Assembly (NCBI GenBank): GCA_965218585.1
Contig: CBDCLE010000012.1
Span: forward strand, 1-64,000
Reading direction: 5' to 3'
DNA from: Terriglobia bacterium
GTDB taxonomy: Bacteria > Acidobacteriota > Terriglobia > 20CM-2-55-15
Length of the DNA stretch: 64,000 bases
Each line of letters starts with the position of its first letter. Position 1 is the first letter of the stretch. Shown piece after piece: positions 1 through 64,000 of this stretch. The translations under genes and the position numbers were made by a program. The notes under the pieces are model-generated. The model saw nothing but the letters and a program-made list of their open reading frames with translations, searched no databases and was not told the DNA's origin.

Positions 1-958
1 ATCTGGCTACCGAACCCCAGTCGCTGGGAAGGATGTCTACCAGGACGTCGATTCCCTCCTCTCTTGCTGCGAAAATCAGGTCGTGAACCTTATCATCGAG
101 TTCTGGATCTCCGGAGTAGGGCGAATTACTACTGAGATGGGAAATCTGGACAACCCTTATTCCAGACCTCCTTCCAATCTCAATGGCCTCATCAACCGCC
201 CGATACACCGAACCTTCTTCCCCGGACCACCCGAGAACTTTTGAGCTGAAGTCTCTGAGATGGGTCGCGTAGATGCCCCCATATTCGGCAGCGACCTTGG
301 CGAGTTCTACAACCTCATCGGTGTGAGCGTAGACACCTGGGGAATATGCGAGACCCGTGGAGAGTCCTGCTGCGCCGTGTTGCATGGCTTCTCTTACGAG
401 GTCCTTCATCTCGTCGAGTTGCTTCTCGGTGGGCGCACCGTGGTTTCCATCCATCACGTACCTCCTCACGGTGCCATGCCCAACGAGCGTGGCCATATTC
501 AGGCCGATCCCACTTTGTTCAAGTCGATTGAAGTATTCTTCCCATGTCGACCAGTTGTTGTCCTCTTCTGGCGGGCCCGTGCGTGGTACTGGGCTTCCAC
601 CACAATTGCCGTTTACCTCTGTGGTGATGCCCTGTCTGATCTTGCTCTCCATCCATGGATCAACGAACATGCTCGTGTCAGAGTGGCTATGGACGTCGAT
701 AAACCCTGGACTGACGAAGAGTCCGTCAACGTCGATGACTCTGTCGGCCTTCGTCTCATCTACTCTGCCGATCTTGCTTATCCGTCCACCATTTAGGCCG
801 ATATCCGCCTTGAACCACGGGTTGCCGGCACCATCCAGGATTCGGCCGTTTTTTAGAACAAGATCATGCGCGTCGGAGCTCGCCTGCTCGCCGGGTTCGC
901 ACCCGTATGCGGCGGCGGACACCGCGGCAGCGTACGACAAGAACTCTCTTCTTTTCAC
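1..958 (-). CDS. N-acyl-D-amino-acid deacylase family amidohydrolase with Tat-like signal (runs off window start)
   Basis: Not in ORF track. Manual translation from GTG at 958 (GAGGT RBS upstream): MKRREFLSYAAAVSAAAYGC...DLVLKNGRILDGAGNPWFKADIG...SPGFIDVHSHSD...KIRQGITTEVNGNCG, the D-aminoacylase signature. Confidence 0.9.
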   Translation of the reverse strand, partial: MKRREFLSYAAAVSAAAYGCEPGEQASSDAHDLVLKNGRILDGAGNPWFKADIGLNGGRISKIGRVDETKADRVIDVDGLFVSPGFIDVHSHSDTSMFVDPWMESKIRQGITTEVNGNCGGSPVPRTGPPEEDNNWSTWEEYFNRLEQSGIGLNMATLVGHGTVRRYVMDGNHGAPTEKQLDEMKDLVREAMQHGAAGLSTGLAYSPGVYAHTDEVVELAKVAAEYGGIYATHLRDFSSKVLGWSGEEGSVYRAVDEAIEIGRRSGIRVVQISHLSSNSPYSGDPELDDKVHDLIFAAREEGIDVLVDILPSDWGSVAR

Positions 959-1573
959 TCTAGCTACCTCTATCGGAAAGCAGGTTATTCGAAGAAACCC
1001 TCGGGCACGGGTTGAAAGTCGGTCGGATTGTGACCACCGTCCTCTGCTGTCTGGATTCTGGCCTTCTGCCTCCTCCAAGTCAACATCACTGCCCAACGGC
1101 GAGGGTTCCGCCGTGCTCTTGCCACCCCTTGCACTGCGAACCCCGTTTGTTTTACTTATCGGCCAATGTTTTGTCATGACCGCTGGGTCTTCACTGGTTA
1201 CGATCTTGGGTGCTATCGACAACGATTAGTCGTGAGTAACGCCGTTTCGTTTACCGATCGATTCTCAACGCCCCAGAAGTCGGCTTCTGGCAACCAGTCC
1301 TAGTTTTTAGAACGAGTGAGCAATGATTGAGACGATCGGATGCTGAGAGACTGGAATCGATCCGGCTGGACGACGACTATGAGACGATACCCGCGAACAG
1401 GAGAGTGGAATGTCTGAGAAGACCCCGTCATCGGTAGACACCCCATGGAGGGGGTTGGGCTGCCTCGTGGTCGTTCTTGCTCTGTTGGCAGGTCCTCCCC
1501 TGCTGAAATCCGTCGACGTCATTTACAGTGCGGGCCACATGATTGAACCGCCCCGGGAATCCCGGAGACCGTT

Positions 1574-2814
<1,241 letters not shown>

Positions 2815-3430
2815 CCTCTCAAGAAATGGAGTCTCCGGAAAACCCGGGGCGGTTCAGATGGTGAACTGGGGCGACGCTCGGGTTTTCCCCCCGGGCGCGC
2901 AGTTCTGCAAGAAATGGTTCTGCGTGCGGACCAACACAACCCAGAAGCACGTGACGGGCAGCGAGGGATATACGAGCGAGGCGACGATGTACTTCTGCCC
3001 TGAGCATGCCGCCCCGCTCGCGTTGACGTTCTTCCACAAATATCTACACTTTGGAGCCCTTGACCTCTGGATCTTCCTGCCGTTCTGGGGTCTCACCTTT
3101 CTTGGGGTCTGGCTGATATTCAGTCTTGCGACACTGATCGTGACCGAGCCGGTCAGAATGGCGATGCCCGGGGAATACCGCTTGCCATGGAAAAAGCTGG
3201 ACGACGGTGAATCAGCCCCGGCAAGCGCGCTCAACAAGTTCGTACTGGTGACGTCCGTGACTCTCACCGCCATCATGGGTTTCTTTTACGCTGTATGGTA
3301 AGGGTCGTTCACTCTGAGACGCGTGAAACGCGGGGTGACTAGCACAGGATTGAAGTTCCCAGCAGCTGACGTACGATTTTCCAGGCGTCGGGGGGTTGGC
3401 TCCATTTCAGGATTCTGAGGCGCTGCAGCA

Positions 3431-3853
3431 ATGAACCAGATAGAACGGGACCGAATCCGTGCTGACATTCGGCGCGATCGCAAGCTGTGTCTCCTCTCCG
3501 CTCTTGGCGCGTACGGCGGCGTAGCATTGGCCTTCACGCTGATCGGCTACCTTGGCCCCGATTCGCGTGTGTCACTCTACGTTGGCGCCGTCATGTTCAT
3601 CGGGAGTGCGTTTTGGGGTTACCTGTTTGTTCTGCCATGGGCTTTCTACGCCCGAAGCAAGGGGAACAACGTTCCTCCGTTCGAATTTTCCGGTACGCAC
3701 ATTAAATTCCACGTGATGAGGTTCTTTGTCGCGCCGATCTTTCTAACGATAGACATCGCATGGGCTGTAAAAGAGCCAAAGCGATGCCGATCCTGTCTGG
3801 CCCAGAATCCAAGGAAATACACCGACTGCGCTGAGTGCTCGGGCCCCATCTGA
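3431..3853 (+). CDS. Hypothetical membrane protein with C-terminal CxxC...CxxC
   Basis: Three hydrophobic stretches; CRSC...CAEC. Confidence 0.6.
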   Translation: MNQIERDRIRADIRRDRKLCLLSALGAYGGVALAFTLIGYLGPDSRVSLYVGAVMFIGSAFWGYLFVLPWAFYARSKGNNVPPFEFSGTHIKFHVMRFFVAPIFLTIDIAWAVKEPKRCRSCLAQNPRKYTDCAECSGPI

Positions 3854-3921
3854 GTGCAACCCGCACCCGTTCTTTCAGCTCTTCAAACCAGTTGTTGGGC
3901 AGTTTCGTCGAGAAACAATGG

Positions 3922-4929
3922 TCAGTGGTCTGCAAGAAGGTTGAGGCGAACCCGCTCCGGCGTCGTCCCCGTCCAGGCGTTAAACGCTCGAAAGAACGAG
4001 TTGGGATCCTTAAAGCCGAGCAAGAAAGAAATCTCAGCACCGCTCAAGGCTGAGGTCCGCAGATAGTGCTTCGCCAAAGCCTCCCTCGTGCCCTCGAGTA
4101 CCGCCTGAAATCGCAATCCTTCCGTTCCGAGACGGCGCTGCAGAGTTCGTGAGCTGGTGCCGAGCTTCCTGGCGACCGCTTCTATCGAACCTTCACCACT
4201 CGGTAGAAGCTCGAGGAGCGCGGAACGCACGCGGTCTTCGTTCGTCGCAGATTCCGTGAGGTCCGACAAGCGTTTATTGAGCTCCGTTTCGAAGAATGCC
4301 CACATCGCTTCGTTTCGGCTCAGGAAAGGACGAGACGCGTCGGCCGAAGCAAATCGCAACCGGATTCGGTCCCCCTGTCTGACGGGGACGCCAAAGAACT
4401 CCGTGTACTCGCGCCTCTGTTTGGGCAAGACTGGCGAGCTCGCTTCTAAGGGGCACACTCGCACCCGAGTGGCAATGCGCGCGACCTGCACGAAAAACAC
4501 CAACTCAGTGAGCACCAGAGATGCGGGCGGCATGGGTGGCAAGTCGAGCCATTCAAGCTCCAGGGTTGTTGCGTCATCCGAGACATCAACGTGCAGTGCC
4601 ATCGGGGCTACGAGCCTTTTGTAATGTGCGATTCGCGCCAGCGCGGCGTTCAGGTCTTGGCTACAGAACGCTGCGAAAATTGGCGGGTCGAATGCCTCCA
4701 CAGATATGACGGCACCAATTCTCAGTGGAAGAATCGGATCGTCAGCTTCTTCGTCGATCCCTTTCCACAGCCGAAAGTACTCCTCTTGCGAGAGCGCAAA
4801 CTTGTCACGTGACAAAAGATCGCCGGGTAGGTCCGCTCGCCTGAGTACAGCTCCGGCGTTCAGTCCCAAGTCGTGAAGCAACACCTTCAAACCGGCGGAC
4901 ACGGGGTATTTTTCGTTTGCCATGGGCAC
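3922..4929 (-). CDS. AraC-family transcriptional regulator (OruR/VqsM-type)
   Basis: C-terminal VARKLGTSSRTLQRRL...EISFLLGFKDPNSFFRAFNAWTG double HTH. Confidence 0.95.
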   Translation of the reverse strand: MPMANEKYPVSAGLKVLLHDLGLNAGAVLRRADLPGDLLSRDKFALSQEEYFRLWKGIDEEADDPILPLRIGAVISVEAFDPPIFAAFCSQDLNAALARIAHYKRLVAPMALHVDVSDDATTLELEWLDLPPMPPASLVLTELVFFVQVARIATRVRVCPLEASSPVLPKQRREYTEFFGVPVRQGDRIRLRFASADASRPFLSRNEAMWAFFETELNKRLSDLTESATNEDRVRSALLELLPSGEGSIEAVARKLGTSSRTLQRRLGTEGLRFQAVLEGTREALAKHYLRTSALSGAEISFLLGFKDPNSFFRAFNAWTGTTPERVRLNLLADH

Positions 4930-5028
4930 CCTTTCCTACAACTCCTGGGGCGTTTTACGTCTTCGCATTTACGAATGCGAACAAGCTCAACTTCGCAGTG
5001 GGACACAGCGGCGGCGACGGGTCATCGT

Positions 5029-5961
5029 TTAGGAGGCAGCGAGTGGACGATCACCTCGTGAAAAATGGTAGTTCACTCCCGTTAATCTCTCTGAAATGTC
5101 CCAGAGCTTGCGCGCTACTCCATGGTCATGCGATTGTTTGTTAGATTTCACCCGCTTTGGGCTTCCACTCATTTCCATCCAGCCGGCGGGACCGAAATAG
5201 TCACCGCTTAGCACATCTTCGCCTACCGCAGCACGTAGTGTGGGGAGCGCTCCCATCGGCGGCTCTTGAGCGAAGAACCGATTGAAGAAGCGCATTCTTC
5301 CCGCATGGGCTTGCAGATTCGTCTCCGTCCAGCCCGGGTGGGCGGCTGCTACTACAACGTCTCTATCGGCTACTTTGAATCTGCGCTGCAATTCGTAGGT
5401 GAAGAGAAGATTGGCCAACTTGCTCTGTCCGTATGCGCCGCCGGGTTTGTAGTCGCTTTCCCAATTGAGATCATCAAAGTGGATCTGCCCAAAACGATGG
5501 GCTAAGCTGCTCACATTGACGATGCGTGAATCTGCCGTCTTCAACAGCATATCGAGAAGCAATCCCGTCAGCGCAAAATGACCCAGATGATTGACGCCGA
5601 ATTGAGTTTCAAAACCCTGTTTGGTTTTGCCATACGGTGGCACCATGATGCCGGCGTTGTTGATTAGGAGATCGAGGCGTTCGAATCTCCTCATGATCGC
5701 TCCCGCAAATTCCTTCACGGATTCCAGATCATTGAGATCAAGCTGGACAACCTCGACAGAGCCCGATGGATGAGTCGCTCTAATCTCGTCCGCTGCCTGA
5801 CCCGCTTTGTCCATGTTTCTGCTGGCCATGATCACGATAGCGCCTTTGTGAGCCAGCGCTTTGACTGTCTCGTAGCCGATTCCGCTATTGCCGCCAGTCA
5901 CGATGGCGACTCTGCCAGTCTGATCTCCGATGTCTGCTGTCGTCCACTTCTGTTGTGCCAT
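5029..5961 (-). CDS. Short-chain dehydrogenase/reductase (retinol dehydrogenase-like)
   Basis: TGGNSGIG, NNAG, YGQSK motifs. Confidence 0.95.
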   Translation of the reverse strand: MAQQKWTTADIGDQTGRVAIVTGGNSGIGYETVKALAHKGAIVIMASRNMDKAGQAADEIRATHPSGSVEVVQLDLNDLESVKEFAGAIMRRFERLDLLINNAGIMVPPYGKTKQGFETQFGVNHLGHFALTGLLLDMLLKTADSRIVNVSSLAHRFGQIHFDDLNWESDYKPGGAYGQSKLANLLFTYELQRRFKVADRDVVVAAAHPGWTETNLQAHAGRMRFFNRFFAQEPPMGALPTLRAAVGEDVLSGDYFGPAGWMEMSGSPKRVKSNKQSHDHGVARKLWDISERLTGVNYHFSRGDRPLAAS

Positions 5962-6034
5962 CTTAAGACTCCTTCCTATTTATCGAATCTACAAGATCAA
6001 GACTAAGGCCCTTGAGGGATTCGATGCACTATTA

Positions 6035-7225
6035 CTACTGTGTTATAAACGAAGCGGTCCACAGAACGGACAACGAGGAAGCTGCTGAATCAGGAAGCGG
6101 GCGATGCGAATGCGAAGCGTGGCAATCGAGCAGGGGTTATGTCGTTCGGGCCGGATCCGGGGTTCCGCGGGGTTTGAAGTGTTTGGGGAGTTTGGGGACG
6201 GATAGTCCAACATGCTCGACAAATGCAGAGGGGGAAAATCGGCTCCGCTCGGCGACCAGGAACCCATAAGAGGCAATACATAAGGTGCCATGATGGTGAA
6301 ATCCACGCCAGCCGCGACCTTCGTAGTGTCCCAGACCGAGTTCCTGCTTGAGTTCCTGATAGTCGCGTTCGATGATCCAGCGCTGTTTGGCCTGACCGGC
6401 CAGATCGGAAAGCGAGGTATGGGCCCCAAGAGTGGAGAGCCAATACCGGATCGGTTCGGATGCGGTCTTGGGCCACTCGACCAACAACCACTCTTTCGGA
6501 TGCGGCGAGTGGCGCTCGTGATCCAGATGAGCGGGACGAATGCGAACTGCGGCGAAACGGGAACGCAGGGTCTCGGAGGTGCCTTCGCGCCAGGAGACGT
6601 TCTTCCAACGCTGGGGAGACAACGAGAGGGCCAGTTGCTTGACCGAAACCGGTTGATGTTTCTTGTTGCGCTGCATGCGGGTCGGTGTCCGTCCGCGGCC
6701 GGTCAAGGATTTCGGCGGCAAGGGACCCTGGCCCGGTTTCCACACGGTCGTGGTGCCTTGCACCCCTAGGACGTAGCTAAGTCCGAGTTCGGTGATGCCG
6801 TGCCGGAACTTGTAGTTGTTGCCGTAGGCCGTATCGCCCAGAACCGGTGCCGGAGCAATGCCGTCATCGACGGCCTGCCGGATTTGTTCCAAAGCAATTT
6901 GAGGTTTAGTTTGAAATCGAACGTCTTCGGGAATAGCGGCTTTGCTTCGACGTTCCGGATCCTTCGCCCAGGTCTCGGGGAGGTAGAGTCGCCATGCCAC
7001 CGGCAAGCTGGATTTCGCTGTCGCCACCGACAGGCTCACCGCCACCCGGCAGTTCTCAGGTTTGCCGACCTGTCCACAGTATTGCCGGGCCACACCCACC
7101 GAGTGGGTCCCCTTTTTCACGAATCCGGTGTCGTCGACAATCCAGGCTTCAATCGGACCGTTGGCTTCCATCGCCCCCAGCGCGTACTGTCGAACTTCTG
7201 CCAACAGAGCCGCATCGTCCCAGGG
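6035..7225 (-). mobile_element. IS701-family element remnant, 5'-truncated
   Basis: IVDDTGFVKKGTHSVGVARQYCGQ, RWIIERDYQELKQELGLGHYEGR. Transposase-like sequence stops at PWDD (7225) with an in-frame TGA just upstream; probable terminus CTACTGTGTTATAA at 6035. Confidence 0.9.
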
Positions 7226-7226
7226 T

Positions 7227-9012
7227 CATCATGCTCAATAGTGTTTCTGTCATCGACGCGACGCTGACTTCTACAGCAACGGCTGCCCCGACTTCGGTGG
7301 CGGTCGGAGCCAGAGTATTGTTCACTGTAGAGGTCACACCGGGCACCGATCCCACGAGTACGGCAATCAACGTAACCGCCAATCTGTCCCCAATCGGAGG
7401 CTCCGCCTCACAAGCGCTGTTCGACGACGGCACGAATGGAGACGCCACGTCTGGAGACAACGTCTTCTCCTTTCTGGCAGACGTTCCAGCCAGCGTCGCC
7501 TCGGGCGCTCATTCGATCACGGTCAGCGTGAGCGATTCCATCTCCCGCACGGGAACGACCTCTGTTGCTCTCACGGTGTCGGCAGGCCAGACCTTCGCCA
7601 TCACCGACAGGGGTGGGGTTTCGCTCTCTTCTGAAGGGAGCTCAGCGACTACGGTTTCAGGCTATGGCCAGGTGGAACCCGACGACGGGATGACGACGCC
7701 CACAGGACTGGCCATATTCGGTTTCCGGCAGAACGGGATTCTCGTCTCGGAAGCCGGCGTACCGGCTTCCCCAACCCTTCAGGAAGGACGGATCTTTGCG
7801 GAGATCGACGGCCCGGTCAGGACCGGCCTCGCGATCGCCAATCCAAACGAGGCCACAGTCACGATCTGGTTCGCCTTCACAGACGCCGATGGCGCCGACT
7901 TCGGAAATGGCAATTTCACGCTGGGACCGGAGGAATAAATGGCAAGGTTCCTGGACGAGGCTCCGTTCAACGGTGTCGCACCCATGTTGGGATCGTTCAC
8001 CTTCACTTCCAACCTTCCGATCTCCGTTATCGCGCTCCGCGGCTTCACCAATGAAAGATCCGAGTTCCTCATGACAACACTGCCTGTGTCACCGCTCACT
8101 GCGGGCGCTTCAGACACGGTCTACTTCCCTCACTTCGCGGACGGAGCCGGCTGGACTACGCAGGTCATCCTCGTAAACCCGACTAACGCGGCGCTCACCG
8201 GAAGCGTTCAGTTCTTTGGCACGGGAAGCGAAACGGCCGCGGCCGAGCCGGTGGCGCTCACACTGACCGACACTCAAACCGGATCGGAATTTACCTACTC
8301 GATTGCTCCGTGCAGTTCGATCCGGCTCCAGACCTCAAATCCTGAGGGATCCACCCAGGTGGGATCGGTCAGGGTAGTCGCGGACGGGGGGAGTTCCCCG
8401 CCTTCGGGTGTGGGTATCTTTTCTTTCGAGAACGGCGGAGTGACGGTGTCCGAGGCCGGCGTGCCCGCATCGACCGCGGGCGCGGCGTTCAGGGTTTACG
8501 TCGAGGCCAGTGGTACATCGGGACAGCCCGGGTCGATTCGGAGCGGGATGGCACTGACCAACACTTCTGGAGCGGCGACGGTAGTCCTTCTTGAACTGAC
8601 TACGCTGGACGGAGTAGCCACAGGACTGACTGAACCCATCACGATCCCGGCATCCGGTCAGGTCGCCCGATTCATCGACGAAATATTCTCATCGCTCACG
8701 ACACCGTTTTCAGGGATTCTCAGGATAACTTCGACGGCGACAGACATGGCCATCGTGGGCCTTCGTCTCACAACCAACGAGCGGAACGACTTTCTGATAA
8801 CGACGACCCCGCCTTCAGACGAATCCTCGGCGACGACCTCGTCGGATCTCTTCTTCCCTCACTTTGTGGATTCAGGCGGCTGGACCACTCAATTCATTCT
8901 GTTCAGCGGTTCGTCTGGACAGACATCAAGCGGATCTCTCGGTTTCACAGGCCAGGATGGCCAGACGCTGGACCTTTCGGTTTCTTCGACATCGACGCAA
9001 AGTGTCCCCTGA
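7227..9012 (+). pseudogene. C-terminal fragment of a large secreted/surface repeat protein, 5'-truncated, with internal TAA at 7936-7938
   Basis: LFDDGTNGDATSGDNVFS motif; two internal repeats (VSEAGVPAS...FPHFxDxxGWTTQ); EE*MARFLDE aligns with GQVARFIDE in the second repeat. Confidence 0.8.
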
Positions 9013-9033
9013 AAAACAGTTCTTGCTTCCAAC

Positions 9034-9060
9034 AAAAAAGCGGCGGTTCGCACCGCCGCT
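9034..9060 (-). terminator. Intrinsic terminator downstream of the rhodanese gene
   Basis: AGCGGCGGT-TCGC-ACCGCCGCT hairpin preceded on + by A6 (U-tract on -). Confidence 0.8.
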
Positions 9061-9087
9061 CAGAAAGGCATCTCAAGATCTCTTGTT

Positions 9088-9522
9088 CTACTGAACAGGC
9101 CTTATCGGCCCTTCGGCTGGACGATCGACACTTTCGACAACTTCGAGTCCTTCAGCTTTCCAATCGTTGATGCCGCAGAACTGACCGGCGTTGTATCCAG
9201 CATCTGTAAACATCTGTGCAGCGCGCGACGCGCGCCCGCCTCCCTGTCAGTAGAAAACGAGTTCGATATCTTTCGGGATGTCGGCCATCCGAGCTTCGAG
9301 CTCGCCCACCGGGATGTGAATAGCGCCTTTGATCGCGCCATTGGCTTCGAGTTCCCAGTCCTCACGGACATCGATCAGCAGGAAAGTATCTCCACTTTCC
9401 AACTTGTCCTTGAGGGTGGGAATCGCGATGCGCTCGACGTCCGTACTCTCCTGAGCTTGGGCATAGCCGGTCACACCAGACATCAAGATGACCATGAAGA
9501 GTCCGATCCATAGTTTCGACAT
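9088..9522 (-). CDS. Secreted rhodanese-domain protein with probable selenocysteine at codon 92 (TGA 9247-9249), 144 aa
   Basis: GAGGAGG RBS, signal peptide MSKLWIG...AQA, LIDVREDWE, GAIHIP, then VFY-UGA-QGGGRASRAA...GINDW; frame open to TAG at 9088. Confidence 0.85.
9218..9249 (-). promoter_or_regulatory. Candidate bacterial SECIS hairpin
   Basis: UGA-CAGGGAGGCG-GGCGCGC-GUC-GCGCGCU: GC stem with G-led apical loop starting ~17 nt after UGA. Confidence 0.7.
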
Positions 9523-9622
9523 TCGTGGAGCCTCCTCTAGTAGGGTTGTTAAGTCCAGGTACTTGCACATTATAATACCGCCATACAGGCACGCATTCAC
9601 GGCAAACCGATTGGAAAACACT

Positions 9623-10510
9623 ATGAAACGACACTACGTAGGAACCGTTGACGAAACAAGATTCCAGACGCCCGAACATTACAAATCCCACTCATCCGGA
9701 TATACCCGGCTGGAACTCATCGATCATGAAGCCGACCCCTCATCCGTACACACGGGATTAGGTCTCGCCCAGATCGAACCCGGAGGGCACCTCGATCCTG
9801 TGGTCCACGCGTTTGAAAAGGGCTTCTACGTCCTCGAGGGATCCCTGATCACAGAAATCGATGGCCGAAGCGCCGAACTCCCGACGAATCATTACGGGCT
9901 CATTCCTCTGGGCACAACCTACTCGATGTACAACGCGGGATCCGAACCTGTGCGTTTGCTGGAAATGATGGCGCCTCAACCCAAACCCTCCGATGACATT
10001 TTTCAGGACACTTACTTTCACAAGGAAGGTGCGGTCACCAAGACGGGCGACGTTCCCGACCTTGGGGATCCGCGGACCTCAAAATATCTTGGCAAGTTCG
10101 AAGACTCCCAACTACCGGACTCTGGTGCGATATCGGCGGTCGGCGCCAGGAGCGGATCCATCGCCGGGGTCGCCATCAAGGAATTCATCGACCGGATGCT
10201 GGGCGCCGAACACATGGCGATGTTCATGGTGCAGTTCCGTCCTGGTGGGATGGGAACCCAACACGACCATGCGTTCGAGGAGTCCTACTTCTTCCTTTCC
10301 GGCGAAGCCGAAGCGGTCCTGAATGGACAGACCTATCGGGTTAAAGCGGGAGATTTCGTCTGGACGGGTGTGGGCTGCATGCACAGCTTTGAAAACATCG
10401 GCGAGAAGCCCGTCCGCTGGATCGAGACACAGGCGCCCCTGCCGACGGCGACGGAGGCCTTCCGCTTCCGCCGGGAATGGGAACCGGTAGCCAAGAAGAT
10501 CGAAGGATAG
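9623..10510 (+). CDS. Bicupin protein
   Basis: Two cupin motifs: HLDPVVHAFEKGFYVLEG and QHDHAFEESYFFLSG...GCMHSFEN. Confidence 0.9.
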   Translation: MKRHYVGTVDETRFQTPEHYKSHSSGYTRLELIDHEADPSSVHTGLGLAQIEPGGHLDPVVHAFEKGFYVLEGSLITEIDGRSAELPTNHYGLIPLGTTYSMYNAGSEPVRLLEMMAPQPKPSDDIFQDTYFHKEGAVTKTGDVPDLGDPRTSKYLGKFEDSQLPDSGAISAVGARSGSIAGVAIKEFIDRMLGAEHMAMFMVQFRPGGMGTQHDHAFEESYFFLSGEAEAVLNGQTYRVKAGDFVWTGVGCMHSFENIGEKPVRWIETQAPLPTATEAFRFRREWEPVAKKIEG

Positions 10511-10534
10511 TAACCCACACGGCCTCACCTGCTG

Positions 10535-10972
10535 TCAGGCTTTATTGACCATCCAGGCCGAAAAGCTTTCGAGGAAATCCCGGAAGCCGTCGAGGTGCTC
10601 GGGCGGAAAATCGTATTCTCCCGCCGCCCGTCCGAGCGTCTTGCCGAAACACCCCAGCCAGATCTGCCGAGCCTGCTCGTCAATCTCGAACGGAAGATGC
10701 CTCGCTCTCATCCGGGGTGGGCCGTACTTTTCAAAATAGAGAGGCGGTCCCCCCAGAAGCGTTACGAAGAAGCTCGCTGATTTCTTCGAAGCCTCTTCCA
10801 TGTCCACGGGAAAGAGATGGCGGATCTCGGACTTGTCCAGTTCCCGATAAAAGTCCGACATCATCCTGAAAATATTAGCCTCACCCATGAGCCCATATAT
10901 TTCCTTGCTGGGACCGGGACCCTGGGGTGGACCGCCGAGAGGCGTATAGATGATTCGTTCTGTTTCAGCCAT
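10535..10972 (-). CDS. Truncated (2/2) hemoglobin, group II-like
   Basis: DFY...LFP...LGGPPLY...PRMRARHLPFEI...WLGCF. Confidence 0.9.
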   Translation of the reverse strand: MAETERIIYTPLGGPPQGPGPSKEIYGLMGEANIFRMMSDFYRELDKSEIRHLFPVDMEEASKKSASFFVTLLGGPPLYFEKYGPPRMRARHLPFEIDEQARQIWLGCFGKTLGRAAGEYDFPPEHLDGFRDFLESFSAWMVNKA

Positions 10973-10980
10973 ATATCCTG

Positions 10981-11009
10981 AAACCAAAACGGGCCCCGAA
11001 AGGGGCCCG
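10981..11009 (-). terminator. Hairpin, probable terminator after the MBL gene
   Basis: CGGGCCCC-GAAA-GGGGCCCG followed on - by TTTTGGTTT. Confidence 0.65.
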
Positions 11010-11046
11010 CTCGTTACCCAGCTGATGGCCAATGGCCGCAGGCTCT

Positions 11047-12081
11047 CTAATTCGCCGTCAAGTCTCTATACGCACCGGCCACGTTAAGCGGACGTTGGGC
11101 ACCGAAGAACTCCCAGTGGTCGTAGTCCTCCATCGTGACACTTGCCTGCGCTTCCTCAAGACTCTGGCCCGCCTCGATCGCAGCAGCTGTTCTTTCGCGC
11201 ACTGCCTCACGGTACTCCCGGTTAGCCGTAAAATCTGCATGCCGGCCCAACTTCCCGTGGCTGCAAATGAAATGTTCGAAGTCCATAGCTTCGACCTGCC
11301 TGACCAGTTCGAGTTCACTGGCAGTCGACACGGCGGGACCGAAAGGCGTCCGGTCGATCGTGACCCAGTCCGAAGCGAACAAAACGTTTGTCCCGTCAAC
11401 AAACCGAACGATCGTATTGTCGTCGGCATGGGCGACCGGGAAGGGGATGACCTCGACAAGCTTCCCGCCCAGCCGAATGTTAAGGGGTTCGGTGTAAGTC
11501 AATTCCGGCGGCACGACGTTTGCGAAGGGCCCTCGGGTCACTTCCGCGCCGCTCAAAACGCCGTTTCCATCTTCGTCATAGAGATCGAACTGCCGACTGA
11601 GGTTCCCCATCGCTTCGTTATATTCGAGACGGCCGTTGCCGTTCGCATCCTGTTCTCGGAACCTTTCTGGAATCGGGGTGTTCGCCGGGGGCATTTCCAG
11701 ATGGCCAAGCATGGCCTCGTGGCCAATCAACCGTGCAGTATCCGCCCACACGGCCGCACCGGAACCATGATCGTAGTGGTGGTGGCTGTAAATGACGTAC
11801 CTTACCGGCACATCAAACATTTCAGCCAGTTCGCCCTTGAGCCAGTTGGCCATTTCCAGACCGACCGGTTCGACAAGGATGATCCCTTCGGAAGTGACCA
11901 TGAAGACCGATACGTAGTCGTCCTGCCGTGCGTAATAAACGTCACCAGTCAGATTCCCAATCTCTCGCCCCTGGTATTGGGTCTGCTGGACAAGCCGACG
12001 GTCCTGAGCGTCGGCGACCGGCGTGAACAGTGTCAGGGCGAAACACCCGACAAGTAGAACTATCAAGCACTTACTTTTCAT
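11047..12081 (-). CDS. Secreted metallo-beta-lactamase-fold hydrolase with inserted EF-hand pair
   Basis: Signal peptide; SHHHYDHG; DANGNGRLEYNE and DEDGNGVLSGAE. Confidence 0.9.
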   Translation of the reverse strand: MKSKCLIVLLVGCFALTLFTPVADAQDRRLVQQTQYQGREIGNLTGDVYYARQDDYVSVFMVTSEGIILVEPVGLEMANWLKGELAEMFDVPVRYVIYSHHHYDHGSGAAVWADTARLIGHEAMLGHLEMPPANTPIPERFREQDANGNGRLEYNEAMGNLSRQFDLYDEDGNGVLSGAEVTRGPFANVVPPELTYTEPLNIRLGGKLVEVIPFPVAHADDNTIVRFVDGTNVLFASDWVTIDRTPFGPAVSTASELELVRQVEAMDFEHFICSHGKLGRHADFTANREYREAVRERTAAAIEAGQSLEEAQASVTMEDYDHWEFFGAQRPLNVAGAYRDLTAN

Positions 12082-12161
12082 AGGGTCTCCTATTTCGTGT
12101 TGTCCGGGTTCTCTCGGCAAGCCGATATACTACCTCAACAGAGCACGCGCGGCACATTCCC

Positions 12162-12248
12162 AAAAAGTAGGGACAGGTCACTCTCTTTGCGGCCAGATTA
12201 TGTGATCGAGAGTTCGTCGGCAGAAAGAGTGACCTGTCCCCATTTTTT
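12162..12248. repeat. REPIN-like inverted repeat, family A (GGGACAG/GGGGTCAG)
   Basis: GGGACAGGTCACTCT (12170-12184) / AGAGTGACCTGTCCC (12226-12240) with A/T-run flanks. Confidence 0.85.
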
Positions 12249-13259
12249 CTACCGTCTTCTGACGTATTTCTTCAACGTCTCGGCCGGCACCTCCGCCCCA
12301 TAGATGTTGCCGTCGGCATCTGCCGCGAGACCGTGGGCGCTGGTTTCGGTGGGATTCCGAGGATCGAAATCCGGATCTGGAATGAAAGCCGAGATGGACC
12401 CGTCGATGGCACTTCCGACCCTGATGCCTCTCATCCAACCTGGATTTCGTTCCGTATCCGACTGGTTATCAGAAACATAGATGTTGTCACTGGCGTCAAC
12501 GAACACACCGCTGGGCCGACCAAATTGCTTCCATTCGTCGATGAAGTTACCTTCCTGATCGAAGATCTGAATCCGGTTATTGTCCCGGTCGGCTACGAAC
12601 AACCTTCCGGTCGAATCCATCGTGATCGAGTGAGCCACAAGGAATTGGCCGGGTCCGGAACCGGTCTCTCCCCAGGCCTTGATGAATTGCCCGTTGCTTG
12701 AGAACTTGACCACTCGATTGTTGCTCTCCGGCTCGTGACCATCGGTCACAAATATGGTTCCGTCATCGGAGACGACTACGTGGGTGGGTCCACTGAACTG
12801 GCCCGGCCCGCTGCCGGCGATGCCTGCGGTTCCCAAAGTCATCAACACTTCGCCGGTCGGACTGAACTTGAAGACCTGGAGACCCTTGCCGCCTTCCGCG
12901 CGGCCGTCGGCAACCCAGACATTGCCCTCCGGATCTACGTAGATGCCATGTGGCCACACAAACATCCCTTCGCCGAAGCTCCGAATCACACTGCCTGAAT
13001 CATCAAACAACAGAACTGGCGCGACGGCGTCCCGATCGGCACAGCTGTTCTGACCGCATCTCTCCGCAACCCATACCCCGCCGTCCGGGTCCGGATAAAC
13101 CCAACTCACCGCGCCCCATGCCCTCCCGTCCGGAGGTTGGGCCCAATCCTCGATCACGCGATACGGATTCGGCTGGGAATAGGTGACATTACCAAAACCC
13201 AGAATTAGGGCTATGACGATGAAAAGGTGGACGAAACCAGACAAGTACAGACGCTGCAT
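12249..13259 (-). CDS. Secreted NHL-repeat beta-propeller (PAL-like)
   Basis: WPHGIYVDPEGNVWVAD, FSGPTHVVV, HSITMDSTGRLFVADRDNNRIQIFD repeats. Confidence 0.9.
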   Translation of the reverse strand: MQRLYLSGFVHLFIVIALILGFGNVTYSQPNPYRVIEDWAQPPDGRAWGAVSWVYPDPDGGVWVAERCGQNSCADRDAVAPVLLFDDSGSVIRSFGEGMFVWPHGIYVDPEGNVWVADGRAEGGKGLQVFKFSPTGEVLMTLGTAGIAGSGPGQFSGPTHVVVSDDGTIFVTDGHEPESNNRVVKFSSNGQFIKAWGETGSGPGQFLVAHSITMDSTGRLFVADRDNNRIQIFDQEGNFIDEWKQFGRPSGVFVDASDNIYVSDNQSDTERNPGWMRGIRVGSAIDGSISAFIPDPDFDPRNPTETSAHGLAADADGNIYGAEVPAETLKKYVRRR

Positions 13260-13291
13260 GTCGGACCTCCGAAGATCTGAACCCAGGACTC

Positions 13292-14341
13292 TCAAGGAGT
13301 GTTTTGCATCTCTCTGAGCCGCGCCAACTCCTGCCCATAGGCACTGGCAGCCTCTATAAGGATATCGACGATTGCGAGAGGTTCGGTTTCTGCCCCCCTG
13401 TCAGGAAAAACTCCGGAAACTTCCTCAAGGGACGCTGCATAGTCGCGCATGAAGCTGGACCATCGGTCCAGGTCGGTAACATCCTCCCCGCCGGTTACAC
13501 CCTCAGTCGGGGATGCCAGCGCTTCTTCGACCAGAGTCTCGGCGGCCTCCCTTCGGGCCGAATCTGCTATCTGCCCGATCGCAGCGTCGGAACGTTCCGC
13601 GTTTCCGCGACCTGACCAGGCAACGGCAACAGCGCTAAACGCATCGTCACGTGCGGTCCGATCTTTGTCGATTGCACCGGCCGTCAGAAACGCGTCGTCA
13701 AGATCGCCCGCCTCGATCTGTGCCTCCAGGATGCTCCGGAGCGTGCCGGTCCTTTCCTCCTCTGGCCGGCCTTCCTGACACGGCACACAGAGACTCTCGA
13801 TTTCATCTGCGGTAGCCAGGGCCTGGGTCGCCATCACCCGGGAGCGCGCCTGAGCCCGTGCGATGCGGTCATAGGCCGCGATCCGGTCGGTCGGATCCTG
13901 GGCCTCCCCCAGGGGGTCGGTCGCGATCTTGGCCTTCTCGAACAGTTCAGTCAGCCGACCAACAGCGACATTGTCGAGGTCTTCGAGTCGAACCTGTGTC
14001 TGCCCGACGTTGGGCGCCCCGGGCGCTGAGGCAATATAAGTATTCAGCCAGCCGATCGCCAACAATTCCCTGAAACCTACAAAGTCGTAAGAAAGCGCAA
14101 GATTGTAGAGGATCGCCGGGTTCGTGGGTGCAGCTTCCTGGACCACAACCAGGTTACGGATCGCTTTGTTCCAGTCGCCCTGTCGAAAGCCATCGAGCCC
14201 TTCATCCCAGGCAGCCTGTGCCGCCTCGGGCAGGTCTTCCGGGATCTGGCCGTAACTTGAAACACAACAGAGGAGAACCGACAGAACGGCCACGCTCGTT
14301 TGCGTGGCCAGACATCGACACGAATGGGTTGCTCGGAACAT
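13292..14341 (-). CDS. Secreted TPR-like helical repeat protein
   Basis: Signal-like N-terminus; APTNPAILYNLALSY TPR pattern. Confidence 0.7.
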   Translation of the reverse strand: MFRATHSCRCLATQTSVAVLSVLLCCVSSYGQIPEDLPEAAQAAWDEGLDGFRQGDWNKAIRNLVVVQEAAPTNPAILYNLALSYDFVGFRELLAIGWLNTYIASAPGAPNVGQTQVRLEDLDNVAVGRLTELFEKAKIATDPLGEAQDPTDRIAAYDRIARAQARSRVMATQALATADEIESLCVPCQEGRPEEERTGTLRSILEAQIEAGDLDDAFLTAGAIDKDRTARDDAFSAVAVAWSGRGNAERSDAAIGQIADSARREAAETLVEEALASPTEGVTGGEDVTDLDRWSSFMRDYAASLEEVSGVFPDRGAETEPLAIVDILIEAASAYGQELARLREMQNTP

Positions 14342-15004
14342 GAACTCCCTTGTACCTCAACGGACTGGGCCTCCGTCCGGCACCGGCGTCACCGGGGGCT
14401 GATGGTGAATCGCTGCTTCGAGTGGTTGAAGGTACCCCTCCGATAGTTTTGGGTCAAGAGTTAGCAGAGTTGGCCGGCAGGTCAGCATCCATGTAAAATC
14501 GATTCATGTATCCGAACCGTCGCCGGATGGGTTGCCTCATAGCCGCGGGCGTTCTACTGACCGCAGCCGTGTCGGCATCGGCACAAACCCCACAGATAAG
14601 AGAAAAGACGCGGCTCGAAGAAGTCGAACAACGGATCTTCGACCGGGTAAACCAAGAGCGGATGCGCGAAGGCCTGAACCCGCTGCTCGCCGAAGCGATC
14701 CTGGTCGAGATCGCCGAGGATCACACGATGGACATGCTGGAGAGGGAGTACTTCGGCCATGACAGCCCAGAAGGAGTGGGTCCGGTGGAGCGTGTTGGCT
14801 GGAGACATCGCACGCTCGTGGGGGACGTCTCCGAGAACATCTGGCAGGGCACCCGCGCTCGAGACGCAGAAGCGGGCAGACTAGCCACCGAAATCATGGA
14901 CGGACTCATGAATAGCCCGGGTCATCGCAGAAACATCATGGCACCCCAACTGACACATATGGGGCTGGGCGTGTATTCGTCGAATGGGGTCGCAGTCCGG
15001 ACTA

Positions 15005-15818
15005 GGGTGTGTTAACACTAATGAGCATGAATGTTTTATAATCAGGCATGGAGATCACACAGGAGCAGTATTGTCGCATCGAGCCGGAACTGCCGCGTCA
15101 GCGGGGCAACGTCAGTCTTTCGAACCTGACGGTCTTGAACGCCATTTTGTATGTGGCTGAGCAGGGCTGCAAGTGGCGCGGTCTGCCCAAGCGCTTTGGC
15201 AACTGGCACACCATCTACACCCGGATGAACCGCTGGTCCAAGAACGGGGTGCTCGACGCCGTCTTCGAAAAACTCCAGCGCGAGCAACTGGTGCGCATCC
15301 GGGTGGAAGCCGTTTCGATGGACTCGACCATTGTGAAGGTGCATCCCGACGGCACGGGAGCGTTAAAAAAAACGGTCCGCAAGCGATCGGCAAATCCCGC
15401 GGTGGATGGACCACCAAGATTCATCTGGTTGCCGCGAATGCTCGAACGGCGATAACGTTTGCGCTCTCGCCCGGCCAAGCGCACGACGCCCCGCAGGGCC
15501 GCGATCTGCTCGCCGGTCTGGGGCCGTTGCCCGCGCCGCTGCCGCTGCTGATGGACCGTGCCTACCAGGACGACCAGACCCGCCAATTGGCTCTGGATTT
15601 TGGGTGGATTCCCGTCGTGCCGCCCAAGCGCAACCGCCTGGAGCCGTGGGAATACGACCGCGTGCTCTACCGCCGCAGGAACGAAGTCGAGAGGCTCTTC
15701 CGCCGACTCAAGGGTTTTCGGCGTATCTTCTCCCGTTTCGATAAACTCGACGTCATGTTCCTCGCCTTCCTTCACTTCGCACTCATCGTCGAGGCACTAC
15801 GTTAGTGTTAACACGCCC
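15005..15818 (+). mobile_element. IS5-family (IS427-group) insertion sequence, 814 bp
   Basis: IRs GGGTGTGTTAACACTAA / TTAGTGTTAACACGCCC; TA duplication at 15003-15004 and 15819-15820. Confidence 0.95.
15048..15805 (+). CDS. IS5-family transposase, two ORFs joined by a frameshift at the A8 run (15365-15372)
   Basis: GCKWRGLPKRFGNWHTIY, MDSTIVKVH, GKSRGGWTTKIH, DRAY, YRRRNEVERLF. Confidence 0.93.
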
Positions 15819-16239
15819 TAACGAAATTATGGTGACGCAGCTCTTCGGTGCGATCCGCGGTTACCTGAAGGAGCCTCTCCAGGAAAGCTTCATCCGCAAT
15901 CAGACAGTGCGCTTCATAGTGGACGACCTGATAGGAGAGCGCCCAAGCGCACGGTACTACGATCTGTGGTCTGTGGAAGAGCAACGTCCGGTGATCCGCC
16001 CCACGAGCATCCAGCAATCCAAATTGGAAGTGCCCCCCGGAACCTACCAGCTACGCTTCCTCTACACCAGCCCCCAGGAGGGACGGCTCGACGCGATCTC
16101 TGCACCCTACGTTACGGTCCGTTGATCAGAACGCGACCTTGACAGCCTGTCCTTAGCAACCCGTGCCGGTGGTCGGCTCGAATAGTCCAAGTTATCAGTA
16201 AGATCCGGGCACGCCGGCAGATCATTGGGTCTTCCGAAA

Positions 16240-16269
16240 ATCCGAAACAAACGGATAAACTCCTATACT
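16240..16269 (+). promoter_or_regulatory. Palindromic operator ATCCG-N7-CGGAT plus TATACT -10 box upstream of metK
   Basis: ATCCGAAACAAACGGAT 16240-16256; TATACT 16264-16269; near-identical palindrome in front of the SahR-like gene. Confidence 0.6.
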
Positions 16270-16375
16270 TCGCCCAACGTCCTGGACGAATTCCGGACGG
16301 ATGTAACCCAATTCGGAGTTGGGGCCACGACTCTGTCCGTGGCTTCCGACGAACAGTTCTGAAGGAGAAAGCCTG

Positions 16376-17524
16376 GTGAGTGAAGCACGACGATTATTTA
16401 CTTCGGAGTCGGTAACCGAGGGACACCCCGACAAGATGGCCGACCAGATCTCGGATGCGATCCTGGATTGCGTCATGGAAGAAGACCCCATGGGACGCGT
16501 CGCTTGCGAAACGATGGTGACGACCGGGTATGCCCTGGTCGCAGGTGAAATCACGACCAAGAGCTTTATCGACTACGAAAGCCTTGTGCGCGGAACAGTT
16601 GAAAGAATCGGCTACACCGATGCAGCGATGGGATTCGACTCGAAAACCTGTGCCGTCATGTCGGCCGTGGGGCGGCAGTCGCCCGATATCGCGATGGGCG
16701 TCGATACCGGAGGTGCCGGAGATCAGGGGATGATGTTCGGATACGCAACTGACGAAACACCGGAATTGATGCCGGCCCCCATCCTCTGGGCTCACAAACT
16801 CACTGCCAAGCTCGCCGAGGTCAGAAAATCGGGGCTGCTGCCTTTCCTCAGACCCGACGGCAAATCCCAGGTCTCGGTGGAATATGAGGGGGACACTCCC
16901 AAGCGTGTGGACACGGTCGTCATTTCGACCCAGCACAATCCGGAGGCAACATCGAACCAGATTCGGGAAGAAGTCATCGCCCATGTCATCAAAACAGCGA
17001 TCCCGGCCGAATTACTCGACCAGACGACGACGTATCACGTGAATCCCACCGGGCGGTTTGTCGTCGGCGGACCGCTGGGCGACTGCGGACTGACCGGACG
17101 TAAGATTATCGTCGACACTTACGGAGGGATGGGGCGGCACGGCGGCGGCGCATTTTCAGGAAAGGATCCGACGAAGGTCGACCGATCGGCATGTTACATG
17201 GCCCGGTACGTGGCTAAGAACGTCGTCGCTGCAGGTCTGGCTAAGCGCGTGGAGATTCAGCTCGCCTACGCCATCGGCGTGGCTGATCCCGTTTCCGTTC
17301 TTGTGGACTCATTTGGAACGGGCAATTTGCCCGATGATAAGATCTCCGCTATCGTCCGGGATAATTTCCAGCTGACCCCCCGCGGAATCATGGAGTCGCT
17401 CAACCTGCGGCGTCCCATCTACACAAAGACCGCGTCCTACGGACACTTCGGCCGCGAGGATCCCGACTTCACCTGGGAAGCCCGCGACAGGGCAGACGCT
17501 CTGAAGCAGGCGGCGAACCAGTAA
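16376..17524 (+). CDS. metK: S-adenosylmethionine synthetase
   Basis: [35 protein letters not shown]; AAGGAG RBS before GTG. Confidence 0.99.
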
Positions 17525-17807
17525 ACATAGGACGGACACTTCAATCGAAATCCAGTCGTCAGCCCCAGTCACCAGACGAGGATGCGACCGGAGGTGTCCG
17601 TCAAAGACAGACCGAACAACTCGTCGAGCCTCCATCGGTAGGACGCCGGACAACTGGCCAAACGCTCTAAGCATAAACAACCATTGAGTGAAAAGCTGTG
17701 CGGTTTCGAATGGCTCAAATGACAACACCCGGCGGAGTCTTGTGATTTTAAGACCGCCTCTTTGCTGAACTCTGCTTCTTTCGGAAGTATTCTGACGATC
17801 TACCGCT

Positions 17808-18770
17808 ATGAAACAACTCTTAGGGTCCTTAATCTATCCTTATTCTAAGTCTGAATTCGTTGATCATTATGAAGGCGACACTCCTTTGGTTGTCCATGAT
17901 TTGGGCGACGGCATTCGCGAGCTTGCAAAGCTTCCTTTTCTGGAATCTTTAGAGGCCTTGCTTGCTTCATGGCCGAATAAGGTCGACGCTTATCTTCCGG
18001 GGATCGCAGACGAGGCCAACTCGATAGAGATAGCAGCAGAGGAGGCGCTTGAACATTTCGGGAATGGAGCGGGACTTCTCTTTAACGATATCAATACCAT
18101 TTCTCCTCTACTGGAAGGTTGGTTGGAGTCGCTCAAATATGAGCTTGGTCTTTCGTCTCTGACCTATACACGCAACCTGGTGTATGTGATTCCCGCTGGG
18201 AAGGGCACATCTCCTCATTTTGACCAGAACATAAATTTCGTCCTGCAGATTCATGGAACAAAGCGATGGCTCGTGGCTCCCAATCAACATGTGAAAAGCC
18301 CTATGAGCAGACATACGATTGGCCTTCCGACTGATCCAGAGCTGGAAAGTTATGCTGAGAGGGCGATGCCTGAGCAGTTTTCAGATCGTGCCGCGAACTT
18401 TGTATTGAAACCAGGCTCGCTTCTCTTCGTGCCAAGGGGTGCCTGGCACAAGACCGAGGCCCTTACGGACGCGCTCTCCCTGACTTTTACATTTGGCGCG
18501 CCAACATGGATCGACATTTTAACCGCCGCCCTGCGAGGCCGTCTTGCCCAGTCAAGCGAATGGCGAGAGACAACGAACTTTGGTACGGATAAAGGGCGTG
18601 CTCATGAGGCCACGGAGAAGTTGGATGTATTGCTTTCAAAGTTGGCCCAAGATGTCCCGAATTGGAATGCTGCCGATATTTTGGAGGCGACGGAGGCCAC
18701 ACCGGATGCGTTACAGGCACCCACCCAAGCCAAGGACCCGACGGTTCAGGGGGCAGACCCGCATCGATGA
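17808..18770 (+). CDS. JmjC/cupin-4 2-oxoglutarate Fe(II) hydroxylase (YcfD/RoxA-like)
   Basis: HFD...GTKRW...LKPGSLLFVPRGAWH (HxD...H). Confidence 0.88.
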   Translation: MKQLLGSLIYPYSKSEFVDHYEGDTPLVVHDLGDGIRELAKLPFLESLEALLASWPNKVDAYLPGIADEANSIEIAAEEALEHFGNGAGLLFNDINTISPLLEGWLESLKYELGLSSLTYTRNLVYVIPAGKGTSPHFDQNINFVLQIHGTKRWLVAPNQHVKSPMSRHTIGLPTDPELESYAERAMPEQFSDRAANFVLKPGSLLFVPRGAWHKTEALTDALSLTFTFGAPTWIDILTAALRGRLAQSSEWRETTNFGTDKGRAHEATEKLDVLLSKLAQDVPNWNAADILEATEATPDALQAPTQAKDPTVQGADPHR

Positions 18771-18852
18771 CGCCTCGCGAGCGATCTCGGTAGTCGTGAA
18801 TCGGTGTGAGAAATTGAAAGAACGGGTGTGCCGGTATCCTAATTTCCGAGGT

Positions 18853-18889
18853 CAAGTCCTGAGCAATCATCTTGTCGGACGTTGAGAAT
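18853..18889 (+). repeat. Imperfect 37-bp direct repeat, copy 1
   Basis: CAAGTCCTGAGCAATCATCTTGTCGGACGTTGAGAAT; 33/37 identical to 20166-20202. Confidence 0.8.
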
Positions 18890-19067
18890 TTCAGCAAACG
18901 GAAGCTAGAACTCAGACCGAAGGTACCCCTGTGTTACCCGAAAGCAGAGGACACGCCCATCTGTCAGAAATGTAGATATTCCGACACTCTAAAACGAGTA
19001 TGTTCCGTTGATGTGTGATGTCCAGGAACCATCGAATCCCACCCGGTCGTGTGAGAATAGAGTTCCG

Positions 19068-20117
19068 ATGACTGGCACTGGCGACACGGGCAGGCTGGCT
19101 GGAGAGTCTGGCCTGTTCACGGCCTGGGAGCGGCAGACCCGCCGATGGGCGCTCGTATTTGCAGCGTTGACGCTGGTGGTGTCCGCACTCGTCACATTCG
19201 TGTTCATACGCACGGGCTGGGAGGGGGAGACCGCGCTTGTGTTTACGCTGATCCCGGCACTTGTGGTTTACGCCTGGTGGACACGGAAGATCCGATGCCG
19301 AAGAGCGATCCTCCGCGAACCATTTCCACGCGAATGGGAAGCCGTACTGCAGCGCGACGTCGTCTTTTTTCGCGTGCTCGATGAATCCGACCAACACCGG
19401 TTTCGTCGTCAGCTCCAGGTGTTCCTGGGAGAGAAGCGGATTACAGGCATCAAGGTGGAGGTCGACACGACGACACGTGTGCTTGCCGCCAGCAGCGCCA
19501 TCATTCTCATCTTCGGATTCCCCGACTGGGAATGGGACCAGATTAACGAAGTGTTGGTCTATCCGACACGGTTCGACGGCAAATTCGAGTTCGGCGACAC
19601 GCGAGGTCACAACATCCTCGGCATGGTCGGAACGGGCAGTCTGAACCGGCTGATGATCCTCTCCAAGCCTGACCTGATCAACGGCTTCAGGAACCCAACC
19701 GACAAGCGGAACGTGGGTGTACACGAGTTCGCGCATCTGGTCGACAAGACTGACGGTGTGATCGACGGAGTGCCCCGGGTGGGACTCAACCGGCAGGCGA
19801 TCGGGCCCTGGATTGATCTGGTGCGACGCAAGATGGCCGAAATCGAGGCGGGAACCTCTGACATTAATCGCTATGCGCTGACCAACGAGGCGGAGTTTTT
19901 CGCCGTGATATCGGAGTATTTTTTTGAGCGGCCCGGTCTGTTGCATCGTAAACACCCGGCCCTTTACGAGGCGCTCGAACGTGTTTTCAACCAAGGTCTT
20001 CGCGTCCGTGCCGATGCATTTCGGACGGAGCTGTCCCAGGGTCGGCCGAGGTTCGGTCGGAATTCGCCTTGTCCGTGTGGGAGTGGACTCAAGTTCAAGA
20101 AGTGCTGTCTGGGGTGA
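19068..20117 (+). CDS. MtfA-like M90 zinc peptidase with two N-terminal TM helices and C-terminal SEC-C motif
   Basis: [47 protein letters not shown]; start codon uncertain. Confidence 0.92.
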
Positions 20118-20165
20118 CGTGCGCCACCTCGACGAGGACGGACAACTCCCTCAATTTAGGCGCGC

Positions 20166-20202
20166 CAAGTCCCGAGAAATCATCTACTCGGACGTTGAGA
20201 AT
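20166..20202 (+). repeat. Imperfect 37-bp direct repeat, copy 2
   Basis: CAAGTCCCGAGAAATCATCTACTCGGACGTTGAGAAT. Confidence 0.8.
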
Positions 20203-20920
20203 CGAATGCACCGGTCATCCGGAAAACGTCACCCACTGCCCAATCATGTAAGACGACTCTCTCCCCTGAACTCCGTTCGATTCTTACAAACGACGGGACT
20301 TCGGGTTCACCCAGAACCCTCTGGATCGCTTCGGCTGTAGCCGGATTCCCCGACGTCATGAGTTCGTACAGCGTCGTCAACTGATCGAAACGCGGGCGGT
20401 CTCGGGAGATGGTACGTTGCCAGAATCGGTTGTATTGAATGTATCCATCGACCGTCCGCTGGTTTCTGACGAGGGCACGATATTCGTCTATGAACTCTCC
20501 AATCAAAGCCGGCGTAATCGTGTCGACTATTGCCAGGAAGTCCTCGTTGACCTGCCGAAGCTTCTGAATCTCCCCCTGGACATAGCCTTCGGTGATAGGC
20601 CAGCTGTATGAAAACGAAGATACCGTAGTGTCGTCCGCAACAGGGAAAACGTCTACGATTTCCGGCAAGAGCCCATACCCGAAAACCACGGGCTCCGGAG
20701 GTGGATCTCGGAACTCGGGCAAGAGCTCGGGGGCGCGACGAGCTACAGTGTCGCGAAGCGAGACAAAGAAGCGCTCCAGGTTGTCTCTATGAACCCGAAA
20801 CTCGGCTTCGACCCGATCGCCCTCCGCGACGTAGGCCGGAAGTGTGCTGACCTGACCCGCCCAAACGAGCCAGACGGACACAATGACCTTAAGTATCGGC
20901 ACCGAACTCATTGTAGGCAA
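20180..20920 (-). CDS. Hypothetical exported protein, possibly 3'-truncated
   Basis: Signal-like N-terminus; stop codon falls inside repeat copy 2. Confidence 0.6.
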   Translation of the reverse strand: MPTMSSVPILKVIVSVWLVWAGQVSTLPAYVAEGDRVEAEFRVHRDNLERFFVSLRDTVARRAPELLPEFRDPPPEPVVFGYGLLPEIVDVFPVADDTTVSSFSYSWPITEGYVQGEIQKLRQVNEDFLAIVDTITPALIGEFIDEYRALVRNQRTVDGYIQYNRFWQRTISRDRPRFDQLTTLYELMTSGNPATAEAIQRVLGEPEVPSFVRIERSSGERVVLHDWAVGDVFRMTGAFDSQRPSR

Positions 20921-21245
20921 TCATACGCTCCGGGGTCGGAACCGCACGCGGTGAAACCACCTGACGAGATAGCCGAAAACAGCTATCCATAAATCCGCTA
21001 AGCACTTGCACGGCGCCTGTGGGCTCAGTATATTGGTTAGTTGGCACTGTCGAGGCAGCCCGATCCAATCGCAGGGGCCGTGATCGAGGACACTGTAATG
21101 GGTCAGCGTGGGACAGTAAGATAGACGGAAACCGGATTCGAAAGAGAAGGAAGCGAAGGAAAATAAAGCAATGATCGATGCAGGAACTCTCCCAGTGTCC
21201 TCGCCGACGATGACCCGAGCCTGATCTCGATTTGCACTCCTAAAA

Positions 21246-21881
21246 GTGAACACGCAATCCAGTAAGATAACGGGCCGCCGGTGGAAGCTCGCGCTAGCCA
21301 GCATTTTTGCCATGACCTTCCTCGGTTGGGGAATCCTCAGCAATGACGGCATTCTGACTGGTCAAGAGAGCACCCCGGCCAAGACTGAGACTTCGTCTGT
21401 CTTCACGCCCGCGCACTCTTCGTTTGGTGAAGCCGTCCGGCATTTCTTCAACATCCGTAAGGAACCTCGGCAACCGATCGCATACTCGCACCAGTTGCAT
21501 CTGACCGATGTCGGTCTGACATGTGACTTCTGTCACGACAGTGCAGCCCTCGGACCGATCGCGCGCATCCCGAGCGTTGAAACCTGTATGTTCTGCCACC
21601 TTGGTGTCGCCATCGACAGGCCCGAGATCCAGTTGCTCACTTCATACTACGACCGGGGCCAGGAACCGCCCTGGCAACGGGTCTACGGATGGGAACACGA
21701 GGCACACGTCCGGTTCAATCATGCACCCCACATCCTGGCCGAGGTTGAATGTGCCACCTGTCACGGTGACCTGACCGAGATGACAGTGGCCGAGCGGGTC
21801 GTGGACCACACAATGAGTTTCTGTGTGGATTGTCACACCCAGCGGGAAGCTTCTATTGAGTGCGTGACCTGCCACTACTGA
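21246..21881 (+). CDS. Membrane-anchored pentaheme cytochrome c (ActA/QrcA-like)
   Basis: One TM helix; five CxxCH motifs (CDFCH, CMFCH, CATCH, CVDCH, CVTCH). Confidence 0.95.
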   Translation: MNTQSSKITGRRWKLALASIFAMTFLGWGILSNDGILTGQESTPAKTETSSVFTPAHSSFGEAVRHFFNIRKEPRQPIAYSHQLHLTDVGLTCDFCHDSAALGPIARIPSVETCMFCHLGVAIDRPEIQLLTSYYDRGQEPPWQRVYGWEHEAHVRFNHAPHILAEVECATCHGDLTEMTVAERVVDHTMSFCVDCHTQREASIECVTCHY

Positions 21882-21889
21882 GGCAAACC

Positions 21890-24145
21890 ATGGATCGCCG
21901 TCAATTCTTCAAGGTTACAGCCGCAAGCGGCGCAAGCGCGTCCCTGGCGGCATGCGGCAATCCTGAAGACCAGATGATCCGGTTCATTCCCGAGGAGCAA
22001 CTCGTTCCCGGTGTTGCGACATTGAAGCCGAGCGTGTGTCCCCTCTGCTCAGCCGGTTGTGGAGTCCAGGTCCGCGTCATGGAAGGCGATGTCGAGGTCG
22101 TGCGCAACGGACAGGCCGGCGTTGTAAAGAAAGGACTTGCCAAGAAACTCGAAGGCAATCCTCTGCACCCCGTCAACAACGGAAAACTGTGTGCGCGCGG
22201 TCAGGCCGCCATTCAAGTGACATACCATCCGGACCGTATCACCCAGCCGTTACGGCGCACCGGTCCCCGGGGCTCGGGCCAGTTCGAAGAAATCACATGG
22301 GACGAAGCGCTGGCTGACCTGATCTCGCAGTTGGACGCTCTTCAAAACGCGGATAGACCAGACGGTCTGGCTTTCTTGACCCGCCCGCTCCGCGGCCAGA
22401 GAGACGTGTTGGTTCGCCAGTTTGTCGCGCGATTTGGCGCCCCAGCCCCGGTAACTTTCGAAGTGTTTTCCGAGGAGGTGCTCCGACGGGCAAACGAACT
22501 CAGTTTCGGATATCGGCAGTTACCTACATTCGATCTGGCACGTTCGAACTACGTTCTCTCGCTGGGGACTGATTTTCTGGGCACATGGAACTCACCGGTC
22601 GCGCAGAACTACGGTTACGGCGAAATGCGCCAGGGCCGTCCAGGCCTGCGTGCGAAGTTTGTCCAGGTGGAACCGCGAATGTCCCAGACCGGGGCCAATG
22701 CAGATGAATGGATTCCCGCAAATCCGGGAACCGATGGCGTTCTTGCACTGGGCCTGGCTCGCGTGATCATCCGCGAAGGTCTCCGATCCGCCGAAGATGC
22801 CGGGCGTGCCGGCGATCTCATCGAAGGCTGGTCTGAGGGTCTGTCCGATTACACACCCGAGGAAGTAGAGGCCCTGACAGGAGTCAGCGCGGAACGCGTC
22901 GAACGCCTGGCTCGGGAGTTCGCGGCAAGGGAGCCGGCCGTGGCGATGATCGGGGGCGCGCCGCTGGCTCACACGAACAGCCTGTTCCACGCGCTGGCCG
23001 TCAATGCACTCAACGCGCTGGTCGACAGCGTGGACACAGCGGGCGGTGTCGTGTTCACATCACGTCCGAGCATGAACGCCGATCCTGACGGAATGGTAGA
23101 TGCTCCCGAAACCGGAAATTCAGTCGAACAATTCACCCGGAACATTTTGGATGGAGAAGGCCCTTCAGTTCAGGTCTTGCTGCTCAACGACGCCAACGCT
23201 GTTTTTGGGACGCCCGAAGCCTGGCGCGTGGGTGAGGCTTTGTCAACGATTCCCTATATCGCCAGCTTCGGACAATTTGTGGACGAAACCAGTATTCTTT
23301 CGGACCTGATTCTTCCGGATCATTCATTCCTCGAATCCTGGGTCGATGACGTGCCCGAGTCGGGCACAACAGAGTCGGTTGCAAGCGTCGCCCCTCCGGC
23401 CATGAGACCGCTCCATGAGACGCGGGCCATGGCGGACGTTCTGCTCGAGGTCTCACGCAGTCTGGCAGAACCGTTGAATCCCGCGTTTGGGTGGGACACA
23501 TACGAGGACATGATCGAGGCCGCCTTCCGCACGCTGCCGGCAACGGCTGGTGCGACAACTCTGTGGCGCCAGGCTCAGGAGGATGGGGGCTGGTTTGGGG
23601 AGGCGGAACAACAGACTCCGGTCCCGGCCAGCGCCGGACAAGCTTTCGCTTTTACCGAGCCACAATTCGACGGGGACTCGGCCGAGTACCCTTTTAATTT
23701 TCTCCCATACGCATCCCAGGCATTCCTGGACGGTTCCCTCGCTCATTTGCCGTGGCTCCAGGAACTGCCTGACGTCCTTACTACGGCGATGTGGAGCAAT
23801 TGGGTTGAAATCAACCCCCGAACGGCGAGCGGTCTGGGAATTTCAGACGGGGACATGGTGGAAATAGCTTCCGGACAGGGTTCGATAGCAGCGCCGGCGT
23901 TGCTCTCGCCGGGCATTGCGCCCGATGTCATCGCGATGCCAGTCGGTCAGGGACACGAAACGTTCACACGCTATGCCAGCGGAAGAGGATCCAATCCGCT
24001 CCGGATATTGGCCCCCGTTGCCGAACCCCAAACAGGTTCGCTGGCCTGGGCCGCAACCCGCGTCAGAATCACCAGAACCGACGCCCAGGGCAACCTGATA
24101 CTTTTTGCGGGGGCGTTGAGGGAAGAAGAAGAGCGATCAAGGTAG
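21890..24145 (+). CDS. Tat-exported molybdopterin-oxidoreductase-family subunit (ActB1/QrcB-like)
   Basis: MDRRQFFK Tat motif, LAAC lipobox, CPLCSAGC...GKLCARG, C-terminal WVEINP domain. Confidence 0.93.
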   Translation: MDRRQFFKVTAASGASASLAACGNPEDQMIRFIPEEQLVPGVATLKPSVCPLCSAGCGVQVRVMEGDVEVVRNGQAGVVKKGLAKKLEGNPLHPVNNGKLCARGQAAIQVTYHPDRITQPLRRTGPRGSGQFEEITWDEALADLISQLDALQNADRPDGLAFLTRPLRGQRDVLVRQFVARFGAPAPVTFEVFSEEVLRRANELSFGYRQLPTFDLARSNYVLSLGTDFLGTWNSPVAQNYGYGEMRQGRPGLRAKFVQVEPRMSQTGANADEWIPANPGTDGVLALGLARVIIREGLRSAEDAGRAGDLIEGWSEGLSDYTPEEVEALTGVSAERVERLAREFAAREPAVAMIGGAPLAHTNSLFHALAVNALNALVDSVDTAGGVVFTSRPSMNADPDGMVDAPETGNSVEQFTRNILDGEGPSVQVLLLNDANAVFGTPEAWRVGEALSTIPYIASFGQFVDETSILSDLILPDHSFLESWVDDVPESGTTESVASVAPPAMRPLHETRAMADVLLEVSRSLAEPLNPAFGWDTYEDMIEAAFRTLPATAGATTLWRQAQEDGGWFGEAEQQTPVPASAGQAFAFTEPQFDGDSAEYPFNFLPYASQAFLDGSLAHLPWLQELPDVLTTAMWSNWVEINPRTASGLGISDGDMVEIASGQGSIAAPALLSPGIAPDVIAMPVGQGHETFTRYASGRGSNPLRILAPVAEPQTGSLAWAATRVRITRTDAQGNLILFAGALREEEERSR

Positions 24146-24158
24146 AGGGCAATCACAT

Positions 24159-24847
<689 letters not shown>

Positions 24848-24851
<4 letters not shown>

Positions 24852-26209
24852 GTTCTGCCCCCGATCAGCGGATGACCGAGGACCTGCTCCGTCCGCTGTA
24901 CCAGACATCAGCAAAGTTCTACGTCGCCGTGGCTGTTTTGTTGGCCGTCGTACTGATTGGTGCATGGGCCTGGATCGCCCAGATGTATTACGGAATCGGG
25001 GAAAGCGGCCTGAACTGGCCAGTGTACTGGGGCCTGTTTATCGTCAACTTCGTCTTCTGGATCGGCATCAGCCACGCCGGAACACTGATCTCCGCGATCC
25101 TTCGGATAGTCAACGCCGGATGGAGACGTCCGGTGACGCGGTGCGCGGAGGCCATCACTGCATTCGCCCTGATGATAGGTGCGATGTTTCCCCTGATCCA
25201 CATGGGCCGTCCATGGCTGTTTTTCTATTTGATTCCCTATCCGAACGACCGGGGCATATGGCCCAATTTTCGTTCGCCATTGGTTTGGGATTTCTTCGCC
25301 ATTGCCACCTACCTGACGGCCAGCACTCTTTTCCTGCTGTTGCCGATGATCCCCGACTTTGCCTTGATTCGGGACCGCAACAACGGTTGGCGGCACAAGG
25401 TCTACGGCTTTCTCGCTATGGGCTGGCAGGGAACCCCGAAGCAATGGAGTCGACTCGAATCGGCAATGGGTATAATGGCCGTGGCCATCATTCCGATCGC
25501 CGTCTCAGTGCATACGATCGTCTCGTTCGATTTTGCAATGGCGGTTGTTCCAGGATGGCACTCCACAATCTTCGGTCCTTACTTTGTAGCAGGAGCGATC
25601 TTCAGCGGGATCGCAGGCCTCATCATAGCGATGGCAGCTCTTCGAAAGCTTCTTCATCTGGAGAAATATCTGCGGCCGATTCATTTCGCGAACCTCGGGA
25701 AGCTGTTGCTGACAATGAGCCTGCTCTGGGCTTACTTCCTCTTCGACGAACGTCTGACGGTGTGGTACGGCAACGAAACCCATGAGATGGGTGTCTTCTG
25801 GGCGACGATAACCGGGGAATACGGACCCTTCTTCTGGACCATGGTCGCCTGCAACTTCCTCATCCCGCTCCCCATTCTGGGAATCAAGAAACTACGCACG
25901 ATCACCGGGACCGTGATCGCTTCGGGCGGTGTCATTCTCGGAATGTGGCTGGAGCGGTACCTGATCGTCGTTCCGTCGCTCTCCTATAAACAGCTCCCGT
26001 ATTCCTGGGGCACCTATCTTCCGAGCTCGACCGAAATCGGCATCATGGTGGGTTCGTTTGCGGCCATGATCCTCTTGTATGTCCTTTTTTCCAAGTTCGT
26101 CCCGATAATTTCCATCTGGGAGATGAAGGGGGGCAACGCGGGCACGACATCTGTTGAAGAAGCCACAACCCGGGCGCCTTCGACCCGGGCGGCAGAGGAA
26201 CTCGCATGA
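24848..26209 (+). CDS. NrfD/PsrC-family membrane subunit (ActC-like)
   Basis: NFVFWIGISHAGTLISAIL, HMGRPW, NFRSPLVWD, SVHTIVSFDFA, WHSTIFGPYFVAGAIFSG. Confidence 0.95.
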
Positions 26210-26706
26210 CGGCAGTCTACGCACTCTATGACACTCCCGAGGCAGCTCAAAACGCTGTGAACGGTTTACGGGCAGCGGGCGTTCCGGATGGCGAGATCAT
26301 GATCATGTCGTCCGAGCCGCTGGACAACTATGAAATGGGACAGAAGGACAGCCACACTAATATGCGGTGGATCGCCCTGGCAGGAGGACTGACCGGACTC
26401 GGCTCCGGTGTTGCACTGACGTCATTCACACAAATGGACTGGCCGCTGGTAACCGGCGGCATGCCGATCATTACATCCCTGACCAATCTGATCCCGATCT
26501 TTGAATTGACCATGCTCGGCGCGGTGCTGGCAACCGTTGTCACGCTTTTGATTACGGCCGGGCTGCCTGGCAGGAAGTCCCGGATCTACGATCCGGCCGT
26601 ATCGGAGGGAAAAATTCTGGTCGGCATAGAAGATCAGCAGGACTTCACTACAGCAGATCTGGAGCGGACGCTCCAGGTAGACGGCGAGGTCAACTGGCTC
26701 CCGTAG
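26206..26706 (+). CDS. ActD-like (DUF3341) membrane subunit
   Basis: Two TM helices, DWPLVTGGMP, IPIFELTML; overlaps the ActC stop. Confidence 0.88.
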   Translation: MTAVYALYDTPEAAQNAVNGLRAAGVPDGEIMIMSSEPLDNYEMGQKDSHTNMRWIALAGGLTGLGSGVALTSFTQMDWPLVTGGMPIITSLTNLIPIFELTMLGAVLATVVTLLITAGLPGRKSRIYDPAVSEGKILVGIEDQQDFTTADLERTLQVDGEVNWLP

Positions 26707-26707
26707 A

Positions 26708-26803
26708 TAATTAAAGGGACAGACTACTCAATCCCCGAATTAACATTTAGAATTTCTGCAATCGCGAAATTCGGGAATTGAGTGTAGTCTGTCCCTTTAA
26801 TTA
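26708..26803. repeat. REPIN-like inverted repeat, family A
   Basis: Perfect 20-bp arms TAATTAAAGGGACAGACTAC / GTAGTCTGTCCCTTTAATTA plus an inner imperfect stem. Confidence 0.9.
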
Positions 26804-26842
26804 AATTGAGAGAACCTCTAGTTCTTAAGAAATACTTTCTTC

Positions 26843-26869
26843 CTCTGTGCTCTCTGCGCCTCTGTGGTT
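26843..26869. repeat. Family B repeat half-element (CTCTGCG-type)
   Basis: CTCTGTGCTCTCTGCGCCTCTGTGGTT resembles the right arms at ~40370, ~41720 and ~57955. Confidence 0.65.
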
Positions 26870-26878
26870 CATTCCTGG

Positions 26879-28309
<1,431 letters not shown>

Positions 28310-28512
28310 GATTTCACCTTTTTTAATTCGGCCATCAGCAGTCAGTTAACAGCTGACAATTATACTTGGAACTAATCAACTCCGTTGGGCCCGCACTCAG
28401 GAGAGTGCGGGCGGCAAAGGTCACTTGGTCAGGATGACCATTTTAGTGACCGCTGCAGGTCTTGGTCATCCATCAATCTGAACAGCTTCAAACCTACTTT
28501 TCACTCTTGCTG

Positions 28513-29475
28513 TCACCGGGTTCGTTGGGCGGATACCAAGAACAGATCCGGGGCCGGCCGTGTCGGGGCTGCCAGACTACCCGCGATGGGCATCGGAAGC
28601 AACCGGCGATTCAGGATTGAAAAACCAGATCGTTCCAGTTCATCCGCCACGTAGTCAGGATCGAGCCCGTTAGACGCATCTCCGATACGCCGCCGAAAAT
28701 CTTCCATCGAATGGGGTGCGACGTCGACAATCAGGAGGCGACCGCCATCGACTATGCCACGTGCCAGTTCTTCCACAGAACGGGGAATGTCGGGAGAATG
28801 ACGAAGCACAAGAACGGCCAGTGCACAATCGATTGATGCATCCGCAACCGGCAAGTCTTCGATCCGTCCGAGCTTGAACTGGACGTTGGACAAACCTTCC
28901 CGATCGGCGCGTTGACGAGCAAGTTCCAACATTGCTGACGAGGCATCGGCGGCAATCACCTGGGCGAATTGCCGGGCCAGGAACGGCAGCATATAGCCCG
29001 TTCCGGTTCCGATATCGAGGACACACCAATCCGTCGGCAACAGGCTGGCAACGGCCTCCAAATGGAACAACCCTCCGAAGTGTTCCGAACGCAGTTCATC
29101 CCACTGGTGAGCCACCTTCTCGAACGTATCACCAGAACCGTTGCGATTCTCTACGGTCTGTCTTAAACGCATGTGAACAGCGGTGGGTAGCGGCTGCCCC
29201 CGGAGCCACGAATTCAGGACTCCGGCAAGATCCCCCCCACTCCCACCACTGGGTTCAGCAAGTTCTATGTAGACGCGGTTGCCCTCGCTACGTTCTACGA
29301 GGAGCCCTGTCGCACGGAGGGTTTTCAGGTGCCTGCTGACTGTGGACTGCGGAAGTCCAAGAACATCGGCGATCTCGCCAACGGTGAGAGGCGTCTCTGC
29401 CAGAATTCGGGCTACGTGACGGCGCACGGAGTCGCCGAGCGAGCGGAAAAGGACGTCGGAGCTAGATTGATCCAT
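28513..29475 (-). CDS. ArsR HTH + class I methyltransferase-fold regulator (SahR/SamR-like)
   Basis: LPQSTVSRHLKTL HTH; VLDIGTGTG SAM motif; directly upstream of ahcY. Confidence 0.92.
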   Translation of the reverse strand: MDQSSSDVLFRSLGDSVRRHVARILAETPLTVGEIADVLGLPQSTVSRHLKTLRATGLLVERSEGNRVYIELAEPSGGSGGDLAGVLNSWLRGQPLPTAVHMRLRQTVENRNGSGDTFEKVAHQWDELRSEHFGGLFHLEAVASLLPTDWCVLDIGTGTGYMLPFLARQFAQVIAADASSAMLELARQRADREGLSNVQFKLGRIEDLPVADASIDCALAVLVLRHSPDIPRSVEELARGIVDGGRLLIVDVAPHSMEDFRRRIGDASNGLDPDYVADELERSGFSILNRRLLPMPIAGSLAAPTRPAPDLFLVSAQRTR

Positions 29476-29477
29476 AA

Positions 29478-29493
29478 ATCCGAATATACGGAT
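29478..29493 (-). promoter_or_regulatory. Palindromic operator ATCCG-N6-CGGAT abutting the start of the SahR-like gene
   Basis: ATCCGAATATACGGAT lies 2 nt from the ATG at 29475. Confidence 0.65.
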
Positions 29494-29614
29494 CAAGTCA
29501 AGATATGTCAATCCGGATCAACGAGTGGCGACCTCTTCTCTATCAAACTGTTGAAAACGCCACTCGTAACCAGGGACCCCCGTGCTCCGAATCTAACCAG
29601 AATAGAGATCGGTC

Positions 29615-29782
29615 TGACCTGCTCGAAGTAATAAAATCTGCTCGCAAGGCAACGCCGGGTGGTCGGTTCACTCATAAGCAAGAGAGGCGTTTGCCGCTTT
29701 TTCGACATCGGGTCGAACCGACCCCCGGGGTCGGGACGAGCGAGGCCGACAAACCGTCAGTGGGTGTTTGGCGAGGAGGTCA
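29615..29782 (+). ncRNA. Candidate structured RNA (long interrupted hairpin with central bubble) upstream of the sigma factor
   Basis: Nested complementary segments 29615-29625/29772-29782, 29640-29644/29737-29741, 29655-29659/29724-29728, 29661-29669/29715-29723. Confidence 0.4.
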
Positions 29783-29866
29783 CACTGCCACTCGAGCGAC
29801 TACTTGAAATAGAGCAACATAGGCATAGATTGGAGTAGAGAAACCCATGCCGGGAGGAGGCAGAAA

Positions 29867-31342
29867 GTGGTCAGATCCGACTCCATCTACGCCGCCGAAG
29901 AAGAACAATCAGAAGGGTCCCGACAGAGGTCAGTCGTCGAAGATCCAAGAGGGTCATCCCTCTTCTCAGGGGAATCCCGGCCAGCTGAAACTCCCCAAAG
30001 CGACAGGCGGATAAAGGACTCTGTAGATAGTGTTCGCGTATACCTGAATGCGTCAGGAACTGCGCCTCTGCTGACACGCGAGGGGGAGGTCGAACTGGCG
30101 AAGGCGCTCGAAGAAGGAGATCGAGCCATGCTGGAAGGCCTGGCCGCAATTCCCTGGGTTAGCCACGAAATCATCAGGCGATCGGAACAAATGGGCGAGG
30201 GACCGACCCAATGGCGACAGATAGTTCACATTGGCGGTCACGAGGAATCCGATCCCTTAAAACGATGCCGTCGCCAGATCCGACAGTTGGGGCGCCTTGG
30301 CCTTCAGATGGAAGAAGCCGACTCACCCGAAGACCACGAACGAATCCAAAAAAGATTGGCCCGTCTGTTGGAGGAAATGGGACTCGCCGAGAATCTGAGG
30401 CGGGACCTTGTCGAAGAATTGCGAGGAAGAGTGACCCTCCTTCGAACACTCGAGGGGACGCTTGGCGGTGCCAATCCCTCGTCTGAGACGGGAAAGAGAA
30501 CCCGTCGAAACGTCCGCAATCAGATGCGTCAAGCAGAGCTTTACCTGGGCATCGACAGAGAGCAATTATTCGCACGGATGGAAAAGGTTGAATTGGCTCT
30601 GGCACGCCGCAAAAGGGCCAAGAACGCTTTTGTCGAGGCGAACCTCAAACTCGTCATTTCGATCGCGAAGAAACATGTCAACCGTGGTTTGCCGTTTCTG
30701 GATCTGATTCAGGAAGGGAACATCGGACTGATGCGGGCCGTAGAGAAGTTTGATCACCGTCGTGGATTGAAGTTCTCTACGTACGCTACGTGGTGGATCC
30801 GACAGGCGGTCACTCGATCGATCGCAGATCAGGCACGTACGGTTCGCGTGCCCGTTCACATGAACGAACAGATCAACCGCCTGACGAGGGCTGCTCGAGA
30901 CCTCTTTGGCGAACTGGATCGTGAACCGACGCGCGAAGAACTCGCCCAGCACATGAAGCTCAGCATCGAAAAACTGGAAACGATCGTCCGTGCGTCCCGC
31001 AAGCCTGTATCTCTCGATGCTCCAATCGCAGAAAACAGCGATTCCAACGTCGCCGAGTTCATCCCGGACGAGACGACAACTTCGCAGCTGGACGCGGTAG
31101 CCTCAACCGACGTGCTGGAAGCAACAGAGTCGATTCTCGAGAAGCTGGATCCAAGAGAGCGCCGTGTCCTGCGACTTCGTTTCGGCCTGGAAACCGGCGA
31201 AGAACAAACCCTGGAAGAAATCAGTGAACAATTCGAACTCACTCGGGAACGGATCCGTCAGATCGAGGCACGAGCGCTGGACAAACTGCGCCAGCCTCAG
31301 TACAAAGCCATTCTGGCACCGTTTCTGACGAGTTTGAACTAA
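29867..31342 (+). CDS. RpoD-like sigma-70 factor paralogue lacking a recognisable region 1.1
   Basis: DSVRVYL...LLTREGEVELAK, DLIQEGNIGLMRAVEKFD...KFSTYATWWIRQA, TRERIRQIEARAL. Confidence 0.95.
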   Translation: MVRSDSIYAAEEEQSEGSRQRSVVEDPRGSSLFSGESRPAETPQSDRRIKDSVDSVRVYLNASGTAPLLTREGEVELAKALEEGDRAMLEGLAAIPWVSHEIIRRSEQMGEGPTQWRQIVHIGGHEESDPLKRCRRQIRQLGRLGLQMEEADSPEDHERIQKRLARLLEEMGLAENLRRDLVEELRGRVTLLRTLEGTLGGANPSSETGKRTRRNVRNQMRQAELYLGIDREQLFARMEKVELALARRKRAKNAFVEANLKLVISIAKKHVNRGLPFLDLIQEGNIGLMRAVEKFDHRRGLKFSTYATWWIRQAVTRSIADQARTVRVPVHMNEQINRLTRAARDLFGELDREPTREELAQHMKLSIEKLETIVRASRKPVSLDAPIAENSDSNVAEFIPDETTTSQLDAVASTDVLEATESILEKLDPRERRVLRLRFGLETGEEQTLEEISEQFELTRERIRQIEARALDKLRQPQYKAILAPFLTSLN

Positions 31343-31396
31343 ACGGCCAACCCGAATTCCACCACCGATTCGGAACCCAACTTGCGGACAGACTAG

Positions 31397-33133
31397 CCCG
31401 CATGTTTCACCAGTCCGGCGATCAGGGGGATTTGGGCAGTAAGAATCGGATTCGGGAGGATCTGGGTTCGAATTGGGCATGTGTGGCGTGACTCGGCGGT
31501 GTCGACAAGCGGGAGTTGCTGCGTTTTCGGGTTCAGAAGAGGGTGACGAAACGCACTGAGACAAACCTCGGCGGAGCCGAAAAGAACGAGTCGATTTTGG
31601 CGCAGGGGATCGGGTCGGTTCTCAGCAGCGCAGAGGAAGCGCCTGCAGGTTTCGATGGACGAGGGCAAAGACCTCGGCGTAGGGATAGGCTTCCGACATG
31701 GAGATCCAGATGTTGCGAACCGTCAGACGGACTTGAGCTCCGATCTTGAGGAGCTTCAAGCGGATCGTCTGGCACTGAGCGCGGGCCAGATCGGTATTCT
31801 TCAGTCCCAGACGGCGTAACGCGTGCAGGAGCATGTAGGCGGCCGAGGACAGATAGAGCCGGAGTTGATTGGCGCGCATGGTTGCCGCGCTGGTCCGGTC
31901 GGCGAATAGATCCAACTGCTGTTCCTTGATGCGATTTTCCATGTCGCCCCGCGCACAGTAAAAGTCTTCATAGAGGGCGCGGGCGTCCAGGCGTTCCGGC
32001 GACAGTGAGGTCACAACGAATCGAGGATTGGCGCCTTTCTCCAGGAACTCGGCCTTGCCGATGACGCGTCGGGTGCAGGTCCAGCTCTTCCGAGTGCGAT
32101 ACCGGAAATCGTTAAACACCCGCGCCGGTTTCCCGGTGTCGTTAAACTCGGCTTCGGCCTGACTCATCGATTCAGCGATCTCGCGCTTGAGCCGATCGTT
32201 CTTGGCCAGACCCACCACGTAATCGACCTGGTGGGCCTCGCACCAACTCAGCAATTCATCCCGGCAAAAGCCCGAGTCGGCCCGGATGATAATCGACACC
32301 TCCGGCCAGCTCTGCCGGATCTGGCCGATGATGCGGTTCAATTCCTCGACGGCGCCGTCCGCACCGTCGACATTGGAGCACCGCAACCGGGCGCATAGCA
32401 GATGCTCTCCCGAAAAGATGTAGAGCGGCAGATAACAGTAGTTGCCGTAGTAGCCGTGAAAGAACCGTCCTTCCTGATGGCCATGGATCGGATCATCGGT
32501 CGCATCCAGGTCCAGAACAATCTCCTCGGGCGCCGATCCGTGAGCCGCCACAAATGCATCCACCATCCAGCGGTCGATCTTGTCCGGGTCCATGGCAATC
32601 TTCTTGTACCGCTCCTTCCCATCGACTTGCTCCCCGGTCAGTTCCAACCGGTTCAGCGTACACTTGCCCGCCAACGCTTTTCCCCGGTCTCGGGCCTGCC
32701 GCCGCTTCTCCCCCAGTGGATCGGCCTTATCCACCGCCACGGCCAGCATCGGATCGGTCCGCAGTTGGTCATGATCGTTCAGATCCTCGTAGCCCAGACA
32801 GAGTCCGTAGACGCGCTGCCCCAATAACTCGCTCACCGTGTGTTCGATCAACCTCGCGTCCCGGTAATCCCTGAAACACTCGGCCAGTCCGGCGATCAGA
32901 CCCGTTCGCTTTTCCACTTCCCTCAACAGCAGAACCCCAGCGTCGGAGGTGATCTTTCCGCCGTCAAAACGCGCCTTCACTTTTCGTTGAAGAAGTCCGT
33001 GAAATTCGAACGTCGTTTGGTTACACTCTGTTCTCATAAGGGCCGTCTCCGTTTGGCTTGTTAAACGTTTATTTCAAAACGCTTTATGCCAGACAGGGCG
33101 GCCTTTTCTGGTCCTATCGGTGAAATATGCGGG
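31397..33133 (-). mobile_element. IS1380-family insertion sequence, 1737 bp, intact
   Basis: IRs CCCGCATGTTTCACC / GGTGAAATATGCGGG; CTAG on both flanks (31393-31396, 33134-33137). Confidence 0.95.
31622..33037 (-). CDS. IS1380-family transposase
   Basis: FDGGKITSDAG, LDLDATDD, IRADSGF, YCARGDMENRIKE. Confidence 0.97.
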   Translation of the reverse strand: MRTECNQTTFEFHGLLQRKVKARFDGGKITSDAGVLLLREVEKRTGLIAGLAECFRDYRDARLIEHTVSELLGQRVYGLCLGYEDLNDHDQLRTDPMLAVAVDKADPLGEKRRQARDRGKALAGKCTLNRLELTGEQVDGKERYKKIAMDPDKIDRWMVDAFVAAHGSAPEEIVLDLDATDDPIHGHQEGRFFHGYYGNYCYLPLYIFSGEHLLCARLRCSNVDGADGAVEELNRIIGQIRQSWPEVSIIIRADSGFCRDELLSWCEAHQVDYVVGLAKNDRLKREIAESMSQAEAEFNDTGKPARVFNDFRYRTRKSWTCTRRVIGKAEFLEKGANPRFVVTSLSPERLDARALYEDFYCARGDMENRIKEQQLDLFADRTSAATMRANQLRLYLSSAAYMLLHALRRLGLKNTDLARAQCQTIRLKLLKIGAQVRLTVRNIWISMSEAYPYAEVFALVHRNLQALPLRC

Positions 33134-33145
33134 CTAGTAGCGGCA

Positions 33146-33440
33146 GCAGATTACACGGATGTTAGGCAGATTTCACGGATAAAGGCGGCTTTCGCGGGTT
33201 TGATCGATATTAATTTCTTGCCTTCGGCCCCCGGAACGCTCTATGGTGTCGGCATATACACCACTCATCACAGAGGTTGACCGGCGGGACGGGTCCCCAG
33301 CCCGCAGGTTGGCACAGGCCGTCCAACTTGGCCTAACCGACCGACCCGCCGGCATCCTCGTTACACAGATCTCACGGATTCGAGCCAACGATTAGACCGA
33401 TGCGCGCTGAATCCTCGTGATCCGCGTAATCCGTGTAATT
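33146..33440. repeat. Family C repeats (CAGAT..CACGGAT / ATCCGTGTA)
   Basis: GCAGATTACACGGAT, GCAGATTTCACGGAT, ACAGATCTCACGGAT and inverted ATCCGCGTAATCCGTGTAA. Confidence 0.75.
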
Positions 33441-33442
33441 GT

Positions 33443-33946
33443 CTACTCGAACGGATTCTCGTCCGCACTCGGTCCGTATATGGAAGGCAGGGGCACGTTC
33501 AGGAGACGCAGGTAGACCGAGAGTTGGCCACGGTGATGGTACCAGTGGTTGAGCATGACCGTCCGTATGAAACCGATTCGGGGGAGGGCCATCAACTCCT
33601 TACCGTTCTTTGTAGCCCGCCAGGTCGACAGCGCCCGTTCGTCGTCCAGTCCGTCGAGCACCTCCCGCCCTCTCTGCACGCTCTCTTCATAAGCCGCCAT
33701 CAATTCTTCGGTCGAACCGATGGTCGGGTTTTCGCCGAAATCGGGGGCTTCGATCTCATCCATGGCCGCCAGACTACCAACTTCACCGGGCGTGCCCGCG
33801 ACATGCAGAGCCAACTGGCCTAACGACATGGATTTCTCGTGTGGCCTCCAGTCGAGCTTATCACCCGGCACACGCTCCAGAACGTTGCGTGTCGTAGTCG
33901 CTTCCTGGTCGAACTCCATCAGCATTGAATCAACGATACGTGGCAC
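33443..33946 (-). CDS. DinB-family protein
   Basis: WRPHEKSMSLGQLALH...NHWYHHRGQLSVYLR; GGAGGT RBS before GTG. Confidence 0.93.
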   Translation of the reverse strand: MPRIVDSMLMEFDQEATTTRNVLERVPGDKLDWRPHEKSMSLGQLALHVAGTPGEVGSLAAMDEIEAPDFGENPTIGSTEELMAAYEESVQRGREVLDGLDDERALSTWRATKNGKELMALPRIGFIRTVMLNHWYHHRGQLSVYLRLLNVPLPSIYGPSADENPFE

Positions 33947-33973
33947 AAGAACCTCCAATAAACCCTTTCCCCA

Positions 33974-34978
33974 CTAAAAATCATCTTCCATCCGTTTCAA
34001 ATCTCTGGCCTCTCCCATGGCGATCAAGTAGTCGCCGGCTTCCATCCGGATGTCGGAGGCCGGGTTGAACAACATCTCTTTGGACGGCTTCTGGATGGCT
34101 AGTACGATCACACCGTAGACCTGCCGAATCTTTGACTCTTCCAGTGTTTTAGAAACCGTCTTGCTCGAGGACGTCACCGATATCTGGCCAAACTCGAGGT
34201 TATGTCCCGATGCCTTGTTGAAGGCCGAGGCAACATCGAGAAAACGAAGAACATGAGGACGAATGAGCGACTGCGCAAGCCTGTGGCCGATGAATGGATA
34301 GGGCGTAAAGACAGCCGTCGCGCCTGCGGTCCGCAACTTGTCTTCAGCCTGTTCGTCCGTAGCACGTGCGGAAATTGTCAGATCGGAATTCAGTGACCGG
34401 GCTGCCAATGTCACATAAACGTTGTCGGCATCACTGCTGATCGCGACCACCAGACCCTTGGCGTGGTCGATTCGGGCTTCAAGCAGAGTCTCGTCCTGCG
34501 TTGCGTCCGCGATCAGGGTCGGTATGTCTCGATCGATGGCCCACTGGGCGCGTTCCGCGCTGTTGTCGATCACCACGATGCCCGCCCGATTTCGCAACAA
34601 TTCCTCGACAACGCCGCGGCCCACGCGGCCGGCGCCACAAACGATGTAATGGTTCGACACACCACTGAGCATACGATTCCTCCGGCGACGACCAAAATAG
34701 TCTACCAATTCCAGTTTTATGAGCGTATCGGCCAAGATTCCAATAGAGACGAAAACGACCACCACACCCGAGAGCATCAGCATCGAGTTGAACAATCGAC
34801 CTGGCTGACTGAGAGGAGAAACCTCGTTGTAGCCCACCGTGGTCAGAGTGATCAAGGCCATGTAGAAGCTGTCGAACCATGCCCATCCCTCAATCACGTG
34901 GAACCCCAGGGTTCCTAACCCGAGAACGGTGGCTAACAATCCCAAGACGAGCAAGAATCTAGATCTCGAACCAAGCAT
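33974..34978 (-). CDS. Two-TM potassium channel with TrkA-N/TrkA-C (RCK) domains
   Basis: TLTTVGY pore motif, VCGAGRVG, C-terminal RCK-C. Confidence 0.93.
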   Translation of the reverse strand: MLGSRSRFLLVLGLLATVLGLGTLGFHVIEGWAWFDSFYMALITLTTVGYNEVSPLSQPGRLFNSMLMLSGVVVVFVSIGILADTLIKLELVDYFGRRRRNRMLSGVSNHYIVCGAGRVGRGVVEELLRNRAGIVVIDNSAERAQWAIDRDIPTLIADATQDETLLEARIDHAKGLVVAISSDADNVYVTLAARSLNSDLTISARATDEQAEDKLRTAGATAVFTPYPFIGHRLAQSLIRPHVLRFLDVASAFNKASGHNLEFGQISVTSSSKTVSKTLEESKIRQVYGVIVLAIQKPSKEMLFNPASDIRMEAGDYLIAMGEARDLKRMEDDF

Positions 34979-35137
34979 GAATGTGAAATCCCCGACTCTG
35001 TATATCAGGTTTTCAACAGAATTTCCCGCTCGTCGCGGTTAAACTACAACCTCGTTCCACCTGAGCAAGCTTCCGGCCGTAAAGGTTCTCAGGCTGGGAC
35101 CGGCTCGTGGGAGAACGAGGGACGGCCCGGCACGCTC

Positions 35138-37051
35138 ATGGAAGAAACCACCCTACTCCGCGATCTCACAATCATCTTCGGTGCTGCCGTCATCGTCTCC
35201 TACGCATTTCGCGCCGCCCATCTATCGACAATCACCGGGTTCCTGGTCGCCGGAGCTCTGATTGGGCCCTCTGGGTTTGGTCTGATCGCATCCAACGATG
35301 AGATCCGTCAGATGGAGGAAATCGGCATCATCCTGTTGCTGTTTTCGATCGGCGTCGAGTTTTCGTCCGACAAGATTCGAAACACGATGTGGGTTGCACT
35401 TGCCGGAGGACTGGGACAGGTCGTTTTAACTGGAACCATTGTCGGATTGGTCGCGTTCTGGCTTGGAGCAGAACCCGGAGCGGCGATTCTTCTGGGAATG
35501 GTCGCAGCCTTGAGCAGCACTGTCATCGGGTTGCGCATGCTCCATGAGCGGGGACAGACGCTGTCACCCAATGGGGGCGTCTCACTGGCGATTCTCATAT
35601 TCCAGGACATGACCGTCCTCCCCATGATGTTGTTTCTGCCATTCGTGACCGGTCAGACACCTGCGGGTCCCGCCGCATTGCTCCAGACTCTGGCAGTGTC
35701 GACCGGAGCCGTCTTACTGATTCTCGTCGTGGGCAGGGGCCTCGTTCCCCGCCTGATCGCGAAAACTGTCGAATCGAGGAGCCGCGACCTGTTCATACTG
35801 TCGGTGATCCTCGCGGTGTCTGGAATCGCCTGGATCAGCACCCGCTTCGGCATCAGCGCCGGACTGGGAGCTTTTATCGCTGGACTGGCCATTTCGGAAT
35901 CCGAATACAGTCACCAGGTACTGTCCGACATCCTGCCGTTCAGGGAAACCTTCAATAGTTTGTTCTTCGTTTCCATTGGAATGCTGCTCGACCCTGTTTT
36001 TATCTTCCAAAACGCTATCGTGATTGGAGGAGCGGCTGTACTTATCATCCTCCTCAAGACGACTCTGACGACCGGTGTGATCCGCCTGCTCGGATTCCCG
36101 TGGCGCATCGCTCTTGCTGTCGGTTTGTTGTTGGCGCAGGTCGGCGAATTTTCCATCGTACTTCTTCGAACCGCACAAGACGGTGCTCTAGGGGCCGCCC
36201 TAGAGCAGGCCGTGCTAGCTACGATTCTCGTCACGATGGTGCTGACTCCACTTTCGGTGCGGCTCGGAGAGTGGTTGCGTCCAGCGATGGCGCTGCCCGC
36301 AGCGGGGGAGCCGGTCCCCCTCCTGTCCGATCACACTCTGATCGTTGGATACGGACTGAACGGCCGGAACGTGGCATCTCTGCTCGAGGCGTCGGGCTTC
36401 CCTTACGCGGTTCTCGAGATGAATCCTCAAACTGTGGCCAGCGGTCGTAAGGGAGGCGTGCCGATCTACTACGGTGACGCCGTCAGCGAGTCGGTCCTCG
36501 AGTGGGTGGGCGCGGGAAGGGCCAATGCCATCGTGTTCGCCATCTCCGATCCTGCCGCGACACGTGGGGCCGTTGCCTCCGCGCGCCGACTCAATTCGTC
36601 GGCGCACATCTTCGCCCGGACACGCTATGTATCTGAGATTGAACCGTTATATGCAGCCGGCGCCACGATGGTTATAACAGAAGAGTTCGAGACCTCATTG
36701 ACCATCATCCGCCGACTCATGAACCGTCTAGGGGTGCATCCTTCCAAAATCGACCGTACCGTGCTCGAGATAAGGCAGCAGCACTACGGGGCACTGCGCG
36801 GTTCGCCACCGCCGGTCATCGAAACGGACGCTGCCGTCCGGCTGTTCGAAACAAGGGCTGGAAGTGTGTCTAACGAGATTTCTATCGGGGAACTACAGGT
36901 CCGCTCCAAGTCAGGAGCAACGATCGTAGCAGTGGAACGCGACGGAAAAGTCACCACCAACCCGCGACCCGACTTTGTCCTCAGGGATGGTGACCGGATC
37001 CACCTGATCGGCAGCGAACAGGAAGTAGGCGCAGCGATCGCACTGATCTGA
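35138..37051 (+). CDS. CPA2-family cation:proton antiporter (KefB/KefC-like) with RCK domains
   Basis: LLFSIGVE, LSST, FQD, LGAFIAG, AQVGEFS, IVGYGLNG. Confidence 0.94.
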   Translation: MEETTLLRDLTIIFGAAVIVSYAFRAAHLSTITGFLVAGALIGPSGFGLIASNDEIRQMEEIGIILLLFSIGVEFSSDKIRNTMWVALAGGLGQVVLTGTIVGLVAFWLGAEPGAAILLGMVAALSSTVIGLRMLHERGQTLSPNGGVSLAILIFQDMTVLPMMLFLPFVTGQTPAGPAALLQTLAVSTGAVLLILVVGRGLVPRLIAKTVESRSRDLFILSVILAVSGIAWISTRFGISAGLGAFIAGLAISESEYSHQVLSDILPFRETFNSLFFVSIGMLLDPVFIFQNAIVIGGAAVLIILLKTTLTTGVIRLLGFPWRIALAVGLLLAQVGEFSIVLLRTAQDGALGAALEQAVLATILVTMVLTPLSVRLGEWLRPAMALPAAGEPVPLLSDHTLIVGYGLNGRNVASLLEASGFPYAVLEMNPQTVASGRKGGVPIYYGDAVSESVLEWVGAGRANAIVFAISDPAATRGAVASARRLNSSAHIFARTRYVSEIEPLYAAGATMVITEEFETSLTIIRRLMNRLGVHPSKIDRTVLEIRQQHYGALRGSPPPVIETDAAVRLFETRAGSVSNEISIGELQVRSKSGATIVAVERDGKVTTNPRPDFVLRDGDRIHLIGSEQEVGAAIALI

Positions 37052-37205
37052 ACAGCCGCTGGAAAGCCTCCATCCCCATCATCCTGCTATACTTACACAG
37101 TCCGCTCCCCGGATCGATGGTTACCGGCGAAATAATGAGCGACTGAGCGCAACTGAAACGGACATTCGGCTTAGTTAAATAACCGAACCAGACGACAAGG
37201 ACATC

Positions 37206-38621
37206 ATGGAATCGACTAAAACTGATCTCGTAGTGCTGGGAGCGGGGCCCGGCGGCTATGCAGCAGCGTTCTACGCTGCCGACCTTGGAAAGAAGGTCAT
37301 TCTCGTGGAAAAAGACGACCAGTTGGGCGGTGTCTGTCTCAACCGGGGATGCATTCCGTCGAAGGCTCTGCTTCACGCAACCAAGCTCATCTCCGAAACC
37401 GAAGAATCCGCGGATCGCGGGATCGTTTTCTCTTCTCCCGAAATCGACTCGGACAAGCTGGGCGCATGGAAAAACACCGTGGTTCGAAAACTGTCTCAGG
37501 GGGTGGAGCTGTTGGCAAAGACCCGAGGCGTCGAGGTCGTGACCGGGACCGGCAGTTTCGAGGATTCCAACCATATCAAGGTGGTGACAGCGGACGGGGA
37601 CGTTTTGATCGAGTTCGATCACGCCATCGTTGCAACCGGTTCCCACCCTGTGGTTCCCAAACCCTGGGACCTGGGCGACCCCGACATAATGACGTCGACC
37701 GAAGCGCTGGAAGTGTCCATTATTCCGGACACGCTCCTGGTCATTGGCGCGGGGTATATCGGGATGGAACTGGGAACGGTTTACGCAGCCCTGGGCACTG
37801 AAGTGGTCGTCGTTGAAGCTCTCCCATCGATCCTTACGGGTACCGACCACGATCTTTTGCGTCCGGTCCTCCGGCGTGCTCAGGAAGCCTTCAAGGAGCT
37901 GCGGCTCGATACCAAAGTTCAAGGCTTGGCAAGTAGGGGTGATCAGATCCAAGTCGTCACCGAAAGTAACGGTGAAGAAGTGGCCGAACTCTACGATCAG
38001 GTGCTGGTGGCCGTCGGCCGTCGGCCGAACTCAGAAGGGATCGGCCTGGAAAACACCTCCGCGGAATTGATCGAGGGTGGTTTCATTCGGGTCGACGACA
38101 CACAAAAGACGGCGGACTCCAACATCTACGCGATCGGAGACATCACCGGAGGCTTCATGCTGGCCCACAAGGCCTCGAAAGAAGCCCGTGTCGCCGTCGA
38201 ATCTCTTGTTGGCAAGAAAAGTGCCTTTGAAGCTGTTATCCCGGCCGTTGTTTTCACCGATCCCGAAATCGCCTGGTGCGGGCTGACCGAATCGGAAGCC
38301 AAAGAAAAAGGCATCGCGGTTGAGATCGCGAAGTTTCCGTGGGCGGCTTCCGGCCGTGCCATAGCGGTGGACCGGCCCGACGGTTTGACCAAACTCGTCG
38401 TCGAACCCGAAACCGAACGTATTCTTGGCATGGGAATCGTCGGCGTCGGCGCTGGAGAACTGATTAGCGAAGGCGTTGTCCTGATGGAAATGGGAGCTAC
38501 GGTCAGGGACCTGGCCGACTCCGTGCACCCACATCCGACGCTTTCGGAAACTTTGATGGAATGTGCGGAGATGTTCTACGGTCACGCCACGCACGCCGCA
38601 CCTCGCAGAAAACGCGCTTAG
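37206..38621 (+). CDS. lpdA: Dihydrolipoyl dehydrogenase
   Basis: GAGPGGY, GGVCLNRGCIPSK, HPHPTLSE. Confidence 0.98.
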   Translation: MESTKTDLVVLGAGPGGYAAAFYAADLGKKVILVEKDDQLGGVCLNRGCIPSKALLHATKLISETEESADRGIVFSSPEIDSDKLGAWKNTVVRKLSQGVELLAKTRGVEVVTGTGSFEDSNHIKVVTADGDVLIEFDHAIVATGSHPVVPKPWDLGDPDIMTSTEALEVSIIPDTLLVIGAGYIGMELGTVYAALGTEVVVVEALPSILTGTDHDLLRPVLRRAQEAFKELRLDTKVQGLASRGDQIQVVTESNGEEVAELYDQVLVAVGRRPNSEGIGLENTSAELIEGGFIRVDDTQKTADSNIYAIGDITGGFMLAHKASKEARVAVESLVGKKSAFEAVIPAVVFTDPEIAWCGLTESEAKEKGIAVEIAKFPWAASGRAIAVDRPDGLTKLVVEPETERILGMGIVGVGAGELISEGVVLMEMGATVRDLADSVHPHPTLSETLMECAEMFYGHATHAAPRRKRA

Positions 38622-38695
38622 ACGACGCCTGACTAAATGCATTCCACCCGACGCAAACCGAGCCCTGGAGACGCAACGCGGCTGCGTCAATCGTC

Positions 38696-39316
38696 ATGAA
38701 CCTGAACCGCGGTTTCCAGGTCCTTGGGGCGATCACACTCGCGGTCGTCATATTCGTCGCGTTTACACCCCTGGCTAACGTTCTCGGAAACCGCCTGGCA
38801 CCGGCCGAAGAACTGGCGCCCGCTGGCGCGATAGTCGTCCTCGGAGCAGGACAATACTCCGAAGGCCGACTGAACCGTCCGTCTCTGGCCCGGGCCGTTC
38901 GAGGTATCGAACTCTACCAGCTTGGCTACTCGCAGTTGCTCGTCCTTCTCGGTCCCGCTCGATGGGAAGGCTATCCGTCCGAGGCGGTAGTGCGGTGGCG
39001 GCTTGCACGTACGATGCGTGTGGACCCCGACAACCTCATCGTGGAAGAAAACGGGCTCAATACACGAGAAGAAGCCAGACTCAGCCGCGACAGGCTCCGC
39101 CCACTCGGGATCGAGACCATACTCCTGGTAACCGAAGGTCAACATCTTATACGCGCGGTAGAGTTGTTCGAAAACGTGGGTTTCGACGTGTACCCCGTGC
39201 CGGCCAACGACTATTCGACCGGGTCATCCGGCCCCATCGGGCGGATCATATTGATGCAACGAATCCTCCAGGAACAGGCGGCCAGAATCTATTACCGAAT
39301 AGCGGGCTATCTATAA
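38696..39316 (+). CDS. YdcF/ElyC (DUF218) family protein
   Basis: AIVVLGAG, SEA, NTREEA, LVT..H. Confidence 0.88.
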   Translation: MNLNRGFQVLGAITLAVVIFVAFTPLANVLGNRLAPAEELAPAGAIVVLGAGQYSEGRLNRPSLARAVRGIELYQLGYSQLLVLLGPARWEGYPSEAVVRWRLARTMRVDPDNLIVEENGLNTREEARLSRDRLRPLGIETILLVTEGQHLIRAVELFENVGFDVYPVPANDYSTGSSGPIGRIILMQRILQEQAARIYYRIAGYL

Positions 39317-39624
39317 TGGTCCAGCTCTACCTACTCACACTCGTCGCGGCGACTTCTGTGGCGGCCTACGCGCTGGGCCGTCGACGCCTTGGGCTTCGGT
39401 CGAAATTCAGCCATGGAATTCAAAAAACCCTCGAAACGATTGGTATCGCAGTCGCCTTCTTTGTCTTCAACGTCGGTGTCACGGTCGCCGGAATTTTCTT
39501 CGCCCGAAGTCTTGGATTCTTCGTTTCCCTATACATCGCCACCGACAACACACTGATCTTCCTTTCGTTTCTTCAAGCCGTCGTATTTCAGCATTGGCGG
39601 TACGCAGAGGCGGAACACAAATAG
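39316..39624 (+). CDS. Small membrane protein (102 aa)
   Basis: TAATG stop/start overlap with the upstream gene; three hydrophobic segments. Confidence 0.75.
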   Translation: MVQLYLLTLVAATSVAAYALGRRRLGLRSKFSHGIQKTLETIGIAVAFFVFNVGVTVAGIFFARSLGFFVSLYIATDNTLIFLSFLQAVVFQHWRYAEAEHK

Positions 39625-39637
39625 CAGGCTGTGCAGG

Positions 39638-40279
39638 TTGAAGCGTCATTCGGGAAAGATCAAGGCAGGAACAGCTCACATCAGTGACGCCGACCCGGTC
39701 ATGCTTCGGCTGATCGGGCAGTGCCCACCGCTGACTTCACTCCGATTGCAGTCTAACCGTTTCGCCGCACTGACAAATTCCATCCTGTCACAGCAGATCT
39801 CAGTCCACGCAGCACGAGCCATTCGATCCCGTTTGACGGAACTGGCCGGCGAGAAGAACTTCACGGCAAGCAGGATCAAGCAGCTTCGACTGAAGAAAAT
39901 TCAATCGGCCGGCATGTCCAGACCAAAAGCTCTTTATCTGAAAGACCTGGCGGACAACGTCCATTCCGGTCGGCTCCGGTTAAATCAGATCGGCCGGAAG
40001 AGCGACTCGGCAGTGATCGAAGAGTTGATTCAGGTCAAGGGAATCGGGGTGTGGACAGCTCAGATGTTCTTGATCTTCGCTCTCGGCCGTCTGGACGTAT
40101 TTCCTCACGGCGACTACGGTGTTCGTGCCGCAATCCAGCACCTGTATGGGCTAAAGGAACTTCCGGATAAGAAAACGTCTTCGAAAATCTCCGAACCATG
40201 GCGCCCGTATCGAACCATCGCCACCTGGTATTGCTGGCGCAGCCATGAACTGAAAGGCGGCACTAGCGGGGGAGTATAG
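39638..40279 (+). CDS. alkA: DNA-3-methyladenine glycosylase II (HhH-GPD)
   Basis: ILSQQIS, VKGIGVWTAQMFL, DVFPHGD, WRPYR. Confidence 0.92.
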   Translation: MKRHSGKIKAGTAHISDADPVMLRLIGQCPPLTSLRLQSNRFAALTNSILSQQISVHAARAIRSRLTELAGEKNFTASRIKQLRLKKIQSAGMSRPKALYLKDLADNVHSGRLRLNQIGRKSDSAVIEELIQVKGIGVWTAQMFLIFALGRLDVFPHGDYGVRAAIQHLYGLKELPDKKTSSKISEPWRPYRTIATWYCWRSHELKGGTSGGV

Positions 40280-40287
40280 GAATTCAG

Positions 40288-40390
40288 CCGAGAGACGCGG
40301 AGTTCGCAGAGAACGCAGAAAGAGCCAATTGCACTCTCCGAAGAAACTAAATCCCGCGGCCTTCGCGACCTCTGCGCCTTTGCGTTAAAT
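40288..40390. repeat. Family B palindromic repeat
   Basis: GACGCGGAGTTCGCAGAGAACGCAG ... CTTCGCGACCTCTGCGCCTTTGCGTTAAA. Confidence 0.7.
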
Positions 40391-40399
40391 CCCTTTTCC

Positions 40400-41518
40400 T
40401 TATGCGGCCGAGCGACGGCCGAACAGGCCCCGCCGACGGGATTTCTGCTTCGCGACGACACGGTTCTTTCCCGCCTTCTTCGCCTCGTAGAGTGCTTCGT
40501 CGGCACGGCCGATGATGTCTTCCACCTTCTCTCCTTCAACGAATTCAGCCATGCCGCAGCTGACGGTGAAGCGGATGTGACCGGTGGCCTCACCTGCTTT
40601 ATATTCATACTTGGTCGAAGCGACTTCTTTTACGACTTCCTTGAAGCGTTCCTCGGCCAACTCGATCCCCAAATTGCGTAACAGGATGGCAAACTCTTCG
40701 CCTCCGTAGCGCGCAACCATGTCCCCGGACCGGATGGACTTGCCCAACAGTTGGGCAGCGCCTAACAGAACCCGGTCTCCAACCTGGTGACCGAACTGAT
40801 CGTTGATCTGCTTAAAATCGTCGAGATCAGCCATCACCAGAGTAAATTGGGCTCCAGCGCTCTCGCTCTTCTCCACCCAATCCTTGATCGTGCGATCAAA
40901 GCTGCCGCGGTTGGCGACTTGAGTCAGGGGATCCAGCAGGGAATCCTCTTCAGCACGTTCAAGACGGCGTTGCAGCGTCTCCACGCGGCCCGACAGCTTC
41001 GAGTAACTCTCCTGGTCGGTCTTCTGCTTTTCCTCGACCAACTGGTTCAGACCGTGGGCCTCTGCCCGAATCCGTTCCCTGAGAACCTGCAGATCGGTGA
41101 TTTCCAGCAGGGACTCGAACCTTTCGGAAGAGCCGAGGAGACTCCGATTGAATTCCTCGGACTGACCGGCAAGCTTGCGTACGGTCTCTCTGAGGACATC
41201 GATAATTTCTATGAACTCTATTTCCCTGTTGAGCGAATGCTCACGGGCACGACTGAAAAAATCTTCGCACGCTCGAATACAGGCATCTGCCATAGCCTCT
41301 AGCGCGGCATACTCCGGAGTCGGGCGCTCGCATAGAGCTTTTCTAAACTTGGTCAGCTGAGATCTGAACTCCGGGGTTGTCTTCAGGTGCTCGTTACCAA
41401 CGGCCACGTCCGAAAGCAGTTCGACCAGACGATCCAGAATGTCGGTTACGTCCCCGACAGCATCCAGCCCTCCAGACTTCGCCTGATCTATCTTCAACTC
41501 AACCAATTCGTCCGACAT
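40400..41518 (-). CDS. Diguanylate cyclase (coiled-coil + GGDEF)
   Basis: DPLTQVANR, DLDDFKQIND, RSGD I-site, RYGGEEF. Confidence 0.95.
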   Translation of the reverse strand: MSDELVELKIDQAKSGGLDAVGDVTDILDRLVELLSDVAVGNEHLKTTPEFRSQLTKFRKALCERPTPEYAALEAMADACIRACEDFFSRAREHSLNREIEFIEIIDVLRETVRKLAGQSEEFNRSLLGSSERFESLLEITDLQVLRERIRAEAHGLNQLVEEKQKTDQESYSKLSGRVETLQRRLERAEEDSLLDPLTQVANRGSFDRTIKDWVEKSESAGAQFTLVMADLDDFKQINDQFGHQVGDRVLLGAAQLLGKSIRSGDMVARYGGEEFAILLRNLGIELAEERFKEVVKEVASTKYEYKAGEATGHIRFTVSCGMAEFVEGEKVEDIIGRADEALYEAKKAGKNRVVAKQKSRRRGLFGRRSAA

Positions 41519-41642
41519 GCAGTTCCCCCAAATGGATACGTTCGAATACTGTTTCGGCCTTTTGAATCCGACACTTTAGGAGATCGAAAGACAGAAATGG
41601 CCGGCCGACACAACTCGCTGATTCTATTAGGAGAAAAAGAAT

Positions 41643-41733
41643 AACCGCAGAGGCGCAGAGGTCGCTGAGAGCTCAGAGAAATCGACATGGATTGCATCTT
41701 CAGGAACTCTGCGTCTCAGCGTCTCTGCGTTGA
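41643..41733. repeat. Family B palindromic repeat
   Basis: AACCGCAGAGGCGCAGAGG ... CTCTGCGTCTCAGCGTCTCTGCGTT. Confidence 0.75.
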
Positions 41734-41739
41734 AAAAAT

Positions 41740-43719
41740 CTACAGGAGGGAGATGGGGTCAACATCGACGATGACACGGGTCGGGGAGATCTTGTTTTCC
41801 GTTACGTAGGATTGGAGTTGCCCGAGCAAACGATGCAAAGGTTCCCTGGAGGCGGATTTGATCAACAGCTGATGGCGGTAGGTCCGGTTGATCTTTTCCA
41901 GGGGCGCGGCGGCCGGCCCCAGGATCCGAACGGATCGCGTTCTGACGCTGTCGAGGAAATCGCCGATGTCACGCGCAAGGCTGGCCGCTCTTTCCCGGCT
42001 TCGTTCCAGGACCATGACACCGGCGAGAACGGTATACGGCGGATAGAACATCGACCGGCGGAACTGGATCTCGCGTCTGTAGAACTGTTCGAACCTTTGC
42101 GTTGACGCAAGCTGAAACGTGTAGTGGTCAGGAAAATAGCTTTGAATGATTACCTGTCCGGGCACGTCACCGCGGCCGGAACGGCCGGCCACCTGAGTCA
42201 AGAGCTGAAAGGTCCGTTCTGCCGCCCTGAAATCGGGCAGGGAAAGTGCAGCATCAGCTGAAATAACACCGACCAATGTCACCTTGGGAAAGTCGTGGCC
42301 TTTCGCGACCATCTGTGTCCCAACCAGAATGTCGAGCTCTCCGGCTCGAAAATCCTTGAGTATGCGATCGTAGTCTCCGAGGTTGCGCATCGTGTCCCGA
42401 TCGACTCGCCCGATGCGCGCACTCTCGTATCGCTCCTTGAGCAGGGCCTCCAACTGTTCGGTTCCCTCGCCGACATATTGAACGTATTCGCTCTGGCATT
42501 CCGGACAAGTGGTTTCCGGCTTGCGTGTGAGACCGCAGTAGTGGCAGAGAAGCCTGTTGATCGACCGATGGTAGGTCATCGAAACGCTGCAGTCGCGGCA
42601 ATGAAACGAGTAGTTGCAGTGGCGGCAGAGCAAGAACATCGAAAAGCCCCTGCGATTCAGGAGGATGATGGTTTGTTCCCGACGCCCGAGCCGATCTTCG
42701 ATAGCGTCCACGAGCCGCTCGGACAGGACGACCTGCTTGCCCTGATCGGCATATTCGTCACGCATATTGACGATTTCCACGCTCGGAAGGGGACGCTCCT
42801 CGACTCGATCCGGAAGTTGGGCATACACATACCGCTGCGTCTCTGCGTTTCGGAATGATTCCATCGAAGGCGTAGCAGACCCCAGAACAGTGACAGCCCC
42901 AGCCATCTTCGCCCTCATAACCGCGCAATCACGGGCATTGTAGCGGGGCATCTCATCCTGCTTATAACTGCCCTCGTGTTCCTCATCGACAACAATGATC
43001 CCGAGGTTCTCGAGCGGAGCGAACAGAGCAGAACGGGTTCCGATGACGATGGATGCCAGACCCTTGTAAATCCGCAGCCACTCGTCAATCCGTTGCTTTC
43101 GAGTCAGTCCGCTGTGCAGGAGCGCCAAGCGCGAGCCAAACCTCTCGGCGAAGCGCTCACGCAACTGGGGTGTGAGTCCGATCTCCGGAACAAGTACCAG
43201 CGCGGTCTTTCCCCGGCGCTGGTAGTAATCCACACTCCGCATGTAGATCTCGGTCTTTCCGCTCCCCGTAACGCCGTGCAACAGAATGGTATTAAACCCT
43301 TCCCCTTCGGTGATTTCAGCGAAAGCGCTTTCCTGGGCGGGGGTCAATGTCGGAACCGATCCGACCAGGTGGGGTTTCGGCGGGGAACCTTCGAACTGCT
43401 CAAGGTGTTTCGTCGTGATTGCCGGCGGCAAGGCACTCTTGAGCACCTCGCCAAGCGGGGCCATGTAATAGTCGGCTATCCAGCGGCAGAGCTCGAAGAT
43501 GTCGTCGCGGATCAGGGGCTCCGGATCCAGAACCTCCAATATCTGCCGGACTTCCTCTAGCTCAGCGGGCTTCTCCTCCCGGAGTCCGACGACGAATCCC
43601 TGAACTTCTTCGCGCGTTCCAAAGGGAACGGTTACCCTGGCGGGAAAAGGTATTTCGCCTGGGATCTCATAGAGAAAAGTCTGCAAAAACGGAAGGCAGA
43701 CAGCGACATCGGCATACAT
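41740..43719 (-). CDS. priA: Primosomal protein N' (replication restart helicase)
   Basis: GVTGSGKT, VDEEH, SATPS, four CxxC, GTQMVAKGHDF, QVAGRSGR. Confidence 0.98.
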   Translation of the reverse strand: MYADVAVCLPFLQTFLYEIPGEIPFPARVTVPFGTREEVQGFVVGLREEKPAELEEVRQILEVLDPEPLIRDDIFELCRWIADYYMAPLGEVLKSALPPAITTKHLEQFEGSPPKPHLVGSVPTLTPAQESAFAEITEGEGFNTILLHGVTGSGKTEIYMRSVDYYQRRGKTALVLVPEIGLTPQLRERFAERFGSRLALLHSGLTRKQRIDEWLRIYKGLASIVIGTRSALFAPLENLGIIVVDEEHEGSYKQDEMPRYNARDCAVMRAKMAGAVTVLGSATPSMESFRNAETQRYVYAQLPDRVEERPLPSVEIVNMRDEYADQGKQVVLSERLVDAIEDRLGRREQTIILLNRRGFSMFLLCRHCNYSFHCRDCSVSMTYHRSINRLLCHYCGLTRKPETTCPECQSEYVQYVGEGTEQLEALLKERYESARIGRVDRDTMRNLGDYDRILKDFRAGELDILVGTQMVAKGHDFPKVTLVGVISADAALSLPDFRAAERTFQLLTQVAGRSGRGDVPGQVIIQSYFPDHYTFQLASTQRFEQFYRREIQFRRSMFYPPYTVLAGVMVLERSRERAASLARDIGDFLDSVRTRSVRILGPAAAPLEKINRTYRHQLLIKSASREPLHRLLGQLQSYVTENKISPTRVIVDVDPISLL

Positions 43720-43741
43720 ATCGTCAACCCAACGAGGAGAG

Positions 43742-44413
43742 CTACACGGGCCCGCCGAGAGCCGCTCGAATCTGCTTCATGTCTTCCCAGACCTCACGCT
43801 TCTTCGCGGGATTGCGGAGGAGATAGGCGGGATGGAACGTGGCAATAAAACGGACGCCTTCGATATTATGAAAGCGCCCTCGCAATTTCGAAATGGGCAC
43901 TTTCATGCCGAGCATCGTCTGTGCCGCAAACGTTCCCAGACAACACACGATCTCGGGGCGCACAACTTCCAGCTGACGGCGGAGGAACGGACTGCACGTG
44001 TCCACTTCATCTGACTCGGGATTGCGGTTCTTCGGCGGACGGCACTTGAGCACGTTGCAGATGTAAACATCGTCCCTTGTCAGCTCGATCGACTCGATAA
44101 TCTTCGTCAGAAGCTGTCCGGCCCGGCCAACGAAGGGTAACCCCTGACGATCCTCCTCTGAACCCGGGGCTTCTCCAATAAACATGAGGCGCGCATCGGG
44201 ATTACCCGAACCGAATACAATCTCAGTTCTCGACGCTGAAAGCTTGCAGCGGCTGCAATCACCCAGATCTTCGCGTACGTCGTCCAGCGTCATCTGGGCG
44301 TCTATTGGTGGATCAGCCGACGGACCAACCGCAGCCACTTCGGCGACATCGACGTGAGAAATGCCGATGTCTCTGAAAAACTGGAGTTGTCCGGCAATCT
44401 CATCTCGGTTCAT
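43742..44413 (-). CDS. Uracil-DNA glycosylase family 4
   Basis: CSRC, GEAPG, KCRPP, HPAYLLR. Confidence 0.96.
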   Translation of the reverse strand: MNRDEIAGQLQFFRDIGISHVDVAEVAAVGPSADPPIDAQMTLDDVREDLGDCSRCKLSASRTEIVFGSGNPDARLMFIGEAPGSEEDRQGLPFVGRAGQLLTKIIESIELTRDDVYICNVLKCRPPKNRNPESDEVDTCSPFLRRQLEVVRPEIVCCLGTFAAQTMLGMKVPISKLRGRFHNIEGVRFIATFHPAYLLRNPAKKREVWEDMKQIRAALGGPV

Positions 44414-44500
44414 TGGAGTGAAGCGCCTTCAGCTATCGTCGATGAGCCGTCACCCGTCGGTCGGTGGCGGCTGAAAGCCAATAGCTGGTAGCCCTGAATG

Positions 44501-45715
44501 CTATAAGAGCGGTATGACCCGATCGATGATCCGGTGGGCCACTTCGACCTTCGACATCAGCGGCAGATCTTCCCGGCCGCCTTTGGAATCTACTATGGTC
44601 GCCCGACTAGTATCACCGTCAAAAGCCGAATCGGGTCCCGAAACAGCATTAACGATGATCAAATCAAGGTTCTTCGACCGCAACTTTTCCAAGCCGAAAT
44701 CGACGTGATTTTCCGTCTCTGCTGCAAAACCGACGAGAACGGTGCCGTTCTTGGCCTTCCCGATCTCACTGAGAATATCGGGGGTAGGTTCGAACTTAAC
44801 GTCCAAACCAGAACCTTTCTTGATCTTCTGGGAAGAGGTGGCGGTAGGTCGGAAATCCAGGGGTGCTGCAGCTTTGACCACGACGTCAGCATCCGGCAGA
44901 TGATTGAGAACGGCATCACGCATCTCTTCGGTAGTTCGGACCCGAATCGTTCCTGGAAATTCCACATCAGTCGGCCCTGAAATCAGAGTAACTTCACCGC
45001 CACGTTCGGTGACGGCCCGAGCCAGGGCGACACCCATCTTGCCCGAGGAACGGTTGCTGATGAAACGGACAGGATCGATGTCCTCGACTGTCGGCCCCGC
45101 GGTGACCAGGACACGCTTACCTTCCAGGTCCCTTCCGTGCTCCAGGGAAGCGACTACATGTTCGACAATCCGGCCGACATCGGCCAATCGACCCGGGCCG
45201 ACTGTATGGCAAGCCATTTCTCCGACGTCCGGAGCGATCACATGCACTCCCCGCCGTTCGAGTACACGCAAATTATCCTGCACAGCCGGATGCTCCCACA
45301 TCTGGGTATTCATGGCAGGAGCGATTACGACGGTGGATTCGAAAGCCAGATGAAAAGTTGTCAGAAAGTCGTTCGCAATCCCCGAAGCCATACGGGCAAT
45401 ACAATCTGCTGTGGCGGGGGCTATGAGAAAGAGATCTACGGACTGGGCCAGGAAGATGTGGTCGAAAGAGCCTTCGAAGGCGTCGCCCGGAGATGCTCCT
45501 TCGAACATGTCGCTATAGACTTTGTTCCCTGAGAGAGCCCCGAACGTAAGAGGTGTCACGAAGCGACGGGCGTTCGGCGTCATTATTACCGTAACGTCGA
45601 ACCCCCGATCCTGGAGCCGGCGAAGGATCTCAGCAGATTTATAACAAGCGATCCCGCCGCTGACTCCAAGCGCGACCTTTCGTTTCTGATCTGTCCTGGC
45701 CACTTTCTCCTTCAC
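44501..45715 (-). CDS. coaBC: Phosphopantothenoylcysteine decarboxylase/ligase
   Basis: SGGIACYK, PAMN, TAGPTVEDIDPVRFISNRSSGKMG. Confidence 0.98.
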   Translation of the reverse strand: MKEKVARTDQKRKVALGVSGGIACYKSAEILRRLQDRGFDVTVIMTPNARRFVTPLTFGALSGNKVYSDMFEGASPGDAFEGSFDHIFLAQSVDLFLIAPATADCIARMASGIANDFLTTFHLAFESTVVIAPAMNTQMWEHPAVQDNLRVLERRGVHVIAPDVGEMACHTVGPGRLADVGRIVEHVVASLEHGRDLEGKRVLVTAGPTVEDIDPVRFISNRSSGKMGVALARAVTERGGEVTLISGPTDVEFPGTIRVRTTEEMRDAVLNHLPDADVVVKAAAPLDFRPTATSSQKIKKGSGLDVKFEPTPDILSEIGKAKNGTVLVGFAAETENHVDFGLEKLRSKNLDLIIVNAVSGPDSAFDGDTSRATIVDSKGGREDLPLMSKVEVAHRIIDRVIPLL

Positions 45716-45733
45716 GGCCTCACCCTCTCAAGT

Positions 45734-45928
45734 CTATTTTTTAGCTTTCATGTCAGGAATGGTAAACTGAATCAGGTTTTGCAACACCTCTTGCTGCGCG
45801 ATCTGCGTCGCCTTACGGTCAGGGTCGTCAATCAACGGCCGACTGCCACTTTGTATCTGCCGCGCGCGTAGTGCGGAAAGAATCACAAACCTGTATTTAC
45901 TGTCGATCGTCTCTGGAATCTCTATCAA
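45734..45928 (-). CDS. rpoZ: RNA polymerase omega subunit
   Basis: IDSKYRFVILSALRARQI; position between gmk and coaBC. Confidence 0.95.
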   Translation of the reverse strand: MIEIPETIDSKYRFVILSALRARQIQSGSRPLIDDPDRKATQIAQQEVLQNLIQFTIPDMKAKK

Positions 45929-46542
45929 TCCAAACCTCCAAAAGAAGCAATGATTTCACGTATCCGGTCTTCCTGTTGTACCGGCTTCGCCGATCCCGAA
46001 CGCACGATCGCATCCAGAAGCCCGATGGACTCGTCCAACCGGTCGTTAATAACAACGTAATCGTAATCGTTGTACTGCAAAATTTCCTTCTTCGCGAACG
46101 CCAGACGTTTGCGAATCGTTTCATCGTCCTCGAGGCGACGCTCTTTCAAACGCCTCTGTAGTTCCGCGTACGAAGGGGGCATCAGGAAAATCGTCACCGC
46201 CCGGTCAACCTTGCTTTTTACCTGCCGTGCACCCTGGACATCGATGTCCAGAATCACGGCCTTTCCTGACGCTATGTTCTCTTCAACAAACTGGCGAGAC
46301 GTCCCATACAAGTTTCCGTTGTATTCCGCCCATTCGAGAAACTCTTTCTGCCCCACCATGCGATCGAACTCATCCCGATCGACAAAAAAGTACTCGACAC
46401 CGTCTTTCTCGTGCCCGCGAGGAGCCCGGGTCGTGTAGGAAACCGAAAAAAGCAGGTGATCGAACTTCGTGACCAGGTGCTGGAGCAGGGTAGTTTTCCC
46501 GGAGCCCGAAGGCGCAGACACGATGTAGAGATTTCCGCGCAT
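45925..46542 (-). CDS. gmk: Guanylate kinase
   Basis: APSGSGKT, SYTTRAPR, YGT, DIDVQGA. Confidence 0.98.
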   Translation of the reverse strand: MRGNLYIVSAPSGSGKTTLLQHLVTKFDHLLFSVSYTTRAPRGHEKDGVEYFFVDRDEFDRMVGQKEFLEWAEYNGNLYGTSRQFVEENIASGKAVILDIDVQGARQVKSKVDRAVTIFLMPPSYAELQRRLKERRLEDDETIRKRLAFAKKEILQYNDYDYVVINDRLDESIGLLDAIVRSGSAKPVQQEDRIREIIASFGGLD

Positions 46543-46573
46543 CGGCCAAACTCTTAATATAACCCAGTTGACG

Positions 46574-46663
46574 ATAAAAAGGGGTCAGAGCCCTATTTCC
46601 CTATTTTTAATTGGAATAAATGTAACGGTGAATTGGGGAAATAGGGCTCTGACCCCTTTTTAT
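46574..46663. repeat. REPIN-like inverted repeat, family A
   Basis: Perfect 28-bp arms ATAAAAAGGGGTCAGAGCCCTATTTCCC / GGGAAATAGGGCTCTGACCCCTTTTTAT. Confidence 0.92.
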
Positions 46664-47559
46664 TCAATGTTCTGAACCTGCTCTCGCAGCTTGTCGATTT
46701 CTACCTTGATTTCTATCGCGGCCTCACCAAGGGCCACGCCTGACTGATTCAGACCGGACGTTTTAGAAAGAATGGTCGTAACCTCACGATTCATCTCCTG
46801 CAGGAGAAAATCCAGCCTCTTTCCCGCCTCGCTCTCACGCGACGTAATTCCGCTGAAATGGTCCAGGTGGCTCTCCAGACGCGTAATCTCTTCGGCAATA
46901 TCACTCTTCTCGGCGTGGATAAGCGCTTCGACCTCAAGTCGGCTACTGTCTACGCTCAAGTTCGGCGCCAGTTCTGAAACACGGTCGATCAGAAGCTCCC
47001 TGTAGTGCTGAAGTAACCCTGTGGCCCCCCGACGGATTGTTTCCAGGTTTCCCCGAATGGTTTCGATTCTCCGTTCCAGGTCTTCAACCAGAACCTGACC
47101 TTCCTTCGTTCGCATCTCATAAACCTGCTGAATGGCTGCAATTGAAGCCTTTTCGAGATTTTCGGACAAGGATTCCCGCTCCTCGGAAGTGAGATCGTCA
47201 CCGGACACGCTAATCGCCCCGGGCAGTCTCGAAATGGTTTCCAGCGTCAGCTCACCAGTGATTGGAAAACGGCGTTGGAGGTTTCTGACGAGTTCTACGT
47301 AGGACTCGATGAGCTCGGGATTCGCTTCCATCTGAACCTGTTCTTTCCTCAATTCAATCTTCACGAAAACGTCTACGCGTCCCCGGCGCAACTTACCCGA
47401 TACGGCTTTCCTCACGACAGGTTCGAGACTCTGAAACTCCGCCGGGAGACGGATGTGAAGATCCAGATAGCGGTGATTCACGGTCTTGGCCTCCACAGAA
47501 ATCGTCAGGTTTGGAATCTCGACGCGGCCTGAGCCGAAACCAGTCATGCTCAATATCAT
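46660..47559 (-). CDS. yicC: YicC/YloC-family endoribonuclease
   Basis: SMTGFG, VNHRYLD, GKRLDFLLQEMNRE, LREQVQNIE. Confidence 0.97.
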   Translation of the reverse strand: MILSMTGFGSGRVEIPNLTISVEAKTVNHRYLDLHIRLPAEFQSLEPVVRKAVSGKLRRGRVDVFVKIELRKEQVQMEANPELIESYVELVRNLQRRFPITGELTLETISRLPGAISVSGDDLTSEERESLSENLEKASIAAIQQVYEMRTKEGQVLVEDLERRIETIRGNLETIRRGATGLLQHYRELLIDRVSELAPNLSVDSSRLEVEALIHAEKSDIAEEITRLESHLDHFSGITSRESEAGKRLDFLLQEMNREVTTILSKTSGLNQSGVALGEAAIEIKVEIDKLREQVQNIE

Positions 47560-49343
47560 GAAGGCACATCCTCGAACTGCAGTTGATGAAGCTTCCAGTA
47601 AAGCCCCCTGCGTACAATCAATTCTTCATGTGTCCCCTGTTCCCGGATCCGGCCATCGGAAAGCACAAGAATGCGGTCGGCGCCCCTCACGGTAGACAGC
47701 CGGTGGGCGATGACGATCGTTGTTCGACCTTCCATGAGATTCTGAAGCGCGCGTTGAACGAGCGATTCCGACTCCGCGTCGAGAGAGGAGGTTGCCTCGT
47801 CGAGGATCAGAATCGGCGCATCCTTGAGTAGCGCACGTGCAATTGAGACCCGCTGGCGTTCACCGCCGGAAAGCCGCAATCCTCGCTCTCCGATCACCGT
47901 TTCGTATCCTTCAGGCAAACCGGAAACGAAACCATCGACGAGAGCGGCACGGGCCGCTGCATATATGTCGTCTCCACCGGCCTTGGGATTGCCGTAGGCG
48001 ATGTTCGTCCGAATCGTGTCGTTGAAAAGGATGACGTCCTGCGTCACCATGGCGATCTTGTCACGCAGGGAACGCAACCTGAAGTCCCGAATGCCGATCC
48101 CGTCGATCTCGACACTGCCGCCGGTGACATCGTAAAAACGGGGCAGCAGGTTTACAAGCGTCGTCTTCCCCACACCACTGGATCCCACCAATGCCAAGAC
48201 CTCACCCGGTAGCAAGGTAAAAGAAATACCATCGAGAGTCGTCTGTTCTGGTGAGTACTCAAACCGAACGTCACGAAACTTGATCGCGTGGCGAAATTCA
48301 CCCAGTTGCCGGTCTCCGGGATCGGGCTCGACTTGGGAACCGAGAATTTCAAATAACTTTCCCGACGCCCCTATGGCCTGTTGAAAAGAGTTATTGATGC
48401 CGCTCATTCTACGGATGGGGTCGTAGAGCTTTATCAGAGAGATGATGAAAGCCAGGAACAAACCGACGCTCATCCGCCCAGCCTGAATCTCGTTCCGAGC
48501 ATAGAGGAGAAACCCGACAACAACGAAAATCCCCAGGACTTCCATCAACGGAGACGACAGGGCCCAAGTCAGCCGTTGGCGAATGTTTAACTGGAATACT
48601 CGTGTGGCAGCAGCTCGGAACTTCGCTAGTTCTGCGGACTCCATGGTAAAGATCTTGACGATCCGGTTCCCTGAAAAGGTCTCGAAAAGGATGTTGGCCA
48701 TTCCAGCCATTTCTTCCTGGTTGGAACGGCTCAAACGTCTCAGTCGTCTTCCAAACCACACCGTGGGGTAGAAAACCAACGGCACAAGCACCAGCGAGCT
48801 GATCGCCAGCTTCCAGTCGATCACGAGAATCGCCACGAGAAGAGCCAGGAGGATAGCGCTTTGTTTCAGAAACTCGGCCAGCGTCTCTGATACTGCCGTC
48901 TGGACCTTCTCTACGTCCGCGGAAACGCGGGAAATCAGTTCCCCTGTCGGATAGCGAGCAAAGAATCCCAGCGGCTGAGACACTATCGAACTGTAGACGT
49001 CTGTGCGAAGATCCCGGACGACAGATTGGCCCAGATAGGCTGTCGACGCAACGGATCCGTATTCGGCCACAGCCTTAATGATCGTCGCGACGACCAGGGC
49101 CCCTAGCAACCACAGACCGTATTCCGGTGGCACACTAAACGGGATATCAAAAAACGGAGTTTCCAGAGTCGGTGTTTCGGATTGCTCAAGGATGGTGTCG
49201 AACACCAGGCCGATCAGGAACGGCGACACCGCTTCCAGAACACCCACAACGGCAACCAGGATCAGGGTCACGCTGATCGTCCACGCATACGGTCTCACGT
49301 ACTTGCGAAATTCAGGCAGCGTTGACTGTGTGCCCTCTCTCAC
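47556..49343 (-). CDS. msbA: ABC exporter, MsbA-like (TMD+NBD)
   Basis: GSSGVGKT, LSGGERQR, ILDEATSSLD; six-TM N-terminal half. Confidence 0.85.
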   Translation of the reverse strand: MREGTQSTLPEFRKYVRPYAWTISVTLILVAVVGVLEAVSPFLIGLVFDTILEQSETPTLETPFFDIPFSVPPEYGLWLLGALVVATIIKAVAEYGSVASTAYLGQSVVRDLRTDVYSSIVSQPLGFFARYPTGELISRVSADVEKVQTAVSETLAEFLKQSAILLALLVAILVIDWKLAISSLVLVPLVFYPTVWFGRRLRRLSRSNQEEMAGMANILFETFSGNRIVKIFTMESAELAKFRAAATRVFQLNIRQRLTWALSSPLMEVLGIFVVVGFLLYARNEIQAGRMSVGLFLAFIISLIKLYDPIRRMSGINNSFQQAIGASGKLFEILGSQVEPDPGDRQLGEFRHAIKFRDVRFEYSPEQTTLDGISFTLLPGEVLALVGSSGVGKTTLVNLLPRFYDVTGGSVEIDGIGIRDFRLRSLRDKIAMVTQDVILFNDTIRTNIAYGNPKAGGDDIYAAARAALVDGFVSGLPEGYETVIGERGLRLSGGERQRVSIARALLKDAPILILDEATSSLDAESESLVQRALQNLMEGRTTIVIAHRLSTVRGADRILVLSDGRIREQGTHEELIVRRGLYWKLHQLQFEDVPS

Positions 49344-51067
49344 TTTAGCAGCCGATCTCCCAGAGCATCCCGGACGCGCTCTTTGATCTTCTCGTGGTCT
49401 CGCATTTTCAGAAGTCCGTCCGTAAGCTCACGTAGTTCCGTAAGAGAAACAGAACGGATCAGCTCCTTGATACGCGAGTACGCCCCGACATTGACTGAAA
49501 GTGCAGTAAAACCCAATCCGAGCAGAACCGCAGCCGGAAACGGATCGGCAGCGATCTCCCCGCAGACCACAATCGGTTTCCCGGTCGGCTCGACCAGATC
49601 GTGCACCTGTTTCAATTGCCTCAACACGGCAGGATGGAAAGGATTGTACAGGCCCAGACTGGATTGATCCGCACGATCGATCGCCAGCTGGTATTGAATC
49701 AAGTCGTTGGTTCCCAGGCAGAAGAAATCCACCTCCGACGCCATCAAGTCACACGTCTGGGCAGCCGCCGGAGTCTCGATCATCACACCCACGGGAACGG
49801 TTTCGTCAAACTCGATTCCTTTTGAAGTCAGTCTGCGGCGAACGTCAGTAATGATGCGGTTCGCCTCGGAAAGCTCGTCCAGGGTGGACACGAATGGAAG
49901 GACGATCCTTGCATGGCCGTTGGGTGAAGATCGGTATATAGCTCGAAGCTGCTTTCGGAACAGCGACCTGTTCTCCAGCAGAAACCGCAATCCCCGGGCA
50001 CTGGTTGCGTTTATCGTACCGTCAAGACCCTCCCCTCCGCCGATGTCGATCACGCGTATATTGATAGGGAGCTTGCTGGCATTGGACAGCACGTAGGAGT
50101 AATCCTCGACCATCTTGTCTTCGGTGAGCTGTGTGCCCTCGCGAAAGAAATCGAATTCGGTGCGATAGAGACCGATAGCCTCACATTCGTTGGCTACCAC
50201 TGACTGCACGTCGTCCTTGAAGTTGATATTGGCGCCTAAAAGGATCGAGATCCGGTCTTTCGTGACGCATGGTGCGTGCGTCACTCGAGCGAGACGTTTA
50301 CGCGACTTTTCTTCCTGCCTTACTCTCTCCCGGTAGATTTCGAGGGTCTCCTCCGAAGGCGCACGGACGACAACACCTTCATCGCCGTCGACGACGATCA
50401 GTTCTCCAGAGATCAGGCCGCCGAGCACGTCGGCAACGCCTGTCACTGCCGGAACATCCATCGAACGCGCCATTATCGAGGTATGTGACAGCGGCCCCCC
50501 GATTTCGGAAACAAGTCCGACCAGTCGTGGCGATTTCAGTTCGAGCAATGTTGACGGCAGTATTGTTCGGCCGACCAGGATGGTGTGATAGCGAAGGGAC
50601 CGAAACGTCGGTGGCTGATACGAACGCAGATTGAAAAGGAGACGACGGACGACGTCCTCAAGGTCACCACGTCGATCCCGAAGGTAGACGTCATGGACCC
50701 GGTCGTACGCCTCCAGAATCGTTCCACTGACCGATTGGATAGCCCACTCCGCGTTGATGTGGTCACTCTTGATTTTGTCCACGATTCGATCAACGAACAT
50801 TGCGTCTTCGAGAATGAGCAGATGGGCATCGATCAGCATGGTCGAGTCACCGCCACTTGACTGTTCCAGCTTGGTCTGCATTTTTCCCAACTGGGAACGG
50901 GACTTCTCTACAGAACGCCGAAAACTCTCGACATGGGAATCGACTTCGTCCGCTTCCAACGAGTAATTGAGGGTGACCAACTCGGGATCCCATGCGGTCA
51001 CGGCATGACCAAACGCGATCCCTGGAGAGGCCGCGATGCCTTTCAGTTTACGTTCCACTACAGTCAC
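49340..51067 (-). CDS. ptsI: PEP-protein phosphotransferase (enzyme I)
   Basis: GGPLSHTSIMAR phospho-His, GLYRTEF, GTNDLIQY, VCGE. Confidence 0.95.
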   Translation of the reverse strand: MTVVERKLKGIAASPGIAFGHAVTAWDPELVTLNYSLEADEVDSHVESFRRSVEKSRSQLGKMQTKLEQSSGGDSTMLIDAHLLILEDAMFVDRIVDKIKSDHINAEWAIQSVSGTILEAYDRVHDVYLRDRRGDLEDVVRRLLFNLRSYQPPTFRSLRYHTILVGRTILPSTLLELKSPRLVGLVSEIGGPLSHTSIMARSMDVPAVTGVADVLGGLISGELIVVDGDEGVVVRAPSEETLEIYRERVRQEEKSRKRLARVTHAPCVTKDRISILLGANINFKDDVQSVVANECEAIGLYRTEFDFFREGTQLTEDKMVEDYSYVLSNASKLPINIRVIDIGGGEGLDGTINATSARGLRFLLENRSLFRKQLRAIYRSSPNGHARIVLPFVSTLDELSEANRIITDVRRRLTSKGIEFDETVPVGVMIETPAAAQTCDLMASEVDFFCLGTNDLIQYQLAIDRADQSSLGLYNPFHPAVLRQLKQVHDLVEPTGKPIVVCGEIAADPFPAAVLLGLGFTALSVNVGAYSRIKELIRSVSLTELRELTDGLLKMRDHEKIKERVRDALGDRLLK

Positions 51068-51095
51068 GGCACCAGCTTGTCGGGGCCGGTGGCTC

Positions 51096-51359
51096 TCAAC
51101 CCCTCAGATAATCGCAAACGGCCTCCATGGCCGCTTCCTCATCCTCGCCTTCGGCCCGAATCCTTACTCGGGTTCCCTGACCTGCTGCCAGCAGCAGAAT
51201 CGACAGGATGCTTCTGGCGTCGGCGGGTCCACCATCATCCCGATCAGCACGAGAGATGCTGATCTGGGAACGAAACTGTCCTGAAAGCTGTACGAGCTTG
51301 GCCGAGGCGCGGGCGTGCAATCCCAACCGGTGACCGATAACAACTTCGCGCGTCGTCAT
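51096..51359 (-). CDS. ptsH: Phosphocarrier HPr
   Basis: GLHARAS, DARSILS. Confidence 0.95.
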   Translation of the reverse strand: MTTREVVIGHRLGLHARASAKLVQLSGQFRSQISISRADRDDGGPADARSILSILLLAAGQGTRVRIRAEGEDEEAAMEAVCDYLRG

Positions 51360-51766
51360 GACCGGGATCGAGGAGATAGCAACTCGCTGGCGATGTAGAT
51401 GTTGTTCTGACCGTTCTCGCGGACCAGTTTCGCGGCGTCAGCCAGATCAACCTCATCTCCGATCTGGATCAGCTTGATCAGCATTGGCAGGTTGACTCCC
51501 GTCACCACCTCGATCGCACCTTCGTCCAGGAACGTCGACGCGATGTTTGTCGGTGTCCCGCCGAACATGTCGGTCAGCACCAGCACGCCGGATCCGGTGT
51601 CCACCCGCTTGATCGCCTTTTCGACCATGGCCGACGCCATGTCCACGTCGTCGTGCCACCCGATCGAAACCGCGGCCACGTGCTGAATGTCTCCGAGAAT
51701 AGCTTCAGCCGCGTTCAACAGCTCAACCGCGAGCCTGCCATGAGTTACGATAAGACCGCCAACCAT
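51356..51766 (-). CDS. PTS EIIA, mannose-type
   Basis: VTHG, DMFGGTP, TGVNLPML. Confidence 0.95.
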   Translation of the reverse strand: MVGGLIVTHGRLAVELLNAAEAILGDIQHVAAVSIGWHDDVDMASAMVEKAIKRVDTGSGVLVLTDMFGGTPTNIASTFLDEGAIEVVTGVNLPMLIKLIQIGDEVDLADAAKLVRENGQNNIYIASELLSPRSRS

Positions 51767-51788
51767 GTATGAATTCTAGCATTTGCGG

Positions 51789-51822
51789 TCGGCTTTCAGC
51801 AGTCAGCTTTCAGCCCTCAGCT
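51789..51822. repeat. Family D heptamer-like repeat (GCTTTCAGC/CAGTCAGC)
   Basis: TCGGCTTTCAGCAGTCAGCTTTCAGCCCTCAGCT; similar tracts at ~28333-28358, ~44424-44492, ~59751-59785. Confidence 0.6.
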
Positions 51823-51823
51823 A

Positions 51824-52681
51824 TTACTTCTCTATGTCGCGGTGGATTACTTTAAGGCGGCGTTCAGGTTCGGCCAGAGAAGCAACAGCATTGACGAGCA
51901 TCACAGAACGGTGGCGGCCACCGGTACAGCCAATAGCGACGGTGAGGTAAGACTTCCCTTCCTTCTCGAATTGAGGCAGGAGAAAATTCAACATCGATTC
52001 AAGACGCTCCAGAAAATCCCGCGTAACCTGTTGCTCCTTCATATAGTCGATCACCGGCTGGTCAGCACCTGTCAAAGGCTTCAGATCGGGAACAAAGTAA
52101 GGGTTTGGCAGGAACCGCGCGTCAAAGACCATGTCGGCATCCACAGGAATTCCGTACTTATACCCGAAACTGACCAACGTAACGAGCAGAGGGGCCCGAC
52201 CCTGGACCTCAAAAAGCTGGTCCGCGTAAGCCCGCAGTTCGTGAATCGAAAAGTGGGACGTATCGACAACATGATCGGCCATCGTGCGAATGCCAACGAG
52301 CTGCTCGCGCTCCAGCCCGATAGCCTCACGAACGGGGCGAGTCGAATCGAAAGGGTGCGGCCTGCGGGTCTCGCTGTACCTGCGGACGAGGGCATCATCA
52401 GAGGCATCCAGAAAATAAAGTGAAACGTCGAGGTCGGGAGTTTCTTTCAGTTGGCCATAGATTTCAGGAAACGTCGTCAGCGCGTCCCCTTCGCGAACGT
52501 CGACGACGAGAGCACCCCGATGAACCCCTTCCCCTGATTCCAGGAGCAACTCCGAGAATTTCGTCAGCAGCCCGACCGGAAGGTTGTCGACACAGAAGTG
52601 ACCACGGTCCTCCAGAGCCCGAAGCAGAGTGCCCTTACCCGACCCGCTCGGCCCGGTAATGATGACGAGAGGTGACCGCAT
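51824..52681 (-). CDS. rapZ: RNase adapter RapZ/YvcJ
   Basis: GPSGSGKG, CVDNLP, ETRRPHP, SFGYKYG, GCTGGRHRS. Confidence 0.97.
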   Translation of the reverse strand: MRSPLVIITGPSGSGKGTLLRALEDRGHFCVDNLPVGLLTKFSELLLESGEGVHRGALVVDVREGDALTTFPEIYGQLKETPDLDVSLYFLDASDDALVRRYSETRRPHPFDSTRPVREAIGLEREQLVGIRTMADHVVDTSHFSIHELRAYADQLFEVQGRAPLLVTLVSFGYKYGIPVDADMVFDARFLPNPYFVPDLKPLTGADQPVIDYMKEQQVTRDFLERLESMLNFLLPQFEKEGKSYLTVAIGCTGGRHRSVMLVNAVASLAEPERRLKVIHRDIEK

Positions 52682-52683
52682 GT

Positions 52684-52770
52684 ACACAGATTACGTTACG
52701 CGGATTACGCGGACAAGAGAAACGCGGTTACGCCAATGACACGGATTGTGACTGGATTACACGGATAAAG
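52684..52770. repeat. Family C repeats
   Basis: ACACAGATTACG, CGGATTACGCGGA, ACACGGATT, GGATTACACGGAT. Confidence 0.7.
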
Positions 52771-52792
52771 GAAAGCTGCCGCGGTGGTAATC

Positions 52793-53335
52793 CTACTGGT
52801 CGGGATCGACCCAGCCGATGTTGCCGTCCTTGCGCTTGTAGACTACATTCAGCCGTTCGGTCTTGGAATTACGAAACAGGAAGAAACCGTTGTCTGAAGA
52901 AGTTATTTCGGTGGCCGCTTCGTCGATACTGAGCGGCTTGATCCCCGCTCCGTCAGACCGGATGATTTCAGGGAGGCGCTCGGCGATCTCCGGCTCGACT
53001 TCGGCTGCCGTCTCAGCCTCAACCACACGTGGGTTTGCCGCTTTCCGGCGTCACTTGAGGTTCTTCGTTTTTGATTTCTGGACTTGCTTCTCAAGCTTAT
53101 CCAGTACGGAGGCAATCGAAGTGTACAAGTCGCTGGTGTCGTCGGTGCTGTTGTGGAAATCGTGACGCGTCTTAAGATTGACTTCCGCTGTGTAACGCTG
53201 ATGCTTCTCGGCGCTCAAGACAAAATGAACTTCTATAATGTCGTGAAGCGACCGCAGTCGCTCCAGCCGATCCAATGCGAACTTTCGAATAGGTTCGGTA
53301 ATTTCCAAATGTCGTCCAGTAAACTCCACTCTCAC
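52793..53335 (-). CDS. hpf: Long-form ribosome hibernation factor with in-frame TGA at 53051-53053
   Basis: N-domain MRVEFTGRHLEIT...DLYTSI...LEKQV, then NLK*RRKAANPRVV continuing in frame to the CTD KPLSIDEA...FFLFRN...NVVYKRKDGNIG. Confidence 0.9.
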
Positions 53336-53353
53336 CGGGATCTCTCCATTTTT

Positions 53354-54883
53354 TCAGATTCTGAGTCTTCGCTGGTGGGTGCTGGGAATCTTAAGATCTT
53401 CCCTGTACTTGGTGATACTGCGGCGGGTTACGGAGATACCATCTTCCTTCAGCAGGCCCGCAAGTTTCTCGTCCGTAAGCGGCTTATGGGGATCCTCAGC
53501 TTCGATCAACCGCTTGACCTTTAACTTGACCAGTGTAAGAGATGTGCTTCTGTCGTTGGTGCCACTGACTGCTTCAGAAAAAAAGAATCGCAGTTCGTGA
53601 ACACCCTGTGGCGTATGACCAAACTTGTTGGCAACCGCACGGCTCACTGTGGACGGGTGCACGCCCACTTCTTCAGCAATATCCTTGATCATCATCGGCT
53701 TCAATGAATCGATTCCGTTGTCCAGGAATTCATGCTGGTGCTTAACAATAGACTCGCACACCTTGACGATGATGTTCTTCCTCTGCTCGATGTTCTTTAA
53801 GAGCTGGACTGCCGATTTAAAACGATCCTTCACATAGTTACGAACTTCCTTGTTGACCGCAGCTCCCTTGTTGAGCATTTTCCTGTAAGTCTGACTGAGT
53901 CGAAGTTGCGGAACTTCATCCTCGTTCGCAACCACTGTGTATTCGTCACCCACTTTCACGAAGAACACATCGGGCTCGATATGTCGGGCCTCGGGCTTGT
54001 TGTACCTTTGTCCCGGGCGGGGATCGAGCGTCTTGATCAGTTCCAGCGCCTCCAGAACCTCCGGCATAGGCCGTCGGGCCGCCTTGGCGATCTCCTTGTA
54101 TTGATGGTTCTGAAGCTTTCGCAGATGATCGATAACGATCTGCATCGCAACGGGATTATCGTCTTCAAGAAGAGAAAGTTGGATCAGCAGGCACTCGCGC
54201 AAATCCCGGGCCGCGACGCCCGGAGGATCGAAACCCTGAACGGCCAGCAACGCCTTCTCGACATCCTCGAGCGAGTGTTCACCAGATTCAGCGATTTCTT
54301 CCAGAAGAATGGGCATCTCCTGCCCTTTCTCACTCACCGCCGCGAGATAACCGTCTTCGTTGAGATTGCCGATTATCGAGCGACAAGCATCCCGGACACT
54401 CTCGTCGATCACAGCCAGTCCGAGCTGCCATTCCAGATGATCAACCAGGGTGGACGGACGCGCCAGGAAGCTCTCAAAAGAAGGGCGTTCGAAGACCTCG
54501 GTCTCCCTCGGCCGGGAAGCACCATCACTCAGATAATTTTCGAACTCCTGAAGATCGAAATCACGGAATTCATCTTCGGCGGCCGGTTCGGGCTCAGGTT
54601 TTTCAGCAGTGGGTTCTGCGTTTTCCTCGCGCTGCTTCAGCAGTTCGTATCGTTCGTCACCGGCGTCAACCGCTTCTGGCTTCTCCGGGTCTGCTTCTGC
54701 TTCCTGCTCTTCAAGTATCTCGGTGGCTTCCTCAAGGACTGGATTCTCAACGAGTTCTTCAGAGATCATGTCCACCAGTTCCAGCTTGTTGAGCGCCAGC
54801 AAGCTCACCATCTGGACCAGGCCCGGAGTAAGAGCTTGTCTCTGGGTCGGCTTAATGACCAGCCTGTGTTCGAGATACGCCAT
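53354..54883 (-). CDS. rpoN: RNA polymerase sigma-54
   Basis: ENPVLE, GVAARDLRECL, HPSTVSRA, RpoN box TRRSITKYRE. Confidence 0.98.
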   Translation of the reverse strand: MAYLEHRLVIKPTQRQALTPGLVQMVSLLALNKLELVDMISEELVENPVLEEATEILEEQEAEADPEKPEAVDAGDERYELLKQREENAEPTAEKPEPEPAAEDEFRDFDLQEFENYLSDGASRPRETEVFERPSFESFLARPSTLVDHLEWQLGLAVIDESVRDACRSIIGNLNEDGYLAAVSEKGQEMPILLEEIAESGEHSLEDVEKALLAVQGFDPPGVAARDLRECLLIQLSLLEDDNPVAMQIVIDHLRKLQNHQYKEIAKAARRPMPEVLEALELIKTLDPRPGQRYNKPEARHIEPDVFFVKVGDEYTVVANEDEVPQLRLSQTYRKMLNKGAAVNKEVRNYVKDRFKSAVQLLKNIEQRKNIIVKVCESIVKHQHEFLDNGIDSLKPMMIKDIAEEVGVHPSTVSRAVANKFGHTPQGVHELRFFFSEAVSGTNDRSTSLTLVKLKVKRLIEAEDPHKPLTDEKLAGLLKEDGISVTRRSITKYREDLKIPSTHQRRLRI

Positions 54884-54998
54884 AACTACCTCAGCGGGGA
54901 CAGCCCACTCACCCTTAGCGGATGTTACGGGACGGACACATCATTCTGCAAATCGGGACCATCGTCTTGCCTGAACACGCCATCCGAACTCCTACAAC

Positions 54999-55733
54999 TC
55001 AATGTAGACTAAAATGCTCGCCTAAATAAACCCTCTTGACCTCGTCGTCACTGCCCAGCTCTTCCGGTGTCCCCGAGCGAAAGATCGTCCCATCATTGAT
55101 GATATAGGCGCGGTCTGTCACCTGCAAAGTCTCGCGAACGTTGTGATCGGTTATGAGGATGCCGATCTGCTTCGTTTTCAGATGCTGGATGATCTTCTGG
55201 ATTTCAAGAACGGTGATCGGGTCGATTCCGGAAAAGGGCTCATCCAACAGTATAAATTTGGGTGAAATGACCAACGACCGGGCAATTTCGACGCGGCGTC
55301 GTTCTCCTCCCGATAAAGTGTCGGCCAGATTCTTTCGGACGTGCCCGATACCGAATTCATCGAGGAGTTCTTCCAGACGATCCCTGCGGTCGTTGCCCGA
55401 CAAGGGAAGCGTCTCCAGTATCGCCATGATATTGGCTTCAACACTCAATTTGCGAAACACCGACGCTTCCTGTGGAAGATAGCTGATGCCGTTGCGGGCG
55501 CGAAGATACATCGGCAGGTCGGTAATGTCGTTTTCCGCCAGGCGGACGGCTCCGGAGTCGGGTTGGGTGAGACCAACGATGATGTAGAAAGTCGTTGTCT
55601 TCCCTGCACCGTTGGGCCCCAGAAGACCGACGACTTCTCCCTGTGTGACGCTGATGTTCACGTCCGATACGACGGCGCGGTTCTTGTACGATTTTCGGAT
55701 GTCAATCGTTTCTAAAACCATTCGCTTGTCCAC
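54999..55733 (-). CDS. lptB: LPS export ABC ATPase
   Basis: [44 protein letters not shown]. Confidence 0.98.
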
Positions 55734-55741
55734 CGCACGTC

Positions 55742-57760
55742 TTAATTGTCCACCGCGCGTCGGCTGACAACGCGGCAGTCAGCTTCGCTCTCTACAGTGG
55801 CGTCTCGGGTTTCGACATCAAGTATGAGCTGGCATCCTCTAACAGTGCCGTTGACTGCATCTGAAACTTCAGCGTCCTTCCCAGTCAGGGTGATCGTCTC
55901 GCTTGAACGGACATAGACGGCCTCATCCCCCCGACCGTCAAATTCAGGTCCCATAACGCTCACATCCCCAGTCGCAACAACCTCGTCGGGCTCCCCATCG
56001 GCCAATGTCACATGCAGGTCGGCCGCGTTCAGTTCGACGTTGTCGGAAATGGCGCGGACGCTGCCCGAGTGGTGAAGTGTTCCGCCTTGTTCATCGAATT
56101 CCATCCGGTCCGACCAGAATCGGAGGTCGTCGACGATGGAAACAACCTCATCGGTCGCTTCGAAATTGCCCCGCCTTGGATCGATCTCGATGGTTGAGGC
56201 ACTGACATGCGTCGTTCCACTCCACAATTCAGCCGTTTCAGAGAACGTTACCTGTGTTTGGTTTCCTTCGGCCCGCCCGCTCAAGACCAGTACCGGCTCG
56301 TCGCCATCTGTCCATAACGTCCCGAACGGCTCCAGCCGCCTCGAACGATTCATTCTGGTCATTGAGAACGATTTGGGAGGCGTCCACCTGAAACCCGGCA
56401 TCGGAAATCCTGGACTCACCCGCCAGCAGGACGCGGCGGCCGCCGTCCTGAATCTCGATACGTTCGGCCGATCCCGTCCGGGCATCCTGCACGAACTGGA
56501 CATTCCCAGTCCTGAACCAGCTGCACCAGACTGCCTGTATCCGGGTCAAATCCAGCTTCCGTTCGGTCGCCGTGCAACGATCCGTTCGGCATCTCGATAG
56601 AGGCTGGACGTTCGGTTCGGAAACTTACGATGTCCGCCTGCTCGACCACAAAATAGCTGCCGTCCAGACGATAGTCACCCATCTCTAATACCGAGTCCTC
56701 GGCGGTCTGAACCGAACCGGACAGTTCGTTGCGAATCCAGTCCGACTCCAGACGTTCTCCACCTTCGAGCCGCATCCGTCCATTGCCCGTTGCTTCAACC
56801 GAGGAAAGGCTCCCCATTCGGTCAAAGCTTGCATCAAGCGTGTCCCCACTCAAGAAACGGGCTGATGCCCCTTCCGAGTACTCCAGAGTCGCCTGACCAT
56901 CTGCATGGGCTTCGACCACCTCGCCCAGCGACATTCCAACGGCCAGTTCATTTGCCATCACGGTGAGAAGGCTTGATGGGTCGGATAACTCCGCGGCTAC
57001 ATCCTGCCGGATCCGAATCTGGCTGGGATCCAGGGTGTCCGGAGTCAATGCTATTTCTGCCTCGATACCGGTCACCGTTCCTTTCGAGTTCGTCATGCGC
57101 AGCCCCTCTGAAATCTGAATCAGGTTAGCGTTCTGATCGTACCGCGCTGTTTCAGTCTCCAGCGTGGCACCGTCTGCCATGACGATCCGAACCGCCCCCC
57201 GAACCTCGAGAACGTTCTCTTCCACCAGGAGGGTCATACGATCCGCCCGGCCCTCAAATTGTCCAGGCCGCGTAATTTCAGTGGCTGACAAGGTCGTGAT
57301 CGTTCGGCTCTCATGGTTGTAGGTCATTGCCGCGGTCCGGCCTGACGTGAGGGGGTCCAATTGCATTTCCACGTCCCCATCACACTGGATATCGACCGTC
57401 TCCTGGTCGTAGCCACACTGGTCACCGTGTATCCGACGTTTCCGGCGTGGAACCGTCCTCGCTAAAGAGGACCACCGTCACATCTTCAAGCAGGTTTCTC
57501 CCGTCGGCGAACCCCAGGTTCGTACGAGCCTCCACGGTAAAAGCCGTCCGCCCACCCTCGGTGCGGGAAAACGTGATCTCTTCGGCCAGTTCCGAAACGT
57601 TTTCAACCAGCTTGGGAGGCGGCGGCAGAACAGCTGTTTCCTGGGTGGGGCGGTTTTGATAGTTCCAGACGAGAACACCGATCAAGGCGAGTACGACGAT
57701 AGGGACAGTCACGCGAAGCACGCGCACCAAGTGGTAGGCGTGGATCCTCTCCAGACGCAT
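55742..57760 (-). CDS. Multi-jellyroll LptC/LptA(OstA)-like protein (~670 aa) split by three single-base insertions
   Basis: N-terminal TM anchor, repeated jellyroll motifs (VATGDV, ATGNG); frames rejoin after removing one base near 57440, 56510 and 56322; directly upstream of lptB. Confidence 0.8.
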
Positions 57761-57797
57761 ACTTAAATCGTATCATGTCCGAAGCAAGAAGGGATTG

Positions 57798-57973
57798 ACC
57801 GCAAAGGCGCAAAGACGCAGAGAATTAAGGAGTGACAAGTCGTCCAGGCTAGGAAGCGATAGACTCTGTGGATTCCTAACAACCGTTTCGCTAACACCGG
57901 AACTACCGGCCAAATCAGACGGGATCTAGTGCTGTATCTTCTTCCTTCGCGACTTCGCGGCTTTGCGGTTAAA
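57798..57973. repeat. Family B palindromic repeat
   Basis: ACCGCAAAGGCGCAAAGACGCAGAG ... CTTCGCGACTTCGCGGCTTTGCGGT. Confidence 0.75.
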
Positions 57974-57981
57974 GATTCCGG

Positions 57982-59738
57982 CTAGTCGTTCCAGATGAAG
58001 ACCTCGAGTTGATCACCCAGTTCCCGTGCTGACGGGGTGAGGATTGTTCGGGCATTAACAATGATCTTGGTGCTGGATCGAGATGCAGACCGGACATCGT
58101 CCTCGCTCACGAACTCTGCAGGAGCAGGGGGGGCTGAAGGCGTGGGTGACTTTGAGGGGCTCCAACTCGTCATAGCTGTTCAACGGAGGCCGAGCTGCCT
58201 CGGGGGTGTTCAACGAAGGCTCAATCTCCGAAGGCTCACCCGAGACTTCCGCCCGGGCGATGGGCGAATTGGGAACCGCGGATGGGGCCTTGCTGTCCAG
58301 CCAACTGTCCACTATGGCGGCAATCTGGTTCCGGCCAACACCGGCAGAATTGGGTTGTGCAGCCGCCTCGACCTTGGGAGCCGCCGATTCCACCTCGCGG
58401 ACTCCGAAAGCGACGCGCTTGAGGTTGATCAGGTGAAGAGGCGATATGTTGTCTGACGTGATGTTTCCGCCGAAGGCACCACAACCGAGAGTCATCGAAG
58501 GAAACAGATTTGTCGTGTAACCGACAGCTCCGAGCGCAGCCGGAGTGTTGACACAGATACGGTAAGCCGGCTTCTGGAGTGCGAACTGCCGAATGACTTC
58601 GTCGTCATTCGAGTGCAAACCCAATGTGTGCCCCAGGCCTCCAAAATTAAGGATATCGATGCACTTCTGGCAGCCCTCCCTCCAATCCTTGACCGTGTAG
58701 AAAGCCAGTACAGGAGAAAGCTTTTCCATCGAAAGCGGGTGGTCACGCCCGACACCACCAGCCATGCCAACCAGGGCCCGCGTTGTGGCAGGAACCTCGA
58801 TGCCTGCCATCTGGGCGATCCTCGGCGCAGATTGTCCTACGATGTTGATATTGAGTGTTCCGCTGGGAGTCTGAATCACGTTCCCGAGACGCGTGGCTTC
58901 GTCTTCGTCACAGACGTATGCACCCTGCCGACCGAGCTCGGCCAGGACCTCATCACGGACGGCCTCGTCAGCGATAAGGGATTGCTCGGAAGAACAGAGC
59001 GTGCCGTTGTCGAAGCACTTTCCGGTCAAAACATGATTCACGGCACGGCCGACATCCGCAGACTGCTCGATATAGGCGGGAACGTTGCCGGGACCCACGC
59101 CAAAGGCAGGCTTGCCTGCGCTATAGGCTGCCCGAACGAGACCCGGTCCGCCGGTTGACAGTATGAGGGACGTTAGGCGGTTCTTCATCAGTTCGTTCGT
59201 GCCTTCCATGGTCGGCGTCTCCATCGAGGACACGACTCCCGGAGGAGCCCCTGCCGCCTCAGCCGCCTCGCGAATGAGACTCACGGTTTCGTTGATTGAC
59301 CGGACAGCGGACAGATGGGGACTGAAGACAATCGCATTACGACCCCTTCAATGCGATCAGCGCCTTGTAGATCGTGGTTGATGTCGGATTCGTGGAGGGA
59401 ATGATGCCGGCAATCACACCAACGGGGCTGGCAACCTCGATAACCCTTTGCTCTTTGTCTTCGTTCACGATTCCAACTGTCTTCAGAGGTCGGATCGCGT
59501 CGTAGACATCGCGCGCGCAAAAGAGGTTCTTTACGGTCTTGTCTTCTACCAGGCCAAAGCCGGTTTCTTCTACGGCAATCTCTGCGAGCGTCCGGGCATT
59601 GGCGATACAGACCTGCGATATCGCCCGGAGGATCGATTCAACCTGCTCTTCGGAGAACTCTTCAAATTGTTTCCAAGCGGCGTGCGCAGCCTCAACGAGC
59701 CGCCGAGCTTCCTGAATGGAATGTAGATCCTTATCCAT
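57982..59738 (-). CDS. Acylating aldehyde dehydrogenase, microcompartment-associated (~584 aa), two frameshifts
   Basis: PSTNPTST, TGGPGLV, GVGPGN, KCFDNGTLCSSEQ, EKLSP, TLGCG; C-terminal extension NQIAAIVDSWL and FVSEDDVR...TPSARE. Confidence 0.9.
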
Positions 59739-59813
59739 AGGTCAGAACGATTGGCTTTCAGTCGTCAACTATCGGCTTTCGGCGGGCGAGATCTGAACAC
59801 TGACAGGCAACAA

Positions 59814-60086
59814 CTAGCTGCTCCCCACCATCCCCTCCACATCCTCATACGGCATGGGAATGACATGGACGGTGACAAGCTCTCCCACCTTCCGGGCAGC
59901 TGCTGCGCCGGCATCTGTGGCGGCCTTCACGGCGCCAATATCTCCCCGGACCCAGACGGCAACATAGCCGTTCAGGGTGTACTCCTTGCCTTCGAGCGAA
60001 ACGTTCGCGGTCTTCAACATGGCATCAGAGGCCTCTACTGCGCCGGTAAACCCAATAGTTTCAATAAAACCGAGTGCTTCTCTCAT
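59814..60086 (-). CDS. Bacterial microcompartment hexameric shell protein (BMC-H)
   Basis: ALGFIET.G...[11 protein letters not shown]...[10 protein letters not shown]...HVIP. Confidence 0.96.
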
Positions 60087-60255
60087 TGTTCCCGAGGGGA
60101 CAGCCCTTTGATTCCGAGGCTATTAAGAATTCTGTCGCTGGGCGGCCTCGCGGCCGCGGGTACGGTAGCAGAAACAATGAACAAAAGCAATTGACTCCTA
60201 AGTGTCTAATTTATAAGATCCTTCCTATCCTTTGAACCGGAGTCGCCGCTTGAGC

Positions 60256-61062
60256 ATGTCGGGATTCGGAAACAACTTCAAATCGGCCCGCGAGACTAAA
60301 AACCTCACCCTTGAAGAAATTGCGCAAGAAACGCGCATCAGTGCGCGTTTCTTGCGCGCCATCGAAGAAGAAACGTTCGACGTTCTGCCCGGAGGTATTT
60401 TCAATCGCGGCTTTGTTCGAACCTACGCGAGTCACGTCGATATCGACCCCGAACAGGCTGTCTCCGAATACAAGGACCTCACTCAAGAATCCAACCCTGA
60501 GGAATCGGAGTCGACGACGAACACCCCTCTGGAAAACTCAGAGGGCCACCTGTTGCCAATTGCAGTAGGGAGTCTCGTTGTGCTCATCGTCCTGTTTTAC
60601 GTCTTTGCATGGGACACGGGGACGCCCACTGAAGCCGCGGTGCCCCAAACCGCCGAAGCCGAACTCTCCCGAAGAGTAGAAGCAACGCCCATTCCGGATA
60701 CCCCTACAGTCGGGCCCACGCGTTCCAACACGAACCGAGCCACACTTCAAACGAATCGAACCACGAGTCGCAACGAGACCGCAAGCGAGGTGCGTGGCGT
60801 CAACGTACAGATAGAGGTTCACGAAGAGACATGGGTTTCAGTAGAGTCGGACGGAGAAGCAATCGTTGAAGGCGTCGTTCTGGGGGCGGGCACGACCCGT
60901 CGCTACTCAGCCAGAGAAGCACTGGAAATGACGATCGGAAACGCTGCCGGGCTGACTCTGAGCATCAATGGCCGCGAAGTCCCCTCTCTGGGGAGAGACG
61001 GCCAGGTCCGGATCCTCACGATCACTCCCAACCGCATCAACGGCCGCCTGATCGGCAGCTAA
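60256..61062 (+). CDS. rodZ: RodZ-like protein (HTH + TM + DUF4115)
   Basis: LTLEEIAQETRIS...LPGGIFNRGFVRTYA, TM helix, IGNAAG...ING. Confidence 0.85.
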   Translation: MSGFGNNFKSARETKNLTLEEIAQETRISARFLRAIEEETFDVLPGGIFNRGFVRTYASHVDIDPEQAVSEYKDLTQESNPEESESTTNTPLENSEGHLLPIAVGSLVVLIVLFYVFAWDTGTPTEAAVPQTAEAELSRRVEATPIPDTPTVGPTRSNTNRATLQTNRTTSRNETASEVRGVNVQIEVHEETWVSVESDGEAIVEGVVLGAGTTRRYSAREALEMTIGNAAGLTLSINGREVPSLGRDGQVRILTITPNRINGRLIGS

Positions 61063-61094
61063 CACCCTCAGACTGCATCGCCTGACCGCTCTTC

Positions 61095-61180
61095 AACACG
61101 AAGACACGAAGCTAACGAAGGTCTGTTTGTCGGCTTTTGACTTAGACACCTCTTGTTCTTCGTGGACTTCCTGTTAAAAA
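61095..61180. repeat. Family B-like palindromic repeat (CACGAAG variant)
   Basis: AACACGAAGACACGAAG ... CTTCGTGGACTTCCTGTTAAAA. Confidence 0.55.
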
Positions 61181-61213
61181 TCTTTTCCACAGTCTAGGAT
61201 ATACTTTGGGGTT

Positions 61214-64000
61214 ATGGCTAAAGCCCTGAAGCCATCTGAGGAGGAACGGATCGTTGTCCGGGGCGCCCGGGTCCACAACCTCAAGAACATCGATTTCGAA
61301 ATCCCGCTCAGTGCTCTGACCGTTGTGACCGGCGTCAGTGGCTCGGGCAAGTCATCGCTGGCATTCGATACCATCTACGCTGAGGGACAGCGGCGCTATA
61401 TCGAGTCCCTGTCCGCCTACGCCCGCCAGTTCCTCGAGCGGATAGAGAAGCCCGACATCGACGATGCTACCGGCATCGCACCCGCCATCGCGATCCGCCA
61501 GAGAAACACAGCCCGCACGCCGCGTTCTACGGTCGGAACCTCGACTGAAATCTACGACTATGTTCGCCTTCTCTTCGCACGCGTCGGCATCACACGCTGC
61601 AGGCAATGTGGAAAGGTTGTGGAACGCGACACGGTAGATCAGATTTTCAACGCTGTTGCCGGCTGGCCCGAGGGCACCCGCTTCTATGTGCTGTTTCCTA
61701 TCCCCCGTCTGGAATCCGAAAACGAAATCGCTGATTGCCTGGGTGATCTCAAGAGACGGGGTTTTGGAAAGGTGTTACAGGACGGTCAAACCTTCGAATA
61801 CTCCCGTCCCGAATCACTCATCGATGCAGACTTCACTCGTCCGAGTTACGTGCTTGTGGACCGCCTGAAAGTTGCACCCGACATACGGCAGCGACTGGTT
61901 GACTCTATTGAAATCTGTTTTCACGAGAATAACGGTGAAGTCGTCATTCAGGAGGCCGAACCGGAAGATGCAAATTCTGGACAGCATCGATTCAGTGAGC
62001 GTTTCGAGTGCAAGGACTGCAACATTCGCTACGAAGATCCGGAACCGAGGCTTTTCTCCTTCAACAATCCGTTCGGAGCATGCTCCCGCTGTCAGGGATT
62101 CGGTAACACCATCGATCTGGACATGAATCTGGCGGTTCCTGATAAAGGGAAATCGCTGGCCGAAGGCGCAATCGTACCCTGGACCAAGCCCCGGTACCGT
62201 CGATATCTGAACGACCTCAAGAAGGAGGCTCTGGAACGGTCGATCCCGATGGATGTCCCCTTCAGAAAACTCGACAAAACCCATCAATCCTTCGTCACCA
62301 AGAAAATCCGGCATTTTTTCGAATACCTCGAGACGAAGAAATACAAACTCCACGTGCGTGTCTTTCTCAGCCGTTACAGAGGCTACACCGTGTGTCCTGA
62401 TTGTAAAGGCGCGCGACTACGGCAAGAGGCACTCGACATCTTTGTCGGAGACACGAACATCGCTGACGTTTCCCACATGTCCACAGCCGAAGCGTTCGAG
62501 TTTTTCAGTGCTCTCAAACTCACCCCGAGCCAGTCAGAGATCGCTGAGCGCATCCTGTGGGAGATCCAGACGCGACTGCGCTTTCTGAACGATGTCGGCT
62601 TGCAGTACCTGACGCTGGATCGATTGTCGTCTACCCTGTCCGGGGGCGAAGCTCAGCGGATCCAGTTGGCAACGTCTTTGGGCTCGACGCTGGTCGGTGC
62701 ACTCTATGTCCTGGACGAACCTTCTATTGGACTCCACGCACGGGATGGAGAGCGACTGATCGACATCCTGAAACGGCTACGGCAACTGGGAAACACGGTG
62801 CTCGTCGTGGAACATGACCGCAACATGATACGTGCTGCGGATTGGCTCATCGATCTCGGCCCCGGAGCGGGAGAGAACGGCGGGAACCTTGTATTTCAGG
62901 GGCCGCTGACCGAATTGGCGGAGACGCCGGCGTCACTGACCGGAAAGTACCTCAACGGCGAACTCAGGATTCCCCTCCCCCGTCAGAGACGGAAACCCGG
63001 AAAGCACAAGTTGTCTCTGACCGGCGCTTCCAAGCACAATCTAAAGAAAGTCGACGTAGAGATTCCCCTCGGACTCATGACCTCGATCACCGGGGTGTCG
63101 GGCTCCGGTAAATCCACTCTCGTACACGACTGTCTTTATGAATCGTTGCGCGCCCACCTCCAGGGAACCGATCCTGACCGGGGATCTGGAAAAGTGGCGT
63201 TCAACCCGAAATGGCTGACAGACGTAGTCCTTGTGGACCAGAGTCCGATAGGCCGGACACCCCGCTCGAAACCCCGTAACCTACATCAAGGCGTTCGATC
63301 AGGTTCGCGATCTTTTCGCGTCTACCGAGCGATCCCGATCCTGCGGCTATACGGCTGGAAGCTTTTCCTTCAATATCCCAGGAGGACGCTGCGAGACATG
63401 CCAGGGGGACGGGACGGTCACGGTCGAGATGCAGTATCTTGCCGATGTTGAACTGGTCTGCGAAGAATGCAAGGGCCATGCGTTACCGGAGCGGCGTCCT
63501 GGAAGTCCTCTACAAGGGAAAGAACATTTACGAAGTGCTTCAAATGACAGTCCGCGAGGCGATTCGTTTCTTCTCCGGAGCCGGCCGGATCACAAAGAAG
63601 CTGACAATGTTGGATGAGGTTGGGCTCGGTTACCTGCGCCTGGGACAGTCCGCGACGACACTTTCTGGTGGAGAAGCACAGCGAGTGAAGCTAGCATCAT
63701 ATTTAGCGAAAGATACGAGTGCCAAAACGCTGTTTATTTTGACGAACCAACGACGGGTCTGCACTTCGACGATATCAACAAGCTGCTGACCGCCTTCCGC
63801 CGTCTGATTCGTGCCGGAGCCTCAGTGCTGATCATCGAACATAATCTCGACGTCGTTAAGTCGTCGGACTGGATTATCGACCTGGGTCCTGAGGGAGGAG
63901 ACGGCGGAGGCAAGGTCGTTGCCCTCGGAACACCGGAGCAGATAGCCCAGTCGCGCCGGTCGGCGACAGGTCGGTTTCTGAAACCCCTGCTGAAGGCATA
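61214..64000 (+). CDS. uvrA: Excinuclease ABC subunit A, three frameshifts near the 3' end, stop at or beyond the window edge
   Basis: [26 protein letters not shown], second [19 protein letters not shown]; indels near 63269, 63476 and 63739. Confidence 0.97.

Follow-up and report, generated by a model that had tools for sequence, protein, structure and literature searches.

A probable selenocysteine-containing rhodanese, predicted to be exported, with UGA at the catalytic position in Acidobacteriota

Whether an in-frame TGA at the catalytic position of a rhodanese gene terminates the protein or is decoded as selenocysteine (Sec) is the question raised by this locus of a Terriglobia bacterium. 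Under genetic code table 11, the frame on the minus strand of the window (the whole stretch of DNA that was analysed, 64,000 nucleotides) ends after ...ELVFY, at TGA 9249..9247. When this TGA, the only one in the 144-codon frame, was recoded as U, a protein of 144 residues with the context VFYUQGGGRASRAA was obtained, in which 52 residues follow U92 up to the C-terminus ...GINDWKAEGLEVVESVDRPAEGPIRPVQ and the TAG at 9090..9088. A preliminary description of the locus had placed the UGA right after VFY, where rhodaneses carry the active-site Cys, and had continued the frame for 52 residues to a TAG followed by a terminator. Both claims were borne out: in solved rhodanese domains (e.g., 6mxv, 3nta, and 4ocg), the residue aligned with U92 is the catalytic Cys, and a stem with a T run (9061..9038) lies beyond the TAG. 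We put the probability at about 0.88 that the gene is real, is mis-annotated as a matter of routine, and encodes a secreted enzyme of sulfur transfer, namely a single-domain rhodanese in which Sec replaces the catalytic Cys through SECIS-directed UGA decoding. The gene is laid out as follows.

9522..9088, minus strand: complete selenoprotein CDS of 144 codons as predicted, with UGA read as Sec at codon 92 and the TAG stop at 9090..9088
9522..9520, minus strand: ATG start, matching the start of the 97%-identical database entry P0002 (MSKLWIGLF)
9536..9531, minus strand: Shine-Dalgarno-like AGGAGG, 8 nt upstream of the ATG, read directly
9249..9247, minus strand: UGA codon of U92, which takes the catalytic position and closes strand 87-92; the same in public contigs
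9061..9038, minus strand: intrinsic-terminator-like stem-loop, then TTTTTGTT, 27 nt past the TAG

The base calls at the TGA were examined in public contigs. The source genome is a draft in 26 contigs with an apparent frameshift in its selA gene, which lends some weight to the view that sequencing or assembly turned a TGC or TGT into TGA by mistake. However, contigs from four runs of three studies listed no alternative letter at 9247-9249, and contigs with zero differences spanned 9211-9359 in runs of two studies. The preliminary description had named TGC or TGT in the reads as evidence against Sec, and the public contigs carry TGA. Moreover, entry P0002, which comes from another contig, ends at the same place, and the TGA is common to 56 distinct relatives. 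An error is accordingly vanishingly improbable. Contigs from an RNA library (run X5) also cover the gene in part, being identical at 9330-9504 and derived from a relative at 9119-9244, with DNA carry-over possible; the gap that they leave over the UGA proves nothing.

The state of position 92 was then compared among relatives. Among the best 120 database homologues, 106 were annotated as stopping just before this position, 13 had Cys, and one had Trp, the last being consistent with a TGA translated as Trp by the gene caller. All 30 loci from the sampled genomes of the phylum carried TGA at position 92, and the 35 best matches in the phylum (E <= 1.7e-15, counting the own gene) each contained one in-frame TGA. 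When metagenomes were scanned with a Cys form as the query, 46 distinct sequences were obtained, genome loci counted in, of which 42 had TGA and four had Cys; at the DNA level, Cys forms were seen in L056, L083, L086, and L092. A single-protein search of genome contigs returned five loci, four of them from Terriglobia or Vicinamibacterales metagenome-assembled genomes. A lone open frame of 52 codons with a GC hairpin would be unconvincing by itself. Chance, however, falls far short of explaining why 56 distinct relatives share this TGA and conserve the frame behind it. The homologue alignment proposed earlier for Cys/UGA pairing thus gave a clear picture, in which most close homologues have TGA together with the hairpin, and the few Cys forms are without this hairpin.

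Next to be considered is whether the sequence beyond the TGA evolves as protein. In subfamily A (12 loci), pN/pS was 0.39 downstream of the TGA and 0.28 upstream, and in subfamily B (18 loci) the values were 0.35 and 0.40, respectively, with third-position changes predominating. As judged from these sequence comparisons, the 52 codons past the TGA evolve as coding sequence under purifying selection in both subfamilies. Read to their stop codons, the 30 genome loci had accumulated no stop or frameshift in the downstream frame, which was also open in the metagenome forms for which it was read. These results weigh directly on the reading of the TGA as a true stop, by which the product is a 91-residue fragment and the remainder is untranslated or a decaying pseudogene. 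Such a reading agrees with the annotation of 106 of the 120 best homologues and with table 11, which closes the ORF there. But truncation there would remove the catalytic loop along with two of the fold's helices, the selection and the intact frames described above speak against decay, and the terminator comes after the TAG, not after the TGA. We consider a true stop extremely unlikely.

Decoding of UGA as Sec calls on dedicated genes, and the preliminary description had assumed a Sec-decoding organism and suggested a search for them. All were detected. The selD (356 bits), selB (376 bits), and selA (484 bits) genes scored above curated cut-offs, as did tRNA-Sec (selC), with 73 bits and the ARAGORN anticodon tca. 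The selD gene itself encodes U, in FAKCAGUAGK. In the present assembly, the apparent selA frameshift lies about 40 codons short of the end; if real, it could impair Sec synthesis. Of 33 other genomes with the TGA form, 32 had selA, the lone exception being 69% complete, and selA was detected in 301 of 401 sampled Acidobacteriota genomes. Within the 64-kb window, TGA terminates 14 of 37 long ORFs and is therefore a normal stop in this organism.

The hairpin behind the UGA provided the next line of evidence. The preliminary description had noticed a GC hairpin with a GUC loop, and it was indeed found, with a 7-bp stem.

9236..9220 (core) and 9239..9218 (extended stem), minus strand: SECIS hairpin with a 7-bp stem, the loop G-U-C, and 17 nt from UGA to loop

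The core, GGCGCGC-GUC-GCGCGCU, starts 10 nt past the UGA and has a folding energy of -11.2 kcal/mol; the extended 22-nt hairpin reaches -12.7 kcal/mol. The bacterial SECIS model, as given in a figure legend of PMC13188914, has a loop of 3-9 nt, a stem of 4-16 bp, a G within the first two loop positions, a distance from the UGA of 16-37 nt, and an energy of -7.5 kcal/mol or lower. With a loop of 3, a stem of 7, G first, a spacing of 17, and -11.2 kcal/mol, the hairpin satisfies this published model, as do 53 of 56 distinct Sec forms and none of three Cys forms. Of synonymous resamples of the own sequence, 4% did as well.

Folding energy itself was uninformative. The hairpin was no more stable than dinucleotide shuffles (z -0.28), and against synonymous recodings the mean z was -0.07, with one of 30 sequences reaching the 0.05 level. 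Since the peptide is rich in Gly, Arg, and Ala, GC hairpins are almost unavoidable here. Hairpin stability was therefore dropped as evidence, and synonymous-site conservation was used instead, together with the model-specific scan and the contrast between Sec and Cys forms. An Rfam scan of 8900-9700 (E <= 10) returned no SECIS family, only chance-level sRNA matches.

Synonymous sites were highly constrained where they build the stem. Among 35 motif-matching sequences, 33 used GGG for Gly+4, compared with 19 of 247 when eight further Gly columns were summed, and 33 likewise used CGC for Arg+5 and GCG for Ala+6; the two exceptions, L034 and L037, have another hairpin. The partner base of C20 (position 24, the third base of codon +7) was always G, whether the codon was for Glu, Ser, or Ala. 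Other synonymous sites in the same genes were near saturation (pS about 0.7), whereas those building the stem were almost invariant in Sec forms and different in Cys forms. Pairing was complete, with all 232 cells paired across 29 distinct sequences, and three subfamilies make the hairpin out of different codons. In the own subfamily, no compensatory double change was found, six of the eight pairs being invariant and the other two varying only between G-C and G-U. In subfamily B, two of eight pairs were altered on both sides, and the covariation score was 0.119 versus 0.034 in shuffles, none of 500 shuffles reaching the observed score.

These observations bear on a third explanation, in which an ordinary tRNA for Trp, Cys, or Arg, or else low-level suppression, reads the UGA and gives a full-length protein without selenium. 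The downstream frame is conserved irrespective of the inserted residue, and one database entry has W at position 92. Trp or Arg in place of the catalytic Cys would, however, abolish function, and TGA is a normal stop in the organism. The Sec machinery is also complete and accompanies TGA forms in 32 of 33 genomes, and the SECIS-model hairpin occurs in 53 of 56 Sec forms and in none of three Cys forms. Read-through of this kind is very unlikely.

We further characterized the predicted protein, whose parts are listed below.

9522..9454, minus strand: signal-peptide-like N-terminus, residues 1-23, with K3, the hydrophobic core LWIGLFMVILMSGV, and A-Q-A (21-23) before Q24
9414..9157, minus strand: rhodanese domain, residues 37-122, Pfam PF00581 with E 6.7e-15; AlphaFold pLDDT above 92 over the domain
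9177..9175, minus strand: Cys116 codon (FCG), an invariant second Cys in 35 of 35 aligned sequences, ending strand 111-116 in the model
9156..9091, minus strand: C-terminal tail, residues 123-144, with a conserved (D/E)RPAEGPIxP in Sec and Cys forms of the subfamily

The PF00581 score was 55.8 bits against a cut-off of 22.2, and the AlphaFold model had an overall pLDDT of 88. Foldseek gave 71 PDB matches at E <= 0.001, and among the matches listed almost all were rhodanese-domain proteins. The catalytic loop is U-Q-G-G-G-R, with C-G-G-G-F-R and C-Q-V-G-L-R at the aligned positions of 6mxv and 3nta, respectively. In the model, U92 closes strand 87-92 and opens a six-residue loop ending in Arg; G95 and R97 were invariant in 35 sequences. 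Position 116 is Gly or Ala in typical rhodaneses, and Cys116 probably lies close to U92. At the N-terminus, the Kyte-Doolittle maximum was 2.50 over 12 residues, a hydrophobic segment was present in 27 of 30 relatives, and residues 1-30 had a pLDDT of 57-64, which fits a flexible, unstructured segment. Judged from this signal-peptide-like hydropathy, the protein is probably exported to the periplasm.

How does this protein relate to known selenoproteins? Sec-rhodaneses had been described beforehand as known yet usually mis-annotated, and both halves of this statement agree with what was found: the 106 truncated homologues end before position 92, and the available parts of two reviews (PMC13188914, PMC9312934) distinguish five rhodanese selenoprotein forms. 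In these excerpts, form 2 is a rhodanese-related sulfurtransferase of the COG0607/PspE type with the motif UxxG. Ocean surveys tabulate selenoproteins under "Sulfurtransferase COG0607" (PMC2398784, PMC1088965), and the portions available give 6 Sec and 4,277 Cys sequences for this family (PMC2398784 / PMC1088965). Like form 2 as described in those excerpts, the present protein has one PF00581 domain with Sec in place of the catalytic Cys and carries U-x-x-G (here U-Q-G-G), a likeness that rests on motif and domain description and not on the sequence of the catalogue's representative. Like the present gene, the form 2 entries are, in the catalogue text available, predictions by Sec/Cys-pair and SECIS logic with no biochemistry described. 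Four features of the present family have no counterpart in those descriptions: the predicted signal peptide, an invariant second Cys, the tail with RPAEGPIxP, and the acidobacterial spread. TGA forms are the majority in the present family, whereas Cys forms dominate the COG0607 family in the survey data available.

The words "periplasm" and "signal peptide" do not occur in PMC13188914, and NCBIfam holds no model for form 2. The literature searched contained no acidobacterial or exported Sec-rhodanese, and supplementary selenoproteome tables may list members. Two catalogued forms resemble the present protein as rhodanese-domain selenoproteins and were rejected as its class. Against NF041203 (rhodanese_LYCAU, form 3), the score was 43.8 with a cut-off of 115 bits; there, Sec lies two residues past a Cys (C-x-U), whereas the present protein has Sec instead of Cys, within F-Y-U. 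Against NF045694 (TsoB, form 5, a rhodanese/DsbD fusion with UxxxxU), it was 26.3 with a cut-off of 805 bits. Geobacter ExtH was also considered as a Sec-rhodanese, which is unsupported: the source paper has ExtH as rhodanese-like and ExtKL as the selenoprotein.

Among characterized proteins, Escherichia coli PspE, a periplasmic thiosulfate sulfurtransferase, is likewise a small exported single rhodanese domain with the catalytic residue at the same position. The sequence match is weak (E 1.1e-6 with the NCBIfam model and E 4.5e-4 with PDB 2jtq), and PspE uses a Cys nucleophile and has neither the second conserved Cys nor the C-terminal tail. Scores against NF007627 and TIGR02981 (28.8 versus 102 and 26.4 versus 126.3 bits) fell below the cut-offs, so the protein is not a PspE member, though it may work in a PspE-like manner. 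Sud of Wolinella succinogenes (PDB 1qxn), a polysulfide-sulfur transferase, shares the rhodanese fold (Foldseek E 1.5e-4, TM 0.60; sequence E 2.2e-4). Sud works in the periplasm, where a single active-site residue carries the sulfane sulfur; it is a homodimer linked to polysulfide reductase. It uses Cys, and the surroundings of the own gene, in the window as at 10 orthologous loci, hold no polysulfide reductase-type partner gene. By analogy, Sud is a plausible functional counterpart.

Several of the closest structures belong to larger enzymes. The rhodanese part of the persulfide dioxygenase-rhodanese BpPRF (5ve3_A), which is among the nearest structures, superposed with an rmsd of 1.5 A (103 columns, 33% identity), and 4ocg and 3nta (the latter an NADH-dependent persulfide reductase) matched in sequence with E 3.6e-12 and the catalytic residue aligned. 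In BpPRF (5ve3), CoADR-RHD (3icr), and 3nta, the domains are cytoplasmic, fused to a redox enzyme, and Cys-based, whereas the present protein is stand-alone, Sec-based, and by its N-terminus predicted to be exported.

We propose the following course of events for a Sec-containing rhodanese. UGA codon 92 would be decoded as Sec during translation, the 17-nt hairpin (7-bp GC stem, G-U-C loop closed by C-G) recruiting SelB bearing Sec-tRNA(Sec), with SelA, SelB, SelD, and tRNA-Sec provided by the genome. The signal peptide would direct passage over the inner membrane via the general secretory pathway and be cut after A-Q-A (residue 23), leaving a mature protein of about 121 residues. The selenolate of U92 would most likely take sulfane sulfur (or selenium) from thiosulfate, polysulfide, or persulfide and hand it on. 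The invariant Cys116, at the end of a neighbouring strand, would probably form an Se-S bond with U92 and act as a resolving or protective partner.

The last of these steps leads to a different view of the function, in which Sec is truly present but the enzyme acts as a selenol/thiol oxidoreductase and does not transfer atoms as a rhodanese would. U92 and C116 would alternate between the selenol/thiol state and an Se-S bond, a substrate in the periplasm, such as persulfides, polysulfide, or selenite, would be reduced, and a DsbD-type electron supply would recycle the enzyme. The invariance of C116 (35 of 35), where typical rhodaneses have Gly or Ala, favours this view, as does the strand-terminal position of both residues in the model. 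Persulfide dioxygenase, CoA-disulfide reductase, and persulfide reductase enzymes contain the rhodanese domains that come nearest in structure; TsoB, with its DsbD fusion, is already catalogued; and selenoproteins are mostly redox proteins according to the available parts of the reviews. However, neither the window nor the 10 orthologous loci contain an adjoining DsbD-like or thioredoxin-like gene, and the protein scores far short of the TsoB cut-off. The six-residue U-x4-R loop, which we take to be of the rhodanese type and not of the longer phosphatase/arsenate-reductase type, also counts against it. An oxidoreductase is possible, but we hold it to be distinctly less probable than not.

A sulfur-transferring Sec-rhodanese does not overturn current knowledge. 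Rhodanese selenoproteins are already known, the kind having been catalogued since 2005, and the present gene is a sound example fitting the UxxG single-domain form. Its family is nevertheless of practical use, with hundreds of database entries annotated as fragments of about 91-94 residues without the catalytic loop, and a dedicated profile model would correct annotation throughout Acidobacteriota. Close Sec and Cys forms both exist, providing a natural experiment on Sec versus Cys at a rhodanese active site, and the SECIS is seen dissolving at synonymous sites where Cys takes over from Sec. A Sec enzyme that, going by its signal peptide, works outside the cytoplasm with a candidate Se-S partner would bear on how bacteria handle sulfane sulfur and selenium there.

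A bolder reading makes the family an Acidobacteriota clade of extracytoplasmic rhodaneses in which Sec is ancestral and dominant, Sec92 and Cys116 form an obligatory selenenylsulfide pair, the SECIS has been reassembled out of different codons on three or more occasions, and Cys forms are secondary reversions. Its members could capture or reduce chalcogen species outside the cytoplasm, be it polysulfide or persulfide sulfur, or selenium for the organism's own selenoproteome. We regard this combination as speculative and rather unlikely. On the Sec/Cys tree (70 columns, many open forks), at least two state changes were required, most parsimoniously four, and their direction hinges on rooting with subfamily B. 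Gene neighbourhoods gave no hint at function, none being conserved among 10 orthologous loci, all of which differed. In the window, the genes nearby encode a bicupin, a truncated globin, a metallo-beta-lactamase-fold protein, and a transposase.

The minus-strand gene at 9522..9088 encodes, with a probability of about 0.9, a genuine full-length rhodanese decoded with Sec. The following features were located on the gene:

9536..9531, minus strand: AGGAGG upstream of the ATG, read from the sequence
9522..9520, minus strand: start codon ATG, read from the sequence
9249..9247, minus strand: in-frame TGA, the codon of U92, where table 11 closes the frame after ...DIELVFY
9236..9220, minus strand: hairpin core, nt 14-20 paired with 24-30 (U of UGA as 1), -11.2 kcal/mol
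9090..9088, minus strand: TAG stop, 52 residues past the TGA
9061..9038, minus strand: terminator-like stem and T run, 3' of the TAG

Translation with TGA read as U generated a product of 144 residues with U92 within VFYUQGGGRASRAA, and the Pfam rhodanese domain covered residues 37-122 (E 6.7e-15). U92 was aligned with the catalytic Cys of solved structures (fyCggGfR in 6mxv and ifCqvGlR in 3nta/4ocg). The AlphaFold model, built with 35 family sequences, had a mean pLDDT of 88 (above 92 in the domain) and placed U92 as the final residue of strand 87-92; the solved structures nearest to it were rhodanese domains, such as 5ve3_A (rmsd 1.5 Å over 103 columns). The preliminary description, which had proposed a UGA at the catalytic Cys, a frame open for 52 more residues to a TAG and terminator, and a GC hairpin with a GUC loop 3' of the UGA, was right in all details, and its reading as a signal-peptide-bearing Sec sulfur/selenium transferase in a Sec-decoding organism is supported. 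K3, a hydrophobic core behind it, and residues 21-23 (A-Q-A) give the N-terminus the look of a cleavable signal peptide; a comparable segment was present in 27 of 30 relatives, and on these sequence features the protein is probably exported. The gene is monocistronic, with one flanking gene convergent and the other divergent.

Contigs from four public runs (three studies) were compared over 8900-9700. None listed an alternative letter at 9247-9249; the public contigs show TGA and not TGC or TGT, and 9211-9359 was covered by difference-free contigs in runs of two studies. A database protein of 97% identity from another contig terminates at the same Tyr. Among the 37 long non-overlapping ORFs of the window, 14 end in TGA, including the convergent neighbour (9010-9012), and therefore TGA is not generally read as sense in this genome. 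Summed contig depth, which is an unsound measure, peaked in the bin 9224-9250 (UGA and SECIS stem) in the sequencing runs X1, X3, and X4, where many partly matching contigs came from other organisms; this fits the near-invariant nucleotides of the stretch among relatives.

The sequence behind the TGA evolves as coding sequence. Pairwise Nei-Gojobori estimates of pN/pS downstream versus upstream of the TGA were 0.39 versus 0.28 in subfamily A, the window's own (12 loci), and 0.35 versus 0.40 in subfamily B (18 loci), with most differences between loci at third positions. No stop or frameshift occurred before the common C-terminus in the relatives whose downstream frame was read. In the AlphaFold model, the region 3' of the TGA supplies two helices and one strand of the fold; a protein ending at residue 91 would be a fragment without function.

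The source genome (26 contigs, 95% complete) contained all the sel genes sought: selA (484 bits), selB (376 bits), selD (356 bits), and tRNA-Sec (73 bits; called tRNA-SeC with anticodon tca by ARAGORN). Two of them deserve description (G000, the source genome; L-numbers, loci read):

G000:C4:113004-113927 (L001:1441-2484), minus strand: selD, with an in-frame TGA as the U of FAKCAGUAGK, selD being itself a selenoprotein
G000:C2:238246-239591 (L014, about 1480-1640), minus strand: selA, in two overlapping frames at model positions 1-415 and 407-454

The U of FAKCAGUAGK is presumably the usual Sec/Cys site of SelD. In selA, an apparent single-base frameshift lies about 40 codons before the gene end, around ...SWGVALS / EDLSASELEKRLR, with the model overlap near 410; it may be an error of the draft assembly or a real lesion of the Sec pathway. 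At E <= 1e-50, selA was detected in 301 of the 401 sampled phylum genomes (297 exceeding the curated cut-off), so Sec decoding seems to be usual, not exceptional, in the phylum. In one family (f3) of the window's own class, only 11 of 33 genomes had selA. Genomes carrying the TGA form had it in 32 of 33 other cases, the single exception being 69% complete; this co-occurrence is consistent with Sec decoding and weakly discriminating against the background of 301/401.

The search of 401 phylum genomes gave matches in 144. Each of the top 35 rows (own gene included, to E 1.7e-15) had one in-frame TGA, and all 30 loci read from these rows had it at the catalytic position. They formed two subfamilies, A with the pattern VFYU..GGRAxRAA...FCGIxDWK...RPAEGPIxP and B with ILTAUNGGGRAARAAALL...FCGLxDY; many B members have a lipoprotein-like Cys right behind the hydrophobic N-terminal segment. 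None of the conclusions rests on L028, a locus whose genome is flagged as unpublished. Among the 120 best database homologues, 106 terminate just before position 92, 102 of them with VFY; Cys stands at the position in 13 and Trp in one. This bears out both the suspected mis-annotation of Sec rhodaneses and the Cys/UGA pairing. A metagenome scan with a Cys-form seed yielded 38 loci, and 46 distinct sequences from metagenome and genome loci comprised 42 TGA and four TGC forms. In a tree of 66 rows and 70 columns with many unresolved forks, Cys forms were nested within Sec clades with at least two state changes, most parsimoniously four; with the root on the all-Sec subfamily B, this weakly suggests that Cys forms are reversions from Sec. 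Three metagenome loci (L089, L090, and L091) carried VFTUTAGFLSSRAVELF, a Sec form that retains the UGA and the GAGCUCC/GGAGCUC hairpin but lacks the active-site-loop Arg, which is invariant elsewhere. It may be a rhodanese-like selenoprotein of altered chemistry.

The bacterial SECIS model given in a 2026 review (PMC13188914) sets the loop at 3-9 nt and the stem at 4-16 bp. It requires a G at loop position 1 or 2, commonly as N1-G-[G/U]-N-N2 with N1 paired to N2, a UGA-to-loop distance of 16-37 nt, and an energy of at most -7.5 kcal/mol. The hairpin of the window, lengthened by pair G11-C32 and with G21-U22-C23 as loop, agrees with every constraint (loop 3, stem 7, C-G-U-C-G, 17 nt, and -11.2 kcal/mol). 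In folding, the region did not exceed dinucleotide shuffles (z of -0.28) or synonymous recodings (mean z of -0.07, with 0.05 reached by one sequence in 30), in the latter case because the Gly-Gly-Arg-Ala-x-Arg-Ala-Ala codons are GC-rich under any choice. Hairpin stability is no evidence for a SECIS here, and the Rfam scan of 8900-9700 (E <= 10) matched no SECIS family and gave sRNA hits at chance level only.

The real evidence consists of near-fixed synonymous sites, hairpin loss in Cys forms, and rebuilding of the hairpin in three groups. In 35 sequences with the subfamily motif, the stem-building synonymous sites were near-fixed. Counting codons downstream of the UGA, Gly+4 was GGG in 33/35, versus 19/247 at eight other conserved Gly columns, and Arg+5 was CGC and Ala+6 was GCG in 33/35 each. 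The third base of codon +7 was G for Glu (GAG, 22/22), Ser (UCG), or Ala (GCG), and those of +8 and +9 were nearly all C or U (one GCA at +9), both pairing with G. The two exceptions were sequences with the other hairpin, and other synonymous sites of the same genes were near saturation (pS about 0.7). Across 29 distinct sequences, 232/232 pair cells were standard; six of eight pairs were invariant with no double change, and therefore the window's subfamily displays conservation, not covariation. Such a hairpin is absent from the closest Cys form, in which G-G-R-A-S-R-A-A is encoded with GGC AGA GCC TCG CGA GCT. A scanner set to the model constraints passed 53 of 56 distinct Sec forms, the three failures having bulged stems, and none of three Cys forms; synonymous resamples matched the observed hairpin in 4% of cases for the window, and the median over the Sec forms was 6.75%. 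Different codons make the hairpin in the three groups: GGCGCGC/GCGCGCC in the window's group, GAGCUCC, an 8-nt loop, and GGAGCUC in the second, and GAGCCGCG, loop CGUGC, and CGCGGCUU in subfamily B. In the last, two of eight pairs had both-sided changes, with a covariation of 0.119 versus 0.034 when shuffled, reached by 0/500.

Predictions of rhodanese-type selenoproteins go back to 2005 and come from ocean metagenomes (PMC1088965, PMC2398784), symbiont metagenomes, and genomes; recent reviews (PMC13188914, PMC9312934) list five forms. Rhodanese selenoproteins are thus already known, and this protein adds a member that will not surprise specialists; its value lies in the annotation correction and in a clean example of Sec/Cys and SECIS turnover. 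By domain and motif it fits 'form 2' (COG0607/PspE type, UxxG), a placement made via the published description. The scores for form 3 (NF041203) and TsoB were below the model cut-offs, and no NCBIfam model covers the protein. The ocean survey counted six Sec versus 4,277 Cys forms in the COG0607 family, whereas TGA forms dominate here. In the literature passages covered by the analysis, no exported, Sec-dominated acidobacterial clade sharing a second invariant Cys was found; lists that supplement the selenoproteome papers may already include members.

Once mature, the protein would act outside the cytoplasm as a lone rhodanese domain, comparable to PspE (E. coli) and Sud (Wolinella), to both of which the match is weak. 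Its loop U-Q-G-G-G-R has the six residues typical of rhodaneses, a length that we take to mark sulfur transfer and not phosphatase or arsenate reductase chemistry; sulfane-sulfur (or selenium) transfer via a Se-S intermediate would therefore be the most likely chemistry, at roughly even odds. The second cysteine, C116 (F-C-G), is invariant in 35/35 sequences, stands where typical rhodaneses carry Gly or Ala, and terminates strand 111-116 of the AlphaFold model as U92 does strand 87-92. These two strands are presumably sheet neighbours in the rhodanese fold, and a U92-C116 Se-S bond is plausible provided that they adjoin. This suggests that C116 may be a resolving or protective partner of U92. 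The invariance and strand-end position of C116 also speak for an oxidoreductase cycling via U92/C116, which we regard as rather unlikely.

Ten orthologous loci had unrelated neighbours and gave no functional clue. The surrounding genes of the window were as follows:

6137-7204, minus strand: DDE_5/DDE_Tnp_1 transposase ORF (E 6e-65)
6994-7938, plus strand: ORF of 314 aa without Pfam match
7939-9012, plus strand: adjoining ORF of 357 aa without Pfam match
9623-10510, plus strand: two-cupin protein, divergent from the rhodanese gene
10535-11032, minus strand: bacterial-like (truncated) globin
11047-12120, minus strand: metallo-beta-lactamase-fold protein

The cupin, globin, and metallo-beta-lactamase-fold set (9623-12120) was not conserved at the orthologous loci. 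The ORF at 7939-9012 contains internal repeats with a motif like (Y/L)FPHF(A/V)D(G/S)xGWTTQ(V/F)IL. The transposase ORF overlaps the start of the opposite-strand ORF at 6994-7938, placing a mobile element near the rhodanese locus.
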